From the NCBI GenBank assembly GCA_030065975.1, contig JASJCN010000009.1:47-64046 (forward strand): a stretch of 64,000 nt of DNA. The letters run 5' to 3'. This document shows positions 1 to 64,000 of the stretch, one piece after another. The translations under genes and the position numbers were made by a program. This stretch comes from Myxococcota bacterium. Its GTDB lineage: Bacteria > Myxococcota_A > UBA9160 > UBA6930. The notes under the pieces are model-generated. The model had not been told where the DNA came from and did no database searches. It saw only the letters and a program-made list of their open reading frames with translations. Every line of letters starts with the position of its first letter. Positions within the stretch are counted from its first letter, which is position 1.

Positions 1-718
1 ACGCGCCGGCCTTGGACGAGAGGTAGATCGCCACGCCGGCCATGTCCTCGTCGGCGCCGATGCGACCGAGGGGACACGAGGCGGCGATCTGATCGCCGAA
101 CTGCTCGAGCGTCGCGGCCATCATCTTGCTCTGGAAGGGGCCCGGCGCCACGGCGTTCACGGTGACGGCTTCGCCCGCGAGCTTGCGCGCCATCACCCGG
201 GTCAGGTGGTGTACGGCGGCCTTGGACGACGAGTAGGCGTAGGTCTCGAGCATCGGGACCTGGATGCCGTCGATGCTTCCGATGTTGATCACCCGGGCCG
301 GCGGGCGCTCGGCCGCGGCCTTTCGCAGCAGCGGCAGCAGCTTCACCGTCAGGTGGAAGGGCCCCTTCACGTTGAGGGCCAGCACCTTGTCGAAGGCGTC
401 GTCCGGGTAGCTCTCGAGGGGCGCGCCCCAGTTGGCGCCGGCGTTGTTGACCAGGACGTCGACGCCGGAGAAGTGCTCTCCCACGGCGGCGGCCAGGGCG
501 GTGGCCCCGGCCTCGCTGCCGAGATCGGCCGGTATGCCGATGCACTCGCCGTGCTGCCCGAGGGTCTCGGCGGCCTCCTTGCAGGCGTCGGCCTTGCGCG
601 AAGCCACGATCACGGATGCGCCGTTCTCGACGAAGCCGCGCGCGATCATCATGCCGATGCCGCGCGTGCCGCCCGTGACCACGACTCGCTTGCCTTCGAC
701 CGAGAAGAGATCCTTCAC
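1..718 (-). CDS. Short-chain dehydrogenase/reductase (SDR) family oxidoreductase; C-terminal end runs off the left edge of the window
   Basis: Absent from the ORF track because it has no stop in the window. My minus-strand translation from GTG at 718 reads VKDLFSVEGKRVVVTGGTRGIGMMIARGF...NNAGANWGAPLESY...YSSSKAAVHHLT. This gives the TGxxxGIG Rossmann motif, NNAG and the YxxxK catalytic motif. GGAGG lies about 8 nt upstream of the GTG. Confidence 0.85.
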   Translation of the reverse strand, partial: MKDLFSVEGKRVVVTGGTRGIGMMIARGFVENGASVIVASRKADACKEAAETLGQHGECIGIPADLGSEAGATALAAAVGEHFSGVDVLVNNAGANWGAPLESYPDDAFDKVLALNVKGPFHLTVKLLPLLRKAAAERPPARVINIGSIDGIQVPMLETYAYSSSKAAVHHLTRVMARKLAGEAVTVNAVAPGPFQSKMMAATLEQFGDQIAASCPLGRIGADEDMAGVAIYLSSKAGA

Positions 719-842
719 CCGTCCGTCCTCCAGTGGAGCCAAAGGGCGACGAGCATAGCGCGGCCGACGGAGGAGCCGGCGGGGAAGGGGGAGGCCCGGG
801 GCGCCGGGCTCGACGCCCGGGCCTCCACGACGACGAATGGGA

Positions 843-1487
843 TCAGGAAGGCGCCATCGCGCGCTCTTCCTCGATCAGGCCCTTGAAGCTCGGGCGGGAG
901 TGGATCCGCTCGATGTAGGCGGCGAGCTTCGGCCAGCGGCCGGCATCGATGGTGCCCTGCCCGTGCGCGAAGTTGACGAACTGGGTGCCGACGCCGATGT
1001 CGGCGATCGAGTAGCGGTTGCCGACCAGATAGTCGTCGTCGCCGAGCGCGTTCTCCAGGTAGTCGAAGAAGGGCGGGAGCGTCTCGTTCAGGGCCTCGTC
1101 GATGCGGGCCTGGTCGGGCTCGCGCTGGAAGAAGGCCCTGGCCAGGAAGTTCTCCTGGAAGAGCGCCGCGGTGCCCTTGACGATGCCGTCGTCGGCGAAC
1201 TCCTCGTACCACACCGCCCGGGCGAGCTCGTAGGGATCGGTGGGATAGAGGGCCGGCTCGGGCACGGTCTTCTCCAGGTACAGCGAGATGGCCGAGGAGT
1301 CGGGGATGATCTTGCCGTCCTCCTCGTAGACCGGGATGCGGCCCTGGGGGTGCTTGGCCTTGTACTCGTCGGGAACTCCCATGGGCATCATCGGCTCGTG
1401 GTCGTACTCGAGACCCTTCTCGGCCAGGACGACCCGGACCTTCCGCACGTAGGGCGAGAGTCCGATTCCAATCAGCTTGCGATTCAT
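843..1487 (-). CDS. Glutathione S-transferase
   Basis: 214-aa track ORF. It has an N-terminal thioredoxin-like GST fold (SPYVRKVRVVLAEKGLEYD...GRIPVYEEDGKIIPDSSAI) and a helical C-terminal GST domain. Composition is normal, unlike the overlapping junk frames. Confidence 0.9.
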   Translation of the reverse strand: MNRKLIGIGLSPYVRKVRVVLAEKGLEYDHEPMMPMGVPDEYKAKHPQGRIPVYEEDGKIIPDSSAISLYLEKTVPEPALYPTDPYELARAVWYEEFADDGIVKGTAALFQENFLARAFFQREPDQARIDEALNETLPPFFDYLENALGDDDYLVGNRYSIADIGVGTQFVNFAHGQGTIDAGRWPKLAAYIERIHSRPSFKGLIEEERAMAPS

Positions 1488-2194
1488 GTGGGTTCTCCTT
1501 GCGGCTCGTGGGCCGCATCTTCGGGCGCAGACGAACGGGGGGCAGGAACCTCGAAGAGCTCGGGCAGGCGCGCGAGCGCCGACTCGTCTCCTTCGAAGGC
1601 GACATCGGGGTGGGCGAGCACGTCGTCCGCCGGGAGCGCGCGACTCAGGAAGCCGAGCAGCAGGAGCACGGGCGCGCGCAGGACGGCATGGGGCTCGGCA
1701 ACGGGCTCGAGCCGGGTGCCACTCTCGCCGCCGCGCAGCTCGAGGATCTCCGGCTCCGGCGCGGGCCCGAGAACGACGAGACGAAAGCCCAGGTCCGGCG
1801 TCGGGTGGGGAGACGCGAAGGCCCGCAGGCCGAGGCGCATCCAGTCCGCCTCGACGTGATCGTCCGGGCGCGGGGCGTCGAGGAAGCGCGCTCCCCAGCG
1901 CGTGAGCTCGAGCAGCGCCGGCTCGAGCCCGCGGCCGGCGTCGGTGAGCTCGTAGACGCTCGCGGAGGCCGGGGGCGGCAGGGTGCGTCGTCGCACCAGG
2001 CCCTGGGATTCGAGCCCGGCCAGGCGCTCGGTCAGCACGCTCGAGGAGAGCGACCCGCCCATGCGCCGGCGCAGGTCGCTGAAGCGCTGGGGCCCGGTCA
2101 TCAGCTCCCGGAGCAGCGGAATCGACCAGCGGGGGCCCAGGACCTCCGCGGCGCGAGCCAGCGGGCAGAACTGGGGGTAGCGGAATCCGTCCAC
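1484..2194 (-). CDS. HxlR-family winged-helix transcriptional regulator with C-terminal extension
   Basis: Only the last 236 codons of the 1047-aa track ORF look real. FCPLARAAEVLGPRWSIPLLRELMTGPQRFSDLRR...LTERLAGLESQGLVRR is the HxlR signature. The start is assigned to GTG at 2194 by codon counting from the stop. The upstream ~800 codons are antisense to the MFS gene. Confidence 0.8.
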   Translation of the reverse strand: MDGFRYPQFCPLARAAEVLGPRWSIPLLRELMTGPQRFSDLRRRMGGSLSSSVLTERLAGLESQGLVRRRTLPPPASASVYELTDAGRGLEPALLELTRWGARFLDAPRPDDHVEADWMRLGLRAFASPHPTPDLGFRLVVLGPAPEPEILELRGGESGTRLEPVAEPHAVLRAPVLLLLGFLSRALPADDVLAHPDVAFEGDESALARLPELFEVPAPRSSAPEDAAHEPQGEPT

Positions 2195-2232
2195 GGATCG
2201 GGACGTTATCTCATCGACTTCGGAAAAACAAC

Positions 2233-2250
2233 CGAAAAGTTCGATTTTCG
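2233..2250. promoter_or_regulatory. Inverted repeat CGAAAA-gttcga-TTTTCG in an AT-rich island between divergent hxlR-like and PEP-CTERM genes; candidate operator
   Basis: The sequence cgaaaagttcgattttcg was read directly. It lies in the only AT-rich patch (about 2205-2255) of the 264-bp divergent intergenic region. Confidence 0.35.
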
Positions 2251-2458
2251 AATCTGTGCTCGTCCGACCCCGCCCCCACCAGGCTGGTCTGGCGGGCAGC
2301 ACGAAGAGGGCAGGAGCGGAGGCCGGACGAACGAGGAGGGCTTCGTCGGCCAGCAGGGGGCGGATGCATCCACACCCCGTCGCGACACAAACGCATCTCC
2401 CGAACCACACAGTCTCGGCGGGTAGTACGCGACGAGAACCCTCACCAGGAGCCCCTTC

Positions 2459-3094
2459 GTGTTGCGATCTCTCTTCCTCCTCCCCTTGCTCGGCCTCATG
2501 CTGTCGACGCCCAGCTTCGCGACCCCTGTCGCGGCCAGCGGAGCGACCGAGCTGTACGTGAGCTCCCTCGACACCCTCGAGGGCGGCCTGGGCCTCACGG
2601 TCGCGCCCCTCGGGCCGACGTCGGCATTCCAGCCGCCCACGCTTCCGAGCCCGTTCCTGTTCCTCCCGATCACGGCCTTCGACTCGGTGGAAGACCAGGT
2701 CCTGCACGAGGGGGTCGGGCTCTCGCTCGCCGCCGGCGGCAACTCGGTCGCACTCGAGAACTTCATCGTCGATCGTGACGATCTCGTGATCCTCGCCGAC
2801 GTTTCGGTGAACGGAGGCCTCGCCGCCAGCGACGCGCCGGTCTTCGACCTGGTCGACTGCGCGGTCGGCGGGGGCTGCCTGGGCCTCGACGGCGTGCTCT
2901 CCCTCGACGGGCTGGGCCTCGAGCTCTCTTCGGTGGCAGCGGACGTGCTCTTCGACGTGTTCGGCGTGCCCGGCCTCGAAGACACCCCGATCGGCGTGGC
3001 CAACGTCCACCTGCTCGTGGCCGCCGAGCCTTCGGTGCTGCTCCTCGGCGCCGGCCTGGCGGGCCTGCTCGTCTTCGGCCGCCGACGGGCCTAG
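2459..3094 (+). CDS. Secreted protein with C-terminal PEP-CTERM-like sorting signal
   Basis: N-terminal signal peptide (MLRSLFLLPLLGLMLSTPSFA). The C-terminus AEPSVLLLGAGLAGLLVFGRRRA has a (P)EP motif, a TM helix and an Arg cluster. GTG start with AGGAG about 10 nt upstream. Confidence 0.7.
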   Translation: MLRSLFLLPLLGLMLSTPSFATPVAASGATELYVSSLDTLEGGLGLTVAPLGPTSAFQPPTLPSPFLFLPITAFDSVEDQVLHEGVGLSLAAGGNSVALENFIVDRDDLVILADVSVNGGLAASDAPVFDLVDCAVGGGCLGLDGVLSLDGLGLELSSVAADVLFDVFGVPGLEDTPIGVANVHLLVAAEPSVLLLGAGLAGLLVFGRRRA

Positions 3095-3127
3095 CCGCAC
3101 GGCACTCCAGGTGGCCCGGCCCGGGGA

Positions 3128-4612
3128 ATGCCCCGGCCGGGCCACTCGTGCGTGGACGTGCCACCATGCGCGGAAGTGAGCGCGCCGCACCCGCCGCCGT
3201 CCCAGAGCCTCGAGCCGGCCTCCCGGAGTACGCGGCGAACGGGCCTCTCCCTCGGCCAGACCCTGGTCTACGGCTCGGGCAACTTCGCCTTCGCGCTGCT
3301 CGGGCTCGTCGTCGCCGTCAACCTGCAGTTCTTCTACACGGACTACGTCGGGCTCACCGCCGGCCTGGTCTCCTGGTCGCTGCTCTTCGCGCGGCTCTTC
3401 GACGGCATCACGGATCCCGTGATGGCCTGGCTCTCCGACCGCGCGCGCACGCGCCTCGGACGGCGGCGGCCCTTCATCCTCGGCGCGGCGATTCCGCTGG
3501 GCTTCGCCTTCTACTTCCTCTTCACCCCGCCGGATCTCGCGAACCCCGAGCAGCGCCAGGGCACCCTGCTGCTCTACATGCTGAGCTTCTACGTCGCGAC
3601 GTACGCGATCTGGACCATCGGCGCGATTCCGTACTTCAGCCTCGGCGCCGAGCTCACCGACGACTACCAGGAGCGCACCCGGGTGATCGCGGTGCGCGAG
3701 GGCTGGGCGCTCTCGGGCCTGCTGGCCGCGACGATCCTCCCGGCCTGGCTGATCCACACCTACGGCGGACGCGACGGCTACTCGTTCATGGGCGCGATCC
3801 TGGGCGGCGGAACGGCGCTCTTCCTGCTCGTCTCCGGTGCTTTCGTGAAGGAACGCCCGGAGTTCCAGGGGCGCGAGTCGATGAGTCCCTTCGCCGGCTG
3901 GGCCGCGACCCTCGCGAACCCCCATTTCCGTCGGGTGCTGCCGCCCTTCGCCCTCTCGGCGATCGCCGGCGCCGTCCCGGCCGTCCTGATCATCTACGTC
4001 TCGGTCTACATCATCGGGACGCCCGAGTGGTGGGCCGAGGCGATCCCCGGCTGGCTCCCCACCTGGTCCTACTACCTGCTGGTCTACTTCACCTCCGGCG
4101 TGATCTCCCTGCCGCTCTGGAACTGGATGTCCGGCCGCTTCGGCAAGCGCACGACCTGGGGCGTGGCCATCGCGCTGGCGACGGTGACCAGCGCCGCCTG
4201 TGCCGCCCTCGACGAGGGACGCGTGCTCTACTTCACCGTGCTGCTGGTGTTCGGTGGCGCGAGCTTCGGCAACTACCTGTCGCTTCCCGCCTCGATCGTG
4301 GCGGACCTGATCGACTACGACGAGGTCGTGACCGGGCGGCGCCGGGAGGCCTCGTACTTCGCGATCTGGGCCTTCGCGACCAAGTTCGGCAACGCCTTCA
4401 CCGGCTTCGCGGCGCTGCAGGTGCTCGAGGCGGTGGGCTACGTGCCGGGCCAGCCACAGACCGAGACGGTCAAGCTGTGGATGGTGGCCATGTACTCCTG
4501 GTTCCCGGCGCTCTTCTACCTGCTGTCGGGGCTCTCGCTCATGCGCTTCCGCTTCACGCGCGACGACCTGCACGCGGCCCAGCAGCGGATCGGACGGGCC
4601 GCGGCGGGCTAG
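3128..4612 (+). CDS. MFS transporter, glycoside-pentoside-hexuronide (GPH)/MelB-like symporter family
   Basis: 494-aa ORF with multiple TM helices. Contains the GPH-type motif FYTDYVGL...LFARLFDGITDPVMAWLSDRARTRLGRRRPF. The true start may lie somewhat downstream of 3128. Confidence 0.85.
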   Translation: MPRPGHSCVDVPPCAEVSAPHPPPSQSLEPASRSTRRTGLSLGQTLVYGSGNFAFALLGLVVAVNLQFFYTDYVGLTAGLVSWSLLFARLFDGITDPVMAWLSDRARTRLGRRRPFILGAAIPLGFAFYFLFTPPDLANPEQRQGTLLLYMLSFYVATYAIWTIGAIPYFSLGAELTDDYQERTRVIAVREGWALSGLLAATILPAWLIHTYGGRDGYSFMGAILGGGTALFLLVSGAFVKERPEFQGRESMSPFAGWAATLANPHFRRVLPPFALSAIAGAVPAVLIIYVSVYIIGTPEWWAEAIPGWLPTWSYYLLVYFTSGVISLPLWNWMSGRFGKRTTWGVAIALATVTSAACAALDEGRVLYFTVLLVFGGASFGNYLSLPASIVADLIDYDEVVTGRRREASYFAIWAFATKFGNAFTGFAALQVLEAVGYVPGQPQTETVKLWMVAMYSWFPALFYLLSGLSLMRFRFTRDDLHAAQQRIGRAAAG

Positions 4613-4693
4613 GGAAGCTCTGCACATGGCTCTCTACACGGACCGTCGGGGCTCGACAGTGGCGTGTAGTCGACATCGGCAGAGCTTCCCTGG
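4609..4693 (+). mobile_element. MITE-like palindromic repeat element, copy 1 (termini CTAGGGAAGCTCTGC ... GCAGAGCTTCCCTGG)
   Basis: The 12-bp perfect terminal inverted repeat GGGAAGCTCTGC/GCAGAGCTTCCC encloses about 55 nt with an internal CTACACG...CGTGTAG inverted repeat. The same element is seen at 26736-26820 and, inverted, at 58911-58995. No coding capacity. Confidence 0.8.
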
Positions 4694-4698
4694 CGGAG

Positions 4699-5253
4699 CT
4701 AGTTGATGCCGCGGGTCCCGACGAGGGTGGCCGGCTCGATGCCCAGGCTGCGCACGGCCGCGGACCAGAGGTCGTCGCGATCGGTGTCGAACACGAGCGG
4801 GTGCGACACGGGGACCACCAGCCAGGCGCCCTCGGCGATCTCGCTCTCGAGCTGGCCGGGGCCCCAGCCGGCGTAGCCCAGGAGGACGCGCAGCTGCTCG
4901 GGCGGCCGCGCCGCGGCGTCGCGCAAGACGTCCTGGGAGCGGCTGTAGCGGATGCCCGGCGCGACGCGTTCGGCATCCAGATCGTCGGGTGCCCCGTCGC
5001 CGAGCAGCACCCAACCGTGCTCGGGGTCGACCGGACCGCCCCAATCGACGCGCGCCTCCTCCGAGCCGTTCCAGCGCATGTCGATGCTCTCGCAGAGCAC
5101 CTCGACGGGAACGTCGGTGGCGCGGTTGAGCACCAGGCCGACGGCTTCGTCTTCCCCGTGGTGCAGCATCAGGACCACGCTGCGCCGGAAGTTCGGGTCG
5201 ACGACGGATTCCATGGCGACGAGCAGCGCCGGCGCAAGGGGGGTGGCGGTCAC
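4699..5253 (-). CDS. YqgE/AlgH family protein (UPF0301)
   Basis: 184 aa. DPNFRRSVVLMLHHGEDEAVGLVLNR...GGPV...LLGYAGWGPGQLESEI is the typical AlgH/YqgE pattern. Confidence 0.9.
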   Translation of the reverse strand: MTATPLAPALLVAMESVVDPNFRRSVVLMLHHGEDEAVGLVLNRATDVPVEVLCESIDMRWNGSEEARVDWGGPVDPEHGWVLLGDGAPDDLDAERVAPGIRYSRSQDVLRDAAARPPEQLRVLLGYAGWGPGQLESEIAEGAWLVVPVSHPLVFDTDRDDLWSAAVRSLGIEPATLVGTRGIN

Positions 5254-5297
5254 TGCCCGAAGGTAGCAGCGGCGCCGGGTGCGCGTACCCTGGCGGC

Positions 5298-6122
5298 ATG
5301 AGTCGCACTCTCGCCGCCACGCTGGTTCTCGCTGCGAGCGTGGCCATCCCGCCGGGCGTGGCGAGTCTCGCGCCCGCCGAGAGCGCGAACGCCGTACTCT
5401 GGCTCGGCCTGCTCGTGCAGCTCGGCTGGCTCGGCCTGGCGCTCGGCGGTGGGCTCCTCACCGAGCAGCCGATCCCGGTCGCGATGGGATGGGTGCGCGG
5501 GCGACTCCCCGCCCTCGCCTGGCTTCCGGCAATGCTCGGGTTCCTGCTGGCGTCGGCCGGCGTGCATCAGCTGCTGGTGGAGCTCGAGCTCCGGGACCTG
5601 GGACAGCTCGCGGAGATCGACCGCTCGTTGCGCGACAGTCGTCCGAGCGCTCCCTGGCTCGCGCCCCTCGTCGCCGGCCTGCTTCCCGGTCTCGCCGAGG
5701 AGACGCTCTTCCGGGGCTTCGTGCTCGGGCGACTGCGTCGCGTGACGGGGCCGCTGCTCGCGGTCGTCGTCTCCGCGGCGGCGTTCGGCGTCGTGCACTA
5801 CGACTGGATCCACGGGGGCGCGGCGTTCGTCCTGGGCCTCTACCTCGGAACCCTGGCGCTCCTCTCGCGCAGCATCTGGCCCTGCGTGCTGGCCCATGCG
5901 GGCAACAACCTGATGGGCGTGATCGCCATCCAATCCGCCCCCGGAGCCGAGGCGACCGGCGTGGCGCTGCACCCCGCCTGGGCCCTCGGGCTCTCGGCCC
6001 TGCTCCTCTTGGGTACGGCGCTCTTTGTCCGTCGGCGGGAGCGGCATCGGAGCCTGCGCGGGGAGCCCCCGGCGCCGCCCCTGGGCGAGACGCTCGATCC
6101 GGAACATCCGGGGGATCGATAA
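5298..6122 (+). CDS. CPBP family intramembrane glutamic endopeptidase (CAAX protease/Abi-like)
   Basis: Polytopic membrane protein with EETLFRG, FGVVH and HAGNN motifs in the expected order. Confidence 0.85.
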   Translation: MSRTLAATLVLAASVAIPPGVASLAPAESANAVLWLGLLVQLGWLGLALGGGLLTEQPIPVAMGWVRGRLPALAWLPAMLGFLLASAGVHQLLVELELRDLGQLAEIDRSLRDSRPSAPWLAPLVAGLLPGLAEETLFRGFVLGRLRRVTGPLLAVVVSAAAFGVVHYDWIHGGAAFVLGLYLGTLALLSRSIWPCVLAHAGNNLMGVIAIQSAPGAEATGVALHPAWALGLSALLLLGTALFVRRRERHRSLRGEPPAPPLGETLDPEHPGDR

Positions 6123-6152
6123 AGCCGGCCGGGCGATTCGCCGACGGACCCT

Positions 6153-7286
6153 GTGCACCTGTGTGCGGAGGCCCCGGTGAGCAGCCCCATTCTCCTGGTC
6201 GACGACGGTGAGCTCGAGGACGTGCGCCTCCTGCTCGCCGAGCTCGGACTCCCCTTCACCCATCTTCGGGGCGGCGCGATCCCGGACGAGTGCGAGCGGC
6301 CGGAGAAGCTCTTCGTCGCGAGCCCGCGGCGAAGCGCCCTGGCTGCAGAGTGGCCGCAGGACGCGGACGGCCCGTCCCTGGTCTGCATCAGCGCCGAGGA
6401 CTCGAACGCCCTGCGCGATCAGCTCCGGACGCGTGGCTTCCACTTTCTCGTGCGGCGTCCCATCCACAGCTACGCCCTGCGGCTGGTGTTGATCCGCGCG
6501 CTCTACGGCGGCAGCGAGAAGCGGGAAGAGGAGCGCGTGGTCGTGGGCCAGGAGGTCGAGGTGCGCGCCGGGACCCGGGCCGGCCGCATGCTGCTCGTCG
6601 ACCTGTCGACGCGCGGATGCCGGCTGGTGGGCGACCAGCCGCTGACCGAAGGCTCGCGCGTCACCGTGCTGATCCCCGCCAGCCTCGCCTGCGGCGAGCC
6701 CCTCGGCCTGCGCGCCAAGGTGGTCCGCTGCGATCCCGTCGGGCGCGGCCACCACGATGCCGCTCTGGCCCTCGAAGATCCGTCGGAGAGCGTGCAGGAG
6801 CGCCTCGAAGGTGCGGTGGCCCAGCTCCGCGAGCGGAACCAGGCGGCGGAGGGGGCCGCGGCGAGCGCGCTCCCGGCCGCCGGCCCCGCCTCGGACGATC
6901 GCCGCAAGCACCGCCGGGTCGCCTTCGACGGGACCGTCCACGAGCAGGGCGACGCCGAGCGGACCGTGCTGGGTCGCGACCTCTCGATGGGGGGCATGCG
7001 GATCGGGCCGCGGGCCGATCTGTCCGTGGGCGACACGCTGCGCCTCGCGGTCTACGCGGAGCCCGGTGGGGAGCCCTTCGAGGTGGCTGCCGAGGTGGTG
7101 CGCGACGACGGCGACGGGGGCATGGCCCTGCGCTTCACCGCTCTCGACCCGGCGGTGGCAGCGCGCATGGAGGCCCTGGTCGGCGAGCTGCCGGGCATCG
7201 AGGCGCTGGATGCCGGCGAATCCGCGGGCCTCGGCGCCGTGGTGTCCGAGATCCTGGAGCGCGAGGGCGGTCTCGAGGACGACTGA
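6153..7286 (+). CDS. PilZ domain-containing protein (two PilZ-like modules after a receiver-like N-terminus)
   Basis: RRKHRRVAFDG...RDLSMGGMRI matches the RxxxR...D/NxSxxG c-di-GMP binding signature. An earlier degenerate module is EKREEERVVV...VDLSTRGCRL. The start could instead be the GTG near 6177 (VSSPILLVDD). Confidence 0.8.
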   Translation: MHLCAEAPVSSPILLVDDGELEDVRLLLAELGLPFTHLRGGAIPDECERPEKLFVASPRRSALAAEWPQDADGPSLVCISAEDSNALRDQLRTRGFHFLVRRPIHSYALRLVLIRALYGGSEKREEERVVVGQEVEVRAGTRAGRMLLVDLSTRGCRLVGDQPLTEGSRVTVLIPASLACGEPLGLRAKVVRCDPVGRGHHDAALALEDPSESVQERLEGAVAQLRERNQAAEGAAASALPAAGPASDDRRKHRRVAFDGTVHEQGDAERTVLGRDLSMGGMRIGPRADLSVGDTLRLAVYAEPGGEPFEVAAEVVRDDGDGGMALRFTALDPAVAARMEALVGELPGIEALDAGESAGLGAVVSEILEREGGLEDD

Positions 7287-7348
7287 CGGGTGCCGGCCGG
7301 CCGATGCTGCCGGAACCTGCGCAGTCAATCCTCACGCAAGGCTCACGC

Positions 7349-8164
7349 ATGGCGAGCCGCTACGCGGCTCTGCGGGAGCGGCCGCGGGCTAGAATCCCCT
7401 CGATGGCGATGGATGCGGACGCGACGCTGATCCAGGCCTTCGATCGCCTGAGCACCGGCGTACTCGTTCTGGACGCCCAGGGGCGGGTGGTCCGCGCCAA
7501 TCCCCTGGCCGTCGCGATGCTCGACTCCTGCCCCGAGCTCTCGCTCGTGGACGAGCGTCTGGTCGCCACCAGCGCCGAGGTCGCGGACGCGATCGACGAC
7601 CGGATCCGCACCGTCACCCGTGTGCAGCCGATCCCCGCCCCGGCGAACGGAACCAACGGTCACGCTGCGAACGGCACCGCGAACGGGAAGAACGGCAGGC
7701 GCGGCAAGCCCGTGAACAGCGGCGACGCGGAGTTCCTCAAGCTGCTCGGCGACGAGCCGCACCAGACCCTGCTGCTGCGCTTCGTGCCGTCGAATCCAGA
7801 GCGGTCGGAACCGCGGCCGGTCGTCGAGCCCACGCGGCGCGACGCTCTCGTGTTCCTGAGCGACGGCCGCTCGGCCGTGGATCGCGAGGCGCTGCGCCAC
7901 GTGCACGGTCTGACCCGGGCGGAGGCCCAGCTCGCGTCCGGACTCGTCGCCGGCCTCAACCTCGCCGAGGCCGCGGCCAGTCGGGGCGTCGAGATCGAGA
8001 CGACGCGAACCCAGCTCAAATCGGTGCTGCGCAAGGTGGGCGCGCGCAGTCAGGCGGACCTCGTGCGCCAGCTGCTGACCGGCGTGGCACGGGTGAGCGA
8101 GCCCACCCTGGCCGAAGAGCCGAATTGCGCCCGGCAACAGGCCCGACGGCAGGCCGGTTCCTAG
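7349..8164 (+). CDS. LuxR/FixJ-type helix-turn-helix transcriptional regulator with PAS-like N-terminal region
   Basis: C-terminal part of the 624-aa track ORF. LTRAEAQLASGLVAGLNLAEAAASRGVEIETTRTQLKSVLRKVGARSQADLV is a LuxR-type HTH. In-frame ATG starts at 7349 or 7403. The upstream part of the track ORF overlaps the PilZ gene in another frame and is junk. Confidence 0.75.
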   Translation: MASRYAALRERPRARIPSMAMDADATLIQAFDRLSTGVLVLDAQGRVVRANPLAVAMLDSCPELSLVDERLVATSAEVADAIDDRIRTVTRVQPIPAPANGTNGHAANGTANGKNGRRGKPVNSGDAEFLKLLGDEPHQTLLLRFVPSNPERSEPRPVVEPTRRDALVFLSDGRSAVDREALRHVHGLTRAEAQLASGLVAGLNLAEAAASRGVEIETTRTQLKSVLRKVGARSQADLVRQLLTGVARVSEPTLAEEPNCARQQARRQAGS

Positions 8165-9519
8165 GCGCCGCTCTCCGAGCCCACGCCCGCAAAGCGCTGT
8201 ACGGCTTCGTCGCGGCAGACGCCCTTCGGGCAGAAGACGGCTTTCAGCACCTCGGCCGAGACCTGGCTCGCCGTGAGCCAGTAGAGATCGCTCTGCACCA
8301 CCACGCTCGCGACGACGATGCGCGGCGCCTCGGCGGGAGCGGCACCGACGAACCACTCATAGCGCCCGTCGGGGTCGCGGCCCGAGAGACTCCCGGTCTT
8401 GCCGGCGACGCGGATGCCCTGGAGCAGCGGATGGCCGCGGCGCGTGCGGAACGCCTTGCGCGCGGTGCCGCGCCGGGTGGTCTCGGTCAGCATCTCGCGC
8501 AGCTCGCTGGTGAGCGAATCCGTGAGGACGCGCTCCTGTCGTTCGGCGCGAGGCAAAACCAGCGACCGCCCCGATGCGTCGGCGACCGCATCGAGCCAGC
8601 GGGGCTCGCGCAGGTATCCCGTGGCGATCACGCCACCGAGCTGGGCCGCGTGCAGCGGAGTGATCCAGGTGCCGTCGAGTCCGGAGCCGAGCTTCCCGAG
8701 GGCGAAGCGATCGCCGCGCGGTGCCTCGGCGTCTCCGGAGGCGTGCCCGCGGGTGGGGGGACGCAGGAATCCGAAGCGATCGATGGCGTCCAGCAGCGCC
8801 GGCTCGCCGATCCGATGCACCGCGAGCTGGGCGAAGCACTGGTTGTTCGACTGGGCCAGCGCGCGGCTCACGCTGATGCTGCGCCCGCTCCGCGGCGGAT
8901 CGACGCGTCGCGGAGAGAGGCGGTACGGATTTCCCACGTAGCGACAGGTCTCGTCGCCGATGCCGGGCTTGCGGTGCAGGGCGGCGGCCGCGGTCACCAC
9001 CTTGATGAGGGAGGCCGCGGGATAGCGGCGCGTGGGCGGAAAGCGCTCGGGATCGGTGGACACGTAGGCGAGCAGGCGACCCGACCACGGGTCCAGCACG
9101 ATCACGTGGCCGAGCTTCACGCGGCCGCGATCGAGCACCTTCCAGATCGCGGTGGTGAGATCGGGATCGAAGTGCGTCGAGAGCACCAGCGGACCCGGGA
9201 CGGCGGGATCCGGAGAGTCCACCGGGACGGCGCGCGGATCAATGCCGAGAGCCTCCCGGCCGGTGGGAACCGCCGCGAAGATCTCGTCGGGCACCATCGG
9301 CGGGGGCGCGGCCACGGGGGGCGGCACGGGTGCGACCGCGGGCGCCACGGCGGAGGGCGTGGGCTCATCGGAATCCGAGCCGCCCACGAGCGCTGCGGTT
9401 CCGCCCAAGAGGGCGAGGACGAAGAGCGCGATGGTGACGCGACCCCTCACGGTCATCCGGCGCCGCCGCGGAGCGGGCGGCGTCAAGGCGCCGTGCATCT
9501 TCCCCCGATAGATGGTCAC
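8161..9519 (-). CDS. Penicillin-binding protein, transpeptidase domain
   Basis: SxxK (ASLIKV), SxN (QSNN) and KTG (AGKTGS) motifs occur in order, with an N-terminal membrane anchor. A more likely start is the ATG at 9456 (MTVRGRVTIALFVLALL). Confidence 0.8.
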   Translation of the reverse strand: MTIYRGKMHGALTPPAPRRRRMTVRGRVTIALFVLALLGGTAALVGGSDSDEPTPSAVAPAVAPVPPPVAAPPPMVPDEIFAAVPTGREALGIDPRAVPVDSPDPAVPGPLVLSTHFDPDLTTAIWKVLDRGRVKLGHVIVLDPWSGRLLAYVSTDPERFPPTRRYPAASLIKVVTAAAALHRKPGIGDETCRYVGNPYRLSPRRVDPPRSGRSISVSRALAQSNNQCFAQLAVHRIGEPALLDAIDRFGFLRPPTRGHASGDAEAPRGDRFALGKLGSGLDGTWITPLHAAQLGGVIATGYLREPRWLDAVADASGRSLVLPRAERQERVLTDSLTSELREMLTETTRRGTARKAFRTRRGHPLLQGIRVAGKTGSLSGRDPDGRYEWFVGAAPAEAPRIVVASVVVQSDLYWLTASQVSAEVLKAVFCPKGVCRDEAVQRFAGVGSESGA

Positions 9520-9540
9520 GCGTCTCCAGCTCGCCCTGAT

Positions 9541-9638
9541 TTCACCGACCGGACTTCACCGACCGGACTTCACCGACCTGAGTTCACCGACCGGACTTCG
9601 CCGATCCGAGTTCACCGATCCGACTGCATCGACCGGAG
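9541..9638. repeat. Tandem repeat, 14-bp unit TTCACCGACCGGAC x7 (last copies degenerate)
   Basis: Read directly: units start at 9541, 9555, 9569, 9583, 9597, 9611 and 9625. Located between the nifU-like stop (9741) and the PBP gene start (9456-9519). Confidence 0.95.
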
Positions 9639-9740
9639 GCCGGCGACGGAATGTGAGCGACCGAACCGGGCTCGGAGTGAGGTGCCGGGTCGGGGGAGGC
9701 CCTGCACCGCGCTCGTGCGCACCCGGTCGCCCGCGAACCG

Positions 9741-10301
9741 CTAGACCGACACCACTTCCCGGACCTCGGGAACGGCCTCCTTCAATCGCGCCTCGACCGC
9801 CAGGCGCAGGGTGATCGAAGAGCTGGGGCAGCCCGCGCAGGCGCCGACCAGGCTCACGCGCACCTGTCCGTCCTCGAAGCCGACGAAGACGACGTCCCCG
9901 CCGTCCATCTCGACCGCGGGCCGGACCTCGCGCTCGAGCACCTCTCGGATGCGAGCGACCACGGAGTCCTCCGAGCCCGCCTCGACGTCGCCCTCGGCGT
10001 ACTCCGGGCCGAGCGCCGGCTCTCCGCTCGCGGCGAACTCCTTGATCGCCAGGACCACCTTGTCGGCGAGGTCCTGCCAGTCGAGGTCGGTGTCCTTCGT
10101 CACGGTCACGAAGTTGCCGGTGACGAAGACGCCGGTGACGCCGGGCACCGCGAACAGACGCTCGGCCAGGGGCGACACGGCGGCCGCGACCGGGGCGTCG
10201 AACTGGGCGGCGCGGCCGGGGGCCAGGGGCTGCGAGAGCACCCACTTCACGCTGTGCGGATTGGGGGTGCGCTCGGCATGCATGCGGAAATCGGGGTCCA
10301 C
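9741..10301 (-). CDS. NifU/Nfu-family iron-sulfur cluster scaffold protein (Nfu_N + NifU C-terminal domain)
   Basis: TPNPHSVKW...GVTGVFVTGNFVTVTK (Nfu_N-like) followed by VRPAVEMDGGDVVFVGFEDGQVRVSLVGACAGCPSSSITL (CxxC NifU domain). Confidence 0.85.
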   Translation of the reverse strand: MDPDFRMHAERTPNPHSVKWVLSQPLAPGRAAQFDAPVAAAVSPLAERLFAVPGVTGVFVTGNFVTVTKDTDLDWQDLADKVVLAIKEFAASGEPALGPEYAEGDVEAGSEDSVVARIREVLEREVRPAVEMDGGDVVFVGFEDGQVRVSLVGACAGCPSSSITLRLAVEARLKEAVPEVREVVSV

Positions 10302-10310
10302 GTCGGGAAC

Positions 10311-11078
10311 CTAGCCGTTGGATTCCGCTGCCGCGAAGAGCTGCTGCTCGAGGGTCTCGAGCGAGAGCAGCAGGTAGCCCTGCTCCCGCGCCTGCTCGTA
10401 CTCTCGCTCCCCGTTGTAGCCCCAGGTGGCGAGCCCGCAGCGCGCGCCCGTGGGCGCCACGTCCTCGAGGTGGTTCACCTTGTCGTCGACGAAGGTGATG
10501 TCCCGGGGCGGAATGCCCGATCGGCCCGCCAGGAGCCGGACATGGGCGCTCTTGTGCACGCCCGTCTCCTTGTCGAGGATGCTGCCCTCGCTGAAGAGCT
10601 CGGACACGCCATACGCCTCGACCAGCCTGCGCACGGAGCGGCGATCCTTGGCGGTGGCGATGGCCAGCTCGACGCGGGCGGAGAGGCGCTCGAGCAGGGC
10701 GGGGATCTCGGGGTAGGCGCCCATCTCGCGGAGCCACCCGTCGGGGTCGGCCTCGGACCACGCGGTGCGCTCCTGGTAGAAGCGCCGGTGGAAGGCGCGC
10801 AGGGCCTCCTCGGAGTAGCCGGCCCGGAAGGCGTCGTAGCCGGCCTGGTCCTCCACCCGCGCCCCGCGGCGCAGGATCTCGAGGGCCAGGAAGAAGTCCT
10901 CGGCCCGGTTGCCCAGCGGCATCAGCTCGAGGAAGCCTCGATACAGCGCGGCATCGCCCTCCCCTCCCCGGAGCTCGCGCGCGGGATCCAGCGCCAGGTG
11001 CGTGCGCACGGCGACCGCAAAGGCCTCGCGAGCGCTGTCGGAGATCACACCATCGAAGTCGAGCGCCAGCAGCTGCAC
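10311..11078 (-). CDS. HAD-superfamily hydrolase
   Basis: C-terminal 256 codons of the track ORF. LLALDFDGVISDS is HAD motif I (DxDG), and FVDDKVNHL is the motif IV region. GTG start at 11078, in frame. Confidence 0.8.
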   Translation of the reverse strand: MQLLALDFDGVISDSAREAFAVAVRTHLALDPARELRGGEGDAALYRGFLELMPLGNRAEDFFLALEILRRGARVEDQAGYDAFRAGYSEEALRAFHRRFYQERTAWSEADPDGWLREMGAYPEIPALLERLSARVELAIATAKDRRSVRRLVEAYGVSELFSEGSILDKETGVHKSAHVRLLAGRSGIPPRDITFVDDKVNHLEDVAPTGARCGLATWGYNGEREYEQAREQGYLLLSLETLEQQLFAAAESNG

Positions 11079-11151
11079 GGCCCCACTCGATAACGAACCG
11101 GGCGCGGGGGCGCCTCGCTCTGCCGCGGGAGGCGCCCTCGGCGCTCCGGCC

Positions 11152-11691
11152 CTAGCCGCCCTCGCGCTCGTGGGTGCGGTCGGTGCCCCGGTTGAGCACC
11201 TCGTGGGCGAAGGACTCGGACAGCAGCTGCACGATGTCCCGAACCGAGACCACGAAGACCGGGCGCTGGGCGGCATCCACGATCGGCACGTGGCGGAAGC
11301 CGCCGACGCTCATGAGCTCGAGCACCTCGGCGATGCTCTGGTCCTCGCGCAGGCACTCGGGATCTGCCGTCATGACGTCGCCCAGAGGCAGTGTCGCCGG
11401 GTTGCGCCCCCCGTCGACGATGCGCAGCAGGACGTCTCGCTCGGTGAAGATCCCGGCAATGGGCCCGCTGGACGAGCCGTCGCCGGTCACCACCACCACG
11501 CCGCGCTTCTCGGATTTCATGGCCCGCACGGCATCCGTGACGGATTCGTGTCGGGCCAGGATCAGGGGCTTGCGCGTGGGCAGCGCCGACACCGGGTCGC
11601 GTAGGCGACTGGCGGCGAAGACGCTCTCGCTCCCGCGCCCCTCGAAGTAGGCCTCGTCCTTGTAGTCTTCGAAGTCGTCTCGATCGGGCAT
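11152..11691 (-). CDS. CBS domain pair protein
   Basis: 179 aa from the ATG at 11691. There are two CBS repeats: SVTDAVRAMKSEKRGVVVVT...IFTERDVL and SIAEVLELMSVGGFRHVPIVD...VSVRDIV. Confidence 0.85.
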   Translation of the reverse strand: MPDRDDFEDYKDEAYFEGRGSESVFAASRLRDPVSALPTRKPLILARHESVTDAVRAMKSEKRGVVVVTGDGSSSGPIAGIFTERDVLLRIVDGGRNPATLPLGDVMTADPECLREDQSIAEVLELMSVGGFRHVPIVDAAQRPVFVVSVRDIVQLLSESFAHEVLNRGTDRTHEREGG

Positions 11692-11780
11692 GATGCGCGC
11701 TCCGTTCGAGACTATATCGCTCCTCGAAGCGGACGATATGTCCCTGAACGCCCCACTCGGCGCTGGCCCCCGCGGGGCCG

Positions 11781-12434
11781 TCAGCTGCTGCCGTTTCGGA
11801 TCACGACCTCGCGCGGCGGGATGCCGAGACCGGTGCCGATGCGAGCCAGGAGGCCCCGCACCTCGGGGGCGATCTCGTCCTCGCGCATCGCGCGCGCGAT
11901 GCTGCCGGGGTCCACGGCCCGGCCCGAGAGACGCGCGATCGGGCCGTTGCGGTGGAGGAGGCGCTTGGCGTCGAAGCGCGGCGCGCTGTCGCGATGACGG
12001 GCGCCCTCCACGGTGAGCAGCTCGTCGAGCTTGCGGGTGAGTCGGCGGTCGGTGATGCGGAGCGCCCGCCGGATCACGTCGGGCTCGAGCAGGTAGGCCT
12101 CGATGTGGCGCCGCTCCCAGACGTGGATCTCGAGGCCGACCTCCGCGCCGGGCGCCTCGATCGGCCCGGCCGAGACGTCGCGGTCCAGCACGCACAGGCC
12201 GCGCGCCGGGCGCCCGGCCGCGAGCTGCTCGTCGAGGTGGGACACGGCCCGTGCCGGCTGCCGCCCTCCGAGAATCACCAGGCGCTCGCCCAGGCGGCGA
12301 GCCAGCTCCCGGGAGAGCTGCCGGGCCCACCCGCGCAGGATGTCCCCGTCCCGGGGGCCCTCTACGTACACGAAGAACGGAGCCGCGGGACGCGCTCCCG
12401 CGGCCTCCTGGGCGTCGTACGAAGCAGTGGTCAC
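11781..12434 (-). CDS. Toprim-like DUF4435 (AriB/OLD-nuclease-like) protein, stand-alone
   Basis: FFVYVEGPRDGDIL (Toprim glutamate context), LCVLDRDVS (DxD) and WERRHIEAYLLEPDVI (IExYL-type motif) occur in the order seen in DUF4435 proteins. The start is assigned to GTG 12434, which has GGAGG just upstream. The N-terminal 66 codons of the track ORF look non-coding. Confidence 0.55.
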   Translation of the reverse strand: MTTASYDAQEAAGARPAAPFFVYVEGPRDGDILRGWARQLSRELARRLGERLVILGGRQPARAVSHLDEQLAAGRPARGLCVLDRDVSAGPIEAPGAEVGLEIHVWERRHIEAYLLEPDVIRRALRITDRRLTRKLDELLTVEGARHRDSAPRFDAKRLLHRNGPIARLSGRAVDPGSIARAMREDEIAPEVRGLLARIGTGLGIPPREVVIRNGSS

Positions 12435-12730
12435 GGCCCCTCCGAGAGCAACGTCGGGTGTCGGATCTGCTGAGAGGACAGCTTCGGGGGCGACCGACCG
12501 CGAGACCCCGGGAACGACCCGGATCCTCGAGGCGGCAGCCCAATCATCGTCCGAAATCCCCCGGCTCACAAGCGCTCTGCCGGAGTCGGTGGAGTCGCTG
12601 GAGCCGCGAGCAGAGCGCCGGGAACGGCACACCCCGCCTCGTCTGTTCCGAGGCCCGGGGATGCCTTAGCATCGCGGCGGGAACAGAGGATCGCGTCGTC
12701 TTGGGCTGGATCGGATCGCGTGGAAGCCAG

Positions 12731-12797
12731 GGTGGGTTCGAGCCGGGTGCCTTCGAGCCGCGTGCCTTCGAGCCTGGTGCCTTCGAGCCGGGTTCGG
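12731..12797. repeat. Tandem repeat, 15-bp unit GGTGCCTTCGAGCCG, about 4.5 copies
   Basis: Units start at 12731, 12746, 12761 and 12776, with a partial unit at 12791. The array ends 13 nt before the response-regulator ATG, and the RBS GGAGG at 12801 follows directly. Confidence 0.95.
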
Positions 12798-12810
12798 CGC
12801 GGAGGCCCGA

Positions 12811-13452
12811 ATGATCCGCGCCGTGATCGCCGACGACCACGGCATCGTTCGCGAGGGCCTGCGCAGGGTGCTCGAGGCCGAGGCCGACATCCAGGTCCTC
12901 GGCGAGGCGGCGGACGGCAACGAGGCCTTCCAGCTGATCGAGGACGAGGAGCCCGACGTGGCGATCCTCGACATCAGCATGCCCCGACTGGGCGGCCTCG
13001 ACACCCTCGAGCGGATGCGACGGCGCTTTCCCCGGGTTCGCGTGATCCTGCTCTCGGTCCACGGCGAGTCGTCGTTCATCCAGAACGCCGTGAACCTGGG
13101 TGCCGACGGCTACATCCTCAAGAACGGCCGGGCGGACGACATCGTCTCCGCCGTGCGCGCCGTGGTGAACGGGGGCAGCTACTTCAGCCCGCCGGTCGCT
13201 CGGGAGATCGTGCAGCAGATCCGCTCGCCAAGGACCGAGAGCGACGAGCCCTTCTCCACCCTGTCGCGACGCGAACGCGAGGTGCTCGGGTGGATCGCGG
13301 AGGGGCACTCGGCCAAGGAGGTCGGAAACGAGCTCGGCATCAGCCCGAAGACCGTCGAGGCCCACCGAACGCGCATCATGCGCAAGCTCGGCGCGCGCAA
13401 GGCGACCGAGCTGGTGCGCTACGCGGTGCGCCACGGGCTGATCGAGCCCTAG
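12811..13452 (+). CDS. NarL/FixJ-family two-component response regulator (REC + LuxR HTH)
   Basis: IADDH...DVAILDISMP (phospho-acceptor Asp)...YILK receiver domain, then LSRREREVLGWIAEGHSAKEVGNELGISPKTVEAHRTRIMRKLG. No histidine kinase is adjacent. Confidence 0.92.
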   Translation: MIRAVIADDHGIVREGLRRVLEAEADIQVLGEAADGNEAFQLIEDEEPDVAILDISMPRLGGLDTLERMRRRFPRVRVILLSVHGESSFIQNAVNLGADGYILKNGRADDIVSAVRAVVNGGSYFSPPVAREIVQQIRSPRTESDEPFSTLSRREREVLGWIAEGHSAKEVGNELGISPKTVEAHRTRIMRKLGARKATELVRYAVRHGLIEP

Positions 13453-14624
13453 TCGGCGCCGCGTTCCAGGACCGCGACCGCCTCGAGGTGAGGCGTCTGC
13501 GGGAAGAGGTCGAAGCCCGTCGTGTCGGTGAGCCGGTAGCCGCCGGGCACCAGGGCTCGCAGGTCGCGCGCCAGCGTGGCCGGGTCGCACGACACGTAGA
13601 CGATGCGCTGGGCCCGGAGCTCGAGGACGCGTTCGGGAATCCCCTTGGGAAGGCCGCTACGCGGGGGGTCGAGCACCAGGGTGTCGACGCGCTGCAAGGG
13701 GCTGCGCCGCAGCCAGTGCTCGACGCGGTCGCGGATGGAGCGCACGTTGCGGATGCCGGCCGCCCTGCAGTTGGCGCGCAGGTCGGCGATGGCGCCCGCG
13801 TGGGACTCGACCGCCTCGACGATCTCGTGGCGGAGCGCGAGGCCGAGGGTCAGGAAGCCGGCCCCGCTGTAGAGCTCGAGCAGGCGCCGTCCCTCGCCCG
13901 CCATCGCGATCGCGTGCTCGCCGAGGGGGCCGCGCAGCGTCAGGTGCGACTGGGCGAAGACACCCGGGGAGAGGCGCAGCACGTGGGGCGTGCCGGGGGC
14001 CTGCAAGTCGATCGTCGGGCCGCCGCGAATCGAGAGATCGTGGCGGCGCGTCTGCCCGTCGTCGCCCAGCGCGATCTCCCACTCGCCGGGTCGTGCGCCC
14101 TGCTCGGCGAGCTTCCGGCGCTCCTCCTCGAGTGCCGGAGCGAGGACCGGGCAGCTCGGCGTCGCGCAGGGCTCGTTCGAGCGCTGCTTGCGGAAGCCCA
14201 CCGCGCGGCCGTCACTCAGCAGGCGGGCCCGCGCGCGGTAGCCGTACGGCGTGGGCGAGGGCACGAAGCCGGGCTCGGAGTCGAGCTCGAGCTTCCCGAT
14301 GCGCACCAGCGCGTCGCGCAGGCTCGCGCGCTTGGCGGCCGCCTGGGCTTCGTACGAGAGGTGCTGCCAGGTACATCCGCCGCACTCGTCGAACACGGAG
14401 CACGCGGGCTCGGTGCGCCCCGGGCCCGGTTCGAGCAGCGCGACCACGCTCGCGCGCTGGAACGACTTCTTCGACTCGGTGATGGCCGCGCGCACGCGGT
14501 CGCCGGGCGCCGTGCCCGGCACGAACACCACGCGACCGTCGGCCCCCCGAGCGATGCCGTCGCCCTCGTTGGTGAGCCGGTCGATCACGAGCTCGACCTC
14601 TGCCTGCGCCGCCGTGGGCTGCAC
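13449..14624 (-). CDS. 23S rRNA (uracil-5-)-methyltransferase RlmD/RumA family (TRAM + Fe-S Cys cluster + SAM MTase)
   Basis: TRAM-like N-terminus (GDGIARGADGRVVFVPGTAPGDRV), a Cys cluster (CSVFDECGGCTWQH), and MTase motifs LELYSGAGFLTL, DPPRSG and YVSCDPATLARD. GTG at 14624 is preceded by GGAGGctaac. The alternative ATG at 14684 would overlap the divergent gene. Confidence 0.85.
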   Translation of the reverse strand: MQPTAAQAEVELVIDRLTNEGDGIARGADGRVVFVPGTAPGDRVRAAITESKKSFQRASVVALLEPGPGRTEPACSVFDECGGCTWQHLSYEAQAAAKRASLRDALVRIGKLELDSEPGFVPSPTPYGYRARARLLSDGRAVGFRKQRSNEPCATPSCPVLAPALEEERRKLAEQGARPGEWEIALGDDGQTRRHDLSIRGGPTIDLQAPGTPHVLRLSPGVFAQSHLTLRGPLGEHAIAMAGEGRRLLELYSGAGFLTLGLALRHEIVEAVESHAGAIADLRANCRAAGIRNVRSIRDRVEHWLRRSPLQRVDTLVLDPPRSGLPKGIPERVLELRAQRIVYVSCDPATLARDLRALVPGGYRLTDTTGFDLFPQTPHLEAVAVLERGAD

Positions 14625-14682
14625 GTTAGCCTCCGGTCCCGGGCGGACCCGGGCCCCCGAGGATAGGAACCCGAAGCCCTCC

Positions 14683-15705
14683 ATGCGCTCCTCCGTCCGA
14701 TCGATCCTGGCCGCGATCTCGGCCGCGGCGCTGGCCGCGATCCTGGTCTGGAACGCACGCGATGTCGAGGTCGCGCCTCCGGCCGACCCGAGCCTCTCGC
14801 TGCTGGCGGTCGGCGACGCCGGACAGCCGCCGGAGAAGGATCCGGACCGGATCCAGCTGCGGGTCGGCGAAGCCATGGCGGCCGAAGACCGGCGGGAGGC
14901 GGCCGACGCCGTGCTGCTGCTCGGAGACAACTTCTACCCGAAGGGGCTTCGGACCGAGGAGATGCTCCCGCGCCTGCGCGAGAACCTGGTGCGGCCCTAC
15001 TGCCACTTCCTCACGCTCGACGGACCGCGTTCGGACGAGGTGGCGGATGCCTGCCCCACACCGCTCGAAGAGCGCCACCCGCTTCCGCTCCACGCGGTGC
15101 TCGGCAACCACGACTATCAGAGCGACGAGAGCCCGGGGCTCCAGCGCCAGGTGGTGCCCGAGCTCGTTCCCCGCTTCCGCGTCCCGCCCACCTTCACCGA
15201 CGAGATCCGCTTCGAGCCCGACGTGAGCGTGGTGCTGATCGACTCGCAGAAGCTCTTCCACAAGCCCGAGGAGCGGATCCGCTTCCTCACCGAGGCACTG
15301 CGTGCGTCGCGCGGGCCGCTGCGCATCGTCGCGTCCCATCACCCTCCCCGGGTGCTCGACCCCGACGGCGAGGATGCGGAGTGGACGAAGCGGGCCGAGC
15401 CGTGGATCGAGCGGGCGATCGAGGAGGCGGGCGTCCCGGTGCACCTCTGGCTCGCCGGGCACGAGCACAGCCTGCAGATCGTCGAAGGCTACGAAGGCGG
15501 GCCCGAGCTCCTGGTGATCAGCGGTGCGGGCTCGGACCCGAGGAGCGTACGCAGCCACGAAGGAGTCCGCTTCGCGGAGTCGGTGCCGGGCTTCGTCCGC
15601 GTGGATCGCGTCGACGGCGACTCGGGCTCCGAGCTGGTCGTGACCCTCTTCGCCGCGGAGACCGCTGGGCCGCGCGCGCTGGCCCAGGCGCGCGTCGTCC
15701 CCTAG
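14683..15705 (+). CDS. Calcineurin-like metallophosphoesterase with N-terminal membrane anchor
   Basis: LLAVGDAG...LLLGDNFY...VLGNHDY...LAGHEHS metallophosphoesterase motifs. ATG at 14683 is in frame within the longer track ORF. Confidence 0.8.
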   Translation: MRSSVRSILAAISAAALAAILVWNARDVEVAPPADPSLSLLAVGDAGQPPEKDPDRIQLRVGEAMAAEDRREAADAVLLLGDNFYPKGLRTEEMLPRLRENLVRPYCHFLTLDGPRSDEVADACPTPLEERHPLPLHAVLGNHDYQSDESPGLQRQVVPELVPRFRVPPTFTDEIRFEPDVSVVLIDSQKLFHKPEERIRFLTEALRASRGPLRIVASHHPPRVLDPDGEDAEWTKRAEPWIERAIEEAGVPVHLWLAGHEHSLQIVEGYEGGPELLVISGAGSDPRSVRSHEGVRFAESVPGFVRVDRVDGDSGSELVVTLFAAETAGPRALAQARVVP

Positions 15706-15714
15706 TGACTCGCC

Positions 15715-16173
15715 ATGCGCATCCGGGTGGCAGAGCCTTCGGAGGCCCAGGCGATCTCGGCGCTGGCCGTCCGCTCGAAGGCCCACTGGGACTACACCCC
15801 GGAGCAGATGGCGGTCTTCTCCGAGGAGCTCCGCGTGCTGCCCGAGCAGGTCGCGGAGCGGCACGCCCACGTCGCCGAGGACGGCGGACTCCTGGGCTTC
15901 TACACCCTGCTGCCCCTCGAGGACGGACGCGTGGAGCTCGAGCATCTCTTCGTCGAGCCCGCGGCGCTGGGATGCGGCCTCGGTCGGGCCCTGTTCGAGC
16001 ACGCCTGCGCCTGCGCGGCACGGCTGGGCTTTCGTGAGCTCTTCATCCAGAGCGACCCGAACGCCGCCGGCTTCTACACGGCACTCGGCGCGCGCGCGTT
16101 GCGCGAGATCCCCTCGAGCATCCCGGGCCGCTCCATCCCGACCTACGCGTTCCCGCTCGAGCCTTTGCCGTGA
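15715..16173 (+). CDS. GNAT family N-acetyltransferase
   Basis: 152 aa. LEHLFVEPAALGCGLGRALFEHACACAARLGFRELFIQSDPNAAGFY is the GNAT acetyl-CoA binding motif A region. Confidence 0.85.
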   Translation: MRIRVAEPSEAQAISALAVRSKAHWDYTPEQMAVFSEELRVLPEQVAERHAHVAEDGGLLGFYTLLPLEDGRVELEHLFVEPAALGCGLGRALFEHACACAARLGFRELFIQSDPNAAGFYTALGARALREIPSSIPGRSIPTYAFPLEPLP

Positions 16174-17168
16174 GCGGCTCGGGGCCCGCCGACGCGCCGG
16201 GTCAGCTGCTCTTCGCGGGCTTCGAGGGCAGCGAGGTCCCCGACGACTTGGCCGAAGGGATCGCCTCGGGGCGGATCGGCGGCGTGGTGCTCTTCGCGCG
16301 CAACCTCCCCGACGAGCCCACCTCCCGGGCCCTCGTCCGGAGCCTGCACCGATGCGCACCCGCGGAGGCGCCGCTCATCGTCTCGATCGACGAGGAAGGC
16401 GGCCGCGTGCAGCGCCTGCCGGCGCCCTTCTCGCGCTGGCCGGCCGCCCGTGAGCTCGGCGACGCGCATCCTCCCGAGAAGAGCGGTGAGGTGGGCCGGG
16501 GCCTCGGCCGCGAGCTCGGAGAGCTCGGCATCGACCTCGACTTCGCACCCTGCGTCGACGTGGCCGGAGAGGGCGTGACCTCCGCCATCGGAGACCGCAG
16601 CTTCGGCTCCTCCCCCGAGCGCGTCGCCGCGCACGCGGTCGCCGTCGTTCGGGGTCTCCAGCAAGAGGGCGTGGGCGCATGCGCGAAGCACTTCCCCGGC
16701 CACGGCCGGGCCCGGGTCGACAGCCACGAGTCGCTCCCCTGCCTCGACGTCGGACTCGACGTGCTGCGCGCGTCCGACTTCCTCCCCTTCCGCGCGTGCA
16801 TCGAGGCCGACGTCTCGTCGGTGATGGTGGGACACCTGGCCCTGGCCGAGCTCGACGCCCGGGAGCCCGCCACCTTCTCGGTGCCGATCCTCCGCTGTCT
16901 GCGCGAGGAGCTCGGATTCCAGGGCGTCGTCTTCAGCGACGATCTCGACATGGGCGCGCTCCGGGGAACGCCGGCGTCGGAGATCGTCGCGCGGGGACTC
17001 CGCGCCGGCATCGACGGCTTCCTCGCCTGCCGCGACCCCGAGCTGCGCGTGGGCCTGCAGGACGCCCTCGAGGCGTCGCCACGTTCGGCGCTCCGGCCCG
17101 CACTCGAGCGGATGCGGCGCCTCAAGCGCCGCTTCGCCGGCGGCCGGCGCCGGCCCCCGGGCGCTTGA
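16170..17168 (+). CDS. nagZ: Beta-N-acetylhexosaminidase (glycoside hydrolase family 3, NagZ)
   Basis: IDEEGGRVQRL, DLDFAPCVDV, KHFPGHG...DSH and VFSDDLDMGA are the GH3 NagZ hallmarks. The start overlaps the GNAT stop (GTGA). Confidence 0.9.
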   Translation: MSGSGPADAPGQLLFAGFEGSEVPDDLAEGIASGRIGGVVLFARNLPDEPTSRALVRSLHRCAPAEAPLIVSIDEEGGRVQRLPAPFSRWPAARELGDAHPPEKSGEVGRGLGRELGELGIDLDFAPCVDVAGEGVTSAIGDRSFGSSPERVAAHAVAVVRGLQQEGVGACAKHFPGHGRARVDSHESLPCLDVGLDVLRASDFLPFRACIEADVSSVMVGHLALAELDAREPATFSVPILRCLREELGFQGVVFSDDLDMGALRGTPASEIVARGLRAGIDGFLACRDPELRVGLQDALEASPRSALRPALERMRRLKRRFAGGRRRPPGA

Positions 17169-19070
17169 TCAGGCGGGATCGGGCGCGCCGAATCCGAGGG
17201 CGGCGAGCTCGTCGCGGAGGGCGCTCCCGGGCTCGAGCAGCCGCGCCAGGGCCACCACCGCCGGACGCTCGGCGCGCGCCCGCGGTACGGCGAAGTCGTA
17301 GTGCTCGTTCTGCAGCGGACGGAAGCGCAGACCCGCCCCATTCGCGACGGTCTCGATCGTGACGCCCCAGTCCGCGCGCTTCTGGGAGACCGCCGCGGCG
17401 ACGGCGAAGTGCGAGCGCGGCTCGTACGGGAAGCCCGGCGGCCGCCGCTCCCCGAGGAGCCCGTCGATCAGCACGCGGGTGCCGGCACCGCGGTTGCGAT
17501 TGACCATCCGCAGCGAGGGGTCCGCGAGCAGCGCCTCGACGTCGCGCGTCTCGTCGGGCCGGGTGACCACGCCCTGCATCCGGGTGTAGCCGCGCAGCAG
17601 CGTGAGCCCCGCGTCGAGGAAGGGCGCGTTGTACGTGCCGCTCGCGGGGTCGAGCAGGTGGATCGGCGCCGCATCGCACTCGCCGCGGCGCGCCGCGGCG
17701 AGGCCGCCCTGGCTTCCGACCGAGAGGACCTTCACCTGGAAGCCCTCGCGGCCGAGCGCCGCCGCGATCACGTCGAGGCCGACGCAGTGGCTGCCGATCA
17801 CGACGAGATCCGCAACGGCGGTCGCCCGGCCGATGCGCGTCACCTCGACCTCGCTCCCCGACTCCACGATCTCGACGTTGCGCTCGATGCGGACGAAGCC
17901 GTCGGCACGGCTGAAGCTCGTGACCGACCCGCTGCCCTTGCCCATGGGCCAGGCCGAGTAGCCGCCCTCGGGGCGCTCGACCAGGCCGACCAGCAGGTAC
18001 TCGATGCGGCCGCGCTCGGAGTTCGTCTGCTGCGCGAGGCTCGCCGTGACGCTCTCTCGCTTCTCGCCGGCGAGGCCGGCCATCTGCCGGATCACCGGGG
18101 CCACGAACTCGTGGAAGGTGAAGATCGCCGAGGTGGGGAAGCCCGGGAGGATCACGACGGGCTTCCCGCCATCCGAGGCCAGGCAGATGGGCTTGCCCGG
18201 CTTGAGCGCCACGCCGTGCACCACGATGCCCGGATCGAGCTCCGAGACCACGAGTGCGTTCAGGTCGCCCTCGCCCTTCGACGTCCCGCCGGAGAGCAGC
18301 ACCATGTCTGCCTCGGCGAGGCCCCGTGCCAGGGCCTCGCGCAACGCGGCCTCGTCGTCGCGAAAGGCGCCGAGGAAGTGAGGCTCGCCGCCGAGCTCGC
18401 GCACGGCGTCGGCCAGGATGCGGCCGTTGCTGTCGAACACGAGCCCCGGGCGCATGGCCTCGCCCGGCTGCACGATCTCGTCGCCGGTGGAGACGATCGC
18501 GATCCGGGGGCGCCTTCGCACCGGCACCTCGGAGCAGCCGATGGCGGCGAGCACGCCGGTCTCGCGCGAGGTGAGGACCGTCCCGGCGAAGAGCACCGAC
18601 TCGCCCTGGCCGATGTCGGTCCCTGCGAAGGAGAGGGCCCCGCCGGGCACCACGCTGCGGCGCACCTCGACGCGTCCGTCGCCGCACAGATCCGTGACCT
18701 CGACGGGCACGACGGCGTCGGCGCCGCGCGGCAGCATGCCGCCGGTGGCGATCGACGTCGCCGATCCCGCGCCCACCTCGAGGCGGGGCGCCACGCCGGT
18801 GGGAATCGACTCGTCGTTCAGGGTGAGGAAGACCGGCTCCTCTTCGGAGGCGCCGAAGGTGTCGGCCGCCCGCACCGCGAAGCCGTCCATGTTGGAGCGG
18901 TCGAATCCGGGAACGTCCACGTCCGACGCGATGCGCGAGGCGAGCACCCGTCCGAGGGCTTCTTCGACGGGCACGACCTCGACGCCCGGGTCGGGCAGCA
19001 CGATGGCCTCGCGCCAGCGTCGCTCGGCCTCGTCGCGATCGAGCACCTCGAGGAACTGCTGCTGTCTCAT
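17169..19070 (-). CDS. moeA: Molybdopterin molybdo/tungsto-transferase MoeA fused to a C-terminal periplasmic-binding-protein-like (oxyanion-binding type) domain
   Basis: 633 aa. The N-terminal ~400 aa are MoeA (DVPGFDRSNMDGFAVRA...ATGGMLPRGADAVVPVE...LSGGTSKGEGD). The C-terminal ~230 aa are a PBP-like domain (VIGSHCVGLDVIA...NRNRGAGTRVLID). Confidence 0.85.
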   Translation of the reverse strand: MRQQQFLEVLDRDEAERRWREAIVLPDPGVEVVPVEEALGRVLASRIASDVDVPGFDRSNMDGFAVRAADTFGASEEEPVFLTLNDESIPTGVAPRLEVGAGSATSIATGGMLPRGADAVVPVEVTDLCGDGRVEVRRSVVPGGALSFAGTDIGQGESVLFAGTVLTSRETGVLAAIGCSEVPVRRRPRIAIVSTGDEIVQPGEAMRPGLVFDSNGRILADAVRELGGEPHFLGAFRDDEAALREALARGLAEADMVLLSGGTSKGEGDLNALVVSELDPGIVVHGVALKPGKPICLASDGGKPVVILPGFPTSAIFTFHEFVAPVIRQMAGLAGEKRESVTASLAQQTNSERGRIEYLLVGLVERPEGGYSAWPMGKGSGSVTSFSRADGFVRIERNVEIVESGSEVEVTRIGRATAVADLVVIGSHCVGLDVIAAALGREGFQVKVLSVGSQGGLAAARRGECDAAPIHLLDPASGTYNAPFLDAGLTLLRGYTRMQGVVTRPDETRDVEALLADPSLRMVNRNRGAGTRVLIDGLLGERRPPGFPYEPRSHFAVAAAVSQKRADWGVTIETVANGAGLRFRPLQNEHYDFAVPRARAERPAVVALARLLEPGSALRDELAALGFGAPDPA

Positions 19071-19114
19071 GCCGGGGCCTCGGCGAGCCGCTGCTGTCTC
19101 ATGCCGGGGCCTCG
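19059..19114. repeat. Direct duplication of a 24-bp segment (CTGCTGTCTCATGCCGGGGCCTCG, period 32 bp) spanning the moeA-moeA gene junction
   Basis: Copies at 19059-19082 and 19091-19114, read directly. One copy holds the start codon of the downstream moeA and the other holds the stop codon of the upstream moeA. Confidence 0.9.
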
Positions 19115-20355
19115 TCGTAGAGGAGCACCTCGACCGTCTCGCCTTCCGGCATGCCTTCGCGCCCGCGCGGAACGATCACGGCGCCGGCCGCGCGCACGGT
19201 CGAGGACAGGATGGAGGCTCCGGCGGTCGCGATCGGCACCACGCGCCCCGACTCGATGGCCACCCGCACGTAGTCGACGCGCCCGATGGCGGAGCTGATC
19301 TTGCGGGCGAGCGGGAGCGTCGCGCGCCGGTGCGGCCACTCCCGGGAGCGTCCTCCAAGCGCGCGTACGCTCGGGCCGGCGAAGAACTCGTAGGCGCAAA
19401 GGCAGCTCACCGGATTGCCGGGCAGCAGGAAGGCGAAGCGCTCGGGCCCGCCCTCCGTGAGCGCGGGGAGTCGCCCGACGCCGGCGGGGCTCGAGGGGCG
19501 CATGGCGACGCCGTGGAAGTCGAGCCGGCCGAGCTCGGAGACGAGCCGTGGCGCGTGATCCTCGCGGCCCACCGAGCTTCCGCCGGAGACGAGGACCACC
19601 TCCGCCGGGGCGTCGCGAAGGGCGGCGCGGATCGCGTCCTCCCGATCCGGAAGCCGCTCGGTCAGGACCTCCGCGGCTCCGTCGCGGCGAGCCAGGGCCT
19701 CGAGCACCAGCGAGTTGCTGTCGACGATGTGGGCACCCGAGGGCCGGCTGCCCGGGGGCAGCAGCTCGTCGCCGGTGACGATGATCCGCACGCGCGGACG
19801 ACCGACACACGGGACGTCGGCCACGCCGATCGAGGCCAGCAGTCCGGCGTCCTGGGGACGCAGCCTCCGGCCGGCACGCAGCACCACGTCGCCGTTGCGG
19901 ATGTCCTCGCCCGGCGCACCGACGTTCTTGTGGGGCGCCACCGCATCCCGGACCGCCACCGAGGCGTCGCCCTCCTCGCACACCTCGGCCATCACCACGG
20001 CGTCGGCGCCATCGGGCACCGGAGCGCCGGTCATGATGCGCACGGCCGAGCCCGGCGTAACGCGGCCCTCGAAGGGACGGCCCGGCATCGACTCCCCGAG
20101 CAGCGCGAGGGCGAGCGGGTCGTTGGGAGCGGCGCCGAAGGTGTCCTCCCCGCGCACGGCGTAGCCGTCCATCGCCGAGCGGCGGAACGACGGGACGTCG
20201 ACCTCCGAGGCGACGTCCCGGGCCAGCACCCGCCCGGCGCACACGGCCACACCCACCGGCTCCGAAGGGAGCTCGGAGACGGTGCCGGCGAGGAAGTCGC
20301 TCACCTCCTCGACGTCGGCCCGTTCGGCGAAGCCGCGCATCCGGACGTCGCGCAT
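19099..20355 (-). CDS. moeA: Molybdopterin molybdenumtransferase MoeA
   Basis: 418 aa. DVPSFRRSAMDGYAVRG...RIMTGAPVPDGADAVVMAE...VSGGSSVGREDH is the full MoeA architecture. Confidence 0.9.
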   Translation of the reverse strand: MRDVRMRGFAERADVEEVSDFLAGTVSELPSEPVGVAVCAGRVLARDVASEVDVPSFRRSAMDGYAVRGEDTFGAAPNDPLALALLGESMPGRPFEGRVTPGSAVRIMTGAPVPDGADAVVMAEVCEEGDASVAVRDAVAPHKNVGAPGEDIRNGDVVLRAGRRLRPQDAGLLASIGVADVPCVGRPRVRIIVTGDELLPPGSRPSGAHIVDSNSLVLEALARRDGAAEVLTERLPDREDAIRAALRDAPAEVVLVSGGSSVGREDHAPRLVSELGRLDFHGVAMRPSSPAGVGRLPALTEGGPERFAFLLPGNPVSCLCAYEFFAGPSVRALGGRSREWPHRRATLPLARKISSAIGRVDYVRVAIESGRVVPIATAGASILSSTVRAAGAVIVPRGREGMPEGETVEVLLYDEAPA

Positions 20356-20409
20356 GGTCCTCCGATCCTGGGCTCGCCTGCTTGGGGTGAAACCGGGGTG
20401 AAACGCAAA

Positions 20410-20436
20410 GCGGGCAGGGGAGGACCCCCTGCCCGC
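20410..20436 (-). terminator. Stem-loop (11-bp perfect stem GCGGGCAGGGG/CCCCTGCCCGC) followed on the minus strand by TTTGCGTTT; intrinsic terminator or attenuator between aor and moeA
   Basis: Read directly. It lies 20 nt after the aor stop and is followed by the tandem GGGGTGAAAC x2 (20384-20405) and the moeA RBS. Confidence 0.5.
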
Positions 20437-20455
20437 CTCGATGGTCGGCTCGCGA

Positions 20456-22177
20456 TCAGCCCGAGGCCTTGGCCTCGAACAGATCGTCCTGAGCGGGCAT
20501 GCGCTGGCGCGCGGCCGCCACGATGTCGGCCGGCACGTCGAAGACCTGCCCGTTGATGGGATCCTTCGACAGGCACTCGGCCATCACGTCGTCGCTGGCG
20601 CCGAAGCCCGCGGCGTCGTTGAACGCCCACTCGTCGGCCAGGCACTCCCAGCCCTGGTCGTGGATCGCCTCGCGGCTGAACTCCTCGCCGTAGAGCGCGC
20701 CGTAGAAGTCCCGGATGTTGTCCAGGTTCGGCTGCAGGAACTGGCAGAAGCCCGAGGAGTCGCAGACCGCGTTCACGATCTGGACCTTCTGGGACTCCCA
20801 GGCGAACTGGTCGGGCTGCAGGCCCGGGTTCACGATCAGTCCCGCGGTGTGGTCGGCGCCCATGGGGCTCGTGCAGTAGGTCACGCCAGTGGCCTTGAGC
20901 GGCCGCGGATCCCAGGCCGGGATGGCCTGGCCCTTGGCGTGGGGCACGCGGTGGTGGCCCGTGAACTTGCCCGTGGCCACCGCGCCGTTGCCGATGGCCT
21001 TGCCGCGGTCGGTGAGCTCGGGGATCTCGGCGATCAGCTTCTTCATGGCCTCGGCGTCGCCCCACTCGAGCTGGCCGGCGTCCATCAGCACGGCGATGGC
21101 GGCGCCGGTCTCGATGGTGTCCAGGCCGACCTCGTCGCAGAGGCGGTCCATGTCGGCCACGTCCTCCCAGCTCGCGACCGCACAGTTGGCACCGAGCAGG
21201 GTGAGCGTCTCGAACTCGAGCGCCGAGGTCTTGTACTCGCCCTGGGCGTCGTGCACGACGTTCGAGCACTTCACGATGCAGCCGGTCATGCAGTTGTGCA
21301 TCTCGCCGCCGCGGGTCTCGAAGCTCTCGACGATGCGTGCGCCGTCGAGGGTCTGCGCGTCGGGCGACTGGCCCTCCACCCGGTTCTTGTAGGGGAAGGT
21401 GTGCAGCATGTTCGCGACGGGCACGACGGAGCTGGTGCCGGTCTTGAACATCTGGGGGCCGTCCAGGTAGTCCTTCGTGTAGGTCTTGCACAGCTCGCCG
21501 AACTTCTTGCGGTCCGAGGGCTGGCGCACGCTGGCGCGACCGGGGTCGACCATCACGTACTTGAGACCCTTGCTGCCCATCACCGCACCGAGGCCGCCGC
21601 GGGCCGCGTGGCGCGCCGGGAAGCGGTTGTCCTGGTCGGTCGTCGCGACCGAGGCGCCCGAGAGCCGGGCCTCGCCCGCCGGTCCGCAGGTGATGAAGGA
21701 GGCGGTCTTCGGATACTGGCCGTGGAGGTCCTGGCACAGGGTGTAGTTCCACTTGCCCTTGTGCGCGTCGGCCGAGGTGACGCTCACGCCGTCCTCGTTG
21801 ATCTCGACGGCGTAGCGCGCCTCGGCGTCGGACGGAGCGCCCTTCACGACGATCGCGCGGTAGCCGAGCTTCATCAGGTGCTGGCCCGGCTGGCCGCCGG
21901 TGTTCGCCTCCTTGATGCCGCCGGTGAGCGGGCTCTTCGCGCCGATCGAGATGCGGCCGGACGTCGGTGCGGCGGTTCCCGAGAGCACGCCCGGTGCCAT
22001 CACGAGCACGTTGTCCGGGCCGAGCGGATCGCACTTCGGATCGCAGTCCGCCGTGAGGATCTTGGCCGACAGGGCACGCCCGCCCAGCAGCTTCCATTCC
22101 TCGGGGAAGTCCTTCACCTCCGCCGTCTGGTTGGTCATGTCGACGTAGATGATCTTGTCGCCGCTCGGGCCGCTCAT
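20456..22177 (-). CDS. aor: Aldehyde:ferredoxin oxidoreductase (AOR) family tungsto/molybdopterin enzyme
   Basis: 573 aa. The N-terminal AOR_N region reads GGRALSAKIL...GPDNVLVMAPGVLSG...RISIGAKSPLTGGIKEAN. The 4Fe-4S Cys motif is HNCMTGCIVKCSN. The C-terminal AOR domains include DTIETGAAIA and SPMGADHT. Confidence 0.92.
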   Translation of the reverse strand: MSGPSGDKIIYVDMTNQTAEVKDFPEEWKLLGGRALSAKILTADCDPKCDPLGPDNVLVMAPGVLSGTAAPTSGRISIGAKSPLTGGIKEANTGGQPGQHLMKLGYRAIVVKGAPSDAEARYAVEINEDGVSVTSADAHKGKWNYTLCQDLHGQYPKTASFITCGPAGEARLSGASVATTDQDNRFPARHAARGGLGAVMGSKGLKYVMVDPGRASVRQPSDRKKFGELCKTYTKDYLDGPQMFKTGTSSVVPVANMLHTFPYKNRVEGQSPDAQTLDGARIVESFETRGGEMHNCMTGCIVKCSNVVHDAQGEYKTSALEFETLTLLGANCAVASWEDVADMDRLCDEVGLDTIETGAAIAVLMDAGQLEWGDAEAMKKLIAEIPELTDRGKAIGNGAVATGKFTGHHRVPHAKGQAIPAWDPRPLKATGVTYCTSPMGADHTAGLIVNPGLQPDQFAWESQKVQIVNAVCDSSGFCQFLQPNLDNIRDFYGALYGEEFSREAIHDQGWECLADEWAFNDAAGFGASDDVMAECLSKDPINGQVFDVPADIVAAARQRMPAQDDLFEAKASG

Positions 22178-22194
22178 TCCAGGGCTCTCCTCGT

Positions 22195-22218
22195 CCTGTT
22201 CCTGTTCCTGTTCCTGTT
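22195..22218. repeat. Hexanucleotide tandem repeat CCTGTT x4 (AACAGG on the coding strand), 18 nt upstream of the aor start
   Basis: Read directly. A fifth isolated CCTGTT lies at 22230-22235. Confidence 0.9.
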
Positions 22219-22295
22219 GGGATCCAGATCCTGTTCGGATTGGATCGCGTTCTCTCGGTTTGCCGGCGCCGCTCCCGCGGGTCCGGGCGAAGTGT

Positions 22296-22565
22296 TCAGC
22301 CGCCGGCGATGGCGGCGAGGATCTCGATCGAGTCGTCTTCGGACACGGCCACCGAGAGCACGTCGCCGTCGAGCTGCTCTCCGTTCTGGAACAGCTTGAC
22401 GAAGCGATGCACGGCGCCGTCGGCCGTCAGCACCTGGTCCAGGAACCCGGGGTACTTGCGTCCCACGGCTTCGAGGCACGCGAGCACGCTGTCGCCCTCG
22501 ACCACGATCTCGGCCGCTCCGTCGGTGGGGCCTCGGTAGGGGGGCGGAATCAGGACGGTGGGCAT
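22296..22565 (-). CDS. MoaD/ThiS-family ubiquitin-like sulfur carrier protein
   Basis: 89 aa from the ATG at 22565, ending in the diagnostic C-terminal Gly-Gly (EILAAIAGG). It sits directly upstream of aor. The rest of the 470-aa track ORF is junk. Confidence 0.8.
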   Translation of the reverse strand: MPTVLIPPPYRGPTDGAAEIVVEGDSVLACLEAVGRKYPGFLDQVLTADGAVHRFVKLFQNGEQLDGDVLSVAVSEDDSIEILAAIAGG

Positions 22566-22656
22566 CTCTTCTCCGGGCGACTCGGGGTCACGAATTCGCA
22601 TGATAGCGCCCGTCCCGGGGATGGGGGCCGTTCGGCCGCCCCGCAGCGGCCCTGCC

Positions 22657-22704
22657 GGAATCGACGGGGGAATCGACGAGGGAACCGACGGAGGACCACC
22701 GACC
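22657..22704. repeat. Tandem repeat, 12-bp unit GGAATCGACGGG, 3 good copies plus 1 degenerate
   Basis: Units at 22657, 22669 and 22681, with a degenerate unit at 22693. Located in the divergent promoter region between moaD-like (start 22565) and the 22749 gene. Confidence 0.9.
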
Positions 22705-22748
22705 GATGGCCGCCGGGAGGGCCCGGGGCCGGCTATCCTCCCGCCCCC

Positions 22749-23720
22749 ATGAACGGCACCCGTCGACGCGTCCGAGCCCGACTCGCGGGGCTCGCACTCC
22801 TGGCCCTGACGCTGGCCGCGAACCCGGCGAGCCCGCCCGCCGCCGCCCAGGGGTTCCATGGGGGTGGCCCGACCCCGAGGCCCCTCCACGTGCGCATGGC
22901 CGAGGCCCAGGTCGCCGCGGTGGTGGACATCGCCTGGGTCGAGGAAGGTCGGATCGGCGTCGAGCTCCGCCAGGCCCTGCTGGGATCGCCCCCCGAGAGC
23001 TTCGAGATCAAGCGCGCCCCCTCCAATCCGCCGCCCCTGGCCTCGGGAGAGCGGGCGGTGGTGATCCTGCGGGGAGCGCGTCCCCCCTACGTGCTCGTCG
23101 ACGAGGCCCACGAGACGATCCGCATCAGCGACGACGAGATGGGCGAGCGCTGGTCCCGGGCCGCCCGCGACGTGGCCGAGCGCCTGGAGAGCCCGGCCGA
23201 GCTGGCGTTGCTCTATGCGCGCTGGCTCGATCAGGGCCCGGCCACCCTGCGCGAGCTCGGCGCCCGGGGGCTCGGCGACGAGGGCCTCGACGTCCCCGAG
23301 GCCCACGAGCGGCTGGGCGCCGACCGGGCCCGTGCCGCGTTCGACCCGACCCTCCCGCCCGACGTCCGCCAGCTCTCCGCCGTGCTGGCCGGCCGGTCGA
23401 GCGCGGGAGCCGCTGCCCTGATCGAGCGCATCCGGGTCGAGCAGCCTTCGGGCATCCTCGGCGTTGCGCTGCGCGCCGGTGCCGCCCACGAGGTCGCGGG
23501 CACCGAGGCGCTCTTCCTCGAGCTGCTGGCCCATCCCGAGGTCCGGATCCGCGCCGAGACGCTGCGGGCAGCCGGCCCGATGCAGAAGCTGATCGGCGAG
23601 GAGCGGACCCTGACCCTCGTCGCGCGGATCGGCGAAGACGACCAGGACGAGGGCATGCGGCGCATGGCCCGCCGCGTGCACGGCCAGCTCGTGCGCAACG
23701 ATCCGCACATCTTCAACTGA
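22749..23720 (+). CDS. Secreted hypothetical protein (signal peptide; alpha-helical, HEAT-like repeats)
   Basis: The in-frame ATG at 22749 gives MNGTRRRVRARLAGLALLALTLAANPASPPAAAQG (signal peptide). The remainder is Leu/Ala/Glu/Arg-rich and helical, with a normal codon pattern. No family recognised. Confidence 0.6.
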   Translation: MNGTRRRVRARLAGLALLALTLAANPASPPAAAQGFHGGGPTPRPLHVRMAEAQVAAVVDIAWVEEGRIGVELRQALLGSPPESFEIKRAPSNPPPLASGERAVVILRGARPPYVLVDEAHETIRISDDEMGERWSRAARDVAERLESPAELALLYARWLDQGPATLRELGARGLGDEGLDVPEAHERLGADRARAAFDPTLPPDVRQLSAVLAGRSSAGAAALIERIRVEQPSGILGVALRAGAAHEVAGTEALFLELLAHPEVRIRAETLRAAGPMQKLIGEERTLTLVARIGEDDQDEGMRRMARRVHGQLVRNDPHIFN

Positions 23721-23785
23721 GGGCCTTCAGCCCGAAGGAGATGGCGGGGTCGCTCGCCTGACGATCCCGTGGACCGTGCCCCCGG

Positions 23786-24184
23786 CTAGACGCTCACCTC
23801 GTCGTGGCGCCACTTCTGCAGCACCGCCGGCTCGGACGAGGCCACGGCGCTCCCGCGCGTCGCGACGATCAACACGAGGCCGTCGTCTGCGACGAAGCCT
23901 CCCACCACCTCACCGAGGGACTCGTCGTCGAGGCGGCGGACCACCACGCCGATCAGTCCCTCGAGGTTGAGCGCGGTCGTGCTCACCTCGTCCTCCTCTG
24001 TGGAGACCGACGTCGCTCCGTCGGCGCGCGGCCGCCTGCGATGCATCGCCGACTCTCGCGCCGCGTAGGCGTGGGCGACGCGCTCGAGCGTCGAGGCGTT
24101 GGCATCGCTTGCCGTCTCGCTTCGAAGTTCCCTTCGAAGTTCGCTTCGGAGTTCGCTTCCGAGATCGCCGTCGGCTCTGCTCAT
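23786..24184 (-). CDS. Small hypothetical protein; C-terminal ~65 aa resemble a PRC-barrel-like beta domain
   Basis: High third-position GC in this frame. The C-terminal segment is NLEGLIGVVVRRLDDESLGEVVGGFVADDGLVLIVATRG. Start is ambiguous: ATG at 24184 (132 aa, including the SELRSELRRELRSE repeat) or GTG at 23986 (66 aa) preceded by a strong GAGGAGG. Confidence 0.45.
   Translation of the reverse strand: MSRADGDLGSELRSELRRELRSETASDANASTLERVAHAYAARESAMHRRRPRADGATSVSTEEDEVSTTALNLEGLIGVVVRRLDDESLGEVVGGFVADDGLVLIVATRGSAVASSEPAVLQKWRHDEVSV
24119..24166. repeat. Tandem repeat, 12-bp unit GCTTCGAAGTTC x4
   Basis: Units at 24119, 24131, 24143 and 24155, read directly. It is either the 5' leader of the small gene or encodes (S-E-L-R)n if the long start is used. 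Confidence 0.9.
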
Positions 24185-24267
24185 CGTCGAGACCTCGTCT
24201 TCAGGTGTACCAAGATCTCGACCGACGCAAAGGCCGCTCGTTCCGGCACAGTCGAGAGCGTCTCTCG

Positions 24268-25122
24268 CTAGTCGCGTGGCAAGTACCGACGGTGGCCGCG
24301 GATCTTCCAGAAGCGTGTGTCGGGAACGGCGAAGGGCTCGCCACGGTCGTCCGGCAGCCACGCGGTGAGGAATCCGTCCCCGCTTCGGCCGTGATGAACA
24401 CACCCGGTATCGAGTCCCCGGATGCCGGACGCTACGTGGAGGCCCTGCAGGGACCAGTGTCCGTAGACCACGCCGTAGTCGCTCTCGTCGGGTGCGAAGC
24501 ATTCATGCCAGGGCACGCTCCCACCGCTGGGCTCCGCATCCGACCACGCCCCGTCCTCGGAGAGCGAGCGACAGGAGACCAGGTGCCCCAACCGGTCGGC
24601 GGCGCGCGCGATCCGCGAGCCGGAGTCCGCGCCGTGATCGCGGGCGAGGAGCTTCCGCAGGACGGCGGGGGTGCCCTGCAGCTGGGCCTCGATCTTGCCA
24701 ACCCGGCGCACGGTCTCGGGCAGCGACCACCCTGGGAAGGCCGCCGCGTGGACCATCAGGAAGGGGAAGCCCCCGATCTCGTCGGCGCGCACCAGCGGGA
24801 GACTCCGCAGCCACTCGAACCAGAAGCTGCCATCGGGGCTGTCCAGCACCTCGCCCAGGGTGTCCAGACGGCTCGGCGTGCGGAGCCCGAGAGCGGTGCG
24901 GAGCAGCGCGATCTCGTGGTTGCCCAGGATCGGGAAGGCCCGGCCCTTGGCCCAGAGCTCGTGGACCCGCTCGAGGACGCGCAGGTTCGCCGGGCCCCGA
25001 TTGATCAGATCGCCGACCGCCCAGAGCTCGAAACGCTTGCCGAACCGGCTGGTTGCGCGATCGAGGAGCTCGTCCAGCTCGTCGGCGCAGCCCTGGATGT
25101 CGCCTACGAAGATGCGCTGCAC
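24268..25122 (-). CDS. apaH: Bis(5'-nucleosyl)-tetraphosphatase (symmetrical), ApaH-type metallophosphoesterase
   Basis: VQRIFVGDIQGCADELDELL...AVGDLINRGP...ILGNHE...MVHAA...YGHWS...LDTGCV parallels the E. coli ApaH motif order. GTG at 25122 is in frame. The rest of the 806-aa track ORF is antisense junk. Confidence 0.8.
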   Translation of the reverse strand: MQRIFVGDIQGCADELDELLDRATSRFGKRFELWAVGDLINRGPANLRVLERVHELWAKGRAFPILGNHEIALLRTALGLRTPSRLDTLGEVLDSPDGSFWFEWLRSLPLVRADEIGGFPFLMVHAAAFPGWSLPETVRRVGKIEAQLQGTPAVLRKLLARDHGADSGSRIARAADRLGHLVSCRSLSEDGAWSDAEPSGGSVPWHECFAPDESDYGVVYGHWSLQGLHVASGIRGLDTGCVHHGRSGDGFLTAWLPDDRGEPFAVPDTRFWKIRGHRRYLPRD

Positions 25123-25320
25123 GGGCAAAGGGTTGCCGCGTCCAGATGAAGGTTGGCTGAGCCCGGGCCTTCGACGGCGGACTCCCCCAGGGGCATCTCC
25201 GCTGCCGGAGGCGGGAGCCGGACTGCTAAGATCCGCCCGCTCCGAGGCGCACCCGCACCCCAGACGCCGGCGCCACACCCCTGTTCGGAGTCCAAGGAAA
25301 CCGCGCGCCAGAGCCCTCTC

Positions 25321-26739
25321 GTGGCCGGCCGCATCGAGGAACGGTTGGCACGTCGCTTCATCATCTGTGACGGCGCGGAGCTCGCACGGCTCTGGGGCCG
25401 CATCGGTGCCGGCGAGACCGAGGAGCTCACCTGGGTGCCGCGCGAGGACGAGTCCCGCGCCCGGCCTCCGGGCTTCCGTGCGCTGGCCGGCGGACTCTGC
25501 GCCGAGGCGATCGGGAAGCTCGACCCGAAGGATGGGGACGAGTTCGCCCTGGTGAGCGAGGAGGGCCCCTTCGTGCGCGCCGCCGTCGCGGCGCTCTCCG
25601 AGGCCGCCCCGGCGGCTCCGGTCCTGGTGATGTCCGACCGGGTGGGCGACGACGAGCTGCCCGAGCACCCCTGCCTGCGCACGACCGGGCTTCGGACCCT
25701 GATTCGCGACGACGTGGACGCGGAGTTCGCCCATCTCGGCAACCTGCGCCGGGTCGTCGCCCTGCGAGAGCTGCTCGGCGGCCGCGAGAAGATCGCGATC
25801 CTGCTGCAGCCCGATCCCGACCCCGACGGCATCGCGGGCGGCTATGCCCTGCGCATCCTGCTGGGCCGCAAGTCCCCGACGGCTCCCCTCGTGTCCTTCG
25901 GCGACATCAAGCGCCCCGAGAATCTCGCGATGGTCAACGCGCTCGGCATCGAGGTGCGCACCATCGAGCCCGACGACCTCGACGAGTTCGACGGCATCGT
26001 GCTGGTGGACGTGCAGCCGACGGTCTTCGGCGATCCGCCGCCGGCGCGCGTGCTCTCGGTGGACGCCGTCATCGATCACCACCCCGAGCGCTCGGGCTAC
26101 GACGCCGTGATCCGCGACATCCGCACCGGCTACGGCGCCACGGCCTCGATCCTCACCGAGTACCTCCAGGCCGCGGGCGTCGAGATTCGCGCCAAGGTGG
26201 GCACCGCGCTGCTCTACGGCATCAAGAGCGACACCCAGCTGCTCGGCCGCGACACCAGCTCGGCCGACATGCAGGCCTTCGCGACGGTGCACGCGGCCCA
26301 CAGCCCGGCGCTGCTGCGACGCATCGAGCGCCCCGCCCTGCCCCAGGACGGCCTGCGCGCCTTCGGGCGTGCGCTCGCGAAGAGCCACGTCGAGGAAGGC
26401 ATCCACCTGCTCGTGCTCGGACGCGTGCGCGAGGACGTGATCCCCCAGGTGGCCGACATGGGCCTGCAGGCCGAGGGCGCCGAGTGGGCGATCGCGGCGG
26501 GCACCGTCGGCAGCGATCTCGTCTTCTCCGTCCGCAACGTGGGCTACGTGCGCGCGGCCGGCGAGGTGGTGCGCGGCATCGTCGAGGGCATCGGCGTGGG
26601 CGGCGGCCACCGCTCCATGGCCAAGGGCATCATCCCCGTGGCCGCCTTCCGCGAGCGCTACGGCAAGGCCGACGCCGCGACGGTGCACCGGATCCTGCTC
26701 GAGGCCTTCTCGAGCGCCATCCAGGGCGAATCCTCCTAG
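25321..26739 (+). CDS. DHH/DHHA1-family phosphoesterase (NrnA-like) with extra N-terminal domain
   Basis: DPDPDGIAG (motif II), VIDHHP (the DHH motif) and [10 protein letters not shown] (the DHHA1 GGGH motif). The start is tentatively GTG 25321. Confidence 0.8.
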
Positions 26740-26820
26740 GGAAGCTCTGCAAGGGTCTCCCTACACGAACCATCGGAGCCCACGAGTCCCATGTCGTCCA
26801 CAGCTGCAGAGCTTCCCTAG
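26736..26820 (+). mobile_element. MITE-like palindromic repeat element, copy 2 (CTAGGGAAGCTCTGC ... GCAGAGCTTCCCTAG)
   Basis: Perfect 15-bp terminal inverted repeats. The interior is about 70-80% identical by eye to copy 1 in the same orientation. It fills the whole intergenic space between the DHH gene and the pterin dehydratase gene. Confidence 0.85.
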
Positions 26821-27113
26821 TGGCACTCCCGGTGCTCGAGGGGGAGGAGCTCGCGCGAGCGCTGGCCGACCTCCCTGGCTGGGACGTCGTCGACGGCAAG
26901 CTCCACCGCGAATTCCGCTTCGCGGACTTCAACGAGGCGTTCGGCTTCATGAGCCGCGCAGCCCTCGTGGCCGAGCAGATGAACCACCACCCGGAGTGGT
27001 TCAACGTCTACGCCATGGTGCGGGTCGACCTCACCACCCACGATTCGGGCGGCATCACCCGCAACGACGTGGACCTCGCCACCGCGATGAACCGCTTCGC
27101 GGACCCGCGCTAG
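26820..27113 (+). CDS. 4a-hydroxytetrahydrobiopterin (pterin-4-alpha-carbinolamine) dehydratase
   Basis: [61 protein letters not shown] is the PCD signature. GTG at 26820 (or 26832) is in frame within the 209-aa track ORF. Confidence 0.85.
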
Positions 27114-27165
27114 GGAAGATCCGGCGGCTCGCGCGTGAGGCGTGCCACTCCCGAGCGTAGTGAGC

Positions 27166-27231
27166 GGGGTCGGGTCCGATCCGGCGACGACATCACCCGA
27201 CTCTCGTCGGAGACGGACCGGACCCGACCCC
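27166..27231. terminator. Long imperfect hairpin (13-bp perfect outer stem GGGGTCGGGTCCG/CGGACCCGACCCC) between convergent genes
   Basis: Read directly. There is additional partial pairing inside and no U-tract. The position between two convergent 3' ends suggests a bidirectional terminator or RNA-stability element. Confidence 0.4.
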
Positions 27232-27268
27232 GCCTCCTCCCAAGCCCGCGAACCGTGTCCGCTCCCGG

Positions 27269-28762
27269 CTAGCGCCGCTTCGTCAGCTGGTTCACCGAGA
27301 CGAGCCCGCGCAGCTCGCGGTCGTTCGGCGGCGTGCCGACGTTGTCCCACGACTCGCGGCGCCAGCTTCCCGCCTGGGACAGGTTGGCCATGGAGGCGCC
27401 GATCGAGTCGAGGATCCGGATCGGGCGATCCTCGTCGTCGGGCCACTTCGGATAGTCCTCGCGATCCTCGCTCCAGCGCGAGGCGTACATGCCGACGTTG
27501 GTCATCTCCTCGTTCTTGTCGAAGGTCGCGACGTAGATCGGGTGGAGGGTCTGGAGGTCGAGGTAGAGGATCTGCCGCGCGGCCTGCAGCGACTCGTTGC
27601 CGAGCTCGTGGGTCGTGCGCATCTCGATCACCAGGGCCCGCCGCAGGTCCCAGCGGTCGTTCGCGAACGAGAGGCCCCAGGGCCCGAAGTCGCGATCGGG
27701 GTTCTCGGGATAGGCTGCCGACGCGGAGTTGATCGGCGTCAGCACGTCGTGGAGGCCCAGGATCTTCGCCTCGTAGAGCAGCGGACGGATCACGAGCCCC
27801 TCGTAGCCGCTGCGCTTGTTCTGGACGCTGCCGCCGGGCACGCCGACGGAGCCCATGCTCGCGCCGCCGCCAAAGGAGGCGCCAGAGCCCGAGGCACCCG
27901 CGATCTGCTGGGTCGGAACCACGCCCACCGAGAACGAGGGCATGTACAGCCCTTCGACCTGGTTGGCCGAGAGCCTGCGCACGCGACGCATGTTGGGCAC
28001 GTAGGCGTGCAGGTCGTCCGAGCGCTTCACGCTCGTGTAGTGCTCGATGTCGCGGAACTGACGCCAGGCGTACTCGCGCGCGTCGAAGGGCTTGTAGAAG
28101 AGACCGCCCGCGACGAACTGCTTTCCGCGCGCGCCCTTCATGATGTACTTCTCGTCCGGCAGGTCCGCGCGCCCGGCCATCAGCATCTTGAACATCTCGC
28201 CCTCGAAGGGCTCGGCGCGACCGACGCGGCCCACGAGGTCGGTGTTGCGGAACTTCCCGCGGAAGCCGGCGCCCTGGTAGCGCATCTCGGCGTTCCACAG
28301 GATCTTGATTCCGGCCGTCGGATCGTCGAGGGCGACGCCGCCCATGGGGAAGGGCTGGCCCGCCGCGTAGCCCACGAGGCCGCCGTCCGCGTCCAGGCTC
28401 GCGCTGCCCGCGTTCGCGGTCGTGGCCTCCTGGTAGAAGGCCGGGGCCGAGTAGTCGAAGAAGCACGGGCCGATCTCGAGCCGCATGCCCTCGAAGAAGA
28501 ACTTCTCGCGATGCTCCCAGATCGACTCGGGGACGAAGTTCTTCAGCACTTCGAGGGTGTCCAGGCTGAACACGTCGCCGGTCTGGAAGGGCACCGAGAC
28601 GGCGTCGTCGGCCGGGCCGCTCCCGGCGCTGACGAGGCCTCCCTGGGTGGCGCAGCTGCCCGGCTCGGGAAGCTCCCAGGGCGAGGGCTCGCCGTCGGCC
28701 AGCAACGGCGCGGGAACCAGGACGAAGAGGACGAGGCAGGCGAGGCTCGATAGTCGCATCAC
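27269..28762 (-). CDS. DUF1329-like outer-membrane lipoprotein-sorting-type protein (secreted)
   Basis: 497 aa with a signal peptide (MMRLSSLACLVLFVLVPAPLLA). The length and motifs (GIKILWNAEMRYQG, YLDLQTLHPIY) recall the DUF1329 family. Assigned from memory. Confidence 0.65.
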   Translation of the reverse strand: MMRLSSLACLVLFVLVPAPLLADGEPSPWELPEPGSCATQGGLVSAGSGPADDAVSVPFQTGDVFSLDTLEVLKNFVPESIWEHREKFFFEGMRLEIGPCFFDYSAPAFYQEATTANAGSASLDADGGLVGYAAGQPFPMGGVALDDPTAGIKILWNAEMRYQGAGFRGKFRNTDLVGRVGRAEPFEGEMFKMLMAGRADLPDEKYIMKGARGKQFVAGGLFYKPFDAREYAWRQFRDIEHYTSVKRSDDLHAYVPNMRRVRRLSANQVEGLYMPSFSVGVVPTQQIAGASGSGASFGGGASMGSVGVPGGSVQNKRSGYEGLVIRPLLYEAKILGLHDVLTPINSASAAYPENPDRDFGPWGLSFANDRWDLRRALVIEMRTTHELGNESLQAARQILYLDLQTLHPIYVATFDKNEEMTNVGMYASRWSEDREDYPKWPDDEDRPIRILDSIGASMANLSQAGSWRRESWDNVGTPPNDRELRGLVSVNQLTKRR

Positions 28763-28834
28763 GACGGGCGCACCCTCCAGTGGACGTGGGGCCGGGAGTA
28801 TAGGGTGGGTCGGGCCGGCGAGGGTGGCGCGTGG

Positions 28835-29686
28835 TCAGGACCCGCGGAGGGCGTCGCGCACGAGGCCAGGGAGCTCCCGGACCGCATCGAGCCCGGCCTC
28901 GGGCAGCGGAAACACGAGATCGGTGGCGGCGCGGGTCTCCCGGCCTAGCGCCGCGGCCCGCTCGACCGGATCGGCCGCGCCCTCGAGCAGCCAGGCCAGC
29001 CGCGGCCCGTCCGGCATGGGCTCTCCCTCCGCGTGGGCCTCCACCTTCGCGTGAGCCTGCAGGTACGGAGACGGGTCGGCGCTCTCCGGGAGCATCAGAC
29101 CCGCTCCGAGGCGAGCCGCCATCCCCTGGGCCTCGGGCCGGGTGGCCCCGACCCAGATCGGCGGCCCCCCCGGCGTGCGGGGGGCGGGCGTCACCGCCGT
29201 CCCCTCGAGGTGGAAGTGGCGACCCTGGAAGCTCGTCGGCCGCCCCGTGAAGGCCTTCTGGACCAGGGTCACGGCCTCCTCGAAGCGCGCGCTCCGCTCC
29301 TCCCGGGCCACGCCCCAGGACTCGAGGCCCAGGGGATCGCTGCCGAGGCCGAGGCCGAGCTCGAAGCGGCCGTCGGAGACGAGGTCCAGGGTCGCGGCGT
29401 CCTCCGCCACGCGCAGGGGATGGTGCAGGGGAAGCGGCAGCAGCCCGGTCGCCACGCGGAGCCGCTCGGTGCGTGCGGCCAGGCCGGCGCACACGAGCAG
29501 CGCGGAGGGCACGAGCGCATCGGCGCGCGTCGGCCGCTCCGCGATCCAGACCACGTCGAAGCCGGCCTCCTCCGCACGCGCCAGCTCTCCGATCCATTCG
29601 GGGCCGGCCGCATCGCCCTCCCCGGACGCGGGAGGCTCGAAGCGCAGGCCGATGCGAAGGGCGGGCGCAGGGCTCGGGGGAGACAT
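28835..29686 (-). CDS. LLM-class flavin-dependent oxidoreductase (luciferase-like)
   Basis: GFDVVWIAER...LLPLPLHHPLRVAEDAATLDLVSDGRFELGLGLG is the typical luciferase-like monooxygenase core. Confidence 0.85.
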   Translation of the reverse strand: MSPPSPAPALRIGLRFEPPASGEGDAAGPEWIGELARAEEAGFDVVWIAERPTRADALVPSALLVCAGLAARTERLRVATGLLPLPLHHPLRVAEDAATLDLVSDGRFELGLGLGSDPLGLESWGVAREERSARFEEAVTLVQKAFTGRPTSFQGRHFHLEGTAVTPAPRTPGGPPIWVGATRPEAQGMAARLGAGLMLPESADPSPYLQAHAKVEAHAEGEPMPDGPRLAWLLEGAADPVERAAALGRETRAATDLVFPLPEAGLDAVRELPGLVRDALRGS

Positions 29687-29757
29687 CGAGGCGTTATTCT
29701 GACCGCTCCCGAGACGAAGGGCCCGAGCCTTCGACGCGACGCCCGACGGAGACCCCG

Positions 29758-30288
29758 TTGCCCACGAGGCTCTTCGAAGCCGTCCTGTCGACCGCCAGCG
29801 CCCACGGCCCTCCCGAGGCGCCGTGGCTGGCCCTCACCTTCCGGCTCCTCGGCAGCCGGGCTCCGGTGGACGAGGTGCACGACCGGCTCGATCTCGGGCC
29901 GGAGCTCACCCTCGAGAGCGCGAGCAGCATGGCCCGGCTGCTCAGGCTCCTGCGGGTCGCGCGCGTGGCGACGCCGCGGGATGCGCGGGCGCTGCTCGGC
30001 CAGCCGGAGGAGGCCCTGCGCCGGACCCTGCGCGCCGTCGGCGTCCCGCTGCTCCTCGAGGTGCGCCCCCGCTCGACCCTGCGTCTGCGGATCTGGACCG
30101 AAGAGGGGGTGGAGGAGATCGACTCCGTGGCCGAGGTCGTCGAATCGAAGGACGCCTTCGTGGTGCGTCGTCTGACCGGGGAGCTGCCGATCCGGATTCC
30201 CCGGGAACGGGTGGTCCGGCACGAATCGCGCCGGGAGCGTTGGTACGAGGTGACCGGAATCGAGCGCCCCGAGCCCAAGGGCCGCTGA
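29758..30288 (+). CDS. Hypothetical protein
   Basis: This frame has very high third-position GC and non-junk composition (LFEAVLSTASAHG...IWTEEGVEEIDSVAEVVESKDAFVVRRLTGELPIRIPRERVV). Tentative TTG start at 29758 with GGAGA upstream. No family recognised. Confidence 0.5.
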   Translation: MPTRLFEAVLSTASAHGPPEAPWLALTFRLLGSRAPVDEVHDRLDLGPELTLESASSMARLLRLLRVARVATPRDARALLGQPEEALRRTLRAVGVPLLLEVRPRSTLRLRIWTEEGVEEIDSVAEVVESKDAFVVRRLTGELPIRIPRERVVRHESRRERWYEVTGIERPEPKGR

Positions 30289-30370
30289 GCCAGGCCGAAC
30301 GCCGCCGCATGAAGCCGACGGGGCCCGGCGCATGCGTCCCGAGTGGCACCCGGGTACGTTCCGATCTCCC

Positions 30371-32491
30371 ATGCAGAGCCGCTGGAACGACTCCGAGGCC
30401 CGCCAGGCCGTCGACCGCTGGGCAAGCGAGGGCGGCCCGGAGCTCGCGCTGCGCGTCTACACCTCGCGCCTGATCGGCGTCGACCCCGAGCTCGTGCTCC
30501 ACGGTGGCGGCAACACCTCGCTCAAGAGCACCCGCGACGACATCCTGGGCGAGCCGCTCGAGGTGCTCCACGTGAAGGGCTCTGGCAGCGCGCTCGACTC
30601 CGTCGCGCCGCGCGACCTGCCGGGCCTCGACCTGGCCCGGCTGCGTCGGCTGCGCAGCCTGCCCGCGCTCTCCGACGAGGAGATGGTGAACCAGCTGCGT
30701 ACCCATCTGCTCGACGCGACCTCGCCCAACCCGTCGGTCGAGACGCTGCTCCACGCGTTCCTGCCCCACCGCTACGTGGATCACTCCCACGCCGACGCGG
30801 TGCTCGCCCTCACCAACCAGCCCGACGGCGAGGCGCTGGCCCGCGAGGCCCTGGGCGACCGCGTGGTCGTGATCCCCTACGTGATGCCCGGGTTCCCGCT
30901 GGCCCTGGCCGTGGCCGACGCCGCCGAGGCCCACCCCTCGGCGGAAGGCGCGGTGCTGCTCAAGCACGGCCTGTTCACCTTCGCGGACGACGCCCGCGAG
31001 AGCTACGAGCGACACATCGAGTTCGTCTCGTGCTGCGAGGCCGTGCTCGCCAAACGCGCCGAGGGGCGCCCGCGCCTGCGCGCCCGGGCGATCCGCATGG
31101 AGGACGAGCCGGCCGAGCAGCGCGTCGCCGAGGCCGCGCCGATCCTGCGCGGCCTGCTGGCCGAGCGCGGTGAGGATCCCGAGGTCCCGGCGAAGCCGCT
31201 GGTGATGGAGTGGCGCGGAGACGAAGCGACGCGCGCCTTCTGCGAGAGCGAGGAGGCCCTGCGCCTCGTCACCGAGGGGCCGCTCACGCCCGATCACGTG
31301 ATCCGCACCAAGGCGCTCCCGCTCTTCGTGCCCCAGCCGTCCTTCGGAGACGGGGAGGCGCTCGCTCGCGAGCTCTCGCAGGAGGTGGGGCGCTACCGGG
31401 GGAGCTACGACGCCTACTTCGAAGCGTGCGTCGCGAGCAAGGGCGTCGTCCGCACCAAGCTCGACTCCGCGCCGCGGGTGGTGCTGCTGCCGGGCGCCGG
31501 CGCGCTCTGCTTCGGACGTACGAAGAAGGACGCGCGCATCGCGGCCGACATCACCGAGCACACCCTCGCCGCCAAGGCCCTGGCCGAGGCCGCGGGCCAC
31601 TACGAGGCGCTCGCGGCGGACCACCTCTTCGACATGGAGTACTGGAGCCTCGAGCAGGCGAAGCTCGGCAAGGCCAAGGACCGCCCGCTCGAGAGCCGCA
31701 TCGTGTTCGTGACCGGCGGCGCCGGTGCGATCGCCCAGGGGATCGCCGAGGCCTGTGCCGAGGCCGGCGGCCACGTCGTCCTGGCCGACCTCGACGAGGA
31801 GGGCGCACGCGCCGCCGCGAGCCGGATCGAGGAGCGCCATGGCGCGGGTAGCGCGAAAGGCATCGGGCTCGACGTGACCGACGGCGCCTCGGTGCGAGAG
31901 GCCTTCGACGCCTGCTGCGTCGCGTACGGCGGCGTCGACGTCGTGGTGCCCAACGCGGGGCTCGCCCACGTGGCACCCATTCGCGAGCTCGAGCCCGGGG
32001 CGGCCCAGCGCGTCTCGGACGTGAACTACATGGGCGTCCTCCACACCCTGCGCGAGGCCGGCCGGCTCTTCGAGCTCCAGGGCATCGGCGGGGACATCGT
32101 GGTCAACGCCTCGAAGAACGTGTTCGCCCCGGGCAAGGACTTCGGCGCCTACAGCGCGAGCAAGGCGGCGGCGACCCAGCTCGGCAAGATCGCCGCGCTC
32201 GAGCTCGCGCCCCTCGACGTGCGCGTCAACTTCATAAACGCCGACGCCATCTTCGAGGGCGGCGGCCGGGAGTCGGGGCTGTGGGCGGAGGTCGGCCCCG
32301 AGCGCGCCGCGCGCCGTGGTCTGTCGCCCGACCAGCTGCCCGAGTTCTACCGCGACCGGAACCTGCTGAAGTCGCGCGTCCGGGCCCGGCACGTCGGGAA
32401 CGCCGTCGTGTTCTTCGCCAGCCGGCAGACGCCGACCACGGGCGCGACCCTGCCCGTCGACGGCGGCATCCCCGAGGCCTTCCCGAGATGA
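30371..32491 (+). CDS. Bifunctional class II aldolase/adducin-domain + short-chain dehydrogenase protein (rhamnulose-1-phosphate aldolase/alcohol dehydrogenase-like)
   Basis: The N-terminal part reads HGGGNTS...LHVKGSG...SVETLLHAFLPHRYVDHSHAD. The C-terminal SDR part reads VTGGAGAIAQGIA...NAS...YSASKAA. ATG at 30371 (MQSRWNDSEA). Confidence 0.9.
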   Translation: MQSRWNDSEARQAVDRWASEGGPELALRVYTSRLIGVDPELVLHGGGNTSLKSTRDDILGEPLEVLHVKGSGSALDSVAPRDLPGLDLARLRRLRSLPALSDEEMVNQLRTHLLDATSPNPSVETLLHAFLPHRYVDHSHADAVLALTNQPDGEALAREALGDRVVVIPYVMPGFPLALAVADAAEAHPSAEGAVLLKHGLFTFADDARESYERHIEFVSCCEAVLAKRAEGRPRLRARAIRMEDEPAEQRVAEAAPILRGLLAERGEDPEVPAKPLVMEWRGDEATRAFCESEEALRLVTEGPLTPDHVIRTKALPLFVPQPSFGDGEALARELSQEVGRYRGSYDAYFEACVASKGVVRTKLDSAPRVVLLPGAGALCFGRTKKDARIAADITEHTLAAKALAEAAGHYEALAADHLFDMEYWSLEQAKLGKAKDRPLESRIVFVTGGAGAIAQGIAEACAEAGGHVVLADLDEEGARAAASRIEERHGAGSAKGIGLDVTDGASVREAFDACCVAYGGVDVVVPNAGLAHVAPIRELEPGAAQRVSDVNYMGVLHTLREAGRLFELQGIGGDIVVNASKNVFAPGKDFGAYSASKAAATQLGKIAALELAPLDVRVNFINADAIFEGGGRESGLWAEVGPERAARRGLSPDQLPEFYRDRNLLKSRVRARHVGNAVVFFASRQTPTTGATLPVDGGIPEAFPR

Positions 32492-32979
32492 GCGAAGGGC
32501 GCGCCGACGGCCCCACCGAGCGCCTCGTCGTTCCCGACCTGGCCTCGCTGAAGCAGCTCGTCGGCAGCGAGATCGGCGTGTCGGAGTGGATCACCGTCGA
32601 CCAGCGGCGCATCGATCTGTTCGCCGAGGCCACCGGGGATCACCAGTGGATCCACACCGACCCCGAGCGCTGCAAGAAGGAGTCGCCCTTCGGGTCGACC
32701 ATCGCCCACGGCCACCTGACGCTCTCCCTCGCGCCGCACCTGCTCACCTCCATCCTCGAGATCCAGTACGCGAGCATGGTGGTGAATCCCGGCATCGAGA
32801 AGATGCGGCTGCGCGCGCCGGTCCGGTCCGGCGACCGCGTGCGCCTGCGCGCGAGCCTGAAGGCGCTTCGCGAGCTTCCCGGCGGCGCGGCCCGGGGCAC
32901 CATCCACATGATCATCGAGATCGAGGGCGAGTCGAAGCCGGCGGCCGTCGGCGACGCGCTGCTCGTCTATTTCCCGTAG
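32488..32979 (+). CDS. MaoC-like (R)-specific enoyl-CoA hydratase/dehydratase (hotdog fold)
   Basis: FAEATGDHQWIHTDPERCKKESPFGSTIAHGHLTLSL is the MaoC dehydratase motif. ATGA start/stop overlap with the upstream gene. Confidence 0.9.
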   Translation: MSEGRADGPTERLVVPDLASLKQLVGSEIGVSEWITVDQRRIDLFAEATGDHQWIHTDPERCKKESPFGSTIAHGHLTLSLAPHLLTSILEIQYASMVVNPGIEKMRLRAPVRSGDRVRLRASLKALRELPGGAARGTIHMIIEIEGESKPAAVGDALLVYFP

Positions 32980-33003
32980 TTGAGCTCGGTACAGGAGGCT
33001 CGG

Positions 33004-34650
33004 GTGAAGATCGCCATCGCGCAGATCAATCCGATCGTCGGTGACCTCGCGGGAAACCGCGCGCTCATCGAGGCCGAAGCCCGCAAGGCCGAGGGCCTGG
33101 GCTGCGATCTCGCCGTCTTCCCCGAGCTCGCGCTCACGGGCTACCCGCCCATGGACCTGCTCGAGCGCGACGGCTTCGTGCGCGACCAGCTGCGCCACCT
33201 CGAGACCCTGGAGAAGGGCAGCGGGCGCACCGCACTCGCCATTGGCGCGGTGCTGCCGGTCGAGCGACGCGGGGGCAAGCACCTGGCCAATGCCGCGGTG
33301 CTGGTTCGTGAGGGGCGGCGCCTGGCGGTGCAGTCGAAGACCCTGCTGCCGACCTACGACGTCTTCGACGAGAACCGCTACTTCGTTCCGGCGAGCACGC
33401 GCACGCCCATCGCCCTCGCGGGCGGGCCGCGGCTCGGCCTCTCGGTCTGCGAGGACGCCTGGACCGATCCGCGCCGCTACGACGTCGACCCGGTGGTGGA
33501 GCTCGCCAGTGCCGGCGCAGAGCTCGTTTTGAACCTCTCGGCCTCCCCCTGGCACGTGGGCAAGCCGGCCGAGCGCCGCCAGCTCTTCTCCGAGCTCGCC
33601 GCCCGGGCCGGGGTGCCCATCGTCTTCTGCAACCAGTGGGGCGGCAACGACGAGCTCGTGTTCGACGGCGGCTCCTTCGTGGTGGACCACCAGGGACGCG
33701 TGACCGATGCCGCCCCGCTCTTCGAGGGCGGGCTGCACGTGGTGGAGGTCCCGACCACCGAGCGGGGACGCCTGCCCAGCGAGATCCTCGACCCGGATCC
33801 CGTCGCCCAGCTCGAGGAAGGGCTCGTGCTCGGCATCCATGACTACTTCAGGAAGCAGGGGCTGCCTCCGGGCGCGGTGATCGGGCTCTCCGGCGGCATC
33901 GACTCGGCCGTGACGGCGCACCTCGCGGTGCGGGCGCTCGGCGCCGACCGCGTGCTGGGCGTGGCCATGCCGGGCCCCTTCTCCTCCGAGCACAGCATCG
34001 AGGACGCCCTCGAGCTCGGCCGCTGTCTCGGCATCGAGGTGCGTCGCATCGACATCGGCCCGGTGTACGAGGCCTATCGGGGGCTCTTCGCCGACCTCTT
34101 CGGAGCCCGCGACGACTACGGGCTGGCCCAGCAGAACATCCAGTCGCGCATCCGAGGCGCGCTCCTGATGGCCGTCTCGAACGCCGAGAACCGCCTCGTG
34201 CTCGCCACCGGGAACAAGAGCGAGCTCTCGGTCGGCTACTGCACGCTGTACGGAGACACCGTCGGCGGCCTCGCCGTCCTCGGCGACGTGTACAAGCGCG
34301 ACGTCTACGCCCTCGCCCGCCACGCGAACAAGGACGGCGTCCGCATCCCCGAGAACACGATCGAGAAGCCGCCCTCGGCCGAGCTCGCGCCCGACCAGCT
34401 CGACACCGACGACCTGCCGCCCTACGACGTGCTCGACGACGTCCTCTACCAGGCCATCGAGGAGGGCCGCAGCGCCGCGAGCGTCGTTCCGCCCACCGGC
34501 ACCACGCCCGCCGAGGCGCGCGCCATCGTGGGACGGCTCGACCGCAACGAGTACAAGCGGCGGCAGTCGCCGCTGGTGCTGCGCGTCTCGCCGAAGGCCT
34601 TCGGCAGCGGCCGCAGGCTCCCGATCGTCCACCGATACGCAGGGGAGTAG
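33004..34650 (+). CDS. nadE: Glutamine-dependent NAD+ synthetase (nitrilase-like + NAD synthase domains)
   Basis: CN-hydrolase domain (VFPELALTGYPPMDL...LSVCEDAW) followed by the PP-loop GLSGGIDSAV. GTG at 33004 is preceded by AGGAGG with a 5-nt spacer. Confidence 0.92.
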   Translation: MKIAIAQINPIVGDLAGNRALIEAEARKAEGLGCDLAVFPELALTGYPPMDLLERDGFVRDQLRHLETLEKGSGRTALAIGAVLPVERRGGKHLANAAVLVREGRRLAVQSKTLLPTYDVFDENRYFVPASTRTPIALAGGPRLGLSVCEDAWTDPRRYDVDPVVELASAGAELVLNLSASPWHVGKPAERRQLFSELAARAGVPIVFCNQWGGNDELVFDGGSFVVDHQGRVTDAAPLFEGGLHVVEVPTTERGRLPSEILDPDPVAQLEEGLVLGIHDYFRKQGLPPGAVIGLSGGIDSAVTAHLAVRALGADRVLGVAMPGPFSSEHSIEDALELGRCLGIEVRRIDIGPVYEAYRGLFADLFGARDDYGLAQQNIQSRIRGALLMAVSNAENRLVLATGNKSELSVGYCTLYGDTVGGLAVLGDVYKRDVYALARHANKDGVRIPENTIEKPPSAELAPDQLDTDDLPPYDVLDDVLYQAIEEGRSAASVVPPTGTTPAEARAIVGRLDRNEYKRRQSPLVLRVSPKAFGSGRRLPIVHRYAGE

Positions 34651-34680
34651 CCGGCCATGGGCCGGCGATCGGCCGGCCGG
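34650..34680. terminator. GC-rich hairpin cluster (GCCGGCC-atg-GGCCGGC and overlapping alternatives) between convergent nadE and the csp-like gene
   Basis: Read directly in the 34-bp gap between the two convergent stops. Confidence 0.4.
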
Positions 34681-34684
34681 CGGG

Positions 34685-35182
34685 TCAGCTGGCGGGAGCG
34701 GAGGTGGCCTCTTCGGGCGCCGCCGCGCGGACGTGCTCGGCGCGGGCGCCGCGCGGGCCCTCCTGGATCACGTACTCGACGTTGTCGCCCTCGGAGAGCG
34801 CATCGTAGTCGGCGCCAGCCATCCCGGAGCGGTGGAAGAAGACCTCCTTGCCGTCCTCCCCGCGGATGAAGCCGAAGCCCCGGTCGCGCACCATCTTCTT
34901 GATGCGGCCCTTCGACTTGGGGCCGATCGGCGCCGGCGTGCTGGCGGCAGCGCCGGTGCGGCGGCCGCGTCCGCGACCCCGGCCCCGGCGCGCGGCCGTA
35001 TAGCGCTCGCCCAACACGAACTCCTCGAGGAAGAGATCGATCGGGACGGCGAGGTCCTGCAGGCCTTCGCGCTCCGCCTGGAGGAGGATCTCCTCCTCAC
35101 CCACGTCCACCACGCTGTAGCGGAAGTTGGTGTTCTTGTGGGTGCACTGTGCTCCCGGTTCGACTTCGTCGAGCGACAGCAT
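34685..35182 (-). CDS. Cold-shock domain protein with a unique ~65-aa N-terminal domain and an Arg/Gly-rich linker
   Basis: The C-terminal segment GRIKKMVRDRGFGFIRGEDGKEVFFHRSGMAGADYDALSEGDNVEYVIQEGPRGARAEHV aligns position for position with CspA (GxVKWFNxxKGFGFI). It is preceded by RRGRGRGRGRR and by an N-terminal domain, MLSLDEVEPGAQCTHKNTNFRYSVVDVGEEEILL... Confidence 0.8.
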   Translation of the reverse strand: MLSLDEVEPGAQCTHKNTNFRYSVVDVGEEEILLQAEREGLQDLAVPIDLFLEEFVLGERYTAARRGRGRGRGRRTGAAASTPAPIGPKSKGRIKKMVRDRGFGFIRGEDGKEVFFHRSGMAGADYDALSEGDNVEYVIQEGPRGARAEHVRAAAPEEATSAPAS

Positions 35183-35413
35183 GGCGTGACCTCGGTGGCG
35201 CAGAAGGTGGGTCCGGTGGAGGGCCGGAATGCGACGGTGGTCGCTGCGCGGGGGGCGCGGAGCGACGGAGGCTAGAGAATGGACAAAGGCCGGTCAAACG
35301 AGACGCCCGGGGGCCGTCTCCCCAGCCGCGCCGCTAGTCTGGCCCCCTCGAGGGGGACGCACATGCGAGGGAAGATCGGCCGCATCGCCGGAGCCGGCGG
35401 CGTCGGACTGGCA

Positions 35414-36661
35414 ATGAAGCTTCACCGTCTCGTCATGGTCGTCGTTTGGCTCTGCGCCGGGGCGGCGGCAGCGACGGGAGCGGAGCCCGAGGCGACGCTC
35501 CGGGTGGGAACGAGCGGCGACTACGCGCCGTTCTCCGTCTCGCACGAGGACGGCTACCGCGGCTTCGACATCGCGGTGGCGAAGGCGTTCGCGGCAGAGC
35601 GCGAGCTGCGCATCGAGTGGGTGCCCTTCGAGTGGCCGAAGCTGCGAGCCGACCTGCTGGCCGGTCGCTTCGACGTCGCGATGAGCGGCGTGACGGTGCG
35701 CCCCGAGCGAAGCCTCGCCGGATCCTTCTCGATCCCGGTCGCGGCCAGCGGAGCCGTCGCGCTGGTTCCCGAAGACGGTCCGCACCAGACCCTCGAGCAG
35801 CTGGACGCCCCTTCCGTGCGCATCGCGGTGAACCAGGGTGGACATCTCGAGCGCGTGACCCGCGCCCGCTTCCCGGCGGCCCGGGTGGTCGCGATCCCGG
35901 ACAACGCGGCCGTGCCCGAGGCGCTCTCGAGAGGCGACGTCCACGCGGTCGTGAGCGACGATCTCGAGGCGCCCCACTGGGAGCGGCAGGTGCCGGGCCT
36001 GCGGCGACTCGGGCCCTTCACCCGGGACACCAAGGCCTATCTCGTCGCGGCGGACCGCCGCGACGTGGCCGGCAACCTCGACGCCTGGCTGCTGGAACGG
36101 GAGGCCGACGGCACGCTGCAGCGGCTGCGCAGCGAGCACCTGGGGCGCCCCGCCGCGGAGCCGCCCGCCGCCCCGCTGCCGGCGCTGATCCGGAGCATGC
36201 AGGAGCGCCTGGCGCTGATGCCCGCGGTCGCCGAGGCCAAGCGCGGCAGCGGAACGGCCGTCCGGGCGCCCGCCCAGGAGGAGCGCGTGATCGAGGCGGC
36301 CCAGTCCGCGAGCTGGGCGGCGGCCGCCGTCGCCGGCCTGCCCGTGCCCGACGCCGAGGGGGTGCGGCGACTCTTCCTCGCGCAGATGGCGGCCGCGCGC
36401 GGCATCCAGGAGAGCACCCTCGCCGGTGAGCCCCGGCCCGGGACGCCGGACGCGAGCCTCGAGGAGCTGCGTTCCGCGCTCGCGCGCATCGGCATCCGCG
36501 TGGCCGGCCTGCTGCCCTACCTGCCCTTCGAGCTCGACCCCGACGCCACGAGGGCGCGCATCGACGCCGGCCTCGCGGTGCCGGGCCTGACCGACGAGCA
36601 CCGGGCGGCGATCACGGCCGCCCTCGTCGACCTGGCGTCCGCACCGCGCAGCGAGCCGTGA
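35414..36661 (+). CDS. Exported fusion of cyclohexadienyl (prephenate/arogenate) dehydratase (PheC-like SBP-3 fold) and AroQ-class chorismate mutase
   Basis: Signal peptide MKLHRLVMVVVWLCAGAAAATG. LRVGTSGDYAPFS...YRGFDIAVAKAFA...WPKLRADLLAGRFDVAMSGVTVRPER closely parallels P. aeruginosa PheC. The C-terminal helical part (LIRSMQERLALMPAVAEAKR...PAQEERVIEAA) is CM type 2-like. Confidence 0.8.
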   Translation: MKLHRLVMVVVWLCAGAAAATGAEPEATLRVGTSGDYAPFSVSHEDGYRGFDIAVAKAFAAERELRIEWVPFEWPKLRADLLAGRFDVAMSGVTVRPERSLAGSFSIPVAASGAVALVPEDGPHQTLEQLDAPSVRIAVNQGGHLERVTRARFPAARVVAIPDNAAVPEALSRGDVHAVVSDDLEAPHWERQVPGLRRLGPFTRDTKAYLVAADRRDVAGNLDAWLLEREADGTLQRLRSEHLGRPAAEPPAAPLPALIRSMQERLALMPAVAEAKRGSGTAVRAPAQEERVIEAAQSASWAAAAVAGLPVPDAEGVRRLFLAQMAAARGIQESTLAGEPRPGTPDASLEELRSALARIGIRVAGLLPYLPFELDPDATRARIDAGLAVPGLTDEHRAAITAALVDLASAPRSEP

Positions 36662-37593
36662 CCCGCCGCACCCGGCACTGGCGGGGGGCCGACCCCGACC
36701 GGGCCGCGCGCCGGGCCGCCCGCATCCTCGCTCCGGGAAGCGCGGTGCCGCGCTCGATCCGCACCGGGCACAACGCCGTCTACCGCCTCGAGCATCCACG
36801 GGGCCGCCGGGTCCTGCGCATCTCGCCCCCCGAGTGGCGACGCCGCTCGGAGATCGAGGCCGAGCTCGACTTCATCGAGCACCTGGCGGGCTCGGGGCTC
36901 TGCGTGGGACGCCCGCTCCCGGGCCCCGACGGTCGGCGCGTCGTACCGCTCGGGCGGGGCCTGCTCGCCTGCCAGTTCCGCTGGCTCGAGGGCGTTCGCG
37001 TGACGCGCTTCGGAGCGGATCCAGGCGCCGGGCTTCTCGCGGCCTGGGCCACGCTCCTGGCACGCCTTCACGTGGCCTCCCTCGCCCACCGGCCGCGCCC
37101 GGGTCGCGAGCGCCCGCACTGGAGCGACGACCCGCTCTCGGGCTGCCCCACCCGCCACCTCGGCCCGGACGAGACCGGGCTGCGACGCGCGCGCGACGAG
37201 CTGATCGACCGGGTACGCGAGCGTCCGGAGACTGCGGACTTCGGCACGGTCCACGGCGACGCGAGCCTGGTCAACCTGATGCTCCGCCCGAAGAACGTCG
37301 CACTCTTCGACTTCGACGACGGCTGTCGGCACCACTTTGCGTGGGACCTGGCCTGCGCCCTCCACGGGCACCGTGAGCACCCGCACTTCGAGCGCATCGT
37401 GGACGACTTCCTGTCGGCCTACGCCCGGGTCCGTCCGGTTCCGCCCGACTTCGTCGCGAACCGCGACGAGTGGCTGCGGCTCCGGACCCTGTCCGTGCTG
37501 CTCTACTTCCGCGGCCGCCGCCGCCAGGGGGACGCCTGGGTGCGACGAGCCACGCGGGAGGTGCTCGAGGGCGCTAGAGGCGCAGCCAGCTGA
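36658..37593 (+). CDS. Phosphotransferase-family (APH/choline-kinase-like) protein kinase fold enzyme
   Basis: Brenner-type motif VHGDASLVNLML and FDFDDG (the DFD/DxD metal site). GTGA overlap with the upstream gene. Confidence 0.75.
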   Translation: MTRRTRHWRGADPDRAARRAARILAPGSAVPRSIRTGHNAVYRLEHPRGRRVLRISPPEWRRRSEIEAELDFIEHLAGSGLCVGRPLPGPDGRRVVPLGRGLLACQFRWLEGVRVTRFGADPGAGLLAAWATLLARLHVASLAHRPRPGRERPHWSDDPLSGCPTRHLGPDETGLRRARDELIDRVRERPETADFGTVHGDASLVNLMLRPKNVALFDFDDGCRHHFAWDLACALHGHREHPHFERIVDDFLSAYARVRPVPPDFVANRDEWLRLRTLSVLLYFRGRRRQGDAWVRRATREVLEGARGAAS

Positions 37594-38002
37594 GCGCCGC
37601 CTTGCGCAGATCGGAGTAGCTCCGCTCCTTGGTGCCGACCTTCGGGGCGGCCGTCTTCGGGGCGGGCTTCTTCTTCGCGGCGGTCTTCTTCTTCGCCGCC
37701 GTCTTCTTGCGAGCGGTGGTCTTCTTCCTGGCGCCGGTCTTCTTGCGGGCCGCCTTCTTCGTCGAGGCCTTCTTCGTCGAGGCCTTCTTGCGCGTGGCGG
37801 TCTTCTTCCTGGCGGAGGTCTTCTTCTTCGCCGTCTTCTTCGTGCTCGCCTTCTTGCGGGCCGTCTTCTTCTTCGCCGAGGCCTTCTTCCGGGTGGCGGT
37901 CTTCTTGCGCGTCGCCTTCTTCCGGGCCGGAGCCTTCTTGCGGGAGGCGGTCTTCTTGCGGCCGGCGGTCTTCTTGCGGGTCGTCTTCTTGCGGGCAGCC
38001 AT
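37574..38002 (-). CDS. Histone H1-like lysine-rich repeat nucleoid protein
   Basis: 142 aa from the ATG at 38002. It is almost entirely (T/A)xRKK(T/A)(A/S) repeats: MAARKKTTRKKTAGRKKTASRKKAPARKKATRKKTATRKK... It ends in a short non-repeat tail, ERSYSDLRKAALSWLRL. The purine-rich RBS gagagggga lies upstream. Confidence 0.8.
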   Translation of the reverse strand: MAARKKTTRKKTAGRKKTASRKKAPARKKATRKKTATRKKASAKKKTARKKASTKKTAKKKTSARKKTATRKKASTKKASTKKAARKKTGARKKTTARKKTAAKKKTAAKKKPAPKTAAPKVGTKERSYSDLRKAALSWLRL

Positions 38003-38088
38003 GTCATCCCCTCTCGTGAATTCGCGAGCAGAGTAGCCGGTGGGGTGGACGCGTCGAGCACGGGTGATCGATCGTCCGCTTCGACGGA

Positions 38089-38589
38089 CTAGGGTGCGCG
38101 GAAGATCGCGCGCGTCGCGAGCCCGGCGAGCACCGGGAGCAGAAGCGAGATGCCGTAGCGGATCGCCGCGAAACGCAGCCCGAGGATCGGGATCTCCCAG
38201 GCGACGAGGCGATGCATGGCGAGCAGCGACCAGGCGGTCAGGAACGCGACGACGGCCGGTGGCGCGGCGCCCGCGCGGATCAGGACGGCGGCGATCGGCA
38301 TCGAGACGAAGGGCCCGGCCGGGGTGACCATGCCGGCGCCGGTGGCGATCAGGATGCCGCGCAGTCCGGCCTCGTGGCCGAGGTTCTCGCGCACCCACTC
38401 GGTGGGAACGAGCCACTGGAAGAGGCCCGCGGCCAGGAAGGAGACCACGATCACCGGGCCGAAGCGCAGCAGCAGGCCGCCGCCCTCTCCGAACGCGGAG
38501 CCCAACGCGTCGGCGCCTCCGCGTGCACCCACCACCCCGGCCAACAGGAGGAGCACCACCAGCATGAACCAGAACTGGCCCTCGAACAT
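38089..38589 (-). CDS. Small integral membrane permease (DUF318/ArsP-type permease half-size homologue)
   Basis: 166 aa from the ATG at 38589, with 4-5 predicted TM helices. The segment GILIATGAGMVTPAGPFVSMPIAAVLIRAGAAPPAVVAFLTAW resembles the predicted-permease family. Assigned from memory. Confidence 0.6.
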   Translation of the reverse strand: MFEGQFWFMLVVLLLLAGVVGARGGADALGSAFGEGGGLLLRFGPVIVVSFLAAGLFQWLVPTEWVRENLGHEAGLRGILIATGAGMVTPAGPFVSMPIAAVLIRAGAAPPAVVAFLTAWSLLAMHRLVAWEIPILGLRFAAIRYGISLLLPVLAGLATRAIFRAP

Positions 38590-38624
38590 GGCGGCTCCCT
38601 TCGAAGCCGGCGCCGACCCGGCCA

Positions 38625-39611
38625 TCAGTAGTAGCTGCAGCGCGTGCGATGACGCGGCTGCGACTTGATCTGGGGGTGCTGGCCCCGCGTCCACAGCAGC
38701 GCGTCCAGCCGGTGGATCCCCGGGGCGTAGCCCCGGCGGGCCGCCGACGCGGCCAGCCGCTCGAGGGCAGTGAGGGCCACGGCGCGGATCTCGACCTCTT
38801 CCTCGCATCCCCACTCGATCAGGCGCTCCATCTGCACCCGCGCCAGCAGCCGGCCGTCGTACACGAGGATCCCGAGCATGCGCATCACGTGGGGAACCAG
38901 GTTGTCGGCGAAGAGGGTGAGCTCGCCGACGTCCTCGAAGTGGCCGAGCCCCTTTCCGCCGAGCGCCTCGGAGAGATCCGCGCAGGTGATCTGCGCGCGC
39001 TTGTAGAAGGGGACCTGCAGCTCCTGGTAGGAGGCGACGTCCCGATACAGCGGCATCCGCCAGAGGATCCGCACGAGCTTCGAGGCACGATGCTCCGCCG
39101 CCTCGACGACGCCCTCGAAGCGCCCGGCATGGTCGCTCGAGACGAGCTCGCCGAGATCGCGCAGCGCACGGGCGTAGAGGGCCATCAGCTCCTCGACGGG
39201 CTCGACGCCCTCCTGGCCGAACAGCCGGGCGCAGTCGGCGGCCTCGAGCTCCTTCAGGGCCTCGGCGCGGATCAGCCCGTTGCGCTCGAAGTGCTCGCGC
39301 AGGGCGCTCGCGAGGCTGCGATAGCCCGAGAGCCCCTTGCGCTTGCGGAGCTGCGGAAACCAGCCGGATCCGAAGTTGATCGCGTTCATCGTCAGCACGA
39401 AGGCCACCGTGGTCGCCTGGTGCTTGAAGGGCGCGTGGGTCGGGTCCAGGGAGCGGACCGAGGGGCGCTCGGCTCCCAGGTGCGCCGCGAAGGCCTCGAG
39501 GGCGGTGTCGTCGATGCGGACGTGCCGGGCGCGCCGCGTGACCTCCGCGCAGACCGTCCGGATCTCCTCGAAGATGTCCTCTCCGGGCTCGGCGACGTCG
39601 GGAGTCGTCAA
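38625..39611 (-). CDS. Queuosine salvage protein, Qng1/DUF2419 family (queuosine 5'-phosphate N-glycosylase-like)
   Basis: AFVLTMNAINFGSGWFP...LFADNLVPHVMRMLGIL...LLWTRGQHPQIKSQPRHRTRCSYY reproduces the family's conserved blocks, including the C-terminal HRTRxxYY. The TTG start at 39611 overlaps the upstream stop (TTGA). The alternative is GTG at 39620. Confidence 0.8.
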   Translation of the reverse strand: MTTPDVAEPGEDIFEEIRTVCAEVTRRARHVRIDDTALEAFAAHLGAERPSVRSLDPTHAPFKHQATTVAFVLTMNAINFGSGWFPQLRKRKGLSGYRSLASALREHFERNGLIRAEALKELEAADCARLFGQEGVEPVEELMALYARALRDLGELVSSDHAGRFEGVVEAAEHRASKLVRILWRMPLYRDVASYQELQVPFYKRAQITCADLSEALGGKGLGHFEDVGELTLFADNLVPHVMRMLGILVYDGRLLARVQMERLIEWGCEEEVEIRAVALTALERLAASAARRGYAPGIHRLDALLWTRGQHPQIKSQPRHRTRCSYY

Positions 39612-40531
39612 ACCGGGCACCCCACCATGCGCAGCGCGCCGGGCAGGCACTCGACCTCGACGGGCGTCGTACCGAGCGACTCCCCGTCGATCTCGATGGG
39701 TGCCGGGGCGCCCTCCGTGCGGAAGCGCTGGCCGCGGAAATGACCGACCTCCGGCAGCAGGAGGTGCGTGCCCCGATACAGGCTCGGAAGCTGGGAGAGC
39801 AGTCGCCGCAACGGAACCTCCGGAATGACGACGAGGTCGAACAGCCCGTCGTCCACGCGCGCCTCGGGAGCGACGTGCATGCCGCCCCCGAAGTAGCGCC
39901 CATTGGCCACCACCGCGAGGATGGTGTTGCCCTCGTGCACCAGCTCGTCGTCGACGTGGAGCGAGAGGGGAACGGGCCGGAAGCGCGCGAGCGCGCGGAG
40001 CGTCCCGATCAGGAAGGAGGCGCGCCCCCCCAGGAGCTTGGGCGCGCGATCCACCAGCTCGGTCACGAGCCCGCTGATCCCGACGCTCGTCATGTTGGCG
40101 AAGTAGCCCGTGCGCGGAGCGCCCTGCCGATCCCGGTAGCGGATGCGCCCCGCATCCACGACGCGCAGGGTCCCGGACGCGATGCGCTTCGCCGCGGCCA
40201 CCACGTCTTCGGGAAGCTCGAGCGTCTTCGCGAGGTCGCCGCCGGTCCCGAGCGGCAGGATCCCGACCTCCGCGTAGTCTCCGAGCTTCGCATCGAGCAG
40301 GCCCGTCACGACCTCGCTCGTGGTGCCGTCGCCGCCCGCCACCACCAGCCGCTCGACGCCGGCGCGCACGCCCTCCCGAGCGATCCGCTCGGCATCCCGC
40401 GGCCCCCGCGTCCACTCGATCTCGAAATCACCGAGCGCCTCGCGCAGCCCGGCCTCGGCCCGCAGCAGCGCCTTGCGCGCTTTGCCGGCCCGGCTCATCG
40501 GGTTGGCCACGATCAGGGTGCGGGGCGCCAT
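39608..40531 (-). CDS. Diacylglycerol/sphingosine-kinase-type lipid kinase (DAGK catalytic domain, YegS/BmrU family)
   Basis: LIVANPMSRAGKA...VVAGGDGTTSEV...ILPLGTGGDLAKTL...NGRYFGGGM are the DAGK_cat motifs. Confidence 0.9.
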   Translation of the reverse strand: MAPRTLIVANPMSRAGKARKALLRAEAGLREALGDFEIEWTRGPRDAERIAREGVRAGVERLVVAGGDGTTSEVVTGLLDAKLGDYAEVGILPLGTGGDLAKTLELPEDVVAAAKRIASGTLRVVDAGRIRYRDRQGAPRTGYFANMTSVGISGLVTELVDRAPKLLGGRASFLIGTLRALARFRPVPLSLHVDDELVHEGNTILAVVANGRYFGGGMHVAPEARVDDGLFDLVVIPEVPLRRLLSQLPSLYRGTHLLLPEVGHFRGQRFRTEGAPAPIEIDGESLGTTPVEVECLPGALRMVGCPV

Positions 40532-40543
40532 GGACGCCGGATG

Positions 40544-41260
40544 CTAACCGCTCTGCGGCTCTTCCGCGCGGCGCGCGCGCTCCTCCAGCACGACGTGCTC
40601 GAAGGCCCAGAGCACCACGAATCCGAACGCGCCGACCAGGTGCCAGATCGCGTGGATCGAGAGGAAGGGCCACACGATCTGCTCGTTGCTCGCGGTGGCG
40701 AGCAACATCCCGACGAGGAAGATCACGAGGACGCAGAGGAGCAGGGGCCGGGCGCGCTCCGGAATCTCGGCCCGCTTGCGGAAGAAGAGCAGGAACGACG
40801 TCACCGAGAGCACGATCAGGAGCGTCTCGCCCGGGTAGAAGCCGCCCCAGCTGCCGAGCGGCACCAGCAGGGTGCGCGGGGTGGACGGCATGCGATCGAC
40901 GAAGTGCCAGACCACCCCGATCACCATGAGCGCCGCGATCGCCCTCGACCCGATCTTGCGGGTCCGCTCGGGCCAGTAGTCGGCCAGCGCGCAGGCCGCG
41001 AACGCCCAGGCCACGACGATGTTGCTCCCCGTGTCGAGGAACGACCAGAACCAGCGCGGCAGGAGCATCGGGTTGGTCTCGCCGAAGCCGTGGAGCGTGA
41101 CGGTGAAGACCCCCGTGATCACCACGAGCCACCAGGCGCGCTCCCAGTGCGGGGGCTGGCGTCGCACGAGCGCGCAGAAGAGGAGCGCCGTCATTCCCGA
41201 GAACAGCGTGGCGAACCCGGTGGTGGCGTTCGCCAGGCCGAAGTTCGGGAGCGACTCCAT
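40544..41260 (-). CDS. Seven-TM membrane protein, alkaline-ceramidase/CREST-superfamily-like
   Basis: 238 aa from the ATG at 41260, with about 7 TM helices. The last helix carries SIHAIWHLVGAFG, resembling the HxxWH motif of alkaline ceramidases. Assigned from memory. Confidence 0.55.
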   Translation of the reverse strand: MESLPNFGLANATTGFATLFSGMTALLFCALVRRQPPHWERAWWLVVITGVFTVTLHGFGETNPMLLPRWFWSFLDTGSNIVVAWAFAACALADYWPERTRKIGSRAIAALMVIGVVWHFVDRMPSTPRTLLVPLGSWGGFYPGETLLIVLSVTSFLLFFRKRAEIPERARPLLLCVLVIFLVGMLLATASNEQIVWPFLSIHAIWHLVGAFGFVVLWAFEHVVLEERARRAEEPQSG

Positions 41261-41304
41261 GGCCGGGACGGTAGGCGCTCCCGGGCTCTCGGGTAAGGGT
41301 GGGG

Positions 41305-42981
41305 CTAGGCCGCGGCTGCCGAGTCCCGGCGTTCGGGCGCCTGAATCTGGTAGCGGTGCCGCACCACCTCGATGTAGCGGCGCGTCTCCTCCCGGGTCCG
41401 GGCCTCGTCCCACCCCGCGACCTCCGCGGCCACCCGCGAGAGCTCGTCGAGCTGGGCCAGCCCCTGGCCGATCGAGAAGATGGCCACGCGCACCCGTCGC
41501 TGGAGCAGGTCGCAGAGCGACGCCGCACACTCGTACTCGAGGCCGTGGCGAAGCTCGGCGTACAGGAAGCGCGATTCGCCGATGGTGCGCGCCTCCGCCT
41601 CGCTGGCGCCGTCGAGGATCGCCTCGGCCGCGAGCCCGTGGGAGCGGACGAGGTTCGAGAGGGCGGGCTCCGGGATCGACGTCCGAGCGGCGAGGGCCGC
41701 CTGGAACTCCTCGAGGGGGAAGTCGTCCTCGCGCAGGGGCAGCTCGGCCGTGCGGCTGCGGCCGGCCTCGGCCCTGCGCTCGGCGGGGAGTCCGCGAACC
41801 GCGAGATCCACGACCCGCTCTCCCATCGCCCGGTAGGTGGTGAGCTTGCCTCCCGAAACCGTGATCAGGCCCGAGTCCTCGACCTCCACGTGGTCGTCGC
41901 GCGAGACGCTCGACTCGGGGCTCTCGTCGTCGTCGCTCGCCACCAGCGGCCGCACGCCCGCGAACACGCAGCGCACGTCGTTGGTGGTGAGGGCGAGGCC
42001 GGGAAAGGCGTCGTTGCCCGCCGAGAGCAGGTAGTGGACCTCGTCGATGGTGACCACCGGGTCGCGCACCTGATCGGTGAAGGAATCGGTCGTCCCGAGC
42101 AGGATCACGTCGTCGTAGGGCGCCGCGAACACGTTGCGGCCGTCGCTGCCTTCGAAGCTCACGACGCCCTCGAGCGGGATCCGCTCGCGCGGGATCACCA
42201 CGTGGACGCCCTTGGCCGGGCGCAGCTTCTGCTTCGTCTCGGGCCGGTCGATGCCGCGAACGCCCTCGACCCCGGGCCCGGCGGCGTTGACGGTCACCGA
42301 GGCGGCAATCCGGTGGTCCTCTCCCGAGAGCCGGTCACGCACCAGGGCGCCGCGGATCCGGCCCTTCCCGTCGTGCTCGAGGGCCACGAGCTCGGCGTGG
42401 TTCGCAGCCTCGGCACCCAGGTGCCGTGCGCTCTTCAGCGTCTCGATCACGAGGCGCGCGTCGTCGACCTGTCCGTCGGTGTACACGCCCGCTCCGCGCA
42501 AACCCTCGCGGCGAAGAGAGGGAGCGTAGTCGGCGATGGCCTGACGGGAGAGCATGCGGAAGCGCGAGCTCTTGCGGAAGCCGGCCATCGCGCTGTAGGT
42601 GCCGAGCGCGGCGCGCACCATCCAGAGCGGCAGCTTGCCGCCCTCGAAGGCGGGAAGCAGGAAGGGAACCGGCCGCACCAGGTTGGGGAGCTGGCGCATC
42701 AGCAGGTCCCGCTCGCGCACGGACTCCCGGGTGGTTCCGAACTGCCCCTGGGCCAGGTAGCGAAGCCCCCCGTGCACCATCTTCGAGGAGTAGCTGGAGG
42801 TGCCCGAGGCGAAGTCGCTGCGCTCGACGAGCAGGGCGCGCAGGCCGCGGCTCGCCGCGTCGCGCAGCACGCCGGCCCCGGTGATCCCTCCGCCGATGAC
42901 GAGCACGTCCACGCCGGCCCGCGCGGCCTCGCGCAGCGCGGGGGCCCGATCGGCGACGCTCCAGGCGAGACGCCCGCTCAC
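41305..42981 (-). CDS. glpD: FAD-dependent glycerol-3-phosphate dehydrogenase
   Basis: DVLVIGGGITGAGVLRDAASRGLRALLVERSDFASGTSSYSSKMVHGGLRYL plus the C-terminal GlpD alpha-helical domain. 558 aa. Confidence 0.9.
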   Translation of the reverse strand: MSGRLAWSVADRAPALREAARAGVDVLVIGGGITGAGVLRDAASRGLRALLVERSDFASGTSSYSSKMVHGGLRYLAQGQFGTTRESVRERDLLMRQLPNLVRPVPFLLPAFEGGKLPLWMVRAALGTYSAMAGFRKSSRFRMLSRQAIADYAPSLRREGLRGAGVYTDGQVDDARLVIETLKSARHLGAEAANHAELVALEHDGKGRIRGALVRDRLSGEDHRIAASVTVNAAGPGVEGVRGIDRPETKQKLRPAKGVHVVIPRERIPLEGVVSFEGSDGRNVFAAPYDDVILLGTTDSFTDQVRDPVVTIDEVHYLLSAGNDAFPGLALTTNDVRCVFAGVRPLVASDDDESPESSVSRDDHVEVEDSGLITVSGGKLTTYRAMGERVVDLAVRGLPAERRAEAGRSRTAELPLREDDFPLEEFQAALAARTSIPEPALSNLVRSHGLAAEAILDGASEAEARTIGESRFLYAELRHGLEYECAASLCDLLQRRVRVAIFSIGQGLAQLDELSRVAAEVAGWDEARTREETRRYIEVVRHRYQIQAPERRDSAAAA

Positions 42982-43745
42982 GGCAGCACTCCGCCGCCGG
43001 CCTCGGGCCCGATCAGACCCTCGCGCTCGAGACGCTCGGCCTCGGCGAGGATCGCCGTCTCGCTGTAGGCGAGCATGCCGCCCACGATCTCGCGGGCGGC
43101 CTCGGGGTCACCGGCCTCGAGGGCCGTGAGGAGCTCGCGGTGGGTCTCGAGCGAGCGGCGGTGGTCCCGCGACTCGTTGTAGTAGATGGGGCCGAGGCGC
43201 CGGATCAGCCGACTGAAGAGGTTGGTCACCAGCTGGTAGAGGAGGTTGTGCGTCGCCTCTCCGAGCAGCCGGTTGAGCTCGACGTCGATGGCGAGGCTCT
43301 CGCCGGGGTCACGGGCCTGGGCACGCTCGCGCTCGAGCAGCGCCCGGCCGCGCGCGAGCTGCTCCTCGGTGCGGTGCTCGGCGGCGAGGGCCACGACCTC
43401 GAGGGTGATGTTGCGCCGGAACACGAGAAGCTGGGCCAGCAGGTCGCGCGTGATGCGGCGCGGCTCGCGCAGCAGCGATTCGATCACCTGGAGCGCCGCG
43501 GAGTCGCCGAGCTCCCGCACGAAGGTGCCGAGCCCGTGACGCACCTCGACCAGCTCCAGGAACTCGAGCCGCTTGACCGCCTCGCGGACCGACGCGCGGT
43601 TGACCGCCAGCTGCTCGGCGAGGTCGCGCTCGTTGGGCAGCCGCTCACCGGGCGCGTAGTCGCCGGCCAGGATGTGCGCGCGGAGCTGCTCGAAGACGCC
43701 GTCTGCGCGGCGCGGAGCTTCGAGCGGGCGAAGGGCGGTCTGCAT
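42978..43745 (-). CDS. GntR-family (FadR/FCD subfamily) transcriptional regulator
   Basis: GERLPNERDLAEQLAVNRASVREAVKRLEFLELVEVRHGLGTFV is the GntR HTH, followed by an FCD domain. ATG at 43745 has GAGGAG upstream. The stop/start overlaps glpD. Confidence 0.9.
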   Translation of the reverse strand: MQTALRPLEAPRRADGVFEQLRAHILAGDYAPGERLPNERDLAEQLAVNRASVREAVKRLEFLELVEVRHGLGTFVRELGDSAALQVIESLLREPRRITRDLLAQLLVFRRNITLEVVALAAEHRTEEQLARGRALLERERAQARDPGESLAIDVELNRLLGEATHNLLYQLVTNLFSRLIRRLGPIYYNESRDHRRSLETHRELLTALEAGDPEAAREIVGGMLAYSETAILAEAERLEREGLIGPEAGGGVLP

Positions 43746-43930
43746 GGGAGGGCTCCTCGAATCGGGACCTGTCCGGTTTCGACTTTCGGGTCCAACTTCC
43801 GGGCAAGACATCCGGGTACGACATCGGAGGTCCGACCACTGACTCTAACGCGCTCTCGAGCCCCATCAATCCGCCCCTGCGAGGCCACTTCCCCGCAGGG
43901 GCAAGCACCGCCGGCTAGCCTTGGCGGGTC

Positions 43931-44722
43931 ATGACGCCTCGCAACTGGGTCCGGCTGCGGTGGCTCGGGGCCGCGGTGTTGCTGGCCGCCATCGCGGCGG
44001 GCCTCGTCCTGCGGGCCCGTCTCGGCATCGAGTGGAGCCTCGAGTCCGTCCGCGCCGTGGTCGACGACCTCGGCATCTGGGCGCCGATCGGCTTCACGGG
44101 GATCGTCGCGGTGCGCTCGCTCTTGTTGCTGCCGTCGCAGCTCGTGCTCACCGTGGGCGGCCTGGCCTTCGGTACGGCGGGAGGAACCGTCTGGGGTGGG
44201 CTCGGGCTGCTGCTGAACGGCGTGGCGATCTTCGCCGTGGTGCGTTGGCTCGGTCTCGAGTCGGTACGCACGCGGGTCCCGAAGGCGCTGCACCGCGCCC
44301 TCGACGCGGCCGGGGGCCGGGCGGGTGCCGCCGGGCTGGCGGTCGCCACGAGCTATCCCGTCGGCCCCATCGCGATCTACCAGGCGGCCGCGGGACTCAC
44401 GCGGATGTCCGTCGCCCTGTACCTGATGGCCGCGACGCTCGGCTGCTTCGGGCGCGCCGGGCTCTACGCCACCTTCGGCGGGGGCCTCGTCGAAGGCCGC
44501 ACGATCCAGGTCGCCGCCGCGCTCGGAGTGATCGCGATCTCGCTGATCCCCCTCGCCCATCCCCGGGTCCGCGCACGACTCGCGGCCCTCCTCGAGCGGC
44601 CGGGAGCAGAGGCCGCGCACCGCGAGGGCCACGCCGGCAGCGGACCGGCAGGCCCCGAGGGAGATGTCTCAGCCGGTGAGCGGCGTCACCCGATCCAGCA
44701 GGGCGATCGCAACGCGCCCTGA
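43931..44722 (+). CDS. TVP38/TMEM64 (DedA/SNARE-associated) family membrane protein
   Basis: Polytopic membrane protein with GIWAPIGFTGIVAVRSLLLLPSQLVLTVGGLAFG, typical of the family. Confidence 0.8.
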   Translation: MTPRNWVRLRWLGAAVLLAAIAAGLVLRARLGIEWSLESVRAVVDDLGIWAPIGFTGIVAVRSLLLLPSQLVLTVGGLAFGTAGGTVWGGLGLLLNGVAIFAVVRWLGLESVRTRVPKALHRALDAAGGRAGAAGLAVATSYPVGPIAIYQAAAGLTRMSVALYLMAATLGCFGRAGLYATFGGGLVEGRTIQVAAALGVIAISLIPLAHPRVRARLAALLERPGAEAAHREGHAGSGPAGPEGDVSAGERRHPIQQGDRNAP

Positions 44723-44763
44723 GTCCCGCCCGCGAGGGGGCCCGCCGGGCGCGCGGAGTCGTC

Positions 44764-45657
44764 GTGCCCTACTCGATCGGAATCCAGGCCGCCATGATGC
44801 TGGCGCTTTGGGTGCTGCTGTGCGCGTGGTCGCGTGATCGCCACTCGGACTCGGGCCCGTGGTTCGTCGCGCTGGCGGCGGCTCTCGTGCTGTGGTGCGC
44901 GGGCGAGGTGCTCTTCGGCTTCGGCGCGGTCGATCCGGTCACCCGCGACCGCATCTCCTTCCTCGGCATCCTGGCGACGCCGCCGCTCTGGGTCGGCGTC
45001 GCGGCGCATTCCGGCGGCACGGACTTCACGCGGCGCGTACCGTGGTTCCCGCTGGCGCTGCTGGCACCGAGCGCGGTGTTCTACGCCCTGCTCTGGTCCG
45101 GCCCGCTCGCCGCGGTCTTCCTGATCTCGGACGGCGGCATCGGCAAGGAGGGGCCGCTCTTCGACGTCTGGATGCTCTGGGCGTACACGCTGATGGCTGG
45201 CGGCCTCTACTACCTGCTCTTCGCGGTGCGGAGCTGGCCGCGTCGCGGGCTCTTGCCGCGGATGGTGGCGCTGTGTGCGGCGGTGCTCCTGCCGGTGCTC
45301 GGGAACGCCGTCTACGTCTACGGCAGCCTCGACCCGATCCGCGATCCCACGCCGATCCTGATGGCGCTCTCGGCCATGCCCCTGCGCCGCGCGCTGTTCG
45401 CGAGCCGCTTCTTCGAGGTGCTCCCCGTCGAGCAGCAGGACATCGTCGCGGGCATGCCCGTGGCCGTGGTGCTGGCCGACGCCACCGGCACCGTGGTGAT
45501 GCTGAACCGCCGCGCCGAGGAGGTGCTCTCCCACCGCCGCGCCCAGCTGATCGGCCGCTCCCTCGATGCGGTGCTGCAGCTGGTACCCGAGGGCGTGGGC
45601 TCGCGGGTCGCCAACGGCCCCGGCGGAGCCCAGTGCGCCGTCCTCGGCGTCAGCTGA
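44764..45657 (+). CDS. Membrane sensor: 7TM (HisKA_7TM-like) input domain + partial PAS, no output domain
   Basis: About 7 TM helices rich in Trp/Leu, then VEQQDIVAGMPVAVVLADATGTVVMLNRRAEEVLSHRRAQLIGRSL (the start of a PAS fold). It terminates after about 75 PAS residues. Confidence 0.65.
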   Translation: MPYSIGIQAAMMLALWVLLCAWSRDRHSDSGPWFVALAAALVLWCAGEVLFGFGAVDPVTRDRISFLGILATPPLWVGVAAHSGGTDFTRRVPWFPLALLAPSAVFYALLWSGPLAAVFLISDGGIGKEGPLFDVWMLWAYTLMAGGLYYLLFAVRSWPRRGLLPRMVALCAAVLLPVLGNAVYVYGSLDPIRDPTPILMALSAMPLRRALFASRFFEVLPVEQQDIVAGMPVAVVLADATGTVVMLNRRAEEVLSHRRAQLIGRSLDAVLQLVPEGVGSRVANGPGGAQCAVLGVS

Positions 45658-45669
45658 GGCGGATCTTCC

Positions 45670-47940
45670 CTAGCCCTGCTTCAGCAGGTTGAGCGCGGAC
45701 CCGGCCCGGAACCAGGCGATCTGGTCCTGGTTGAGCGTGTGGTTCGCCTGGAATACGTCCGTGCTCCCGTCCTCGTGGTGGAGGGTCACGCCCACCGGGC
45801 GGTCGGGTGCCAGATCGGCCAGTCCCGTCACGCTCACCCGGTCTCCCTCCTGCACCTTGTCGTAGTCGGCGGGGTCGTCGAAGGTCAGCGGCAGCACGCC
45901 CTGCTTCTTCAGGTTCGTCTCGTGGATGCGCGCGAAGCTCCGCACCAGCACGGCGGCGCCACCGAGGTGCCGCGGCTCCATGGCCGCGTGCTCGCGGCTG
46001 GAACCCTCGCCGTAGTTCTCGTCGCCCACGACGACCCAGCGCAGGCCCTTGCTCTTGTAGTCGCGAGCGACGGCCGGGAAGCCGACACCCCGCTCACCGG
46101 TCACCTGGTTCAGCCCGGTGCCGGCGTCGCCGGTGAAGGCGTTGATGGCACCGATGAACATGTTGTCGCTGATCCTGTCCAGGTGGCCGCGGAAGCGCAG
46201 CCAGGGCCCGGCCATCGAGATGTGGTCGGTGGTGCACTTGCCCTTGGCCTTGAGCAGCAGATTGAGCTCGGTGAAGTCGTTGCCGTCCCAGGCCGCGAAG
46301 GGCTCGAGGAAGGCCAGGCGCTCGCTGTCGGGGTCGACCACCACCGACACCGAGGAGCGATCCGCCGGCGGCGCCTCGTAGCCGTCGGCGTTGGCCACGA
46401 AGCCGTTCTCGGGCACGTCGGGGGCGGGCGCCGGCGGCTCGAGCCGGATGCGTCCACCGCCCTCGAGCTCGATCTCGTCCCGGGTCGGATCGATGTCCAG
46501 CTTCCCCGCGATCGCGTAGGCCACGGTCAGCTCGGGGCTCGCGATGAACGCCAGGGTCTCCGGGTTGCCGTCGTTGCGCTTGGGGAAGTTGCGGTTGAAC
46601 GAGGTGAGGATCGAGTTGCTCTCGCCCTTCTGGACGTCGTCGCGCTTCCACTGGCCGATGCAGGGCCCGCAGGCGTTGGCCAGCACCACGGCACCGATGG
46701 CCTCGAGGTCCGAGAGCTGGCCGTCGCGCTGGATGGTCTGATGGATCTGCTCCGACCCCGGCGTGCACCAGAGCTTCGTCTGCGCCCGGGCGCCCGCGGC
46801 CGTCGCCTGACGTGCCACGTCCGCGGCGCGAGACAGGTCCTCGTACGAGGAGTTGGTGCAGCTTCCGATCAGGCAGGAGGTGAGATTCGCGGGGTAGCCC
46901 TGCTCCGAGACGTCCGCGGCCATGCGCGAGACGGGCCGAGCGAGGTCGGGGGTGTGGGGCCCGACGATGTGCGGCTCGAGGGTCGAGAGATCGATCTCGA
47001 TGATCTCGTCGAAGAAGCGGCCCGGATCCGCGGCCACCTCGGGGTCCGCCTGCAGCAGCGCGGCGTTCTCGTTGGCGAGCGCAGCGAGATCGGAGCGCTC
47101 GGTCGACTCGAGGTAGAGCGCCATGCGCTCGTCGTAGGGGAAGATCGAGGTGGTGGCCCCGAGCTCCGCACCCATGTTCGTGATTGTGCCCTTGCCCGTG
47201 CAGGAGAGCGAGGCGGTGCCCGGGCCGAAGTACTCGACCACGCGATTGGTGCCGCCCTTCACGGTGAGCAGCTCGCAGACCTTGAGGATCACGTCCTTCG
47301 GCGAGGCCCATCCCGAGAGCTCGCCCGTCAGGTGTACGCCCACGAGCTTCGGGTGCAGGACCTCCCACGGGAACGACGCCATCACGTCCACGGCGTCCGC
47401 GCCGCCGACGCCGCACGCGAACATGCCGAGCCCCCCTGCGTTGGGCGTGTGGGAGTCGGTGCCGATCATCATGCCGCCCGGGAAGGCGTACTTCTCGAGC
47501 ACCACCTGATGGATGATGCCCGCTCCCGGGCCCCAGAAGCCGATGCCGTAGCGTGCACACGCCGAGCGCAGGAAGTCGTACACCTCGCGATTGGTGACGC
47601 TCGCGGTCTTCATGTCCGCGGCCGCGCCCTCGTAGGCCTGGATCAGGTGATCGCAGTGGACGGTCGTCGGGACGGCGGTCTCCTCGCGTCCCGAGGAGAT
47701 GAACTGCAGCAAGGCCATCTGCGCGGTGGCGTCCTGCATGGCGACGCGGTCGGGCCGCAGCTCGAGGTAGGCGTCGCCGGGCGCGAGCTCCTGTCCCTTG
47801 GGGTCCGCCAGGTGACCCAGCAGGATCTTCTCCGCGTAGGTCAGCGGCCGATCCAGACGCTCGCGGACGATGGCGAGGTTGCGCTCCAGGGTCGCGTAGG
47901 TGCTGGCGACCAGATCACGGGTGGTCTCGATGGCAGGCAT
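45670..47940 (-). CDS. Aconitate hydratase (mitochondrial-type, ~756 aa)
   Basis: From the ATG at 47940: [33 protein letters not shown], and [14 protein letters not shown]. The Fe-S ligand contexts are GSCTNSS and [11 protein letters not shown], and [14 protein letters not shown] is also present. Confidence 0.95.
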
Positions 47941-48096
47941 GCGGGACTCCTGTCTTCGGCGGCTATCGGCAGTCGTTCGACGCGCCTTTGCGGCGGATGG
48001 CGGACGGTAGCAGTTCACCTGCGGCTCCCGTGGGGGCCTCGCGCGCTGGCGGGGGACCCCGGGGGCGTTTCGGCAGGGCTCGTGTAGGATGCAGCC

Positions 48097-48960
48097 GTGT
48101 CTCCCGAGTTTCGTCGAGTCCCCGGTGCGGATGGACTCACCTTGAGCGTCCTCGAATGGAGTCAGGAGGGCGTTCCGCTCGTCCTGATCCACGGCTTCGG
48201 CAACGACGCGCACATCTGGGACGATTTCGCCCCGACGGTCGCTCCCTACTATCGGACCCTGGCCATCGACCTGCGCGGGCACGGCGACTCGGACCACGAC
48301 CCCGAGCGGCGCTACGACTACGCCGCCCACGTGGCCGACCTCGAGGCGGTGACCGCGGCACTCGGCATCGAGCGCATGGTCCTGGTGGGCCACTCCCTGG
48401 GTGGCCGGGTGTCGACCCTCTTCGCGGCCGCCCACCCCGAGCGACTGGCCGGCCTGGTGATCGTGGACGCGGGCCCCGATCTCGACGTCCGGGGCACCTC
48501 CCGGATCGCCACCGATGCCGAGCGCCACGCCTCCTCGACCTTCGCCTCGCCGGCCGAGTACGGGGTGCTGCTGGCGCGCGCCTACCCGGCCTCGGCCCCC
48601 GAGGTGATCGACCGCATGGCCCGCCACGGCGTCCGCGAACGCCCGGATGGCCGCTTCGAGCGAAAGACCGATCCGGCCTTCCACGGAGCCCGGGGTGCGC
48701 TCTCCGCCGAAGATCGCGAGGCTCTCGAGGCCGAGACGAGCCGGAGCTTGTGGGAGGCCTTGTCCAAGATCGGCTGCCCCACCCTCCTGGTGCGCGGTGC
48801 CGCCTCGGACGTGCTCTCCCCCGATACGGCGGATCGCATGGAGGAGGTGCTATCGAACGGCACGCTCACGCTCGTTCCCGCCGCCTCCCACTCCGTCATG
48901 ACCGACAACCCCGAGGGATTCGCCCAGGCCGTGAATGCCTTCGTTCTGGGTGAAGACTGA
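48097..48960 (+). CDS. Alpha/beta-fold hydrolase
   Basis: LVLIHGFG (oxyanion HG), the nucleophile elbow GHSLGG and a C-terminal SH catalytic His context. GTG start. Confidence 0.9.
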
Positions 48961-48985
48961 ACCCCGAGGACCGTCCAACTCCACC

Positions 48986-49666
48986 ATGCGAATCCACTTC
49001 CTCGCTGCCCTGATCGGCAGCTTCATGGCCCTGCTGGCGCCGACCCACGCCATCGCCCAGGAGCCGGATGCAGCGCCCCCCGAAGAGACGATCCCGGCCG
49101 AGGCCGCCGACGCCGCCCGCACCGCGGTGGACGAGCTCTACCGCGCCCTCTGGAAGTCCGTCGAAGGCGACCCGACGCCCAGCATCGACGAGCGCACCGC
49201 GCTGCTCGAGCCGACCGTGGCCGCTTCCTACGACCTCCCCTTCATGGCGGCCAAGGTCCTCGGACGCCACTGGAAGAGCCTGGACGACGAGGCCAAGCGC
49301 CGCTGGCTCGACGTGTTCGCGCGGCTCACCGTCCACACCTACGCCGAGCGGTTCGACGAGGACGGCGGCCAGGAGTACGAGGTCGGCGACGTGGTGTCGG
49401 GCGGCCGCGACACCCTGCTCGTGTACAGCCGCATCCTGGTGCCCGACGAGGACCCGGTCGAGGTGAACTACCGCCTCCACCAGCGCGCGGATCGCTGGGG
49501 AATCGTCGACGTCTACCTGAACGGAACGGTGAGCGAGCTGGCGCTGCGGCGCTCGGAGTACTCGGGCGTGCTGAAGCGCGACGGGTTCGAGGAGCTCGTG
49601 GCCCGTCTCGAGGCCAAGATCGCGGGGGCGCCCGCCTCCGCCGAGGACTCGGCCGCGCTCAACTGA
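48986..49666 (+). CDS. MlaC/Ttg2D-family phospholipid-binding periplasmic protein
   Basis: Signal peptide, then FMAAKVLGRHWKSLDDEAKRRWLDVFARLTVHTYAERF...WGIVDVYLNGTVSELALRRSEY, the typical toluene-tolerance/MlaC pattern. Confidence 0.8.
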   Translation: MRIHFLAALIGSFMALLAPTHAIAQEPDAAPPEETIPAEAADAARTAVDELYRALWKSVEGDPTPSIDERTALLEPTVAASYDLPFMAAKVLGRHWKSLDDEAKRRWLDVFARLTVHTYAERFDEDGGQEYEVGDVVSGGRDTLLVYSRILVPDEDPVEVNYRLHQRADRWGIVDVYLNGTVSELALRRSEYSGVLKRDGFEELVARLEAKIAGAPASAEDSAALN

Positions 49667-49674
49667 CCGCCCCG

Positions 49675-50478
49675 CTAGCGCGGTGAACGGGCGAGCTGCT
49701 GGCGGCGCTCCTCGACCATGGCGAGGCGATCCATCAGATAGGCGCCGCGCAGGGCCGAGTAGAAGTCGACTGACGTCTCGCGCAGTGCCGCGAGGCGCTC
49801 CTTCTCGACGTCGTAGGTGAACCACACGTCGCCGCCGAAGAGTGCCAGCGCCGGGCCGAGCCCGAGCAGCCACAGGTCGGGACGGAACGCGAAGTCGACC
49901 AGGGTGCCCACCGAGTCCCGCGCGGTGGTCGGGCCGAGCAGCGGCAGGACCAGGTAGGGGCCGCTGCTCACGCGGTACACGCCGAGGGTCTGGCCGAAGT
50001 CCGACTCGTGGCGCGGAATGCCCAGGCGCTCGGCGGCGTCGAAGAGCCCGAGCATCCCGAAGGTGGTGTTGAAGAGGAAGCGCCCACCCGAGCGCGCGGC
50101 GTTGCGCGGCGAGAGCTGGAGCACGTCGTTCACGAAGATGACGGGCTCGGACAGGTTCGAGAAGAAGTTGCCGAAGCTGCGGCGCACCGACCTCGGGAAG
50201 ATGCCCTCGACGCCGGATCCGATCGGGTCGACGACCCAGTCGTAGAAGCCCTGGTTGAAGCCGTGGATCCCGCGGTTCGTGCCCTCGAAGGGATCGAGCG
50301 CCTCGGGATCGATGAGATCGTCCTCGAATCCCTCGTCGAGGCCGGACAGCTCCTCGAGATCCAGGAGGGGATCGACGAGGACCTCGGACGAGGCTTCGCC
50401 CGGCCCGAAGGCGACGAGCGCGGCCACGAGCGTGGCGAGGAGGAGCCGCGGCGCGGCTCTTCGATGGCGTCCCCTCAT
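49675..50478 (-). CDS. MlaA/VacJ-family outer-membrane lipoprotein
   Basis: DPFEGTNRGIHGFNQGFYDWVVDPI...NDVLQ...FNTTFGMLGLFDAA...DFGQTLG are the VacJ family blocks. Confidence 0.85.
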   Translation of the reverse strand: MRGRHRRAAPRLLLATLVAALVAFGPGEASSEVLVDPLLDLEELSGLDEGFEDDLIDPEALDPFEGTNRGIHGFNQGFYDWVVDPIGSGVEGIFPRSVRRSFGNFFSNLSEPVIFVNDVLQLSPRNAARSGGRFLFNTTFGMLGLFDAAERLGIPRHESDFGQTLGVYRVSSGPYLVLPLLGPTTARDSVGTLVDFAFRPDLWLLGLGPALALFGGDVWFTYDVEKERLAALRETSVDFYSALRGAYLMDRLAMVEERRQQLARSPR

Positions 50479-50541
50479 GGATTCCCTTCGTGACGGCCGA
50501 TCTTAGCCGAAAGCAACGGCCGCCCACGGTCCGCGGAAGTG

Positions 50542-51459
50542 CTAGCCCCCGAGCCCGTCCTCGCGATGGCGGGCCTTCAGCCGGTGGCGCCCCACGAGAT
50601 CGTCCACGAACTGCCGCGCGGTGCGCCCCGAGCGGGACGAGCGGTCGAGCGCCCAGCGCAGGGCCTCCTCGCGCAGGAGCTCCTCCGGAACGTCGATGCC
50701 CGACTGCGCCACGTAGTGGGAGACGATGGCCAGGTAGGTCTTCTGGTCGAAGCCGTAGAACGCGAGCACCAGCCCGAAGCGCTCGGCCAGGGCGAGCTTC
50801 TCCTCGAGGGCCTCGCCCAGGTGCAGGTCGCCGTCGGCGTCCAGATGGACGGCCTGGTTCTCGCTGCGGCGCTGGGGCAGCAGGTGGCGCCGATTGCTGG
50901 TCACGATCAGGCAGACGTTCTCGGGCGCCGTGGTCACGCCCCCCTCGAGCACCGCCTTGAGCTCGCGGTAGCCGGCCTCGCCCTCGCCGAAGGAGAGGTC
51001 GTCGCAGAAGAGCAGGAAGCGCTGCTTCTGGTCGCGGAGGGCGGGCAGGAGTCGCGGCAGGGCCTCGAGATCGTCTCGACGGATCTCGATGATGCGCAGG
51101 CCGCGCTCGGCGTAGCGGGTGAGCAGGCCGCGCACCGCCGAGGACTTGCCGGTCCCCCGCTCCCCGTGGAGCAGCACGTGATTGAAGGGCAGGCCCTCGA
51201 CGAACTGCTCGGTGTTGCGCAGCAGGCGCGCCACCGAGCGATCCACGCCGATCAGGTCGTCGAGATCGAAGCCCCCGGGCGACTCGACCGGTAGGAGATG
51301 ACCGCCGTGAGGGCCCGCGAGCCCCGGGTCGAAGCGGAACGCGTGGTACCGGGCCAGCACCTCGGGCTCGAGATCACGAGGTGCGCGTGCGCCGAGCCAG
51401 CCCTCGGCCAGGGCGAGGACACGGTCGAGGCGCTCGAGCAGCTGGCGGATGGAGTCCAT
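50542..51459 (-). CDS. DUF815-family AAA-type ATP-binding protein
   Basis: From the ATG at 51459: NHVLLHGERGTGKSSAV (Walker A), RFLLFCDDLSF (Walker B) and TSNRRHL. Typical DUF815 architecture. Confidence 0.85.
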   Translation of the reverse strand: MDSIRQLLERLDRVLALAEGWLGARAPRDLEPEVLARYHAFRFDPGLAGPHGGHLLPVESPGGFDLDDLIGVDRSVARLLRNTEQFVEGLPFNHVLLHGERGTGKSSAVRGLLTRYAERGLRIIEIRRDDLEALPRLLPALRDQKQRFLLFCDDLSFGEGEAGYRELKAVLEGGVTTAPENVCLIVTSNRRHLLPQRRSENQAVHLDADGDLHLGEALEEKLALAERFGLVLAFYGFDQKTYLAIVSHYVAQSGIDVPEELLREEALRWALDRSSRSGRTARQFVDDLVGRHRLKARHREDGLGG

Positions 51460-51483
51460 GGGCGGGAGTGTAGACTCGCCGCG

Positions 51484-51732
51484 ATGGCCGCACGACCGGA
51501 CGAGGACGCGGAGGCGCTGGCCGAGCGCATCGGGCTCTGCGCCCGATGCGAGCATGCGCAGGTGCAGCGCAGCGCGAAGGGAAGCGAGTTCTGGCGCTGC
51601 CGGGAGGCCGACGCCCACCCGGGCATGCTGCGCTACCCGCCCATCCCGGTGCGCGCGTGTCCCGCCTTCACGCCTTCGGGGCTACCATCTCGCACGCAAC
51701 ACGGCCTGGTGGCCGGAGCGGAGGACGAATGA
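51484..51732 (+). CDS. Small conserved Cys-rich hypothetical protein (CxxC ... C ... C)
   Basis: 82 aa, in frame within a longer track ORF. It reads GLCARCEHAQVQRSAKGSEFWRCREADAHPGMLRYPPIPVRACPAFTP. The ATGA overlap with the following ACT gene supports translation. Confidence 0.6.
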   Translation: MAARPDEDAEALAERIGLCARCEHAQVQRSAKGSEFWRCREADAHPGMLRYPPIPVRACPAFTPSGLPSRTQHGLVAGAEDE

Positions 51733-52268
51733 AGCGCTGGTACCTGCTCACCGCCATCGGCCGGGATCGGCCCGGACTGGTCGCCGACCTGGCCAAGCTG
51801 GTGCTCGAATGCGACGCCAACCTCGAGGACTCGCGCATGACGATCCTCGGCTCGGACTTCGCCGTGATGCTCCTGTGCTCGAGCGACCAGAGCAGCGTCG
51901 GCGATGCGCTGGCCGTGGGAGCCAAGCGCCTCGAGCGCGACCACGGCCTCACCATCCTGCTCCGCCATCTCGAAGAAGGCCCGCGCTCGGCGATCCCCGC
52001 TCCGGGCAGCCGCCTGTACCGGGTCGAAGCCGCCGGCGAGGACCGCGCGGGAATCGTGGCCTCGATCTGCGGCGTGCTGGCCGAAGGCGGCGTGAACATC
52101 GCCGACCTCTCCACCCGGAGCCGACCGGGCCCCGGCGGATCTCCGCACTACGAGCTGCGCATCACGGCCGAGGTGCCGGACGGCACCAGCCCCCGCGAGC
52201 TCCGCGAGGCGCTCGAGCGCGAGGCCGATCGCCTCGTGATCGACGTCTCGTTGATGCCCGCGGACTGA
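51729..52268 (+). CDS. Tandem ACT-domain protein (GcvR-like)
   Basis: MKRWYLLTAIGRDRPGLVADLAKLVLECDANLEDSRMTILGSDFAVMLL and a second ACT (YRVEAAGEDRAGIVASICGVLAEGGVNIADL). GGAGCGGAGG lies upstream of the ATG at 51729. Confidence 0.8.
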   Translation: MKRWYLLTAIGRDRPGLVADLAKLVLECDANLEDSRMTILGSDFAVMLLCSSDQSSVGDALAVGAKRLERDHGLTILLRHLEEGPRSAIPAPGSRLYRVEAAGEDRAGIVASICGVLAEGGVNIADLSTRSRPGPGGSPHYELRITAEVPDGTSPRELREALEREADRLVIDVSLMPAD

Positions 52269-52276
52269 GGAGCGGC

Positions 52277-52903
52277 TCAGCCCGACTCCGAAGGCCAGCG
52301 CGCACGCAGGGGCTGGTCGAGGGTCTCGAGGAAGAGCTCGAGGAAGCGGTAGGTCAGCCCCCACACCACGTGCCGATCGGGCACCCCGACGAGGATGCCG
52401 GGATAGCGCTGGTCGGGGACGGCGGGGTGTCGGAAGTCGACGCTGCGCGCCTCGTCGCCGAGCTCGAAGAGCGGCACCCAGTGGGTGGTGGCGACCTCGT
52501 GGTTCACCCGCAGCGGGCCCGGCTCCGGGTGGTGGTACACGAACGCCGAGATCACGAGCCCGGCCGGGCGACCGGCGTGACGTCCCTCGAGATCGTCGAG
52601 GCGACCGAGCAGGCGCGCGGGGGAGAGGGGCAGGCCGACCTCCTCCAGCGTCTCGCGCTCGGCGGCGGCGCGCAGACTCGCGTCGGTGGCGTCGACGCGA
52701 CCGCCGGGAAACGCCATGTGGCCCGACCACGGGTCCCCTTCCTTCTGTGCGCGCTCGATGAAGAGCACGTCGGGCCCCGACGCATCGGACGGGGCCCGGT
52801 CGCGCAGCACCACCGCCACCGCCGCCCGGTTCACGCCCGACCGCGCGATCTCCTTGGGAGCGCGGTCGGACAGGCGATCCGCGATGGCATCGGCGTCCAT
52901 CAT
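52277..52903 (-). CDS. NUDIX hydrolase (CoA pyrophosphatase-like)
   Basis: From the ATG at 52903. The Nudix box is GHMAFPGGRVDATDASLRAAAERETLEEVGL, preceded by RAAVAVVL. Confidence 0.85.
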   Translation of the reverse strand: MMDADAIADRLSDRAPKEIARSGVNRAAVAVVLRDRAPSDASGPDVLFIERAQKEGDPWSGHMAFPGGRVDATDASLRAAAERETLEEVGLPLSPARLLGRLDDLEGRHAGRPAGLVISAFVYHHPEPGPLRVNHEVATTHWVPLFELGDEARSVDFRHPAVPDQRYPGILVGVPDRHVVWGLTYRFLELFLETLDQPLRARWPSESG

Positions 52904-54411
52904 CGTTCCACGGGTCCCCCTGCGGTCTCGCAGTCGAGCTCGATCCACACGAGCCGCTCGGAGGTCGCGCCCTCGGCGTGGCGCCGCTGGCCGAGCACCA
53001 GGGCGTCGCCGGCCGGCGCCAGCGCCACCCCGGTGGGAGCACCCCAGCTGCCCAGCGCGTCGAGCTCGATGCTCTTCGCGTCGCCCTTCGGCCCGACGAA
53101 CAGACGCGTCTCGCCCGGGCCGGTCACGCCGTCGGGCGTGAGCGCGGGCGCGAGCCGACCGAGCAGGAAGCCGAGCCGCTTCGGAAGCAGGGAGGCGGCA
53201 CCGCTCGGGCGCGTGGTGACGATCGCCAGGCGCTGCCCGTCCGCCGAGAAGGAGACCGAAGCGCCCGCCGCCACCTCGGCGATCGCGGGCAGCGTCGCGT
53301 CGGTGGCGGGGTCGGAGAGCACGAGATCGAGCGGACGGGCGTCGTGCCCGTAGCCCACCGCCAGGGCCCGGGCGTCCGGCGCCCAGGCCAGGGCACCGGG
53401 CCACTGCAGGCCGCCCTTGGTGACCAGGGTGGTGCCCGTCAGGATCACGCCGCCGTGGCCGCCTCGAATCGCGCCACGCACCACCGCAAACTCCGGGCCC
53501 AACACCCGGGTCCACAGGATGCCGCGACCGCTCGGGTCGTAGAGGGGGTGGTCGTCCGGGCGCAGGTCGCGCGTCAGGCGGATCGCGGCGCGCGGGCGGT
53601 CGTCCTCACGGATCTCGAGGGCATACAGCTCGGTGTTCATTGGATGGCGCCAGCTGCGATGGCGGTCGGTGTCGAAGACCACGCCGGTGCCCGCAGGGCT
53701 CGGTGCCGGCCTGCGATTGTGGCCGGGCTGGCCGCAGGTGAGGCAGCGCACGCTTCCGTCCTCGCGATCCAGGCGCTGGATCTGGCGCTCGCCCTCGACC
53801 TCGGCGTCGAAGAACACGAAGCGGCCCTCGCCCGCCAGGCGCGGATGCGCGCCGCGATCGAGCAACGTGGAGGAGCTCGCCACCGCGGCCCCGCACTCGA
53901 GGAGCGGCTCGAGAGCGACCGTGGCATCCACGTCGTAGCTGCCGCTCGCGAAGGCGCCCGGCGGAAGCGCCGGAGTCCCGAGCAGCAGCGGCGAGAGCGC
54001 CGCCGCTCCCCCGAGCAGCACGCCGAACCCGGCGAAGCCGAGCGCCACGATGCCGACGTGGCGCAGCAAGGGATCGGCGGGCCCGCGGCGGCGCGCCGCG
54101 AGCCATAGGCTCCCGACCAGTGCGGCCAGGGCGAGGACGCCGGCGAGGGCCCGATGCGGCGGGAGGTCCAGCAGCAGGGCCCCGATGGCGGGCCACGCCA
54201 GCAGCGCCGAGCTCGCGCCCTGAGCCAGCATCCGGCCGCGCTCGGGCTCCCAGCCTCCGTTCCGCTCGAGGGCGAAGACGCACAGGGTGAGGAGGCCGCC
54301 GCCCAGGAGCGCACCGCCGATCAGGATCGGGAGCGGCGCCTCTCGGGAGATGAGCAGGACGAGGAGAGCACCCGGACCGAGCCCGGCCAGCAGGGACCAC
54401 AACAGATGCAC
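52900..54411 (-). CDS. Membrane-anchored hypothetical protein with TolB-like beta-propeller region
   Basis: Four to five N-terminal TM helices, then WD40-like/TolB-like repeats (RPAPSPAGTGVVFDTD..., PLYDPSGRGILWTR, LAWAPDARALAVG, SFSADGQRLAIV). GTG at 54411 is preceded by GGAGGcaagc. Its 3' end overlaps the start codon of the downstream NUDIX gene by 4 nt (52900-52903). Confidence 0.6.
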   Translation of the reverse strand: MHLLWSLLAGLGPGALLVLLISREAPLPILIGGALLGGGLLTLCVFALERNGGWEPERGRMLAQGASSALLAWPAIGALLLDLPPHRALAGVLALAALVGSLWLAARRRGPADPLLRHVGIVALGFAGFGVLLGGAAALSPLLLGTPALPPGAFASGSYDVDATVALEPLLECGAAVASSSTLLDRGAHPRLAGEGRFVFFDAEVEGERQIQRLDREDGSVRCLTCGQPGHNRRPAPSPAGTGVVFDTDRHRSWRHPMNTELYALEIREDDRPRAAIRLTRDLRPDDHPLYDPSGRGILWTRVLGPEFAVVRGAIRGGHGGVILTGTTLVTKGGLQWPGALAWAPDARALAVGYGHDARPLDLVLSDPATDATLPAIAEVAAGASVSFSADGQRLAIVTTRPSGAASLLPKRLGFLLGRLAPALTPDGVTGPGETRLFVGPKGDAKSIELDALGSWGAPTGVALAPAGDALVLGQRRHAEGATSERLVWIELDCETAGGPVER

Positions 54412-54560
54412 GCTTGCCTCCGGAGCTTGGGAGTCGCGTTTCGGGGAGCCGGCCACCGCGGAGCGGTGATCGGGGATGGCCCTCGACGGTAGCAACGGCG
54501 CCGACGAGGCGGCCCCCGGGCGCCGTTTCCGCCTCGCGGGCTGCTACGTTGCCGGCCCTG

Positions 54561-55769
54561 ATGGCCGCCCTGCGCACCCTCCCCAGAAAGGCGCGCGAGA
54601 TCCTCGAGCTGGCGCGCGACGACCGCTCCGCCGCCCGCCAGGCCCTCGGGCGCCTGTCCCTGGACGCCCAGGTCGCGCTCGTGTGCGAGTCGCCGCTCTC
54701 GCGCCGGGCCGAGCTGCTCGACCTCGCGCCCGAGCCGGAGAGCCTGGTGCCCGCCCTGCCCCCGGCCGAGCTTTGCTTCGTCGCCTCTGCCGTCGGGCTC
54801 GCCGATGCCGGCTGGCTCCTCGAGCACGCGAGCGACACCCAGCTCACGACCTGCGTCGACCTGGACGCGTGGCAGCCGCTCACTCCCGACCGGGAGCGGC
54901 TCGGGCAATGGCTCGAGGCACTCGCCGACGCGGGCGAGCCGACCCTGCTCCGCGCGGCGCACAGCATCGACATGGAGCTGTGGGCGCTGCACCTGCGCGA
55001 ACGCGTCGCCGTGGAGATGAAGCCCAGCGGTGACGAAGACTGGTCGCCTCCCACGGGCGGGCAGAGCCTGGACGGGCAGCTCTTCTTCGTCGCGCGCGAT
55101 CCCAAGGACGATCTCAACGATCTGGTGACCCTGCTGCGGACGCTGTTCCAGAACGACTACTGGTTCTACTTCCGACTGCTGCAAGCCGTCGCATGGGAGG
55201 CGTCGAGCGAGAACGAGGAGTGGGCGCTGCGCTGGCGCGCCGGACGCCTGCAGGACATGGGCTTCCCTCCCTGGGAGGAGGCCATGGCGATCTACGGCAG
55301 CCTGCGCCCCGAGCAGCTGCCGCATCTCGCCGAAGCGGCGCAGCCCATCGCCGTCGGAGAGTGGCCGCTTCCGGTGTGGATGCCGGAGCTGCCGGTCGCC
55401 TTCGAGGGCGAGGAGGCCCCGCTCCTGTTCCGCGCCATGGCCGAGCTGCGTGACGAGGAGGAGCGACGGGCTCTCTCCTTCGCGTTCCTGTCGCTGGCGA
55501 ACCGGGTCGCCGTCGCCGACGGCATGGCGCTAGGCGACGCGGAGAGCCTCCCCGTCGCCATCGACAAGGCGGCCCGCGTCGCCAGCGGTGGCCTCGCCTT
55601 CCTGTGCGAGGAGCACGGCATCGCGGCCACCGAGGTGCTGCAGCGCACGAGCCTGGATCGGCTGTTCCGTGTGGGCTTCCACCTCGACGACTCGATCTCG
55701 GCACCGGCGACCCGATTCGACGACGACGAAGCCGACGAGGCCGAGGACGGCGAGACCGAGGAGTCCTGA
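54561..55769 (+). CDS. Hypothetical protein with acidic C-terminus
   Basis: 402 aa from the ATG at 54561. Normal composition (DYWFYFRLLQAVAWEASSENEEWALRWRAGRLQDMGFPPWEEAMAIYG). It ends FDDDEADEAEDGETEES. No family assigned with confidence. Confidence 0.65.
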   Translation: MAALRTLPRKAREILELARDDRSAARQALGRLSLDAQVALVCESPLSRRAELLDLAPEPESLVPALPPAELCFVASAVGLADAGWLLEHASDTQLTTCVDLDAWQPLTPDRERLGQWLEALADAGEPTLLRAAHSIDMELWALHLRERVAVEMKPSGDEDWSPPTGGQSLDGQLFFVARDPKDDLNDLVTLLRTLFQNDYWFYFRLLQAVAWEASSENEEWALRWRAGRLQDMGFPPWEEAMAIYGSLRPEQLPHLAEAAQPIAVGEWPLPVWMPELPVAFEGEEAPLLFRAMAELRDEEERRALSFAFLSLANRVAVADGMALGDAESLPVAIDKAARVASGGLAFLCEEHGIAATEVLQRTSLDRLFRVGFHLDDSISAPATRFDDDEADEAEDGETEES

Positions 55770-55774
55770 GCGCC

Positions 55775-55830
55775 GGTGCATCGGTGCATCGGTGCGTCAG
55801 GGCGTCAGGGCGTCAGGGCGTCAGGGCAAA
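55775..55830. repeat. Tandem octamer array, 7 units grading from GGTGCATC to AGGGCGTC; the second half is a G3N5G3N5G3N5G3 G-quadruplex motif
   Basis: Units start every 8 nt from 55775. GGG runs lie at 55800, 55808, 55816 and 55824. Located between two convergent 3' ends. Confidence 0.95.
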
Positions 55831-55836
55831 TGGAAA

Positions 55837-55864
55837 GGGCCCACGAGCGCAAGCTCGCGGGCCC
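55837..55864. terminator. Hairpin GGGCCCACGAGC-gcaa-GCTCGCGGGCCC between convergent genes (bidirectional terminator candidate)
   Basis: Read directly. 11 of 12 stem positions pair and the tetraloop is GCAA. It lies 23 nt beyond the histone-like gene's stop. Confidence 0.55.
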
Positions 55865-55886
55865 TCAACCATCGAAGCCTGACGAC

Positions 55887-56090
55887 TTAGAGGTCGACGG
55901 CCTTGAGCGTCTTGCGCTTGTTGCCGATCGCGCGGCCCTCGGCGTCCTTGATGGCCTCGCGCACGACCTTGTCGAGCGCCTCGTAGAACTCGCCACCGAC
56001 GTTGCACTTCTTCACGGCGGCCTTCACGCGGGCCTTGGAGATGATGAGCTCGGCGGGCTTGCGCGCGGCCTTCTTGCGTCGTGCCGTCAT
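55887..56090 (-). CDS. Bacterial histone-fold protein (DUF1931 / Bdellovibrio Bd0055-like) with basic N-terminal tail
   Basis: The 67-aa sequence is MTARRKKAARKPAELIISKARVKAAVKKCNVGGEFYEALDKVVREAIKDAEGRAIGNKRKTLKAVDL. The helix-loop-helix-loop-helix spacing and the C-terminal RKT(L/V)KxxD(L/I) match archaeal HMf-type and bacterial DUF1931 histone folds as I remember them. It uses a TAA stop, rare here. Confidence 0.7.
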   Translation of the reverse strand: MTARRKKAARKPAELIISKARVKAAVKKCNVGGEFYEALDKVVREAIKDAEGRAIGNKRKTLKAVDL

Positions 56091-56199
56091 TCGATTGGAA
56101 CCTCAACGAAGAGCCGGATCCACCGCTGCCCCCACAGCAGGAACGAGAGGTCCGCCCGGCATGTCGCCGCGGACACGTCGCGTGTCGCGGATTCGGCCG

Positions 56200-56227
56200 A
56201 TACTAGGGGAAGGCCCGTTGGAGTCAA
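56200..56227 (-). promoter_or_regulatory. Sigma70-type promoter for the histone-like gene: TTGACT -16 nt- TAGTAT
   Basis: The minus strand reads TTGACTccaacgggccttccccTAGTAT, with -35 at 56227-56222 and -10 at 56205-56200. It sits in a locally AT-richer patch about 110 nt upstream of the ATG. A CCGCGACAC...GTGTCCGCGG hairpin lies in the leader. Confidence 0.55.
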
Positions 56228-56335
56228 AGCAAAAAAGCCCGTTACAGGCCCTCTGAGTGCTGATTTCGATGGGATCGCCAATGATCCTGCATTGGCCTCG
56301 CGATGGGCTCCGACGGCAGCTCGGGGCAGCGGGAC

Positions 56336-57100
56336 TCACTGCGCCGACTGGACGGCACGGGCGAGCGCGGGCAGGAGCGCCTCGAGCGGCTGCTCGAGCT
56401 TCCAGTCGCACTCGGAATCGAACGGAGTCTCGGAAGCGGTCAGGATCGCGGTGGCCGCACCACCGCTCCGCGCCAGGGGAAGCATCTGGTTGATCGGCCC
56501 GACGACGAGCGAGGTGCCGGCCGCGACGAAGAGGTCGCACGATTCGGCGGCGCGCATCGCGCGCTCGAGGTCGGCGGCGACGAGGCCCTGCCCGAAGGAG
56601 ATCGTCGCGGGCTTCAATGGGCCCCCGCAGGCACATTCCGGGGTCGCGACGCCGACCTCCCACTCCTGCTGAGCCGCTTCGCGGGGTGATCTCGCACCGC
56701 ACCCCATGCAGACGACCGCCGCGTCGCTGCCGTGGATCTCGACCAGCCGCTCCGCGGGCTGGCCGGCGCGGGCGTGGAGGCCGTCGACGTTCTGGGTCAC
56801 GAGCAGCTCGAGGCAGCCGGCGCGGGTCAGCTCCGCCAGGGAGAGGTGACCCGCGTTCGGCTGGGCGGCGGAGATCAGGGCCCAGGTCTCGCCCTTGTAG
56901 CGCCAGTACTCCTCCCGCGCGGCGCGCGAGGCCATGAAGTCCTGGATGGGGACGGGCTGGTAGCTCTCCCAACGTCCGCCGGGAGAACGGAAGTCGGGGA
57001 TCCCGGAGGCGGTCGAGAGGCCCGCCCCCGTGAGGACCACCACCGAGCGCGCCCCGCGCCAGTGACGCGCCAGATCCTCCAGACCTTCCAACCCTTCCAA
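56336..57100 (-). CDS. cobB: NAD-dependent protein deacylase, Sir2 family (sirtuin, CobB-like)
   Basis: [34 protein letters not shown] (catalytic His), the Zn ribbon CMGCG...[11 protein letters not shown] and [10 protein letters not shown]. The track start is a TTG at 57100, so the exact start is uncertain. Confidence 0.9.
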
Positions 57101-57177
57101 CCCGCTCCCCTCTCTGCTCCCCTCTCCCGCCAGATGCGGCGGGTCCGCGGCGAGGGTACCGCGCTACGTTCCCGAAG

Positions 57178-58197
57178 ATGCTCCGGAAGCTCGACCTGCG
57201 CTCCGACACGGTCACGAAGCCCACCGCTGCCATGCGAAAGACCATGGCCGAAGCCCCCGTGGGCGACGACGTGTACGGGGAGGACCCGAGCGTCAACGCG
57301 CTCCAGGAGTCGGCCGCGCGGCTCCTGGGCAAGGAGGCGGCACTCTTCTTCCCCACGGGCACCATGGCCAACCAGGCCTGCCTGCGGGCGCTCACCCATC
57401 CCGGCGACGTCGTCATCGCATCAGAGGACTGCCACATCCTCAAGTACGAGTCGGGTGCGGCCTCGGCCGTCTCCGGAGTCCAGATCAAGACCGTGGGTCA
57501 CGCCGGACTCTTCGCGGGCGACGAGGTGCGGTCGGCCCTCCATCCAGACGACGCCCACTTCGCTCCGACCACGCTCCTCGCCGTCGAGAACACCCACAAT
57601 GCGAGCGGCGGCCGGGTGTTTCCCCAGGAGCTCCTGGGCGAGTCGATCGCCGTGGCGCTCGAGGCCGGGCTGGCCCTGCACCTCGACGGTGCGCGGCTCT
57701 GGAACGCCCACGTCGCCTCGGGCACGCCCCTGGTGGAGCTGGCCGAGCCCTTCGACACCGTCTCCGTCTGCCTCTCGAAGGGCCTGGGCGCGCCGGTCGG
57801 ATCGGTCGTGTGCGCCTCGGGGCAGCTGATCACGCGGCTTCACCGCATCCGAAAGATGCTCGGCGGCGGCATGCGCCAGGCGGGCATGCTGGCCGCAGCC
57901 GGTCGCTACGCCATCGAGAACCACCTGGAGCGGCTGGCCGAGGATCACGACAACGCGCGTCAGCTGGCCGAGGGGCTGAAGCGGCTGGGCTTCGGCGTCG
58001 AGGAGATGCCGGAGACGAACATCGTGGTGTTCGACGTCCCGGACGGACGCCGCTTCCTCGAGGAGACGCGCAAGCGCTCGCTGTGGATCAACCCGATTTC
58101 GACGCAGCGCTTCCGAGCCGTGACGCACCTCGACGTGAGCTCCGCCGACATCCAGGAAGCGCTCGAGCGGATCATCGAGGCCGATCTGGTGGCCTAG
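57178..58197 (+). CDS. ltaE: Low-specificity L-threonine aldolase (PLP-dependent)
   Basis: [29 protein letters not shown] pattern, TGTMANQ and [15 protein letters not shown] (PLP lysine). Confidence 0.9.
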
Positions 58198-58268
58198 CCC
58201 TGGTCGTTTTCCCTGACTTCCCGCGTGGTGTCATCCGGGCGCGACACACACGGGCGTGACACCAGACA

Positions 58269-58865
58269 GTGGCTACGCTCTTCGGTGACGGTGGGCAGCA
58301 GCTTCCAAGAAGCGACGTTCCCGTTCGGGGCGAGGCGTTGATCACGCTCGCGATGGGGACCGAGATCCGGGCCACACGCCGGGAAGTCTGGCGTGCGCTC
58401 GTGGATCCGTCCCAGGTGCCGCATTGGCGCCCCGGCTTCGCGGCGGGGGTCGAACGCGACGCGAGCTGGCCCGATGCGGGCTCTCACTGGACCTGGCGCT
58501 GCGACCTGAAGGGGCTGCCGATCCTCGTGCGCCACCGGCCGCGAAAGCTCGTCCGCGGCGAGCAGCTGCGCGCTCAGCTCGAGGTCGGGCTCTTCCGCGC
58601 CGAGGAGGTGCTCGGCGTGCACGCACTCGGGCCGCACTCGACGCGGCTCTCGGTGCGCATCGCCTGCAGGAGCGAGATGGCGCTGCTCGGATCCTGCCTC
58701 GATCGCTTCGCGACCCGACGCTTCGCGACCGAGCTCGCCTCGGCGACGGCCCAGGCCGTGCGCGACTGGTGCGAGCGCGGACGCGGCGATGCCGTCGCCG
58801 ACCCGGGCGTCGCGGGCCCCTCGCCCGAGCAGCTCTCGCTCCAGGGCTTCGCCGCCGGGCGCTAG
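58269..58865 (+). CDS. SRPBCC (START/polyketide-cyclase-like) superfamily protein
   Basis: IRATRREVWRALVDPSQVPHWRPG is the typical first strand-helix of SRPBCC proteins. The real start may be the internal ATG at 58353. Confidence 0.65.
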   Translation: MATLFGDGGQQLPRSDVPVRGEALITLAMGTEIRATRREVWRALVDPSQVPHWRPGFAAGVERDASWPDAGSHWTWRCDLKGLPILVRHRPRKLVRGEQLRAQLEVGLFRAEEVLGVHALGPHSTRLSVRIACRSEMALLGSCLDRFATRRFATELASATAQAVRDWCERGRGDAVADPGVAGPSPEQLSLQGFAAGR

Positions 58866-58910
58866 CCGACCGACGGGCTCGAGGCGACGGTGACGTTGCG
58901 GCGCGGATCC

Positions 58911-58995
58911 CCAGGGAAGCTCTGCGGATGTCGACTACATGCGGCTGCCGGGCTCCGACGGTCCGTGTAGAGAACCCCGTGCAGAGCTTCCCTAG
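58911..58995 (-). mobile_element. MITE-like palindromic repeat element, copy 3 (inverted relative to copies 1 and 2)
   Basis: CCAGGGAAGCTCTGC...GCAGAGCTTCCCTAG. The interior matches the reverse complement of copy 1 (ggatgtcgactacatgcggctgccgggctccgacggtccgtgtagagaaccc versus cgatgtcgactacacgccactgtcgagccccgacggtccgtgtagagagcc). It is flanked by GGATCC/GATCC on both sides. Confidence 0.85.
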
Positions 58996-59004
58996 GATCC
59001 GCCC

Positions 59005-60894
59005 ATGTCCATGCTTCCCGCTCGGTCCGGCTCGGCCCTCTTCCGGCTTCGCCTCCTCGCCCCGCTCCTCCTCTTCCTGCCCCTGCTGTCGGGCTGTCGT
59101 CACGCCCCCGAGCCGGTGGCGCCTCTTCCGCAGCTTCCCGCTGGCATCGAGTCGGAGCGCATCCGCGCGGACGTCGCGTGGCTGGCCGCCGACGAGCAGG
59201 GGGGCCGGGGCATCGGAACGCCGGGGCTCGCGCAGGCGGCCGACTGGCTGGCCGCGCGCTTCGCGGAAGCGGGCTTCGAGGGCGGCGCGCCGGAGGGCGG
59301 CTTCCTCCAGCGCTTCCAGGTTCCCGTGTCGATCCAGGTGGAGCAGGCCACCCTCGAGATCCCGAACGCGACCTCCGGTACGAGGGCCGGGGAGCGGGGC
59401 GTCGACTTCGAGGCCCTGCTCGCGAGCACGAGCGGGACCCTCCCCGAGGAGGTGGTGTTCGCGGGCTTCGGCATCAGCGACGAGGAGACCGGCTGGGACG
59501 ACTACGCCGGCCTCGACGTGTCGGGGAAGACCGTCCTCGTACTCGACGGTCGCCCGGGCGAGAGCGGCGACGATCCGTTGGGCGGAGGCCGGGGCGCGGC
59601 GTTCGCACGTCCGGCGTACAAGCTGCTCAACGCGAGACGCAACGGGGCCGCGGCCCTGCTGATCGCGCCTGCCCTCGCCGACGTGCCGGGCTTTCCGGGA
59701 ATCGGCGGCCACGGCGGCGCGAACCCGAGCATCCGGGACGCGGGCCTGCTCGCGATCAGCCTGTCGCGCCCTTTCGCGGCGGATCTGCTCGCGGCGGCGG
59801 GCGAGGACCTGGGCGCCCTGCAGCGGCGTGCCGACGAGGAGCGGGAGGCCGGCGGCAAGCCCCTCGACGTGCGCCTCGTGGGAGCCGTCGAGATCGAACG
59901 ACGCGACGGCGAGGTCGCGAACGTGATCGGCATCCTGCGCGGGAGCGATCCGCTGCTCGCCGAGCAGGCCGTCGTGATCGGCGCCCACTACGACCACCTG
60001 GGCACGGGAGCCTTCGGCTCGCTCAGTCCGAGCCGCCTCGGCGAGATCCACTCCGGTGCCGACGACAACGCCTCGGGGACCGCCGCCCTGGTCGCCCTCG
60101 CCCGCGCCTTCGGGCAGGGCGAGCGGCCGCGCCGAACGCTCATCCTGATCGGCTTCACCGCCGAAGAGGCGGGCCTGCTCGGCTCGGCCCACTACGTGAC
60201 GACGCCGAGCGTCCCGATCGAGGACACCGTCGCCATGGTCAACCTCGACATGGTGGGCCGCTTGCGAGAGGACCGCCTGGTGGCGTTCGGCAGCGAGAGC
60301 GGGAGTGGCCTCCGCGAGTTGGTCGACGCGGCAGCCGAGGGCACGGGCCTGCGGATCGAGCATCAGGTGGGTGCCCAGGGCCCCTCGGACCAGACGTCCT
60401 TCGCGAGCCAGCGTGTCCCCGTGCTCTTCTTCTTCACGGGCACCCACCCCCAGTACCACACGCCGGACGACCAGGTGGAGCTGGTCGAGGCCGAGGGCAT
60501 CGCGCGCGTCGCTTCGCTCACGCTCTCGGTGGCGCGCGGCCTGCTCGAAGACGAGGAGCGTGCGGAGTTCCTGGGCAACGTCGCGGGCCACGGCTCGGGC
60601 GCTCTGCCGGCCGGCGGCGGAGGCTACGGCCCGAGCCTCGGCACGATCCCCGCCTTCGGCGGCGAGCCCGTCGAGGGCGTCCGCCTCTCGGGAGTGAGGC
60701 CGGGAAGCCCGGCCGAGGCGGCGGGCCTGCAGGGCGGCGACGTGATCGTCCGATTCGCCGGAAGCTCGGTGCGCAACCTCGAGGAGTTCGCCGCGCTGCT
60801 CTTCTCCCAGGTGCCCGGCCGGGAGGTCGAGATCGAGGTGCTGCGCGACGGAGAGCGCATCTCGACCCGCGCGACCCTGGGACAACGGCGCTAG
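59005..60894 (+). CDS. M28-family aminopeptidase lipoprotein with PA domain and C-terminal PDZ domain
   Basis: Lipobox LLSGC. M28 metal ligand contexts GAHYDH, GADDNASG and TAEEAGLLGS. The C-terminal PDZ is GVRLSGVRPGSPAEAAGLQGGDVIVRFAG. Confidence 0.85.
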   Translation: MSMLPARSGSALFRLRLLAPLLLFLPLLSGCRHAPEPVAPLPQLPAGIESERIRADVAWLAADEQGGRGIGTPGLAQAADWLAARFAEAGFEGGAPEGGFLQRFQVPVSIQVEQATLEIPNATSGTRAGERGVDFEALLASTSGTLPEEVVFAGFGISDEETGWDDYAGLDVSGKTVLVLDGRPGESGDDPLGGGRGAAFARPAYKLLNARRNGAAALLIAPALADVPGFPGIGGHGGANPSIRDAGLLAISLSRPFAADLLAAAGEDLGALQRRADEEREAGGKPLDVRLVGAVEIERRDGEVANVIGILRGSDPLLAEQAVVIGAHYDHLGTGAFGSLSPSRLGEIHSGADDNASGTAALVALARAFGQGERPRRTLILIGFTAEEAGLLGSAHYVTTPSVPIEDTVAMVNLDMVGRLREDRLVAFGSESGSGLRELVDAAAEGTGLRIEHQVGAQGPSDQTSFASQRVPVLFFFTGTHPQYHTPDDQVELVEAEGIARVASLTLSVARGLLEDEERAEFLGNVAGHGSGALPAGGGGYGPSLGTIPAFGGEPVEGVRLSGVRPGSPAEAAGLQGGDVIVRFAGSSVRNLEEFAALLFSQVPGREVEIEVLRDGERISTRATLGQRR

Positions 60895-61878
60895 GTGCCG
60901 ACCATCGTCGGCGCCGGCTCGGTCGGCCTCGCGCTCGGAGCCCGGCTCGGAGCGGCGGGCGTGCCGGTGCGCTTCCTTACGCGGCGCCGCGAGGCCGCCG
61001 ACTCCCTCGCTCGCAACGGCATCCGCGCCGAGGACCCGAAGGAGGGGAGCACGCGGGTCGTTCCCGTGGAGGCCGATTGCCTGCTCCCGACACCCGCGAC
61101 GGGAAGCGCGAGCGAGCCCCTGCTGCTCTGCGTCCGGCTGCCCGAGCTTCCCGCGCTCGCCGAGACCCTCCGTGCCGAAGCGCCCGGCCACCCGGTGGTG
61201 TGCTTCCAGAACGACGTCGAGGCCGAGCCCCTCCTCGCATCCCTGGGCTTTCCCGTGATCGGCGGGGTCTGGCGCCAGACCTGCACGCGGGTCTCGGACC
61301 ACGCGGTGCGCTTCGTGGGAGCCGGGCGCGTGATCATCGGCGACTTCGCGAACGCGCCCCAGGGCGCCGTCGACCGGGTAACCGGCTGGCTCGAGCTTGC
61401 CGGCTACGACGTGGGGCGGTCGAAGGCGATCACCGAAGACAAGTGGCTCAAGCTCTGCATCAACCTGATGAGCGCACCCAACGCCCTCGTTCGCCGCGAG
61501 GATCACGGGAGCGAAGCGTTCGTCGAGATCAAGGCACGGCTCCTCGAGGAGGCGCGGGACGTCGTCGCGGCCGCCGGCGTGGTCGCGCGCTCCTGCGACG
61601 GACGCGACCGCAGCCTGGACGAGGAGATCGTCTTCCAGCGCGAGAGCCTCGCGCGCGGGACGAGCGCTCGCGCCCTCCCCCTCTACAACCAGGTGTGGAC
61701 CAGCCTGCGCCAGGGCGCGCCGGGCGAGGCCGTCGCCTATCACCGACGCTTCGTACGCATGGGGCGCGAGCACGGCGTCGCGACGCCGACGAACGAGCGG
61801 CTGATCGACGCGCTCGAGTACGCGATCACCCGGGAGGCGGGACCCGAGAGCGTTCTGGCGGCCGAGCTACTCGGGTGA
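60895..61878 (+). CDS. 2-dehydropantoate 2-reductase (ketopantoate reductase, ApbA/PanE) family oxidoreductase
   Basis: N-terminal IVGAGSVGLALGARL Rossmann motif, the central EDKWLKLCINL segment (ApbA_C) and NQVWTSL. Confidence 0.8.
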   Translation: MPTIVGAGSVGLALGARLGAAGVPVRFLTRRREAADSLARNGIRAEDPKEGSTRVVPVEADCLLPTPATGSASEPLLLCVRLPELPALAETLRAEAPGHPVVCFQNDVEAEPLLASLGFPVIGGVWRQTCTRVSDHAVRFVGAGRVIIGDFANAPQGAVDRVTGWLELAGYDVGRSKAITEDKWLKLCINLMSAPNALVRREDHGSEAFVEIKARLLEEARDVVAAAGVVARSCDGRDRSLDEEIVFQRESLARGTSARALPLYNQVWTSLRQGAPGEAVAYHRRFVRMGREHGVATPTNERLIDALEYAITREAGPESVLAAELLG

Positions 61879-62853
61879 GACCGGCTCGGGGACACCCTCG
61901 GGCAGATAGACCTCGGTGTCGGGATGGAACGCCTTCCAGGCCAGCCAGTAGGCCTCCTGCACCTTCACGTCGGAAGGCGCGTGATGGGCGAAGAGCCCCG
62001 CCTGCCCGTCGTAGAAGATGCGGATCTCGCGCCCTTCGAAGTCGTCGACGACGCTGCCCCCGGCGATCGTCAGCGCCGAGCCCAGGTAGGCCCGGGACTT
62101 CCCGCCCGCCTGGACGCCGACCACCACCTCCTTCAGGTGGTAGGCGCGGTCGACCGCCCGCACCGGGAAGATCGTCTCGTCCCGCACGATGTAGGTGTCG
62201 AAGGCGCTGTGGCGGTAGTCGATCTTGTCGGGAGCCGGGCGTGCCAGCACCGCGCTCACGGGATTGACCGCGAGCCAGCTCTCGAGGGTCACCTGATCGA
62301 TCCGGATCGGCGCGAGCTGCTTTCCGACCAGCTTGCCCGCGACGCACTCGCCGGTGAACTGGGACCACAGGCTCTCGGTCTCGCGGTCGTACATCAGGAA
62401 GCCGTGGTTCCAGATGAGCCCGGCCACGCCGAACTCGAGGGTGCGGCCGTCGAGCTCGCGGGAGAAGGCGCGCGGCGCGCCAGCCAACGGGTCGTAGGTG
62501 ACGGCCACCGGCAGGTCGCCGAAGCGATCGTTCACGATCTGATGCCGCTCCATCAGGTGGAGCGGATACACCCGCGCGACGCCGCCGAGCGCGACGCCGA
62601 GCACCGGGTTCTTCTCCATGACCCAGTCGGCGTCGGCGACCGCGACGAACTCGGGGGCGTCCACGCTGCGGATGCCGTCGCGCGGCGGGCCTCCGCCGAT
62701 CAGGTGCTCCTTCGAGACCGAGAGGCCCTCGAGGGAGAAGCCGTTCCACTCCTCCCGGGCCTCCTCGGCCGATGCGAACGAGGCGGCCGCGAGCAGGAGT
62801 GCTCCGGCCAGCGCGAGGCGCAGGGCGTCGGGGATGCGGCTTCGTCGGCTCAT
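61867..62853 (-). CDS. DUF3179 domain-containing secreted protein
   Basis: 328 aa from the ATG at 62853 (codon count and sequence agree), with a signal peptide. GGPPRDGIRSVDAPEF...PVLGVALGGVARVYPLHLMERHQIVND...PVAVTYDPL...GLIWNHGFLMYDRETESLWSQ is the DUF3179 pattern. Confidence 0.85.
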   Translation of the reverse strand: MSRRSRIPDALRLALAGALLLAAASFASAEEAREEWNGFSLEGLSVSKEHLIGGGPPRDGIRSVDAPEFVAVADADWVMEKNPVLGVALGGVARVYPLHLMERHQIVNDRFGDLPVAVTYDPLAGAPRAFSRELDGRTLEFGVAGLIWNHGFLMYDRETESLWSQFTGECVAGKLVGKQLAPIRIDQVTLESWLAVNPVSAVLARPAPDKIDYRHSAFDTYIVRDETIFPVRAVDRAYHLKEVVVGVQAGGKSRAYLGSALTIAGGSVVDDFEGREIRIFYDGQAGLFAHHAPSDVKVQEAYWLAWKAFHPDTEVYLPEGVPEPVSPE

Positions 62854-62912
62854 GGGTCTCCGTCCTTCGAGGGCCTCGGGTCGCGGCCGGCCCATCCGTT
62901 GGACGCCCGAGC

Positions 62913-63941
62913 CTAGAGCAGCGTTTCGGCTAGAAGCTCGAGCGCCTCGGGCTGGCCGCCTCCGATCAGCATGTCGGTCACCGCCGACTCCTTCCAGGCG
63001 GCCAGGCGATCGACGATGCGCTCCTTGGGACCGACCAGCGCGATCTCGTCCACCAGGCTGTCCGGGATCGCCGCGACGGCCTCGTTCTTCTTGCCGTCGA
63101 GGTAGAGATCCTGGATCTGGGCGGCGTCGCCCTCGTAGCCGAGCCGGATGGCGTAGTCGTTGTAGAAGTTCTTGCCCTTGGCTCCCATGCCTCCGACGTA
63201 GAGCGCGAGCATCATCTTCACCGGCATCCGGCACTGCTCCACGTCGTCGCCGAGCACGCAGGTCACGAAGGGGGCGATGCGGAAGTCGTCCATGCCCTTG
63301 CCGCCGCCGGCCTTGGCGAAGCCCTTCTCGAGCGCAGGCTCGAAGATGTCCATGCGCTCGGGGTTCATCCACACGGGGATCAGGCCGTCGGCGACCTCGG
63401 CGCTGCACGCCACGCCGTTGGGGCTGATCGAGGCGGTGAAGATCGGGAGATCCGGGTTGCCGTGGAGGATGCTCTTGAGCGGCTTGCCGAGGCCCGTCGT
63501 CCCTTCGCCCGAGGCCGGGATGTCGTACATCGAGCCGTGGAACTCGAGCGGCCCTTCGCGCGCCAGGATCTGGCGGATGATCTTCACGTACTCGCGGGTG
63601 CGGGTGAGCGGCTTGCCGTAGGGAACGCCGTGCCAGCCCTCGACGACCTGGGGGCCCGACGGCCCGAGGCCCAGCAGGAAGCGGCCGCCCGAGAGGGAGT
63701 CCATGCTCATGGCGGTCATCGCCGTCATGGCCGGGGTGCGGCCGGGCATCTGCATGATGGCGGTGCCGAGCTTGATCGTGCTCGTCTGCGCGCCGATCCA
63801 GGCCAGCGGGCTGATGGCGTCGGACCCATAGGCCTCGGCCGTCCAGATGGAGTCGAAGCCCAGGTTCTCGGCGTGCTTGACGCGGTCGATGTCGACGGTG
63901 AGCTTGGCACCGGAGTAGCCGGTGAGGAGTCCGAGTCGCAT
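62913..63941 (-). CDS. LLM-class F420-dependent (luciferase-like) oxidoreductase
   Basis: GFDSIWTAEAYGSDAISPLAWIGAQTSTIKLGTAIMQMPGRTPAMTAMTAMSMDSLSGGRFLLGLGPSGPQVVEGWHG is typical of the F420-dependent LLM subgroup. Confidence 0.9.
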   Translation of the reverse strand: MRLGLLTGYSGAKLTVDIDRVKHAENLGFDSIWTAEAYGSDAISPLAWIGAQTSTIKLGTAIMQMPGRTPAMTAMTAMSMDSLSGGRFLLGLGPSGPQVVEGWHGVPYGKPLTRTREYVKIIRQILAREGPLEFHGSMYDIPASGEGTTGLGKPLKSILHGNPDLPIFTASISPNGVACSAEVADGLIPVWMNPERMDIFEPALEKGFAKAGGGKGMDDFRIAPFVTCVLGDDVEQCRMPVKMMLALYVGGMGAKGKNFYNDYAIRLGYEGDAAQIQDLYLDGKKNEAVAAIPDSLVDEIALVGPKERIVDRLAAWKESAVTDMLIGGGQPEALELLAETLL

Positions 63942-63956
63942 GGCGGGGTTCCTTCG

Positions 63957-64000
63957 ATGGGAGTGGCGCGATGGGAGTCGTGCGGTGGGAGTGGCGCGCG
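63957..64000. repeat. Tandem repeat, 14-15-bp unit GATGGGAGTGGCGC x3, continues to the window edge
   Basis: Units at 63957, 63971 and 63986, read directly. It begins 16 nt upstream of the LLM gene start (63941, minus strand). Confidence 0.85.

Follow-up and report, generated by a model that had tools for sequence, protein, structure and literature searches.

A family of short palindromic repeats with IS5-like ends at CTAG sites in an uncultured Myxococcota lineage

How does a palindrome that carries no open reading frame come to lie so exactly at the end of a gene that it seems to supply the stop codon? The question is raised by the window studied here (the whole 64-kb stretch of DNA analysed, from a Myxococcota genome of 72% G+C), in which an 85-bp repeat occurs three times and, at its first occurrence, coincides with the stop of a transporter gene. 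The original prediction took the repeats for a new MITE/REP-like element whose insertion set the C-terminus of that transporter. The evidence assembled below supports part of this description: the repeats are very probably IS5-group MITEs that insert at YTAR (here CTAG) and duplicate 4 bp, and that lie at gene ends through target availability.

The repeats and the genes they adjoin

All three copies lie where they were predicted (4609-4693, 26736-26820 and 58911-58995). Each consists of a 77-bp core flanked by 4 bp on either side; the core is bounded in every window copy by perfect 11-nt inverted repeats, GGAAGCTCTGC…GCAGAGCTTCC (11-12 nt if the following base is counted, GGAAGCTCTGC(A)), which enclose a 55-bp interior. 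The repeats and their neighbors are:

3128-4612, plus strand: MFS/GPH-family transporter gene, whose last bases are the left CTAG of copy 1; start uncertain (ortholog lengths, 447-482 aa)
4609-4612: copy 1, probable left target duplication CTAG, holding the MFS/GPH stop TAG (4610-4612); assigned by empty-site comparison
4613-4689, plus strand: copy 1, 77-bp core; ends at 4613-4623 (GGAAGCTCTGC) and 4679-4689 (GCAGAGCTTCC), inner repeat CTACACG/CGTGTAG
4690-4693: copy 1, probable right target duplication with one base changed, CTGG
4699-5253, minus strand: DUF179/AlgH-like gene, convergent with the MFS gene, with its own CTAG stop at 4699-4702
25153-26739, plus strand: DHH-family phosphoesterase gene (longest ORF; 464 aa in the public annotation), whose last bases are the left CTAG of copy 2
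26736-26739: copy 2, probable left target duplication CTAG, holding the DHH stop TAG
26740-26816, plus strand: copy 2, 77-bp core; the most diverged interior, with 16 of 55 positions off the family consensus
26817-26820: copy 2, probable right target duplication CTAG, its final G being base 1 of the GTG start at 26820-26822
26820-27113, plus strand: pterin-4a-carbinolamine dehydratase gene, starting at the right edge of copy 2
58911-58914: copy 3, flank with one base changed, CCAG
58915-58991, minus strand: copy 3, 77-bp core; runs opposite to copies 1 and 2 and sits within the 139-bp spacer that precedes the M28 peptidase gene
58992-58995: copy 3, flank CTAG
59005-60894, plus strand: M28 peptidase gene, separated from copy 3 by 9 bp

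As predicted, the core lacks an ORF, which together with the terminal inverted repeats fits a non-autonomous mobile element, and each copy folds on either strand into one long hairpin (-41.4 to -48.9 kcal/mol, z -4.3 to -7.4). The flanks had been drawn too neatly: the 11-nt ends are indeed perfect, but CTAG stands on either side of copy 2 alone, a single-base change having altered one flank in copy 1 and one in copy 3. The inner repeat CTACACG...CGTGTAG is intact in copy 1, differs at one base in copy 3, and has decayed in copy 2. High G+C content favors spurious stems, and one may ask whether such palindromes arise by chance or through faulty assembly. This reading is refuted: the exact 11-mer GGAAGCTCTGC occurs six times in the window, exclusively at the six termini; with at most one mismatch it has nine matches against 2.4 ± 1.6 in shuffled sequence, a count reached in none of 100 shuffles; the same copies are present in independent assemblies (L014 at 99.94% identity, L070 at 99.4%); and 14 further copies exist elsewhere.

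These 14 copies lie in contigs of the JAAUYD01 metagenome, which also carries the same Myxococcota population (GC of the copy-bearing contigs, 0.70-0.74), and bring the family to 17 distinct copies at different loci; an nhmmer search of the window and 152 kb of flanks found no degenerate copies. Small, non-coding and dispersed, the copies have a definable orientation and a sub-family structure. Their interiors and flanks have diverged by 12-15%, whereas the termini are invariant: 0 of 88 terminal positions are changed against 36 of 220 interior ones (Fisher p = 5e-6). The two flanks are identical in 6/17 copies and differ by one base in 7/17; at least one flank is other than CTAG in 11/17, which counts against the IS5-group reading.

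Ends, target duplications and empty sites

Where do such ends come from? IS5-group insertion sequences have matching terminal inverted repeats. E. coli IS5 ends in GGAAGGTGCGAATAAG and GGAAGGTGCGAACAAGT, and its terminus, written GGAAGGTGCGAA[TC]AAG(T), agrees at 12 of 17 positions with the extended consensus of related families, GGAAGCTCTGCA[ACT]AAGT. Full IS5-family elements, with transposases that match NCBIfam NF033581 (E down to 1e-100), are present in three Burkholderiales plasmids and have the terminal pattern GGAAnnTCTGCAnAA:

Burkholderia sp. PAMC 26561 plasmid element: ends GGAAGCTCTGCAAAACTG / GGAAGCCCTGCATAACGC, duplication TTAG
Ralstonia plasmid element, 1189 bp: ends GGATGCTCTGAACAATG / GGAATCTCTGCACAAATC, duplication CTAG
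Methylibium PM1 plasmid element, 1185 bp: ends GGAACGTCTGCAAAACTCG / GGAAGGTCTGCACAACGCG, duplication TTAA

One end of the Burkholderia element, GGAAGCTCTGCAAAAC, is identical to the window terminus over 12 nt. The terminus GGAAGCTCTGCA is common to short elements of Burkholderiales, Gemmatimonadota, one Gammaproteobacteria MAG and many metagenome contigs, which points to a widespread IS5-group lineage that repeatedly gives rise to MITEs. A scan of viral contigs with a single terminus returned 52 loci, mostly chance matches, and no full-length insertion sequence, but it included a clear MITE of 161 bp (L016) flanked by duplicated CTAG. Against plasmids, a window copy gave no meaningful BLAST match, and the 161-bp element gave terminal matches that led to IS5-family elements. 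A different terminus, GGAAGCTCTGCTTCC, which forms a short hairpin by itself (13 metagenome and 2 genome loci), was set aside as a Planctomycete-type, unrelated repeat class with YTAR flanks in 0/18 cases. Within the 64-kb window and ~160 kb of other family-bearing contigs, tblastn found no IS5-type transposase, a result that also counts against this reading.

Does the element duplicate its target? The window's own family is uninformative on this point (6 matching flank pairs against 5.9 expected) because CTAG is palindromic and near-universal there. The argument therefore rests on related families, full-length insertion sequences and empty sites. Among related short elements from other taxa, 14/36 have identical 4-mer flanks (CTAA, TTAG, TTAA, CTAG), against a mean of 3.2 when flank pairings are permuted, and 0/10000 permutations reach 14; the CTAA/CTAA and TTAG/TTAG pairs are direct, not inverted, repeats. 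A 4-bp direct duplication of YTAR, specific to each copy, is thus a feature of these families and of the full-length insertion sequences alike.

Empty sites are found at two of the window loci. At the copy 1 locus, two relatives (MFS proteins 79-81% identical) keep the gene order without the element: the spacer is 16 bp in one, and in the other a single, shared CTAG holds both overlapping stops. Three relatives (84-85% identity) lack the element at the copy 2 locus, again with conserved gene order, and their DHH stop and dehydratase start overlap as TGATG or lie 11 bp apart; with the element and one CTAG removed, the window itself reads …tcctcCTAGtggc…, in which TAG and GTG overlap by the same design. 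At both loci, deletion of the element with one CTAG gives back the gene junctions of the relatives. Absence from the relatives could in principle reflect precise loss instead of gain. The copy 3 locus offers no comparable spacer, the closest relative being rearranged there with an extra P450 gene in between; another candidate empty site, L074, was rejected as non-orthologous: it has a luciferase-like oxidoreductase in common with the window but different adjacent genes. Insertion polymorphism, which had been proposed as a check, is thus seen as absence of the element from orthologous loci of related species, but not as a presence/absence difference within the population, in which the sole locus covered twice (L070, 99.4% identical) is occupied both times.

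These comparisons bear on the stop codon with which we began. Copy 1 does lie between convergent genes, and the MFS stop TAG is at 4610-4612 as predicted. However, it had been placed inside the element terminus, whereas the CTAG next to the core most likely represents duplicated target sequence that lies outside the element; on this ground, the in-frame TAG most likely predates the insertion. Nor did the insertion probably define the present C-terminus, since …GRAAAG falls within the range of the orthologs (…GR plus 0 to 12 residues). The current model is that an IS5-group DDE transposase, presumably encoded elsewhere in the genome, would bind both element ends and insert the element at YTAR, here CTAG, by cutting the two strands 4 nt apart; once repaired, these cuts would leave CTAG duplicated on either side, and the duplicate would rebuild the stop codon. 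At copy 2, it would also rebuild the first base of the next start codon, so that both coding sequences would stay intact.

Gene ends, host functions and other readings

If the element merely follows its target, why does it favor gene ends? CTAG contains TAG on both strands. In the window, CTAG is depleted five-fold (34 sites against 164 expected), and 23/34 of the remaining sites (~70%) are at stops of coding-signature ORFs, gene ends being called by a crude criterion (GC3 ≥ 0.9). Insertions mostly hit gene ends because CTAG is so depleted and about 70% of what remains consists of C+TAG stops. By the same criterion, the flank TAG/TAA ends a coding-signature ORF in 12/17 copies, a share equal to the background, so target availability alone accounts for the copies that adjoin a gene end. 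In other words, CTAG survives mostly at gene ends and target duplication would restore the stop; target preference by itself can make transposon copies look as if they "provide" stop codons.

The repeats might alternatively be structured RNAs or protein-binding sites that the host maintains at gene ends, their transposon origin being merely historical; the roles that come to mind are a 3'-end stabilizer, an attenuator or a stop/start-adjacency device. The very stable hairpins, the direct adjacency of 12 of the 17 copies to a stop codon and the invariance of the termini amid diverged interiors and flanks all agree with this idea, as does a tendency of copies that adjoin a single gene end to share one orientation (8/10, not significant; binomial p about 0.11). 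The adjacency, however, is no greater than the CTAG background. Among 26 proposed pairs, neither RNAalifold nor an explicit count of pairs revealed covariation, compensatory change being no more frequent than in shuffled controls, and changes in the inner stem break pairs. At one locus, a second strain has three substitutions in 77 bp against 0.6% over the surrounding 5.7 kb, two of them on opposite sides of one inner-stem pair, where pairing is not restored. The element copies have no promoter pattern or T-tract terminator, and Rfam gave no match at gathering thresholds (at E ≤ 1, just chance matches to microRNA hairpins, far below threshold). A structural RNA model was rejected on the covariation result, and a host-maintained role appears improbable.

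The REP-like character suggested for the repeats fares worse still. REP and REPIN sequences are short, abundant, intergenic repeats that form hairpins and frequently lie at gene 3' ends; REP units are palindromes in their own right (imperfect, 20-40 nt long, with a conserved GTAG-type head) and are spread, without target duplication, by RAYT, an IS200/IS605-like tyrosine (Y1) transposase, with the paired palindromes kept by the host as mRNA hairpins. The window repeats match this outline in being short, intergenic, hairpin-forming and placed at gene ends; their interior CTAC…GTAG recalls the GTAG head, and their termini are, as noted above, far more conserved than their interiors. Yet a lone terminus, GGAAGCTCTGCA, is not self-complementary, so the hairpin needs both ends; the ends match those of the IS5 group, one real IS5-family element sharing 12 nt; and related families and full-length insertion sequences have 4-bp direct duplications, which single-strand transposition of the RAYT/IS200 type is not expected to yield. 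A Y1 transposase was not found in the window or family contigs, although the search, a tblastn with a single IS200 TnpA (best E 0.16), tests this weakly. Taken together, these observations make membership in the REP/REPIN class very improbable.

Insertion of IS5-group MITEs at CTAG thus remains the preferred reading, but is the element only a passive passenger? Either a scarless, stop-codon-seeking mode of insertion or a continuing constraint on the ends would make it more than that, which we consider unlikely though worth stating. Specificity for CTAG combined with a 4-bp duplication may be a general strategy in very GC-rich genomes, in which the duplication would rebuild the stop and, where adjacent genes overlap, the next start as well. 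The invariant termini may reflect a sequence-specific constraint that still acts; its source may be ongoing mobilization, through an IS5-type transposase not seen here, or a host protein that descends from such an enzyme and binds the ends. An 81-bp hairpin could also affect mRNA stability or translational coupling. At copy 2, the upstream TAG and the downstream GTG flank the base of the stem, a geometry that might keep termination-reinitiation coupling across 81 nt.

Comparison with known systems

In this uncultured Myxococcota lineage, the repeats make up a MITE family that is new, although its kind is known. Novelty thus holds for the family, previously undescribed, and not for its type, for which IS5-type ends, the 4-bp YTAR duplication and the MITEPsy1 precedent exist. 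No description of a Myxococcota MITE family was found in the literature searched, in which the 11-mer GGAAGCTCTGC turned up primer coincidences only. The prediction that the element belongs to none of the named families is borne out: REP, BIME, ERIC, Correia and RUP can all be dismissed, and no Rfam family matches at gathering thresholds. To our knowledge, the window termini are unlike the ends of Correia, ERIC, RUP and BOX elements. No result here overturns current understanding; in practice, annotation pipelines should mask the repeat family, which could lead small-RNA or terminator searches astray.

Among hairpin-forming MITEs that adjoin genes, the Correia elements of Neisseria (CREE/NEMIS) are an obvious counterpart: at ~100-150 bp, they are abundant near genes, are co-transcribed with them, form hairpins and can alter the expression of neighbors. 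They have 26-bp ends and a TA duplication, in both of which they differ from the window element, with which they share no sequence similarity. The eukaryotic Tourist (PIF-Harbinger) MITEs resemble it in being non-autonomous, in their mobilization by DDE transposases related to those of IS5 and in a short, T/A-centered target duplication; they differ in their hosts, in their ends and in the 3 bp (TWA) that they duplicate. IS5-group insertion sequences themselves share the terminal pattern, up to 12 identical nt in the Burkholderia plasmid element, and the 4-bp duplication of YTAR-like targets, but they are ~1.2 kb long and encode a transposase of ~320 aa, whereas the window element is reduced to the ends and 55 bp of unrelated interior.

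Among known elements, MITEPsy1 from Pseudomonas syringae pv. phaseolicola comes nearest: it is 100 nt long, has the ends GGAAGGTCTGAAAAAGCC, duplicates 4 nt at CTAG or YTAA, is thought to derive from ISPsy2 (IS5 family) and has been trapped while transposing (Bardaji et al., 2011; PMC3189936). The interiors of the two elements are unrelated, and the hosts differ, the window element residing in another phylum, Myxococcota, and in a genome of 72% G+C; it also clusters strongly at stop codons. For MITEPsy1, mobility is experimental and the partner ISPsy2 is known, whereas the window element is known from its sequence. What they share is the design: both are short and non-coding (100 nt against 77 nt), both have IS5-type inverted ends that start GGAAG.TCTG (GGAAGGTCTGAAAAAGCC and, here, GGAAGCTCTGCACAGGG), both have a 4-nt target duplication at CTAG or YTAA, and both are presumably mobilized in trans by an IS5-family transposase, which for MITEPsy1 would be that of ISPsy2.

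Three copies and empty sites in relatives

All three copies lie where the original prediction placed them, each with a 77-bp core whose ends are perfect 11-nt inverted repeats, GGAAGCTCTGC…GCAGAGCTTCC; copy 3 is inverted relative to copies 1 and 2.

4613-4689, plus strand: copy 1, flanked by CTAG and CTGG
26740-26816, plus strand: copy 2, flanked by CTAG and CTAG
58915-58991, minus strand: copy 3, flanked by CCAG and CTAG

Termini bounded by CTAG had been claimed for every copy: the 11-nt ends are indeed perfect in all three, but CTAG is present on both sides in copy 2 only. The exact terminal 11-mer occurs six times in the window, each time at a copy terminus; with at most one mismatch it occurs nine times vs 2.4 in shuffles, none of which reaches nine. 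Each copy folds as a single long hairpin on either strand, as predicted (-41 to -49 kcal/mol; z-scores -4.3 to -7.4). The window DNA (70-74% G+C) is also present in two independent metagenome assemblies, L014 at 99.94% identity and L070 at 99.4%.

Copy 1 does separate convergent genes, filling the spacer of the MFS/GPH transporter and DUF179/AlgH-like genes. Two related species, with MFS proteins 81% and 79% identical to that of the window, lack the element and keep the gene order HxlR–MFS–DUF179–Rce1-like–PilZ: in one, the spacer is 16 bp; in the other, the convergent stops share a single CTAG (…gggCTAGttc…). At the occupied site, the window sequence is …gggCTAG[element]CTGGcggagCTAGttgatgcc…. 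Copy 2 separates DHH phosphoesterase and pterin-4a-carbinolamine dehydratase genes on one strand. In three relatives (84-85% identity), the DHH stop and dehydratase start overlap as TGATG or lie 11 bp apart; removing copy 2 and one CTAG from the window leaves …tcctcCTAGtggcactc…, where TAG and GTG overlap in the same manner, and the dehydratase N-terminus from this reconstructed empty site aligns with MARPVLGEAEL of a relative. An M28 peptidase gene begins 9 bp downstream of copy 3, a locus not comparable as an empty site because a P450 gene occupies the spacer in the sole close relative, in which the element is absent. At 58897-59003, copy 3 had its target in the 3-nt loop between the arms of an 8-bp palindrome; the sequences on either side, GCGGATCC and GGATCCGC, are each other's reverse complement.

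The window holds other repeats. At 9518-9643, near a gene end, about eight copies of a 14-bp unit, CGACCGGACTTCAC, 69-88% identical, form a tandem array; a long array at 37622-38005 (15/18/30-nt periodicity, 15 overlapping 120-nt matches) overlaps GC3-called ORFs and therefore probably codes for a repetitive peptide.

Relatives and the IS5-group ends

The proposed search for more copies shows that the family extends beyond these loci: a metagenome scan yielded 53 loci, 13 of which carry the window's own 77-bp family as 14 further copies, on JAAUYD01 contigs of GC 0.70-0.74 that overlap the window in L070 only. All 17 distinct copies can be aligned end to end, with definable orientation and sub-families (alignment column 64 is A in eight, G in five, and C in four). 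In a scan limited to one genome per species and requiring both termini 45-65 nt apart, 13 loci came up. Eleven are 67-84 bp elements that share the ends and have interiors unrelated to the window family; they come from Ideonella, Methylibium, Polaromonas, Mycoavidus, other Burkholderiales MAGs, a Gammaproteobacteria MAG, and Gemmatimonadota MAGs. The other two were set aside: their terminus, GGAAGCTCTGCTTCC, folds on itself as a short hairpin and marks an unrelated repeat class. This class, 64-bp units bounded by the self-hairpin, several per contig and without YTAR flanks, is seen at scan loci L092 3883-8444, L109 46-225, L115 2498-3313, and L007 4200-4420; the L007 units, in a Planctomycetaceae MAG, adjoin its “cccaagctctgcttggg”-type hairpins. 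The metagenome holds a second family of MITEs (small non-coding transposons), 74 bp with longer ends GGAAGCTCTGCACAAGTCC (L098 2337-2410; JAAUYD010208824.1), which resembles elements in L009, L079, and L081. A second copy of the element in a Burkholderiales MAG (L008 4282-4589) is truncated and passes into ~60-bp tandem repeats at the end of the contig.

The flanks of the related families are YTAR tetramers, equal on both sides of a copy and varying between copies. Identical flanks occur in 14 of 36 related elements vs 3.2 expected (0 of 10000 permutations reach 14), with four CTAA/CTAA pairs and three each of TTAG/TTAG, TTAA/TTAA, and CTAG/CTAG. Because the CTAA and TTAG pairs are direct, not inverted, repeats, these flanks are target-site duplications rather than extended inverted ends. 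The extended terminal consensus over families, GGAAGCTCTGCA[ACT]AAGT, is similar to the termini of E. coli IS5 (GGAAGGTGCGAATAAG and GGAAGGTGCGAACAAGT, read from K-12). A 161-bp relative with a CTAG duplication, L016 from the viral-contig scan, has terminal BLAST matches in Burkholderiales plasmids; these are the ends of full-length IS5-family elements.

IS5-family elements on plasmids
Ralstonia plasmid: 1189 bp; ends GGATGCTCTGAACAATG / GGAATCTCTGCACAAATC; duplication CTAG
Methylibium PM1 plasmid: 1185 bp; ends GGAACGTCTGCAAAACTCG / GGAAGGTCTGCACAACGCG; duplication TTAA
Burkholderia sp. PAMC 26561 plasmid: about 1.2 kb plus a group II intron; ends GGAAGCTCTGCAAAACTG / GGAAGCCCTGCATAACGC; duplication TTAG

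The ~320-aa transposases encoded by the plasmid elements match NCBIfam NF033581 (IS5 family; E down to 1e-100); thus, the window element carries ends that belong to a real IS5-group lineage. The IS5-family element at L137 96-3458 (NZ_CP014310.1 431995-435357; ends GGAAGCTCTGCAAAAC / GGAAGCCCTGCATAAC; TTAG duplication) has a group II intron (ltrA) within its transposase gene and no insertion-sequence annotation in the plasmid table used.

Intact ends, drifting interior, and stop codons

Why are the termini undecayed? No copies with imperfect ends were found by nhmmer in the window or 152 kb of flanks. In four copies not chosen by the search pattern (the three window copies and the second copy in L102), changes from the consensus number 0/88 at the termini vs 36/220 in the interior (Fisher p = 5e-6); flanks diverge at 12.5% of positions over the 17 copies. 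The simplest reading has the family amplified repeatedly from master copies as these diverged, with movement limited to elements whose ends are intact; the sub-family structure fits this reading. An ongoing sequence-specific constraint, for instance protein binding, could instead preserve the ends. Among 14 non-CTAG flanks (alignment A2, columns 1-4 and 82-85), five are CCAG beside the element's GG (CTAGG to CCAGG, either strand), a change that very-short-patch-type T:G repair or GC-biased mutation would be expected to cause; the flanks may therefore decay faster than the neutral rate and make a poor clock.

Does the hairpin act as a structured RNA? Searched at gathering thresholds, the window copies match no Rfam family (relaxing to E <= 1 brings up chance microRNA-hairpin matches alone), and they show no promoter-like or terminator-like patterns. 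RNAalifold reports no pair with compensatory change, and an explicit count over 26 pairs of the terminal and CTACACG/CGTGTAG stems gives covariation of 0.025 vs 0.034 when shuffled, no excess. The window and L070 differ at 36 positions in 5703 bp, of which the 77-bp core contains three (p = 0.013). One inner-stem pair takes two of these, one on each side, and pairing is not restored. Given this break and the lack of excess covariation, the interior appears to drift freely.

The original prediction put the MFS stop (TAG, 4610-4612) in the element terminus and had the insertion define the C-terminus. The TAG does fall in the CTAG flank, but this CTAG most likely represents the duplicated target, so the in-frame stop most likely predates the insertion; MFS orthologs have 0 to 12 residues after the closing …GR, and the window's …GRAAAG fits this range. 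By a crude criterion (GC3 >= 0.9 ORFs), a flank TAG or TAA ends a gene in 12 of 17 copies, in two of them on both sides. Since CTAG is scarce in the window (34 vs 164 expected from base composition, a five-fold depletion) and mostly at putative gene stops (23/34 sites; 68%, near the 71% of element copies), this association needs no special explanation. Other YTAR sites number three CTAA, four TTAG, and no TTAA. Ten copies adjoin one gene end only, and eight share their orientation relative to the gene (binomial p about 0.11, not significant).

In GC-rich bacteria, TGA is usually the dominant stop. TAG makes up about half of the stop codons in the host lineage and relatives, mostly preceded by C (24/30 window TAG stops), and TAA is almost absent among putative stops (window, L073-L113, L128-L136); relatives without the element show the same depleted-CTAG/TAG-stop pattern. 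Such TAG-rich, CTAG-poor usage looks unusual for a GC-rich bacterium. The simple account of stop-codon seating is the most useful point of the element, the interest of which is modest.

Element class

The window element, with its observed anatomy, family, ends, duplications, and empty sites, is real and a new member of an already known element type. It has no coding capacity, and neither the window nor about 160 kb from the family's other contigs yielded a transposase. The element is very probably a MITE that an IS5-group DDE transposase would move in trans, inserting at CTAG and duplicating the 4-bp target; we infer this enzyme and insertion chemistry, as we would any effect on expression. 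The literature searched describes no MITE family for Myxococcota. Among described elements, MITEPsy1 of Pseudomonas syringae comes closest: 100 nt long, with ends GGAAGGTCTGAAAAAGCC and a 4-nt duplication at CTAG or YTAA, it is thought to derive from the IS5-family ISPsy2 and has been caught transposing in a trap (PMC3189936).

Follow-up and report, generated by a model that had tools for sequence, protein, structure and literature searches.

The 64-kb stretch of DNA analysed here (the window) carries in its small non-coding fraction many more short tandem arrays than either shuffled sequence or the corresponding loci of related bacteria would lead one to expect, and the units of these arrays are all different from one another. 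The strongest short-period array detected in the window by Tandem Repeats Finder (TRF) is a 14-bp array at 9541, which lies upstream of a gene for a PBP-type transpeptidase. On the evidence of this one window and about 3 kb of flanking sequence, we consider it probable, at roughly 0.7, that the arrays are locally born tandem duplications, akin to VNTRs or minisatellites, which serve no sequence-specific function.

Tandem arrays in the non-coding DNA of the window

The window has a G+C content of 70-74% throughout. Gene calls based on GC3 and codon statistics made 90.6% of it coding, and after adjustment with the gene calls of other assemblies and inspection of open reading frames the non-coding part came to 8.7%. 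The other assemblies of the same species were ENA ERZ23486730 (scaffolds L025, L106 and L108), GCA_013332805.1 (contigs L026 and L107) and Logan SRR11343838 (contigs L111 and L112); sequence identity with the window and among themselves is 99.3-99.9%, and they represent two to three strains, possibly from one sample.

TRF arrays were merged and compared with dinucleotide-preserving shuffles made segment by segment. With a score of at least 40, there are 13 arrays in non-coding DNA and 17 in coding DNA, where the shuffles lead one to expect 0.62 and 9.5; at a score of at least 50 the counts are 7 and 4 (0.18 and 2.7 expected), and at a score of at least 60 they are 5 and 1 (0.02 expected in non-coding DNA). 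The array load of coding DNA therefore exceeds chance only a little, one Lys-rich protein excepted, and the binomial probability of the concentration in non-coding DNA is 1.2e-6 to 4e-5 across the score cut-offs. Summed, the arrays cover about 560 bp, or approximately 10% of the non-coding DNA of the window. The suspicion that a small intergenic fraction holds an unusual number of arrays is thus borne out by the 13 arrays seen against 0.62 expected.

What marks bacterial VNTRs, head-to-tail copies beyond chance expectation and a mainly non-coding location with the reading frame kept where genes are affected, is found here on both counts: the strongest array has 6.9 copies of 14 bp, 13 of the 30 arrays scoring at least 40 lie in the roughly 9% of the DNA that is non-coding, and the period is divisible by three in 13 of the 17 coding arrays. 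It is divisible by three in 7 of the 13 non-coding arrays as well, against one third expected, a difference that is not significant (P about 0.1), and a few of these might sit in unannotated coding sequence.

The arrays listed in the original prediction are all present (Table 1), although several details needed correction. What had been taken as a single array of seven 8-bp units at 55775 is really two different 8-mers that abut. At 43761, where six degenerate units of about 12-13 bp had been proposed, TRF supports only the 2.2 copies of 13 bp at 43798-43825, and the remainder is a loose CGGG-N9 periodicity. The repeats at 20384, 57084 and 57104 exist but have just about two copies each, and the non-coding status of the array at 24117 is ambiguous because it lies inside a 132-aa open reading frame according to the gene caller of two other assemblies. 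Likewise, the view that nearly all arrays lie in upstream or intergenic DNA holds insofar as the non-coding enrichment is strong, but it overlooked arrays in coding sequence at 37640-37996, 14702, 10103 and 52980.

Table 1. Coordinates of the tandem arrays of the window and of the genes and spacers next to them.
Feature	Position	Strand	TRF score	Details
PBP-type transpeptidase gene	8161-9519	-		Pfam PF00905, E 1.7e-26; downstream of the 14-bp array
nfu-PBP spacer	9520-9740	-		221 nt; about 95 nt without the 126-bp array
14-bp array, core	9541-9638	.		7 copies of TTCACCGACCGGAC; gene-strand reading GTCCGGTCGGTGAA; copies 1, 2 and 4 identical
14-bp array, two older degenerate in-register copies	9639-9666	.		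7/14 (9639) and 10/14 (9653)
nfu	9741-10283	-		Nfu_N + NifU, Pfam PF08712 + PF01106; upstream of the array, on the PBP strand
Array-type polymorphism site	11126-11148	.		L026 has about 42 extra bp, including a tandem duplication of CCTCGCTCTGCCG; scaffold gap in L025
15 bp x 4.5 array	12725-12793	.	101	GAGCCGGGTGCCTTC; divergent spacer; 17 nt before the NarL-type gene
NarL-type response-regulator gene	12811-13452	+		Pfam
11 bp x 1.9 repeat	20384-20404	.	42	Between the AOR and moeA genes
Aldehyde:ferredoxin oxidoreductase (AOR) gene	20456-22177	-
6 bp x 4.2 array	22188-22218	.	50	Gene strand (ACAGGA)x4 + CGAGGA; 10 nt before the AOR ATG
MoaD-like gene	22296-22565
12 bp x 3.2 array	22657-22695	.	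57	GGAATCGACGGG; divergent spacer
12 bp x 3.6 array	24117-24168	.	72	TCGCTTCGAAGT; 5' leader or N-terminal (SELR)n of a hypothetical gene
13 bp x 2.2 repeat	43798-43825	.	42	Within the looser CGGG-N9 periodicity (about 43761-43840)
Two abutting 8-bp arrays	55774-55827	.	44, 68	(CGGTGCAT)x2.8 + (GCGTCAGG)x4.2; convergent 3'/3' spacer
9 bp x 2-3 and 12 bp x 1.9 repeats	57070-57126	.	40, 46	Divergent spacer between SIR2 and threonine-aldolase-like genes (Pfam)
Luciferase-like monooxygenase gene	62913-63941	-
14 bp x 3.1 array	63955-63998	.	67	CGATGGGAGTGGCG; divergent spacer; 13 nt before the monooxygenase start; full extent and far side of the spacer taken from L108

Within the window, the arrays follow the available non-coding sequence rather than the 5' regions of genes. 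Five of the 13 non-coding arrays lie in tandem (co-oriented) spacers and six in divergent ones, and the two others in convergent 3'/3' spacers, a class that accounts for 9% of the non-coding bp. In several cases the array stops shortly before the Shine-Dalgarno sequence, with 10-28 nt left up to the start codon, and this proximity is striking by eye, but random placement within such short spacers gives as much (Fisher P 0.45). The emphasis originally placed on upstream regions therefore reflects where non-coding DNA lies and is not a property of the arrays. Gain or loss of units that close to a start codon might plausibly affect a leader or promoter. The genes adjacent to arrays encode the PBP, a NarL-type response regulator, MoeA, AOR, a GntR-type regulator, SIR2, a threonine-aldolase-like lyase and a luciferase-like monooxygenase, which are functionally unrelated, and no contingency-gene theme was found among the array-adjacent genes of the window. 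The gene for the GntR/FadR-type regulator (at 43745; Pfam) is downstream of the repeat at 43798-43825.

We also considered whether hairpins that stall replication might have nucleated the arrays. A strong hairpin (-27.3 kcal/mol) adjoins the repeat at 20384, and the arrays at 55774 sit between a stop codon and another (-29.1 kcal/mol), but over the 13 non-coding arrays the stability of the flanks is that of other non-coding DNA (P 0.21).

The source organism is an uncultured Myxococcota bacterium. The best relatives of the genes of the window are in Myxococcota/'Deltaproteobacteria' MAGs, at 44-63% protein identity, and the synteny of the window with Myxococcota MAGs is conserved and chromosomal. 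With arrays defined by at least three copies, a period of 5-20 and a score of at least 50, there are 8 in the 64 kb here as opposed to 9 in the approximately 956 kb of about 100 syntenic loci of related Myxococcota (Poisson P 2.5e-7), which corresponds to 12.5 and 0.94 per 100 kb, a density some 13 times higher here. This is a known kind of VNTR load, but in a phylum for which no prior description was found, as a literature search for tandem repeats in Myxococcota gave nothing relevant.

The 14-bp array between nfu and the PBP gene

The core of the 14-bp array has the anatomy first ascribed to it, that is, seven tandem units of which the first, second and fourth are identical and the later ones decay, and the TRF result (9541-9637, period 14, 6.9 copies, 83% matches, no indels, score 124) agrees with an in-register listing. 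Copies 1 to 9 match TTCACCGACCGGAC at 14, 14, 12, 14, 10, 12, 11, 7 and 10 of 14 positions, and because a match of at least 10/14 is found for only 0.07% of all 14-mers of the window, we extended the array to 9666. The full array thus covers 9541-9666, or 126 bp, with about nine copies. Decay is one-sided, as the 14/14 copies are PBP-proximal and the copies at the nfu end match at only 7-10 of 14 positions, and this gradient, which is what growth in steps combined with ageing by mutation should produce, suggests that the PBP-proximal copies are the youngest and that the array grew at its PBP end. In a scan of the window that allowed up to two mismatches, the 14-mer was matched only inside its own array. 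Its copies are contiguous, and the unit contains at most CCGG as a palindrome.

The PBP product is membrane-anchored and has a transpeptidase domain. GTG 9519, with GGAG ahead of it, is the likely start and yields the 452-aa form called in three other assemblies; the alternatives are ATG 9498 and ATG 9456. These starts are 21-22, 43 and 85 nt from the array, respectively, in agreement with the 22-85 nt given originally.

A same-strand nfu gene is found upstream of the PBP gene in 88 of the 108 related loci that were fetched. In 80 relatives, the spacer between the two genes has a median length of 70 nt (interquartile range 48-85, maximum 155), and none of the 80 has a comparable array in it, the best being a two-copy match with a score of 66. 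The part of the spacer that remains here once the array is taken out is inside the length range of the relatives. Because the spacer is about 70 nt long in array-free relatives and 221 nt here, the array appears to be a recent lineage-specific insertion that explains the extra spacer length. Its age is only loosely bounded, since the nearest relatives found are 61-63% identical in the PBP protein and there is no genome at an intermediate distance among them.

Neither a sigma-70-like promoter nor an intrinsic terminator was found at 9200-10000, and inspection by eye for sigma-54- or ECF-like motifs was unconvincing, so a promoter inside the array was set aside as a candidate. A structured or known RNA at the array was likewise rejected: there is no Rfam match at gathering score anywhere in the window, and the RNA folds of the whole spacer (z-score against shuffles +2.4) and of the array (+0.9) are no better than those of shuffled sequence. 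The long hairpin that follows nfu was considered as its terminator, but with a z-score of -1.1 it is equalled by 28 of 200 shuffles. Because this hairpin is no better than shuffled sequence, separate transcription of nfu and the PBP gene cannot be claimed. The two genes are probably co-transcribed. The array would probably just lengthen, with unstructured sequence, the intercistronic or leader segment that precedes the PBP ribosome-binding site. Regulation of the PBP gene by a new mechanism is not supported by the present evidence.

Strain differences, origin of the arrays and competing explanations

The 14-bp array is base-for-base the same in L025, L026 and L111, so that, with the window, four assemblies show no length variant. 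The 15-bp array at 12725 is also the same in L026 and L112, and in L025 it falls in a 100-N scaffold gap. Other arrays do vary. At 22657 there are three units in the window and in L107, and two units with variant bases in L106. At 24117, L107 has a C-variant one unit further along, which appears as a pair of SNPs at 24131 and 24143, exactly 12 bp apart. Within a gene, a 9-bp in-frame tandem duplication at 7707 distinguishes strains. Three of the four multi-base differences between strains are unit-level events; the remaining one, a 3-bp indel at 12636, is not associated with any obvious repeat. In ERZ23486730, moreover, each of the three internal 100-N gaps, and also one contig end, falls on an array (11126, 12760-12792, 22657 and 55794, the last of these being exactly where L108 terminates), which is the pattern that heterogeneity among reads would give. 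Among two to three strains that may come from one sample, differences are seen at 22657 (in copy number), at 24117 (a unit rearrangement) and at 11126 (an insertion that includes a duplication), but not at the 14-bp array. The latter is not visibly hypervariable at a divergence of about 0.1-0.7%, and its invariance fits slow neutral turnover and also fits selection holding the array in place.

In the model that we favour, a short stretch of spacer would be duplicated through slipped-strand mispairing or microhomology template switching in the course of replication or repair, and the resulting direct repeat would gain or lose units through further slippage or unequal exchange as its older copies aged by point mutation. 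The species would produce or keep such arrays far more than its relatives do, and selection would clear them from coding DNA unless the reading frame were kept; it is because of this purging that arrays would build up in the roughly 9% of the DNA that comprises 5' leaders, intercistronic spacers and 3'/3' gaps. At the nfu-PBP locus, some 126 bp would have been added to a spacer of about 70 nt (its length in relatives), with growth at the PBP end. We infer both that slippage is the molecular process and that the arrays are nearly neutral. The original prediction had offered, as one of two possibilities, a process of slippage or expansion that is particular to the lineage and eliminated from coding DNA, and this possibility has fared well: the roughly 13-fold density, the diversity of units, the absence of a spacer array from 80 relatives and the gain or loss of units between strains all point to it.

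The other possibility was a regulatory use, as iterated binding sites, as modulators of promoter spacing or for phase or rheostat variation. It is tempting to speculate that the arrays are evolvable tuners of expression, whose gains and losses of units shift the spacing of promoters, leaders or ribosome-binding sites and so provide reversible, heritable rheostat or phase variation at many genes. The majority do lie in 5' regions, and for several of them the start codon is 10-28 nt away; unit number or order differs between co-occurring strains at the three loci described above; the scaffold gaps and contig end of one assembly fall where heterogeneous reads would put them; and in front of the AOR gene the (ACAGGA)x4 array duplicates an AGGA that resembles a Shine-Dalgarno sequence. 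We nevertheless regard this explanation as unlikely. Once the amount of non-coding DNA is allowed for, no preference for 5' regions is left, two of the arrays are found in 3'/3' spacers, and proximity to start codons is not above chance. The genes concerned are housekeeping or metabolic ones and not the surface, restriction or virulence genes of contingency loci, and units of 8-15 bp far exceed classic phase-variable tracts. The 14-bp array, for its part, is constant in four assemblies and has no sigma-70-like promoter near it. A regulatory use of the kinds first envisaged thus does not follow from the pattern, given that there is no 5' specificity or start proximity, that the unit is unique, that the genes are unrelated and that the copy number of the 14-bp array is constant; judged from sequence, such a use gains no support, though a side-effect on the length of leaders or the spacing of promoters may occur.

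Cooperative binding of a transcription factor or nucleoid protein to the 14-mers, in control of the PBP gene and with the other arrays serving other regulators, seems very improbable. Direct repeats are common in response-regulator and iteron-type binding, and two arrays precede genes for regulators (NarL-type at 12811 and GntR-type at 43745), a position in which sites for autoregulation are to be expected, but the unit is absent from the rest of the 64 kb, each array would need a separate dedicated factor, a 14-bp period is out of helical phase and the copies decay from one side instead of being held to a consensus. Neither the recurrence of the motif in the window scan nor the conservation among the 80 relatives sharing the nfu-PBP pair that would point to iterons was found. 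Poor folding, no better or even worse than that of shuffled sequence, argues against a repeat RNA working as leader element, protein sponge or regulatory RNA, as do the lack of any Rfam match, the non-conservation of the arrays and the fact that their units have no common strand composition relative to the downstream gene. We hold such a role to be very improbable, even though the array is probably transcribed, as it lies between two genes of one orientation that in relatives are too close together to leave room for both an independent terminator and a promoter, and even though the intergenic repeats of Borgs have been proposed to be RNAs (PMC9879509). Finally, assemblers are known to go wrong at tandem repeats, and one of the assemblies is broken at several arrays, but the 14-bp array is shorter than a typical read and is the same in four assemblies from different pipelines, and five non-coding arrays score at least 60 where shuffles predict 0.02. 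The concern that the arrays might be assembly artefacts finds no support at the 14-bp array, which is the same in the three other assemblies of the species, and misassembly or chance similarity can be regarded as a negligible prospect.

A more far-reaching extension of the preferred reading of locally born duplications is that the species has acquired a genome-specific propensity to form repeats, through altered replication or repair or a slippage-prone polymerase, that makes the leader and spacer lengths of many genes, including that of the transpeptidase, continuously adjustable, with some of the variation being used adaptively. We regard this as a rather long shot. If it were true, the propensity would be a bacterial chromosomal counterpart of those of Borgs and of B. 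pseudomallei, and about 10% of the intergenic DNA would be filled with young, population-variable arrays. Should the pattern hold genome-wide, it would offer a natural case for the study of how tandem duplications are born and removed and of the repair and replication genes that set the rate. The arrays also have practical consequences in that they break short-read assemblies of this organism and are potential strain markers, by VNTR typing, in metagenomes.

Comparison with known repeat systems

In phase-variable contingency loci, such as those of Haemophilus, Neisseria and Campylobacter, units of 1-7 nt lie in open reading frames or between the -35 and -10 elements. Such loci act on surface, restriction-modification and virulence genes and switch at high frequency. 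The arrays described here resemble them in being tandem repeats near gene starts with a copy number altered by what is probably slippage, but differ in that short units, placement in open reading frames or between -35 and -10, surface or virulence genes and frequent switching were not observed here. The 14-bp array in particular has a 14-bp unit, spans 126 bp of a spacer, has no sigma-70-like promoter and shows no length variant in four assemblies.

Intergenic tandem repeats of 6-11 bp are over-represented in particular prokaryotes, including archaeal and bacterial genomes (Huang & Mrazek 2014, PMC4060949). In Xanthomonas and Nostoc, one G-rich heptamer with G-quadruplex potential is found genome-wide, near the 3' end of the neighbouring open reading frame (Rehm et al. 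2015, PMC4692102). Like these cases, the present one combines a lineage-specific excess in intergenic and not in coding DNA with length variation, at some arrays, between close relatives and no link to pathogenicity genes. Unlike the Xanthomonas and Nostoc heptamers, the arrays here have no shared motif and no positional preference. Indeed, each array has its own unit in contiguous copies, which is not what characterizes dispersed single-motif families (MIRU, STRR/heptamers, REP/BIME, CRISPR).

Borg repeats, which are found in archaeal linear elements, are perfect, A-rich and at least 50 nt long, and about half of them lie in open reading frames, where they give rise to disordered protein regions (Schoelmerich et al. 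2023, PMC9879509). The likeness to the arrays here is in their genome-specific formation and near-absence from relatives, in units that are unique to each locus, and in an independent origin, with arrays that differ between close relatives. In both, the unit lengths of intergenic arrays are free of the multiple-of-three constraint that binds genic ones. Of the Borg characteristics, then, genome-specific, locus-unique formation is found (12.5 versus 0.94 arrays per 100 kb), whereas perfect A-rich repeats in open reading frames or on extrachromosomal elements are not: the setting here is a bacterial chromosome with housekeeping synteny, and the arrays are GC-rich, imperfect (83-100% identity), mostly 20-100 bp long and almost all non-coding.

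The VNTRs of B. pseudomallei and B. mallei (U'Ren et al. 2007, PMC1853098) have motifs of 3-16 bp, mostly of 6-9 bp in B. pseudomallei, in 4-21 copies, and occur at densities of 70-102 arrays per Mb, with about 70-75% of the arrays being intergenic. In B. pseudomallei, the motif length of most genic arrays is a multiple of three, arrays vary between strains with high measured mutation rates, and about 36% of arrays share their motif with another place in the genome (PMC1853098). The arrays here differ in that every unit is unique within the window, in that most units are of 8-15 bp and in that the 14-bp array is invariant in the available strains. The overall range of unit sizes, the intergenic bias and the frame rule in genes are nevertheless alike, strains differ at some arrays in both, and B. 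pseudomallei, like the present host, is a high-GC, large-genome environmental bacterium. By the criteria of U'Ren et al. (at least 4 units, at least 30 bp and at least 80% similarity), there are four non-coding arrays in the 64 kb here, or about 62 per Mb, and the arrays of the window are probably best read as a lineage-specific VNTR load whose density resembles that of B. pseudomallei.

Assembly breaks and strain differences at tandem arrays

In the ENA assembly ERZ23486730, which is from the same species as the window, the internal 100-N scaffold gaps lie exactly on tandem arrays (3/3; see table), as does one contig end, that of scaffold L108, which stops at window position 55794. At the gap at 22657, the same 55-nt flank is repeated on both sides. 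Taken together, the gaps and the contig end at arrays suggest copy-number heterogeneity in the reads.

The spacer between two minus-strand genes contains a site at 11126-11148 that is polymorphic among strains, where CCTCGCTCTGCCG is single-copy in the window whereas L026, a contig of GCA_013332805.1 from the same species, has about 42 bp of extra DNA (about 8347-8394) made up of a tandem duplication of CCTCGCTCTGCCG and a short inverted repeat. Strains are likewise told apart at 7707, within the coding region of the plus-strand gene 7403-8164, by a 9-bp in-frame tandem duplication, the alleles being GGCAAGCCC in the window and GGCAAGCCCGGCAGGCCC in L026.

Features referred to in the text, in window coordinates unless a locus is named
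Feature	Position	Strand	Remark
moeA	19099-20355	minus	
Aldehyde:ferredoxin oxidoreductase gene	20456-22177	minus	
MoaD/ThiS-like gene, small	22296-22565	minus	89 aa
Hypothetical gene, extended form	23786-24184	minus	from the gene callers of two other assemblies
100-N gap at array	L025 4862-4961		
100-N gap at array	L025 6578-6677		
Position matching the 11126 site	L025 6578-6677		
100-N gap at array	L106 9806-9905		
14 bp x 4.6 array	L019 5225-5303		about 700 bp upstream of PBP gene
9 bp x 8 array	L034 6518-6589		at contig end

Arrays beside and within genes

The co-oriented MoaD/ThiS-like, aldehyde:ferredoxin oxidoreductase (AOR) and moeA genes form a tungsten/molybdenum-cofactor cluster (19099-22565), two of whose intercistronic gaps contain tandem repeats. 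The gap that follows the MoaD-like gene holds a hexamer array (22188-22218) that reads (ACAGGA)x4 + CGAGGA on the gene strand and lies immediately 5' of the AOR gene's GGAG Shine-Dalgarno sequence and start codon ATG, so that a Shine-Dalgarno-like AGGA motif is multiplied five times at 6-nt spacing. At 55774-55870, two 8-bp arrays with unrelated units directly adjoin one another in a convergent spacer, with the stop codon of a plus-strand gene on one side and, on the other, a strong hairpin (GGGCCCACGAGCGCAAGCTCGCGGGCCC, -29 kcal/mol); both arrays thus occupy 3' UTR or terminator DNA.

The top Tandem Repeats Finder signal of the whole window (37640-37996, score 254), in which periods of 15, 18, 51 and 81 are nested, lies in coding DNA: its minus-strand gene (about 37632-38002) specifies a Lys/Thr/Ala-rich, histone-H1-like repeat protein whose sequence includes MAARKKTTRKKTAGRKKTASRKK. 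The 12-bp array within 24117-24184 would encode (SELR)x4 in the 132-aa extended form of the hypothetical gene. Its GAA and CGA codons are atypical for the genome and its GC3 is 0.5; it could be non-coding DNA drawn into the gene by a mistaken extension, or else a coding repeat that arose very recently.

The nfu-PBP pair and arrays in relatives

Among Myxococcota-like loci (window 8161-10283; L001-L105), nfu is followed on the same strand by a transpeptidase-only PBP gene in 88 of 108, the two genes lying close together (median spacer 70 nt), and this conservation suggests an operon joining Fe-S cluster delivery with a cell-wall enzyme. Isolated multi-copy arrays of unrelated units occur in a few distant relatives, including L019 and L034, and array formation is thus not confined to the window's species, only much more frequent there.

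Follow-up and report, generated by a model that had tools for sequence, protein, structure and literature searches.

Genes and features of the locus

The window, a 64,000-nt stretch of contig JASJCN010000009.1 from an uncultured Myxococcota bacterium, carries a 67-aa ORF on the reverse strand together with a compact set of flanking genes and signals (Table 1). A DUF6178 gene runs towards the ORF from its downstream side, a Sir2-family deacylase gene lies upstream on the same strand, and beyond it a divergent threonine aldolase gene provided a control for our synteny counts. The original prediction had read the ORF as a histone with its own promoter and a basic tail, and had proposed that histone and sirtuin form a minimal writer/eraser-type chromatin module. 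Below we weigh the identity of the protein, the boundaries of its transcription unit, and the relationship of the gene to its neighbours.

Table 1. Positions of genes, protein segments and predicted signals around the histone gene.
Feature	Position	Strand	Details
DUF6178 gene	54414..55769	+	convergent with histone; 451-aa ORF; Pfam DUF6178 5.4e-71
Predicted intrinsic terminator of histone	55830..55866	-	14-bp GC-rich stem at 55839-55866, then UUUCCAUUU
Histone gene, alpha3-truncated, face-to-face (FtF) type	55887..56090	-	67 aa; ATG start; TAA stop
Histone-fold core, residues 14-67	55890..56051	-	from AF2 secondary structure and invariant columns
Basic N-terminal tail MTARRKKAARKPA, codons 1-13	56052..56090	-	7 K/R; no acidic residue
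Predicted 5' leader, ~100 nt	56091..56193	-	from putative TSS; GAGG Shine-Dalgarno 10 nt before ATG
Predicted sigma70-type promoter	56200..56227	-	-35 TTGACT 56227-56222; 16-nt spacer; -10 TAGTAT 56205-56200
T6 tract after 3-4 bp GC stem	56229..56250	-	directly upstream of -35
Sir2-family NAD-dependent protein deacylase gene	56336..57100	-	254 aa; exactly 245 nt upstream of histone
Low-specificity threonine aldolase gene (GntG family)	57178..58197	+	divergent from sirtuin; synteny control

The 67-aa ORF encodes an alpha3-truncated histone

The ORF, whose product begins with MTARRKKAARKPA and ends with GNKRKTLKAVDL, is a real and strongly conserved gene. Its GC content at the first, second and third codon positions is 0.62, 0.41 and 0.94, and its homologues form more than 1247 clusters. 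Across 80 species the protein is 68-93% identical, compared with 45-59% for the neighbouring DUF6178 protein.

Homology to known histones is detectable only with family profiles and structure. The fold assignment was to be checked against histone-fold and DUF1931 models, and the protein by itself matched neither in Pfam or NCBIfam, even at E <= 1; as a single sequence it scored just 0.011 and 0.32 against solved histones, and a PADLOC scan of it returned nothing. When the PDB was searched with the single sequence or a narrow profile, matches were limited to the FtF histones HTkC and HLp. A family profile reached HTkC (8.6e-18), HBb (2.4e-13) and HLp (4.3e-13), followed by weaker matches to HmvA (2.4e-7), NF-YB (2e-3) and HMfA (5e-3).

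Structure prediction led to the same proteins. Close homologues alone gave an unusable AF2 model (pLDDT 59), which we replaced by a monomer run on a diverse alignment (pLDDT 81). The eight best Foldseek matches of this model were all chains of HTkC, HLp or HBb (TM 0.67-0.85, rmsd 1.2-2.2 Å), with E-values that are weak in absolute terms (5e-3), as can be expected of a fold of 55 residues. The histone fold of the original prediction is therefore borne out, both by the reach of the family profiles to solved histones and by a model with the truncated-alpha3 form of the fold. In the core, alpha1 (about residues 19-25) is joined by L1 to alpha2 (33-56), and L2 leads on to alpha3 (64-66), a single turn. 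This fits the alpha3-truncated histones, which are marked by an alpha3 of just 3-4 residues.

The motif R59-K60-T61-L-K-A-V-D66 fits RKTxxxD / RxTxxxxD with its Arg-Asp (RD) clamp, here R59-D66. R53, N57, R59, T61 and D66 do not vary among 27 close homologues and reach at least 90% conservation across a diverse set of 40; the hydrophobic positions of alpha1 and alpha2 and the basic residues of alpha1 are conserved as well, and Cys29 in L1 is invariant.

Two other histone classes were considered and set aside. The nucleosomal models (CBFD_NFYB_HMF / Histone) were weakly matched by 18 of 40 relatives; the window protein itself had no Pfam match, its alpha3 is one turn long versus about 10 residues in that class, and HMfA was reached by profile only. 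The DUF1931 model (PF09123) was weakly matched by 19 of 40 family members (best 7e-4), but members of that pseudodimeric class have two fused folds, whereas the 67-aa protein has a single fold and no DUF1931 match at E <= 1. One homologue is labelled DUF1931 by NCBI. Elsewhere in the window, a second histone-like match (21957-22097) falls inside an aldehyde:ferredoxin oxidoreductase gene and was attributed to chance.

Interface residues point to an FtF histone

To our knowledge, bacterial histones have been recognised only recently, and just two, HBb and HLp, have been studied biochemically. HLp, from Leptospira perolatii (PDB 9QT0-9QT2; Hu et al. 2025, PMC12701072), is among the closest known systems: it tetramerises via R49, N53 and R55, residues conserved among bacterial FtF histones, and the tetramer wraps ~60 bp of DNA. 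Mapped through sequence alignments and the text of that paper, HLp R49/N53/R55/T57/D62 correspond to the conserved core residues listed above, with R53, N57 and R59 spaced identically to their HLp counterparts. The window protein thus carries the FtF interface signature and most probably falls within a class already on record, the FtF histones of Myxococcota; formally, FtF histones are defined by a torus-shaped homotetramer, predicted or observed.

Beyond the R-x3-N-x-R signature, the window protein keeps the RD clamp of HLp and its basic residues in alpha1, and both proteins have a single alpha3-truncated fold of ~55 residues after a short disordered N-terminal segment; the model superimposes on HLp with TM 0.72-0.85 and rmsd 1.2-1.3 Å. 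The two nevertheless differ in several respects. Their identity is just ~29%, L1 is two residues shorter here and contains the invariant Cys29, and the N-terminal tail here is the longer of the two and much richer in basic residues (7 K/R per 13 residues, up to 10 in relatives). The Leptospira gene neighbours SMC, MAP and DUF350, whereas here the neighbours are DUF6178 and an alpha/beta hydrolase or the sirtuin, and tetramer and wrapping have been demonstrated for HLp while here they are predicted by analogy. The best PDB match, the archaeal FtF histone HTkC of Thermococcus kodakarensis (PDB 9F2C; Schwab et al. 2024, PMC11390915), is 32-36% identical, shares the EFYxAL and RKTL motifs and superimposes at 1.2 Å (chain B), but is tailless, has Glu at the N57 position and has an L1 four residues longer.

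A dimer histone of the Bdellovibrio bacteriovorus type (HBb, or Bd0055; PDB 8CMP, 8FVX, 9EZZ), which would bend or coat DNA end-on and not wrap it, is the alternative that the original alignment with Bd0055 implied. HBb shares the alpha3-truncated fold, the RKT...D motif and the size of the window protein, the family profile reaches it at 2.4e-13, the model fits it about as well as HLp (TM 0.69-0.79), and bacterial dimer histones have been reported from Myxococcota_A (PMC11390915). The interface residues, however, separate the two types: the FtF logo has R48/N52, bacterial dimers are characterised by their absence (PMC11390915), and where HBb, which acts as a dimer and has no basic tail, has Ser and Asp, Arg and Asn are retained by the window protein and throughout its family. 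HBb was also missed by the single-sequence and narrow-profile PDB searches that found HTkC and HLp. We therefore regard a dimer histone as unlikely. The alignment to Bd0055 stands at the level of the family profile, but the type assignment errs in detail, since FtF tetramer residues that Bd0055 lacks are present here; the R-x3-N-x-R signature, absent in Bd0055, aligns the window protein with tetrameric HLp instead.

A basic N-terminal tail is present throughout the clade

The Lys/Arg-rich 13-residue tail seen originally was confirmed, and a basic tail is kept in all 79 species loci examined, where it measures 9-26 residues (median 17) with a median of 8 K+R. AF2 assigns the tail low confidence (mean pLDDT 52 for residues 1-10). 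Its start, MAA(R/K)KK, is conserved and close homologues all share K6, but K and R interchange freely among relatives (K:R = 400:163). The tail also contains an H3K27-like KAARK(S/P)A, which relatives do not preserve and which was dismissed as chance. Such a tail does not set the protein apart, as had been supposed, from other bacterial histones: bacterial FtF histones, Myxococcota included, mostly have positively charged tails (Schwab et al. 2024, PMC11390915), and the view that a tailed bacterial histone had not been described is out of date (PMC11390915, PMC12701072).

The histone gene has its own promoter and terminator

Upstream of the histone gene, TTGACT-16-TAGTAT is the sole promoter-like site between 55700 and 56500, against 0.1 expected from shuffles, and 55 of 79 loci have TTGAC(T/A)-16-TAnnnT ahead of the histone gene. 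The gene's proposed private promoter was thus recovered, in an arrangement that relatives conserve. The weak hairpin with a U-run that had been noted in the sirtuin-histone spacer is also real, in that a 3-4 bp stem and a T6 tract exist, but the terminator scan does not report it. Of 54 relatives, 40 have a T-tract of at least four within 14 nt of the -35 element, and most of these lack a co-directional upstream gene. Because the T-tract occurs independently of the upstream gene, accompanying the histone promoter even where no sirtuin lies upstream, we assign it to the histone upstream region and do not regard it specifically as a sirtuin terminator. With so weak a hairpin between the two genes, some read-through co-transcription from the sirtuin gene could occur.

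The leader in the window is no more structured than its shuffles (z = +0.48) and matched no Rfam family, contrary to the structured ~110-nt leader first proposed, and we rejected structure as a feature of this locus; leaders of relatives do lean towards structure (median z = -1.5), but range from 35 to 210 nt with little conserved except the Shine-Dalgarno sequence. At the other end, the putative histone terminator is strong (-39.5 kcal/mol, z = -5.6, with 0 of 200 shuffles as stable), was partly detected by the terminator scan, and occupies the gap in which the histone gene and the DUF6178 gene converge. The rarity of the TAA stop codon also held, the histone gene being its sole user among 45 ORFs called crudely by GC3>GC2. 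On these sequence features the histone gene is a predicted monocistronic unit, bounded by its own promoter and a strong terminator, and alpha3 histones have been described as single-gene operons (Schwab et al. 2024, PMC11390915).

The sirtuin is an infrequent neighbour of the histone

The upstream gene was predicted to encode a canonical Sir2 deacylase, and Pfam (SIR2, PF02146, 2.1e-37) and motif comparisons confirm every element named: the 245-bp spacing, GAGxS (here GAGLS), the catalytic His (of EIHGS) and four zinc cysteines (C130, C133, C155 and C157, the second pair being CxC). Its match to an NCBIfam deacylase subfamily (4e-63) falls under the curated cut-off and all equivalog cut-offs were missed. 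The best PDB relative is Sir2Af1 (5e-38), with GAGxS, His and Cys aligned, and the YxxR of class III desuccinylases is missing. A defence-type SIR2 (Thoeris, DSR and similar) was rejected, since a PADLOC defence-system search gave no match better than E = 0.006 and both zinc cysteines and catalytic His are present. Judged from its motifs and profile matches, the protein looks like an ordinary general deacylase of the Sir2Af1/CobB-like kind.

In other prokaryotes, Alba is deacetylated by the Sir2 of Sulfolobus, and HU is a target of CobB-type sirtuins. A dedicated histone-sirtuin module, in which tail lysines are acylated and the sirtuin is a specific eraser tuning compaction to NAD+ or metabolic state, would have a precedent in these systems and in Asgard tailed histones, where SIR2 enzymes remove acetyl groups from histone-tail peptides in vitro (bioRxiv 10.64898/2026.07.02.735847). 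The likeness is that of a Lys-rich, abundant DNA-binder and an NAD-dependent deacetylase in one genome; in Asgard and Sulfolobus deacetylation was shown biochemically, whereas here the link consists solely of partial, lineage-restricted gene proximity.

That proximity was counted in 80 related species loci of the same clade, with a reach of 6 kb. A sirtuin orthologue (61-72% identical, upstream and on the same strand) was found in 15 of the 80, spread over two subclades, and was directly adjacent to the histone in 5. It is missing from the other 65, including the closest relative, whose histone is 91% identical and is abutted by the aldolase gene, and from all 82 more distant FtF histone loci, for 44 of which the upstream sequence extends to 1.5 kb or more. 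Among complete Myxococcota genomes, OZ245015.1 has a sirtuin near the histone, and OZ245002.1 and OZ252299.1 have none there. The unrelated, metabolic threonine aldolase gene, with which the sirtuin travels, is the better retained of the two: it is found near the histone in 22 of 80 loci, and 10 of these lack a sirtuin. Conserved histone-partner modules, exemplified by RdgC or IHF histones (PMC11390915), keep the same operon or neighbourhood across organisms; the sirtuin does not, and the synteny in relatives on which the original proposal was to be judged is accordingly not conserved.

Most relatives have a divergent alpha/beta-hydrolase gene on the upstream side of the histone; the window has none. 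It is also found in 9 of the 15 sirtuin loci, and in most of these, where the gap measures 1.1-1.5 kb, it stands between sirtuin and histone. The tight adjacency seen here reflects the absence of this gene, and the sirtuin would be a matter of local gene order in part of the clade, brought closer to the histone because that neighbour is missing.

The Lys-rich composition of the tail, its invariant K6 and the weak intergenic terminator are what a module of this kind would lead one to expect, as is retention of the sirtuin in two fairly deep subclades, which exceeds that of a random gene and allows some functional bias. The interchange of K and R and the variable tail length point the other way, as do the histone promoter and T-tract, which are conserved whatever the upstream gene. 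No acetyltransferase was found among annotated genes within ~10 kb. With partial synteny, no nearby acetyltransferase, interchangeable K and R, and a separate promoter and terminator, a minimal writer/eraser module is not supported, and we consider a dedicated pairing improbable; the sirtuin appears to be a remnant of local gene order and not a dedicated partner. The locus provides no evidence for a bacterial histone writer/eraser system, and its synteny argues against a histone-sirtuin module. The account that we favour, and hold to be probable, is that the ORF encodes an FtF-subtype nucleoid histone in a single-gene unit, and that the position of the sirtuin reflects local gene order.

DUF6178 is the most constant neighbour

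No gene accompanies the histone more constantly within the clade than DUF6178, which tblastn detected at 66 of 80 loci; its median distance from the stop codon of the histone is 198 nt, and the two genes share the terminator region. DUF6178 proteins are acidic (median pI 4.6) and often have an acidic C-terminal tail, as the DUF6178 protein of the window does. An acidic protein of this kind might bind the basic histone as a chaperone or antagonist, which would make DUF6178 the functional partner and the sirtuin irrelevant. The two genes are convergent, however, so they are not co-transcribed, and the adjacency is limited to one clade, appearing only with histones that share at least 67% identity with that of the window, so that vertical inheritance of gene order explains it. 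A search of the PDB found no sequence relative of DUF6178, and a literature search found nothing on it. We rate this partnership as very unlikely, slightly below even the histone-sirtuin pairing. The deposited DUF6178 product (P0241) has 402 aa and is 100% identical to our ORF, being 49 residues shorter at the N-terminus.

A broader conjecture, to which we give little credence, is that in a subset of these uncultured Myxococcota the Lys-rich FtF tail is reversibly acylated, with the nearby CobB-like sirtuin as its main eraser. If true, nucleoid compaction would be coupled to NAD+ or acetyl-phosphate status, in a bacterial counterpart of histone-tail regulation. The chaperone or antagonist role suggested above for DUF6178 is a separate conjecture, independent of this one and likewise improbable.

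A proposed model for the FtF histone of the window

Returning to the single-gene FtF histone, its likely mode of action can be sketched by analogy with HLp and HTkC. Two head-to-tail dimers would join via the end of alpha2, L2 and the one-turn alpha3, with R53, N57 and R59 making the dimer-dimer contacts. We infer that the resulting closed tetramer would present a continuous basic rim and wrap roughly 60 bp of DNA, the alpha1 residues K19, R21, K23 and K27 together with K63 contacting the phosphate backbone. The disordered Lys/Arg-rich tail would most likely add non-specific electrostatic affinity for DNA. The layout of the gene, with its conserved near-consensus promoter and T-tract, long leader, good Shine-Dalgarno sequence, TAA stop and strong terminator, is one that would be expected for an abundant architectural protein, and the histone is presumably expressed. 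The locus adds a clearly delimited member of an environmental clade that is very large, with more than 1200 sequence clusters, and the unusual conservation of its histone and ever-present basic tail make it a reasonable candidate for testing tail function in bacterial histones.

Histone identity and fold

By codon-position composition (GC3 0.94 versus GC2 0.41), the ORF originally predicted to encode a histone-fold protein is strongly marked as coding in a window of 71.8% G+C, and it alone ends in TAA among 45 crudely called window ORFs. An identical sequence occurs on an ENA metagenome scaffold, with the same neighbour genes on its one retained flank. Searched singly against Pfam and NCBIfam, the protein matched no model at E ≤ 1, CBFD_NFYB_HMF and DUF1931 included, and its matches to PDB sequences were only marginal (9F2C, 0.011; 9QT0, 0.32). 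The original prediction had counted the lack of such a match as refutation, and at the Pfam level that is, literally, what the lone protein gave.

The family comprises at least 1247 clusters at 90% identity (E ≤ 1e-3) and 121 clusters at 50% identity, with some members labelled 'histone H3/H4' (JGI) and others 'DUF1931' (NCBI); among 40 diverse members, 19 weakly matched DUF1931 and 18 weakly matched CBFD_NFYB_HMF. The large size and extreme conservation of this environmental clade are mildly interesting. A profile of 27 close homologues retrieved from PDB the histone HTkC of Thermococcus kodakarensis (9F2C) at 6.9e-7. A profile of 40 diverse homologues retrieved HTkC at 8.6e-18, HBb (Bd0055) of Bdellovibrio (8CMP) at 2.4e-13 and HLp of Leptospira perolatii (9QT0) at 4.3e-13, with remoter matches to HmvA (2.4e-7), NF-YB (2e-3), HMfA (5e-3) and H4 (0.12). 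AlphaFold2 gave a poor model from a shallow alignment (pLDDT 59) and one of pLDDT 81 from a diverse alignment, in which a disordered N-terminus precedes alpha1 (residues 19-25), alpha2 (33-56) and a one-turn alpha3 (64-66). HTkC, HLp and HBb chains made up all of the best eight Foldseek matches in PDB (TM 0.67-0.85, rmsd 1.2-2.2 Å), and NF-Y and H4 followed at much lower TM. Family profiles, model and Foldseek together bear out the predicted histone fold and identify the protein, very probably, as an alpha3-truncated histone.

Further histone-like sequences were noted. A weak match elsewhere in the window (tblastn, 34% over 47 aa, E = 0.003) lies inside an aldehyde:ferredoxin oxidoreductase (AFOR_N/AFOR_C) and was rejected as chance. 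Two paralogues with 79% and 75% identity to the window histone lie on two contigs of one MAG (KW1-S15_115; loci L029 and L045), so that some genomes hold more than one histone copy. Natural two-fold doublets of 117-122 aa also occur among relatives (proteins P0149, P0152, P0155, P0158 and P0162).

Features of the histone locus and other window features discussed in the text
Feature	Coordinates	Strand	Description
Second histone-like match	21957-22097	-	rejected
531-aa ORF	52900-54495	-	between DUF6178 and NUDIX genes
DUF6178 gene	54414-55769	+	downstream of histone, convergent
8-nt tandem arrays	55774-55827		two, perfect: CGGTGCAT x2.8 and GCGTCAGG x4.2
Histone gene	55887-56090	-	67 aa, MTARRKKAARKPAELIISKARVKAAVKKCNVGGEFYEALDKVVREAIKDAEGRAIGNKRKTLKAVDL; TAA stop
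Cys29 codon	56004-56006		loop L1 of histone
Promoter-like site	56227-56200		TTGACT-16-TAGTAT
Sir2-family ORF	56336-57100	-	254 aa; 245 nt upstream of histone, same strand
Threonine aldolase gene	57178-58197	+	beyond sirtuin, divergent from it

Histone type

The alpha3 histones have been divided into several categories, including the tetramer-forming face-to-face (FtF) histones and the 'bacterial dimers' of the Bd0055 group, which are without the FtF-logo interface residues R48 and N52 (Schwab et al. 2024, PMC11390915). [quoted passage not shown] 2025, PMC12701072). The closest characterised relatives of the window histone are of both kinds: HLp, a bacterial FtF histone that wraps ~60 bp as a tetramer; HTkC, an archaeal FtF histone; and HBb, a bacterial dimer. 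In the window histone, R53-x3-N57-x-R59-x-T61-x4-D66 exactly matches the spacing of the HLp/FtF interface residues. None of the five varies among close homologues, and each reaches at least 90% conservation in the diverse set, whereas in HBb R53 and N57 are replaced by Ser and Asp. Since the FtF interface residues are kept, we file the window histone with FtF and not, as originally predicted, with Bd0055; judged by these residues it is probably of FtF type, the tetramer, which is the formal FtF criterion, being a prediction. The HLp residues that contact DNA (K15, K17, K21 and R59) correspond to R21, K23, K27 and K63, all invariant in close homologues.

Cys29, in the KKCNVGG stretch of loop L1, does not vary within the close family and is frequent across the wider bacterial set; none of HLp, HTkC and HBb has a Cys at this position. 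A redox or metal-related role is conceivable, and we regard this residue, like the conserved start of the N-terminal tail, as mildly interesting.

That tail was surveyed in 78 species-representative loci plus the window. All 79 histones carry a basic N-terminal segment of 9-26 residues (median 17) with a median of 8 Lys+Arg, almost without acidic residues and in most loci starting MAA(R/K)KK. The basic tail is thus genuine and conserved, but it is no novelty: Myxococcota have bacterial FtF histones, in which tails are common, mostly positively charged and 'H3-like' (PMC11390915). Lys and Arg are freely swapped (400 K, 163 R) and length is variable, which is more in keeping with a role based on charge than with a specific site of modification. 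Among remoter relatives, some proteins are tail-less and 56 residues long and others have tails of 37-40 residues; four of ~50-60% identity (P0178, P0184, P0175 and P0203) have linker-histone-like, Lys-rich tails of up to ~40 residues.

Transcription unit

The predicted promoter was recovered by a scan as the sole promoter-like site in an 800-nt region (0.1 expected by chance), and its arrangement, TTGAC(T/A)-16-TAnnnT, is kept in 55 of 79 loci at a distance of 70-250 nt before the start of the histone gene. A T-tract lies directly upstream of the -35 element in 40 of 54 promoter-bearing loci, independent of the upstream gene. The 'weak hairpin with a U-run' noted in the spacer does exist, but as a stem of only 3-4 bp that fails a terminator scan; since the T-tract is present whatever gene lies upstream, it belongs to a conserved histone control region. 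The ~100-nt leader, originally described as structured, is not unusual in fold (z = +0.48) and matched no Rfam family; the leaders of relatives are mildly inclined towards structure (median z -1.5). The histone stop is followed after 20 nt by a GC-rich hairpin of 14 bp (z = -5.6) and then by a U-rich run. With its own promoter and hairpin terminator, the histone is a single-gene unit, as alpha3 histones generally are (Schwab et al., PMC11390915).

Conservation of neighbouring genes

The histone loci of 80 species-representative genomes were searched for the window's neighbours, and all ORFs were clustered; in 69 of the 78 loci with a delimitable histone gene, the sequence available upstream came to 3 kb or more. 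The most constant neighbour is the convergent downstream DUF6178 gene (66 of 80 loci; median distance to the histone stop, 198 nt). The usual upstream neighbour, absent from the window, is a divergent gene for an alpha/beta hydrolase of ~274 aa, found in 58 of 80 loci (L002 and 57 others) at a median of ~300 nt. Threonine aldolase lies within 6 kb of the histone in 22 of 80 loci and the sirtuin within 6 kb upstream in 15, directly adjoining it in only five (L005, L019, L023, L026 and L061). The hydrolase gene is also present in nine of the 15 sirtuin loci, and it separates the pair where sirtuin and histone are 1.1-1.5 kb apart; in the window the sirtuin abuts the histone because the hydrolase gene is missing at that position.

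The aldolase accompanies the sirtuin in 12 of the 15 sirtuin loci and occurs without it in ten loci, including that of the closest relative (L001, histone 91% identical), where the aldolase gene is 237 nt from the histone and there is no sirtuin. When the DUF6178 proteins are arranged in a neighbour-joining tree, the block of sirtuin and aldolase appears only in two neighbouring subclades, with several losses, and the largest subclade lacks it. None of 82 histone loci from remoter relatives (47-84% identical; 44 with at least 1.5 kb upstream) contained a sirtuin; DUF6178 was present in nine, whose histones all share at least 67% identity with that of the window. The synteny on which the original prediction would have been checked is therefore not general: given this distribution, the pairing is a lineage-restricted synteny, tightened in the window by the absence of the hydrolase. 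The sirtuin is kept near the histone less often than the unrelated metabolic aldolase, and the synteny test removes the genomic argument for a dedicated histone-sirtuin module.

The sirtuin and the histone

The upstream protein belongs to the Sir2 family, as predicted, with GAGLS, a catalytic His and four Zn-binding Cys, and its nearest similarity is to Archaeoglobus Sir2Af1 (5e-38). Its second Zn-binding pair is CxC (C155, C157), whereas that of Sir2Af1 is CxxC; the YxxR acyl-specificity motif of class III desuccinylases is absent, with K and T replacing Y and R, and its score falls under every NCBIfam equivalog cut-off. A defence-type SIR2 identity was rejected.

The original prediction envisaged a histone with an acylatable tail and the adjoining sirtuin as a writer/eraser-type pair. 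No acetyltransferase was found among annotated genes within ~10 kb of the histone; the annotated neighbours are aconitase, MlaC, MlaA, DUF815 ATPase, NUDIX, SRPBCC, M28 peptidase and ApbA. A literature search returned no paper connecting a sirtuin with a bacterial histone. A sirtuin of broad specificity may nonetheless act in trans to deacetylate an abundant protein rich in Lys. There are precedents for sirtuin action on prokaryotic chromatin proteins: Sulfolobus Sir2 acts on Alba. A second precedent comes from Asgard SIR2, which deacetylates histone-tail peptides in vitro (bioRxiv 10.64898/2026.07.02.735847). We consider a specific regulatory link between histone and sirtuin improbable, and the explanation as a whole, with the sirtuin incidental, on balance likely.

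DUF6178 and the downstream flank

The adjacency of DUF6178 to the histone is confined to one Myxococcota clade. The DUF6178 proteins are acidic (median pI 4.6), and many orthologues have an acidic C-terminal end, DDDEADEAEDGETEES in the window. We found no relative among PDB sequences and no paper mentioning DUF6178 in a literature search; so constant an acidic neighbour is mildly interesting. In most relatives a NUDIX gene directly follows DUF6178, at a median of 1.6 kb from the histone; the 531-aa ORF between them may be an insertion peculiar to the window genome. The two 8-nt tandem arrays come after the stop codon of DUF6178 and before the terminator hairpin, which that gene shares with the histone gene.
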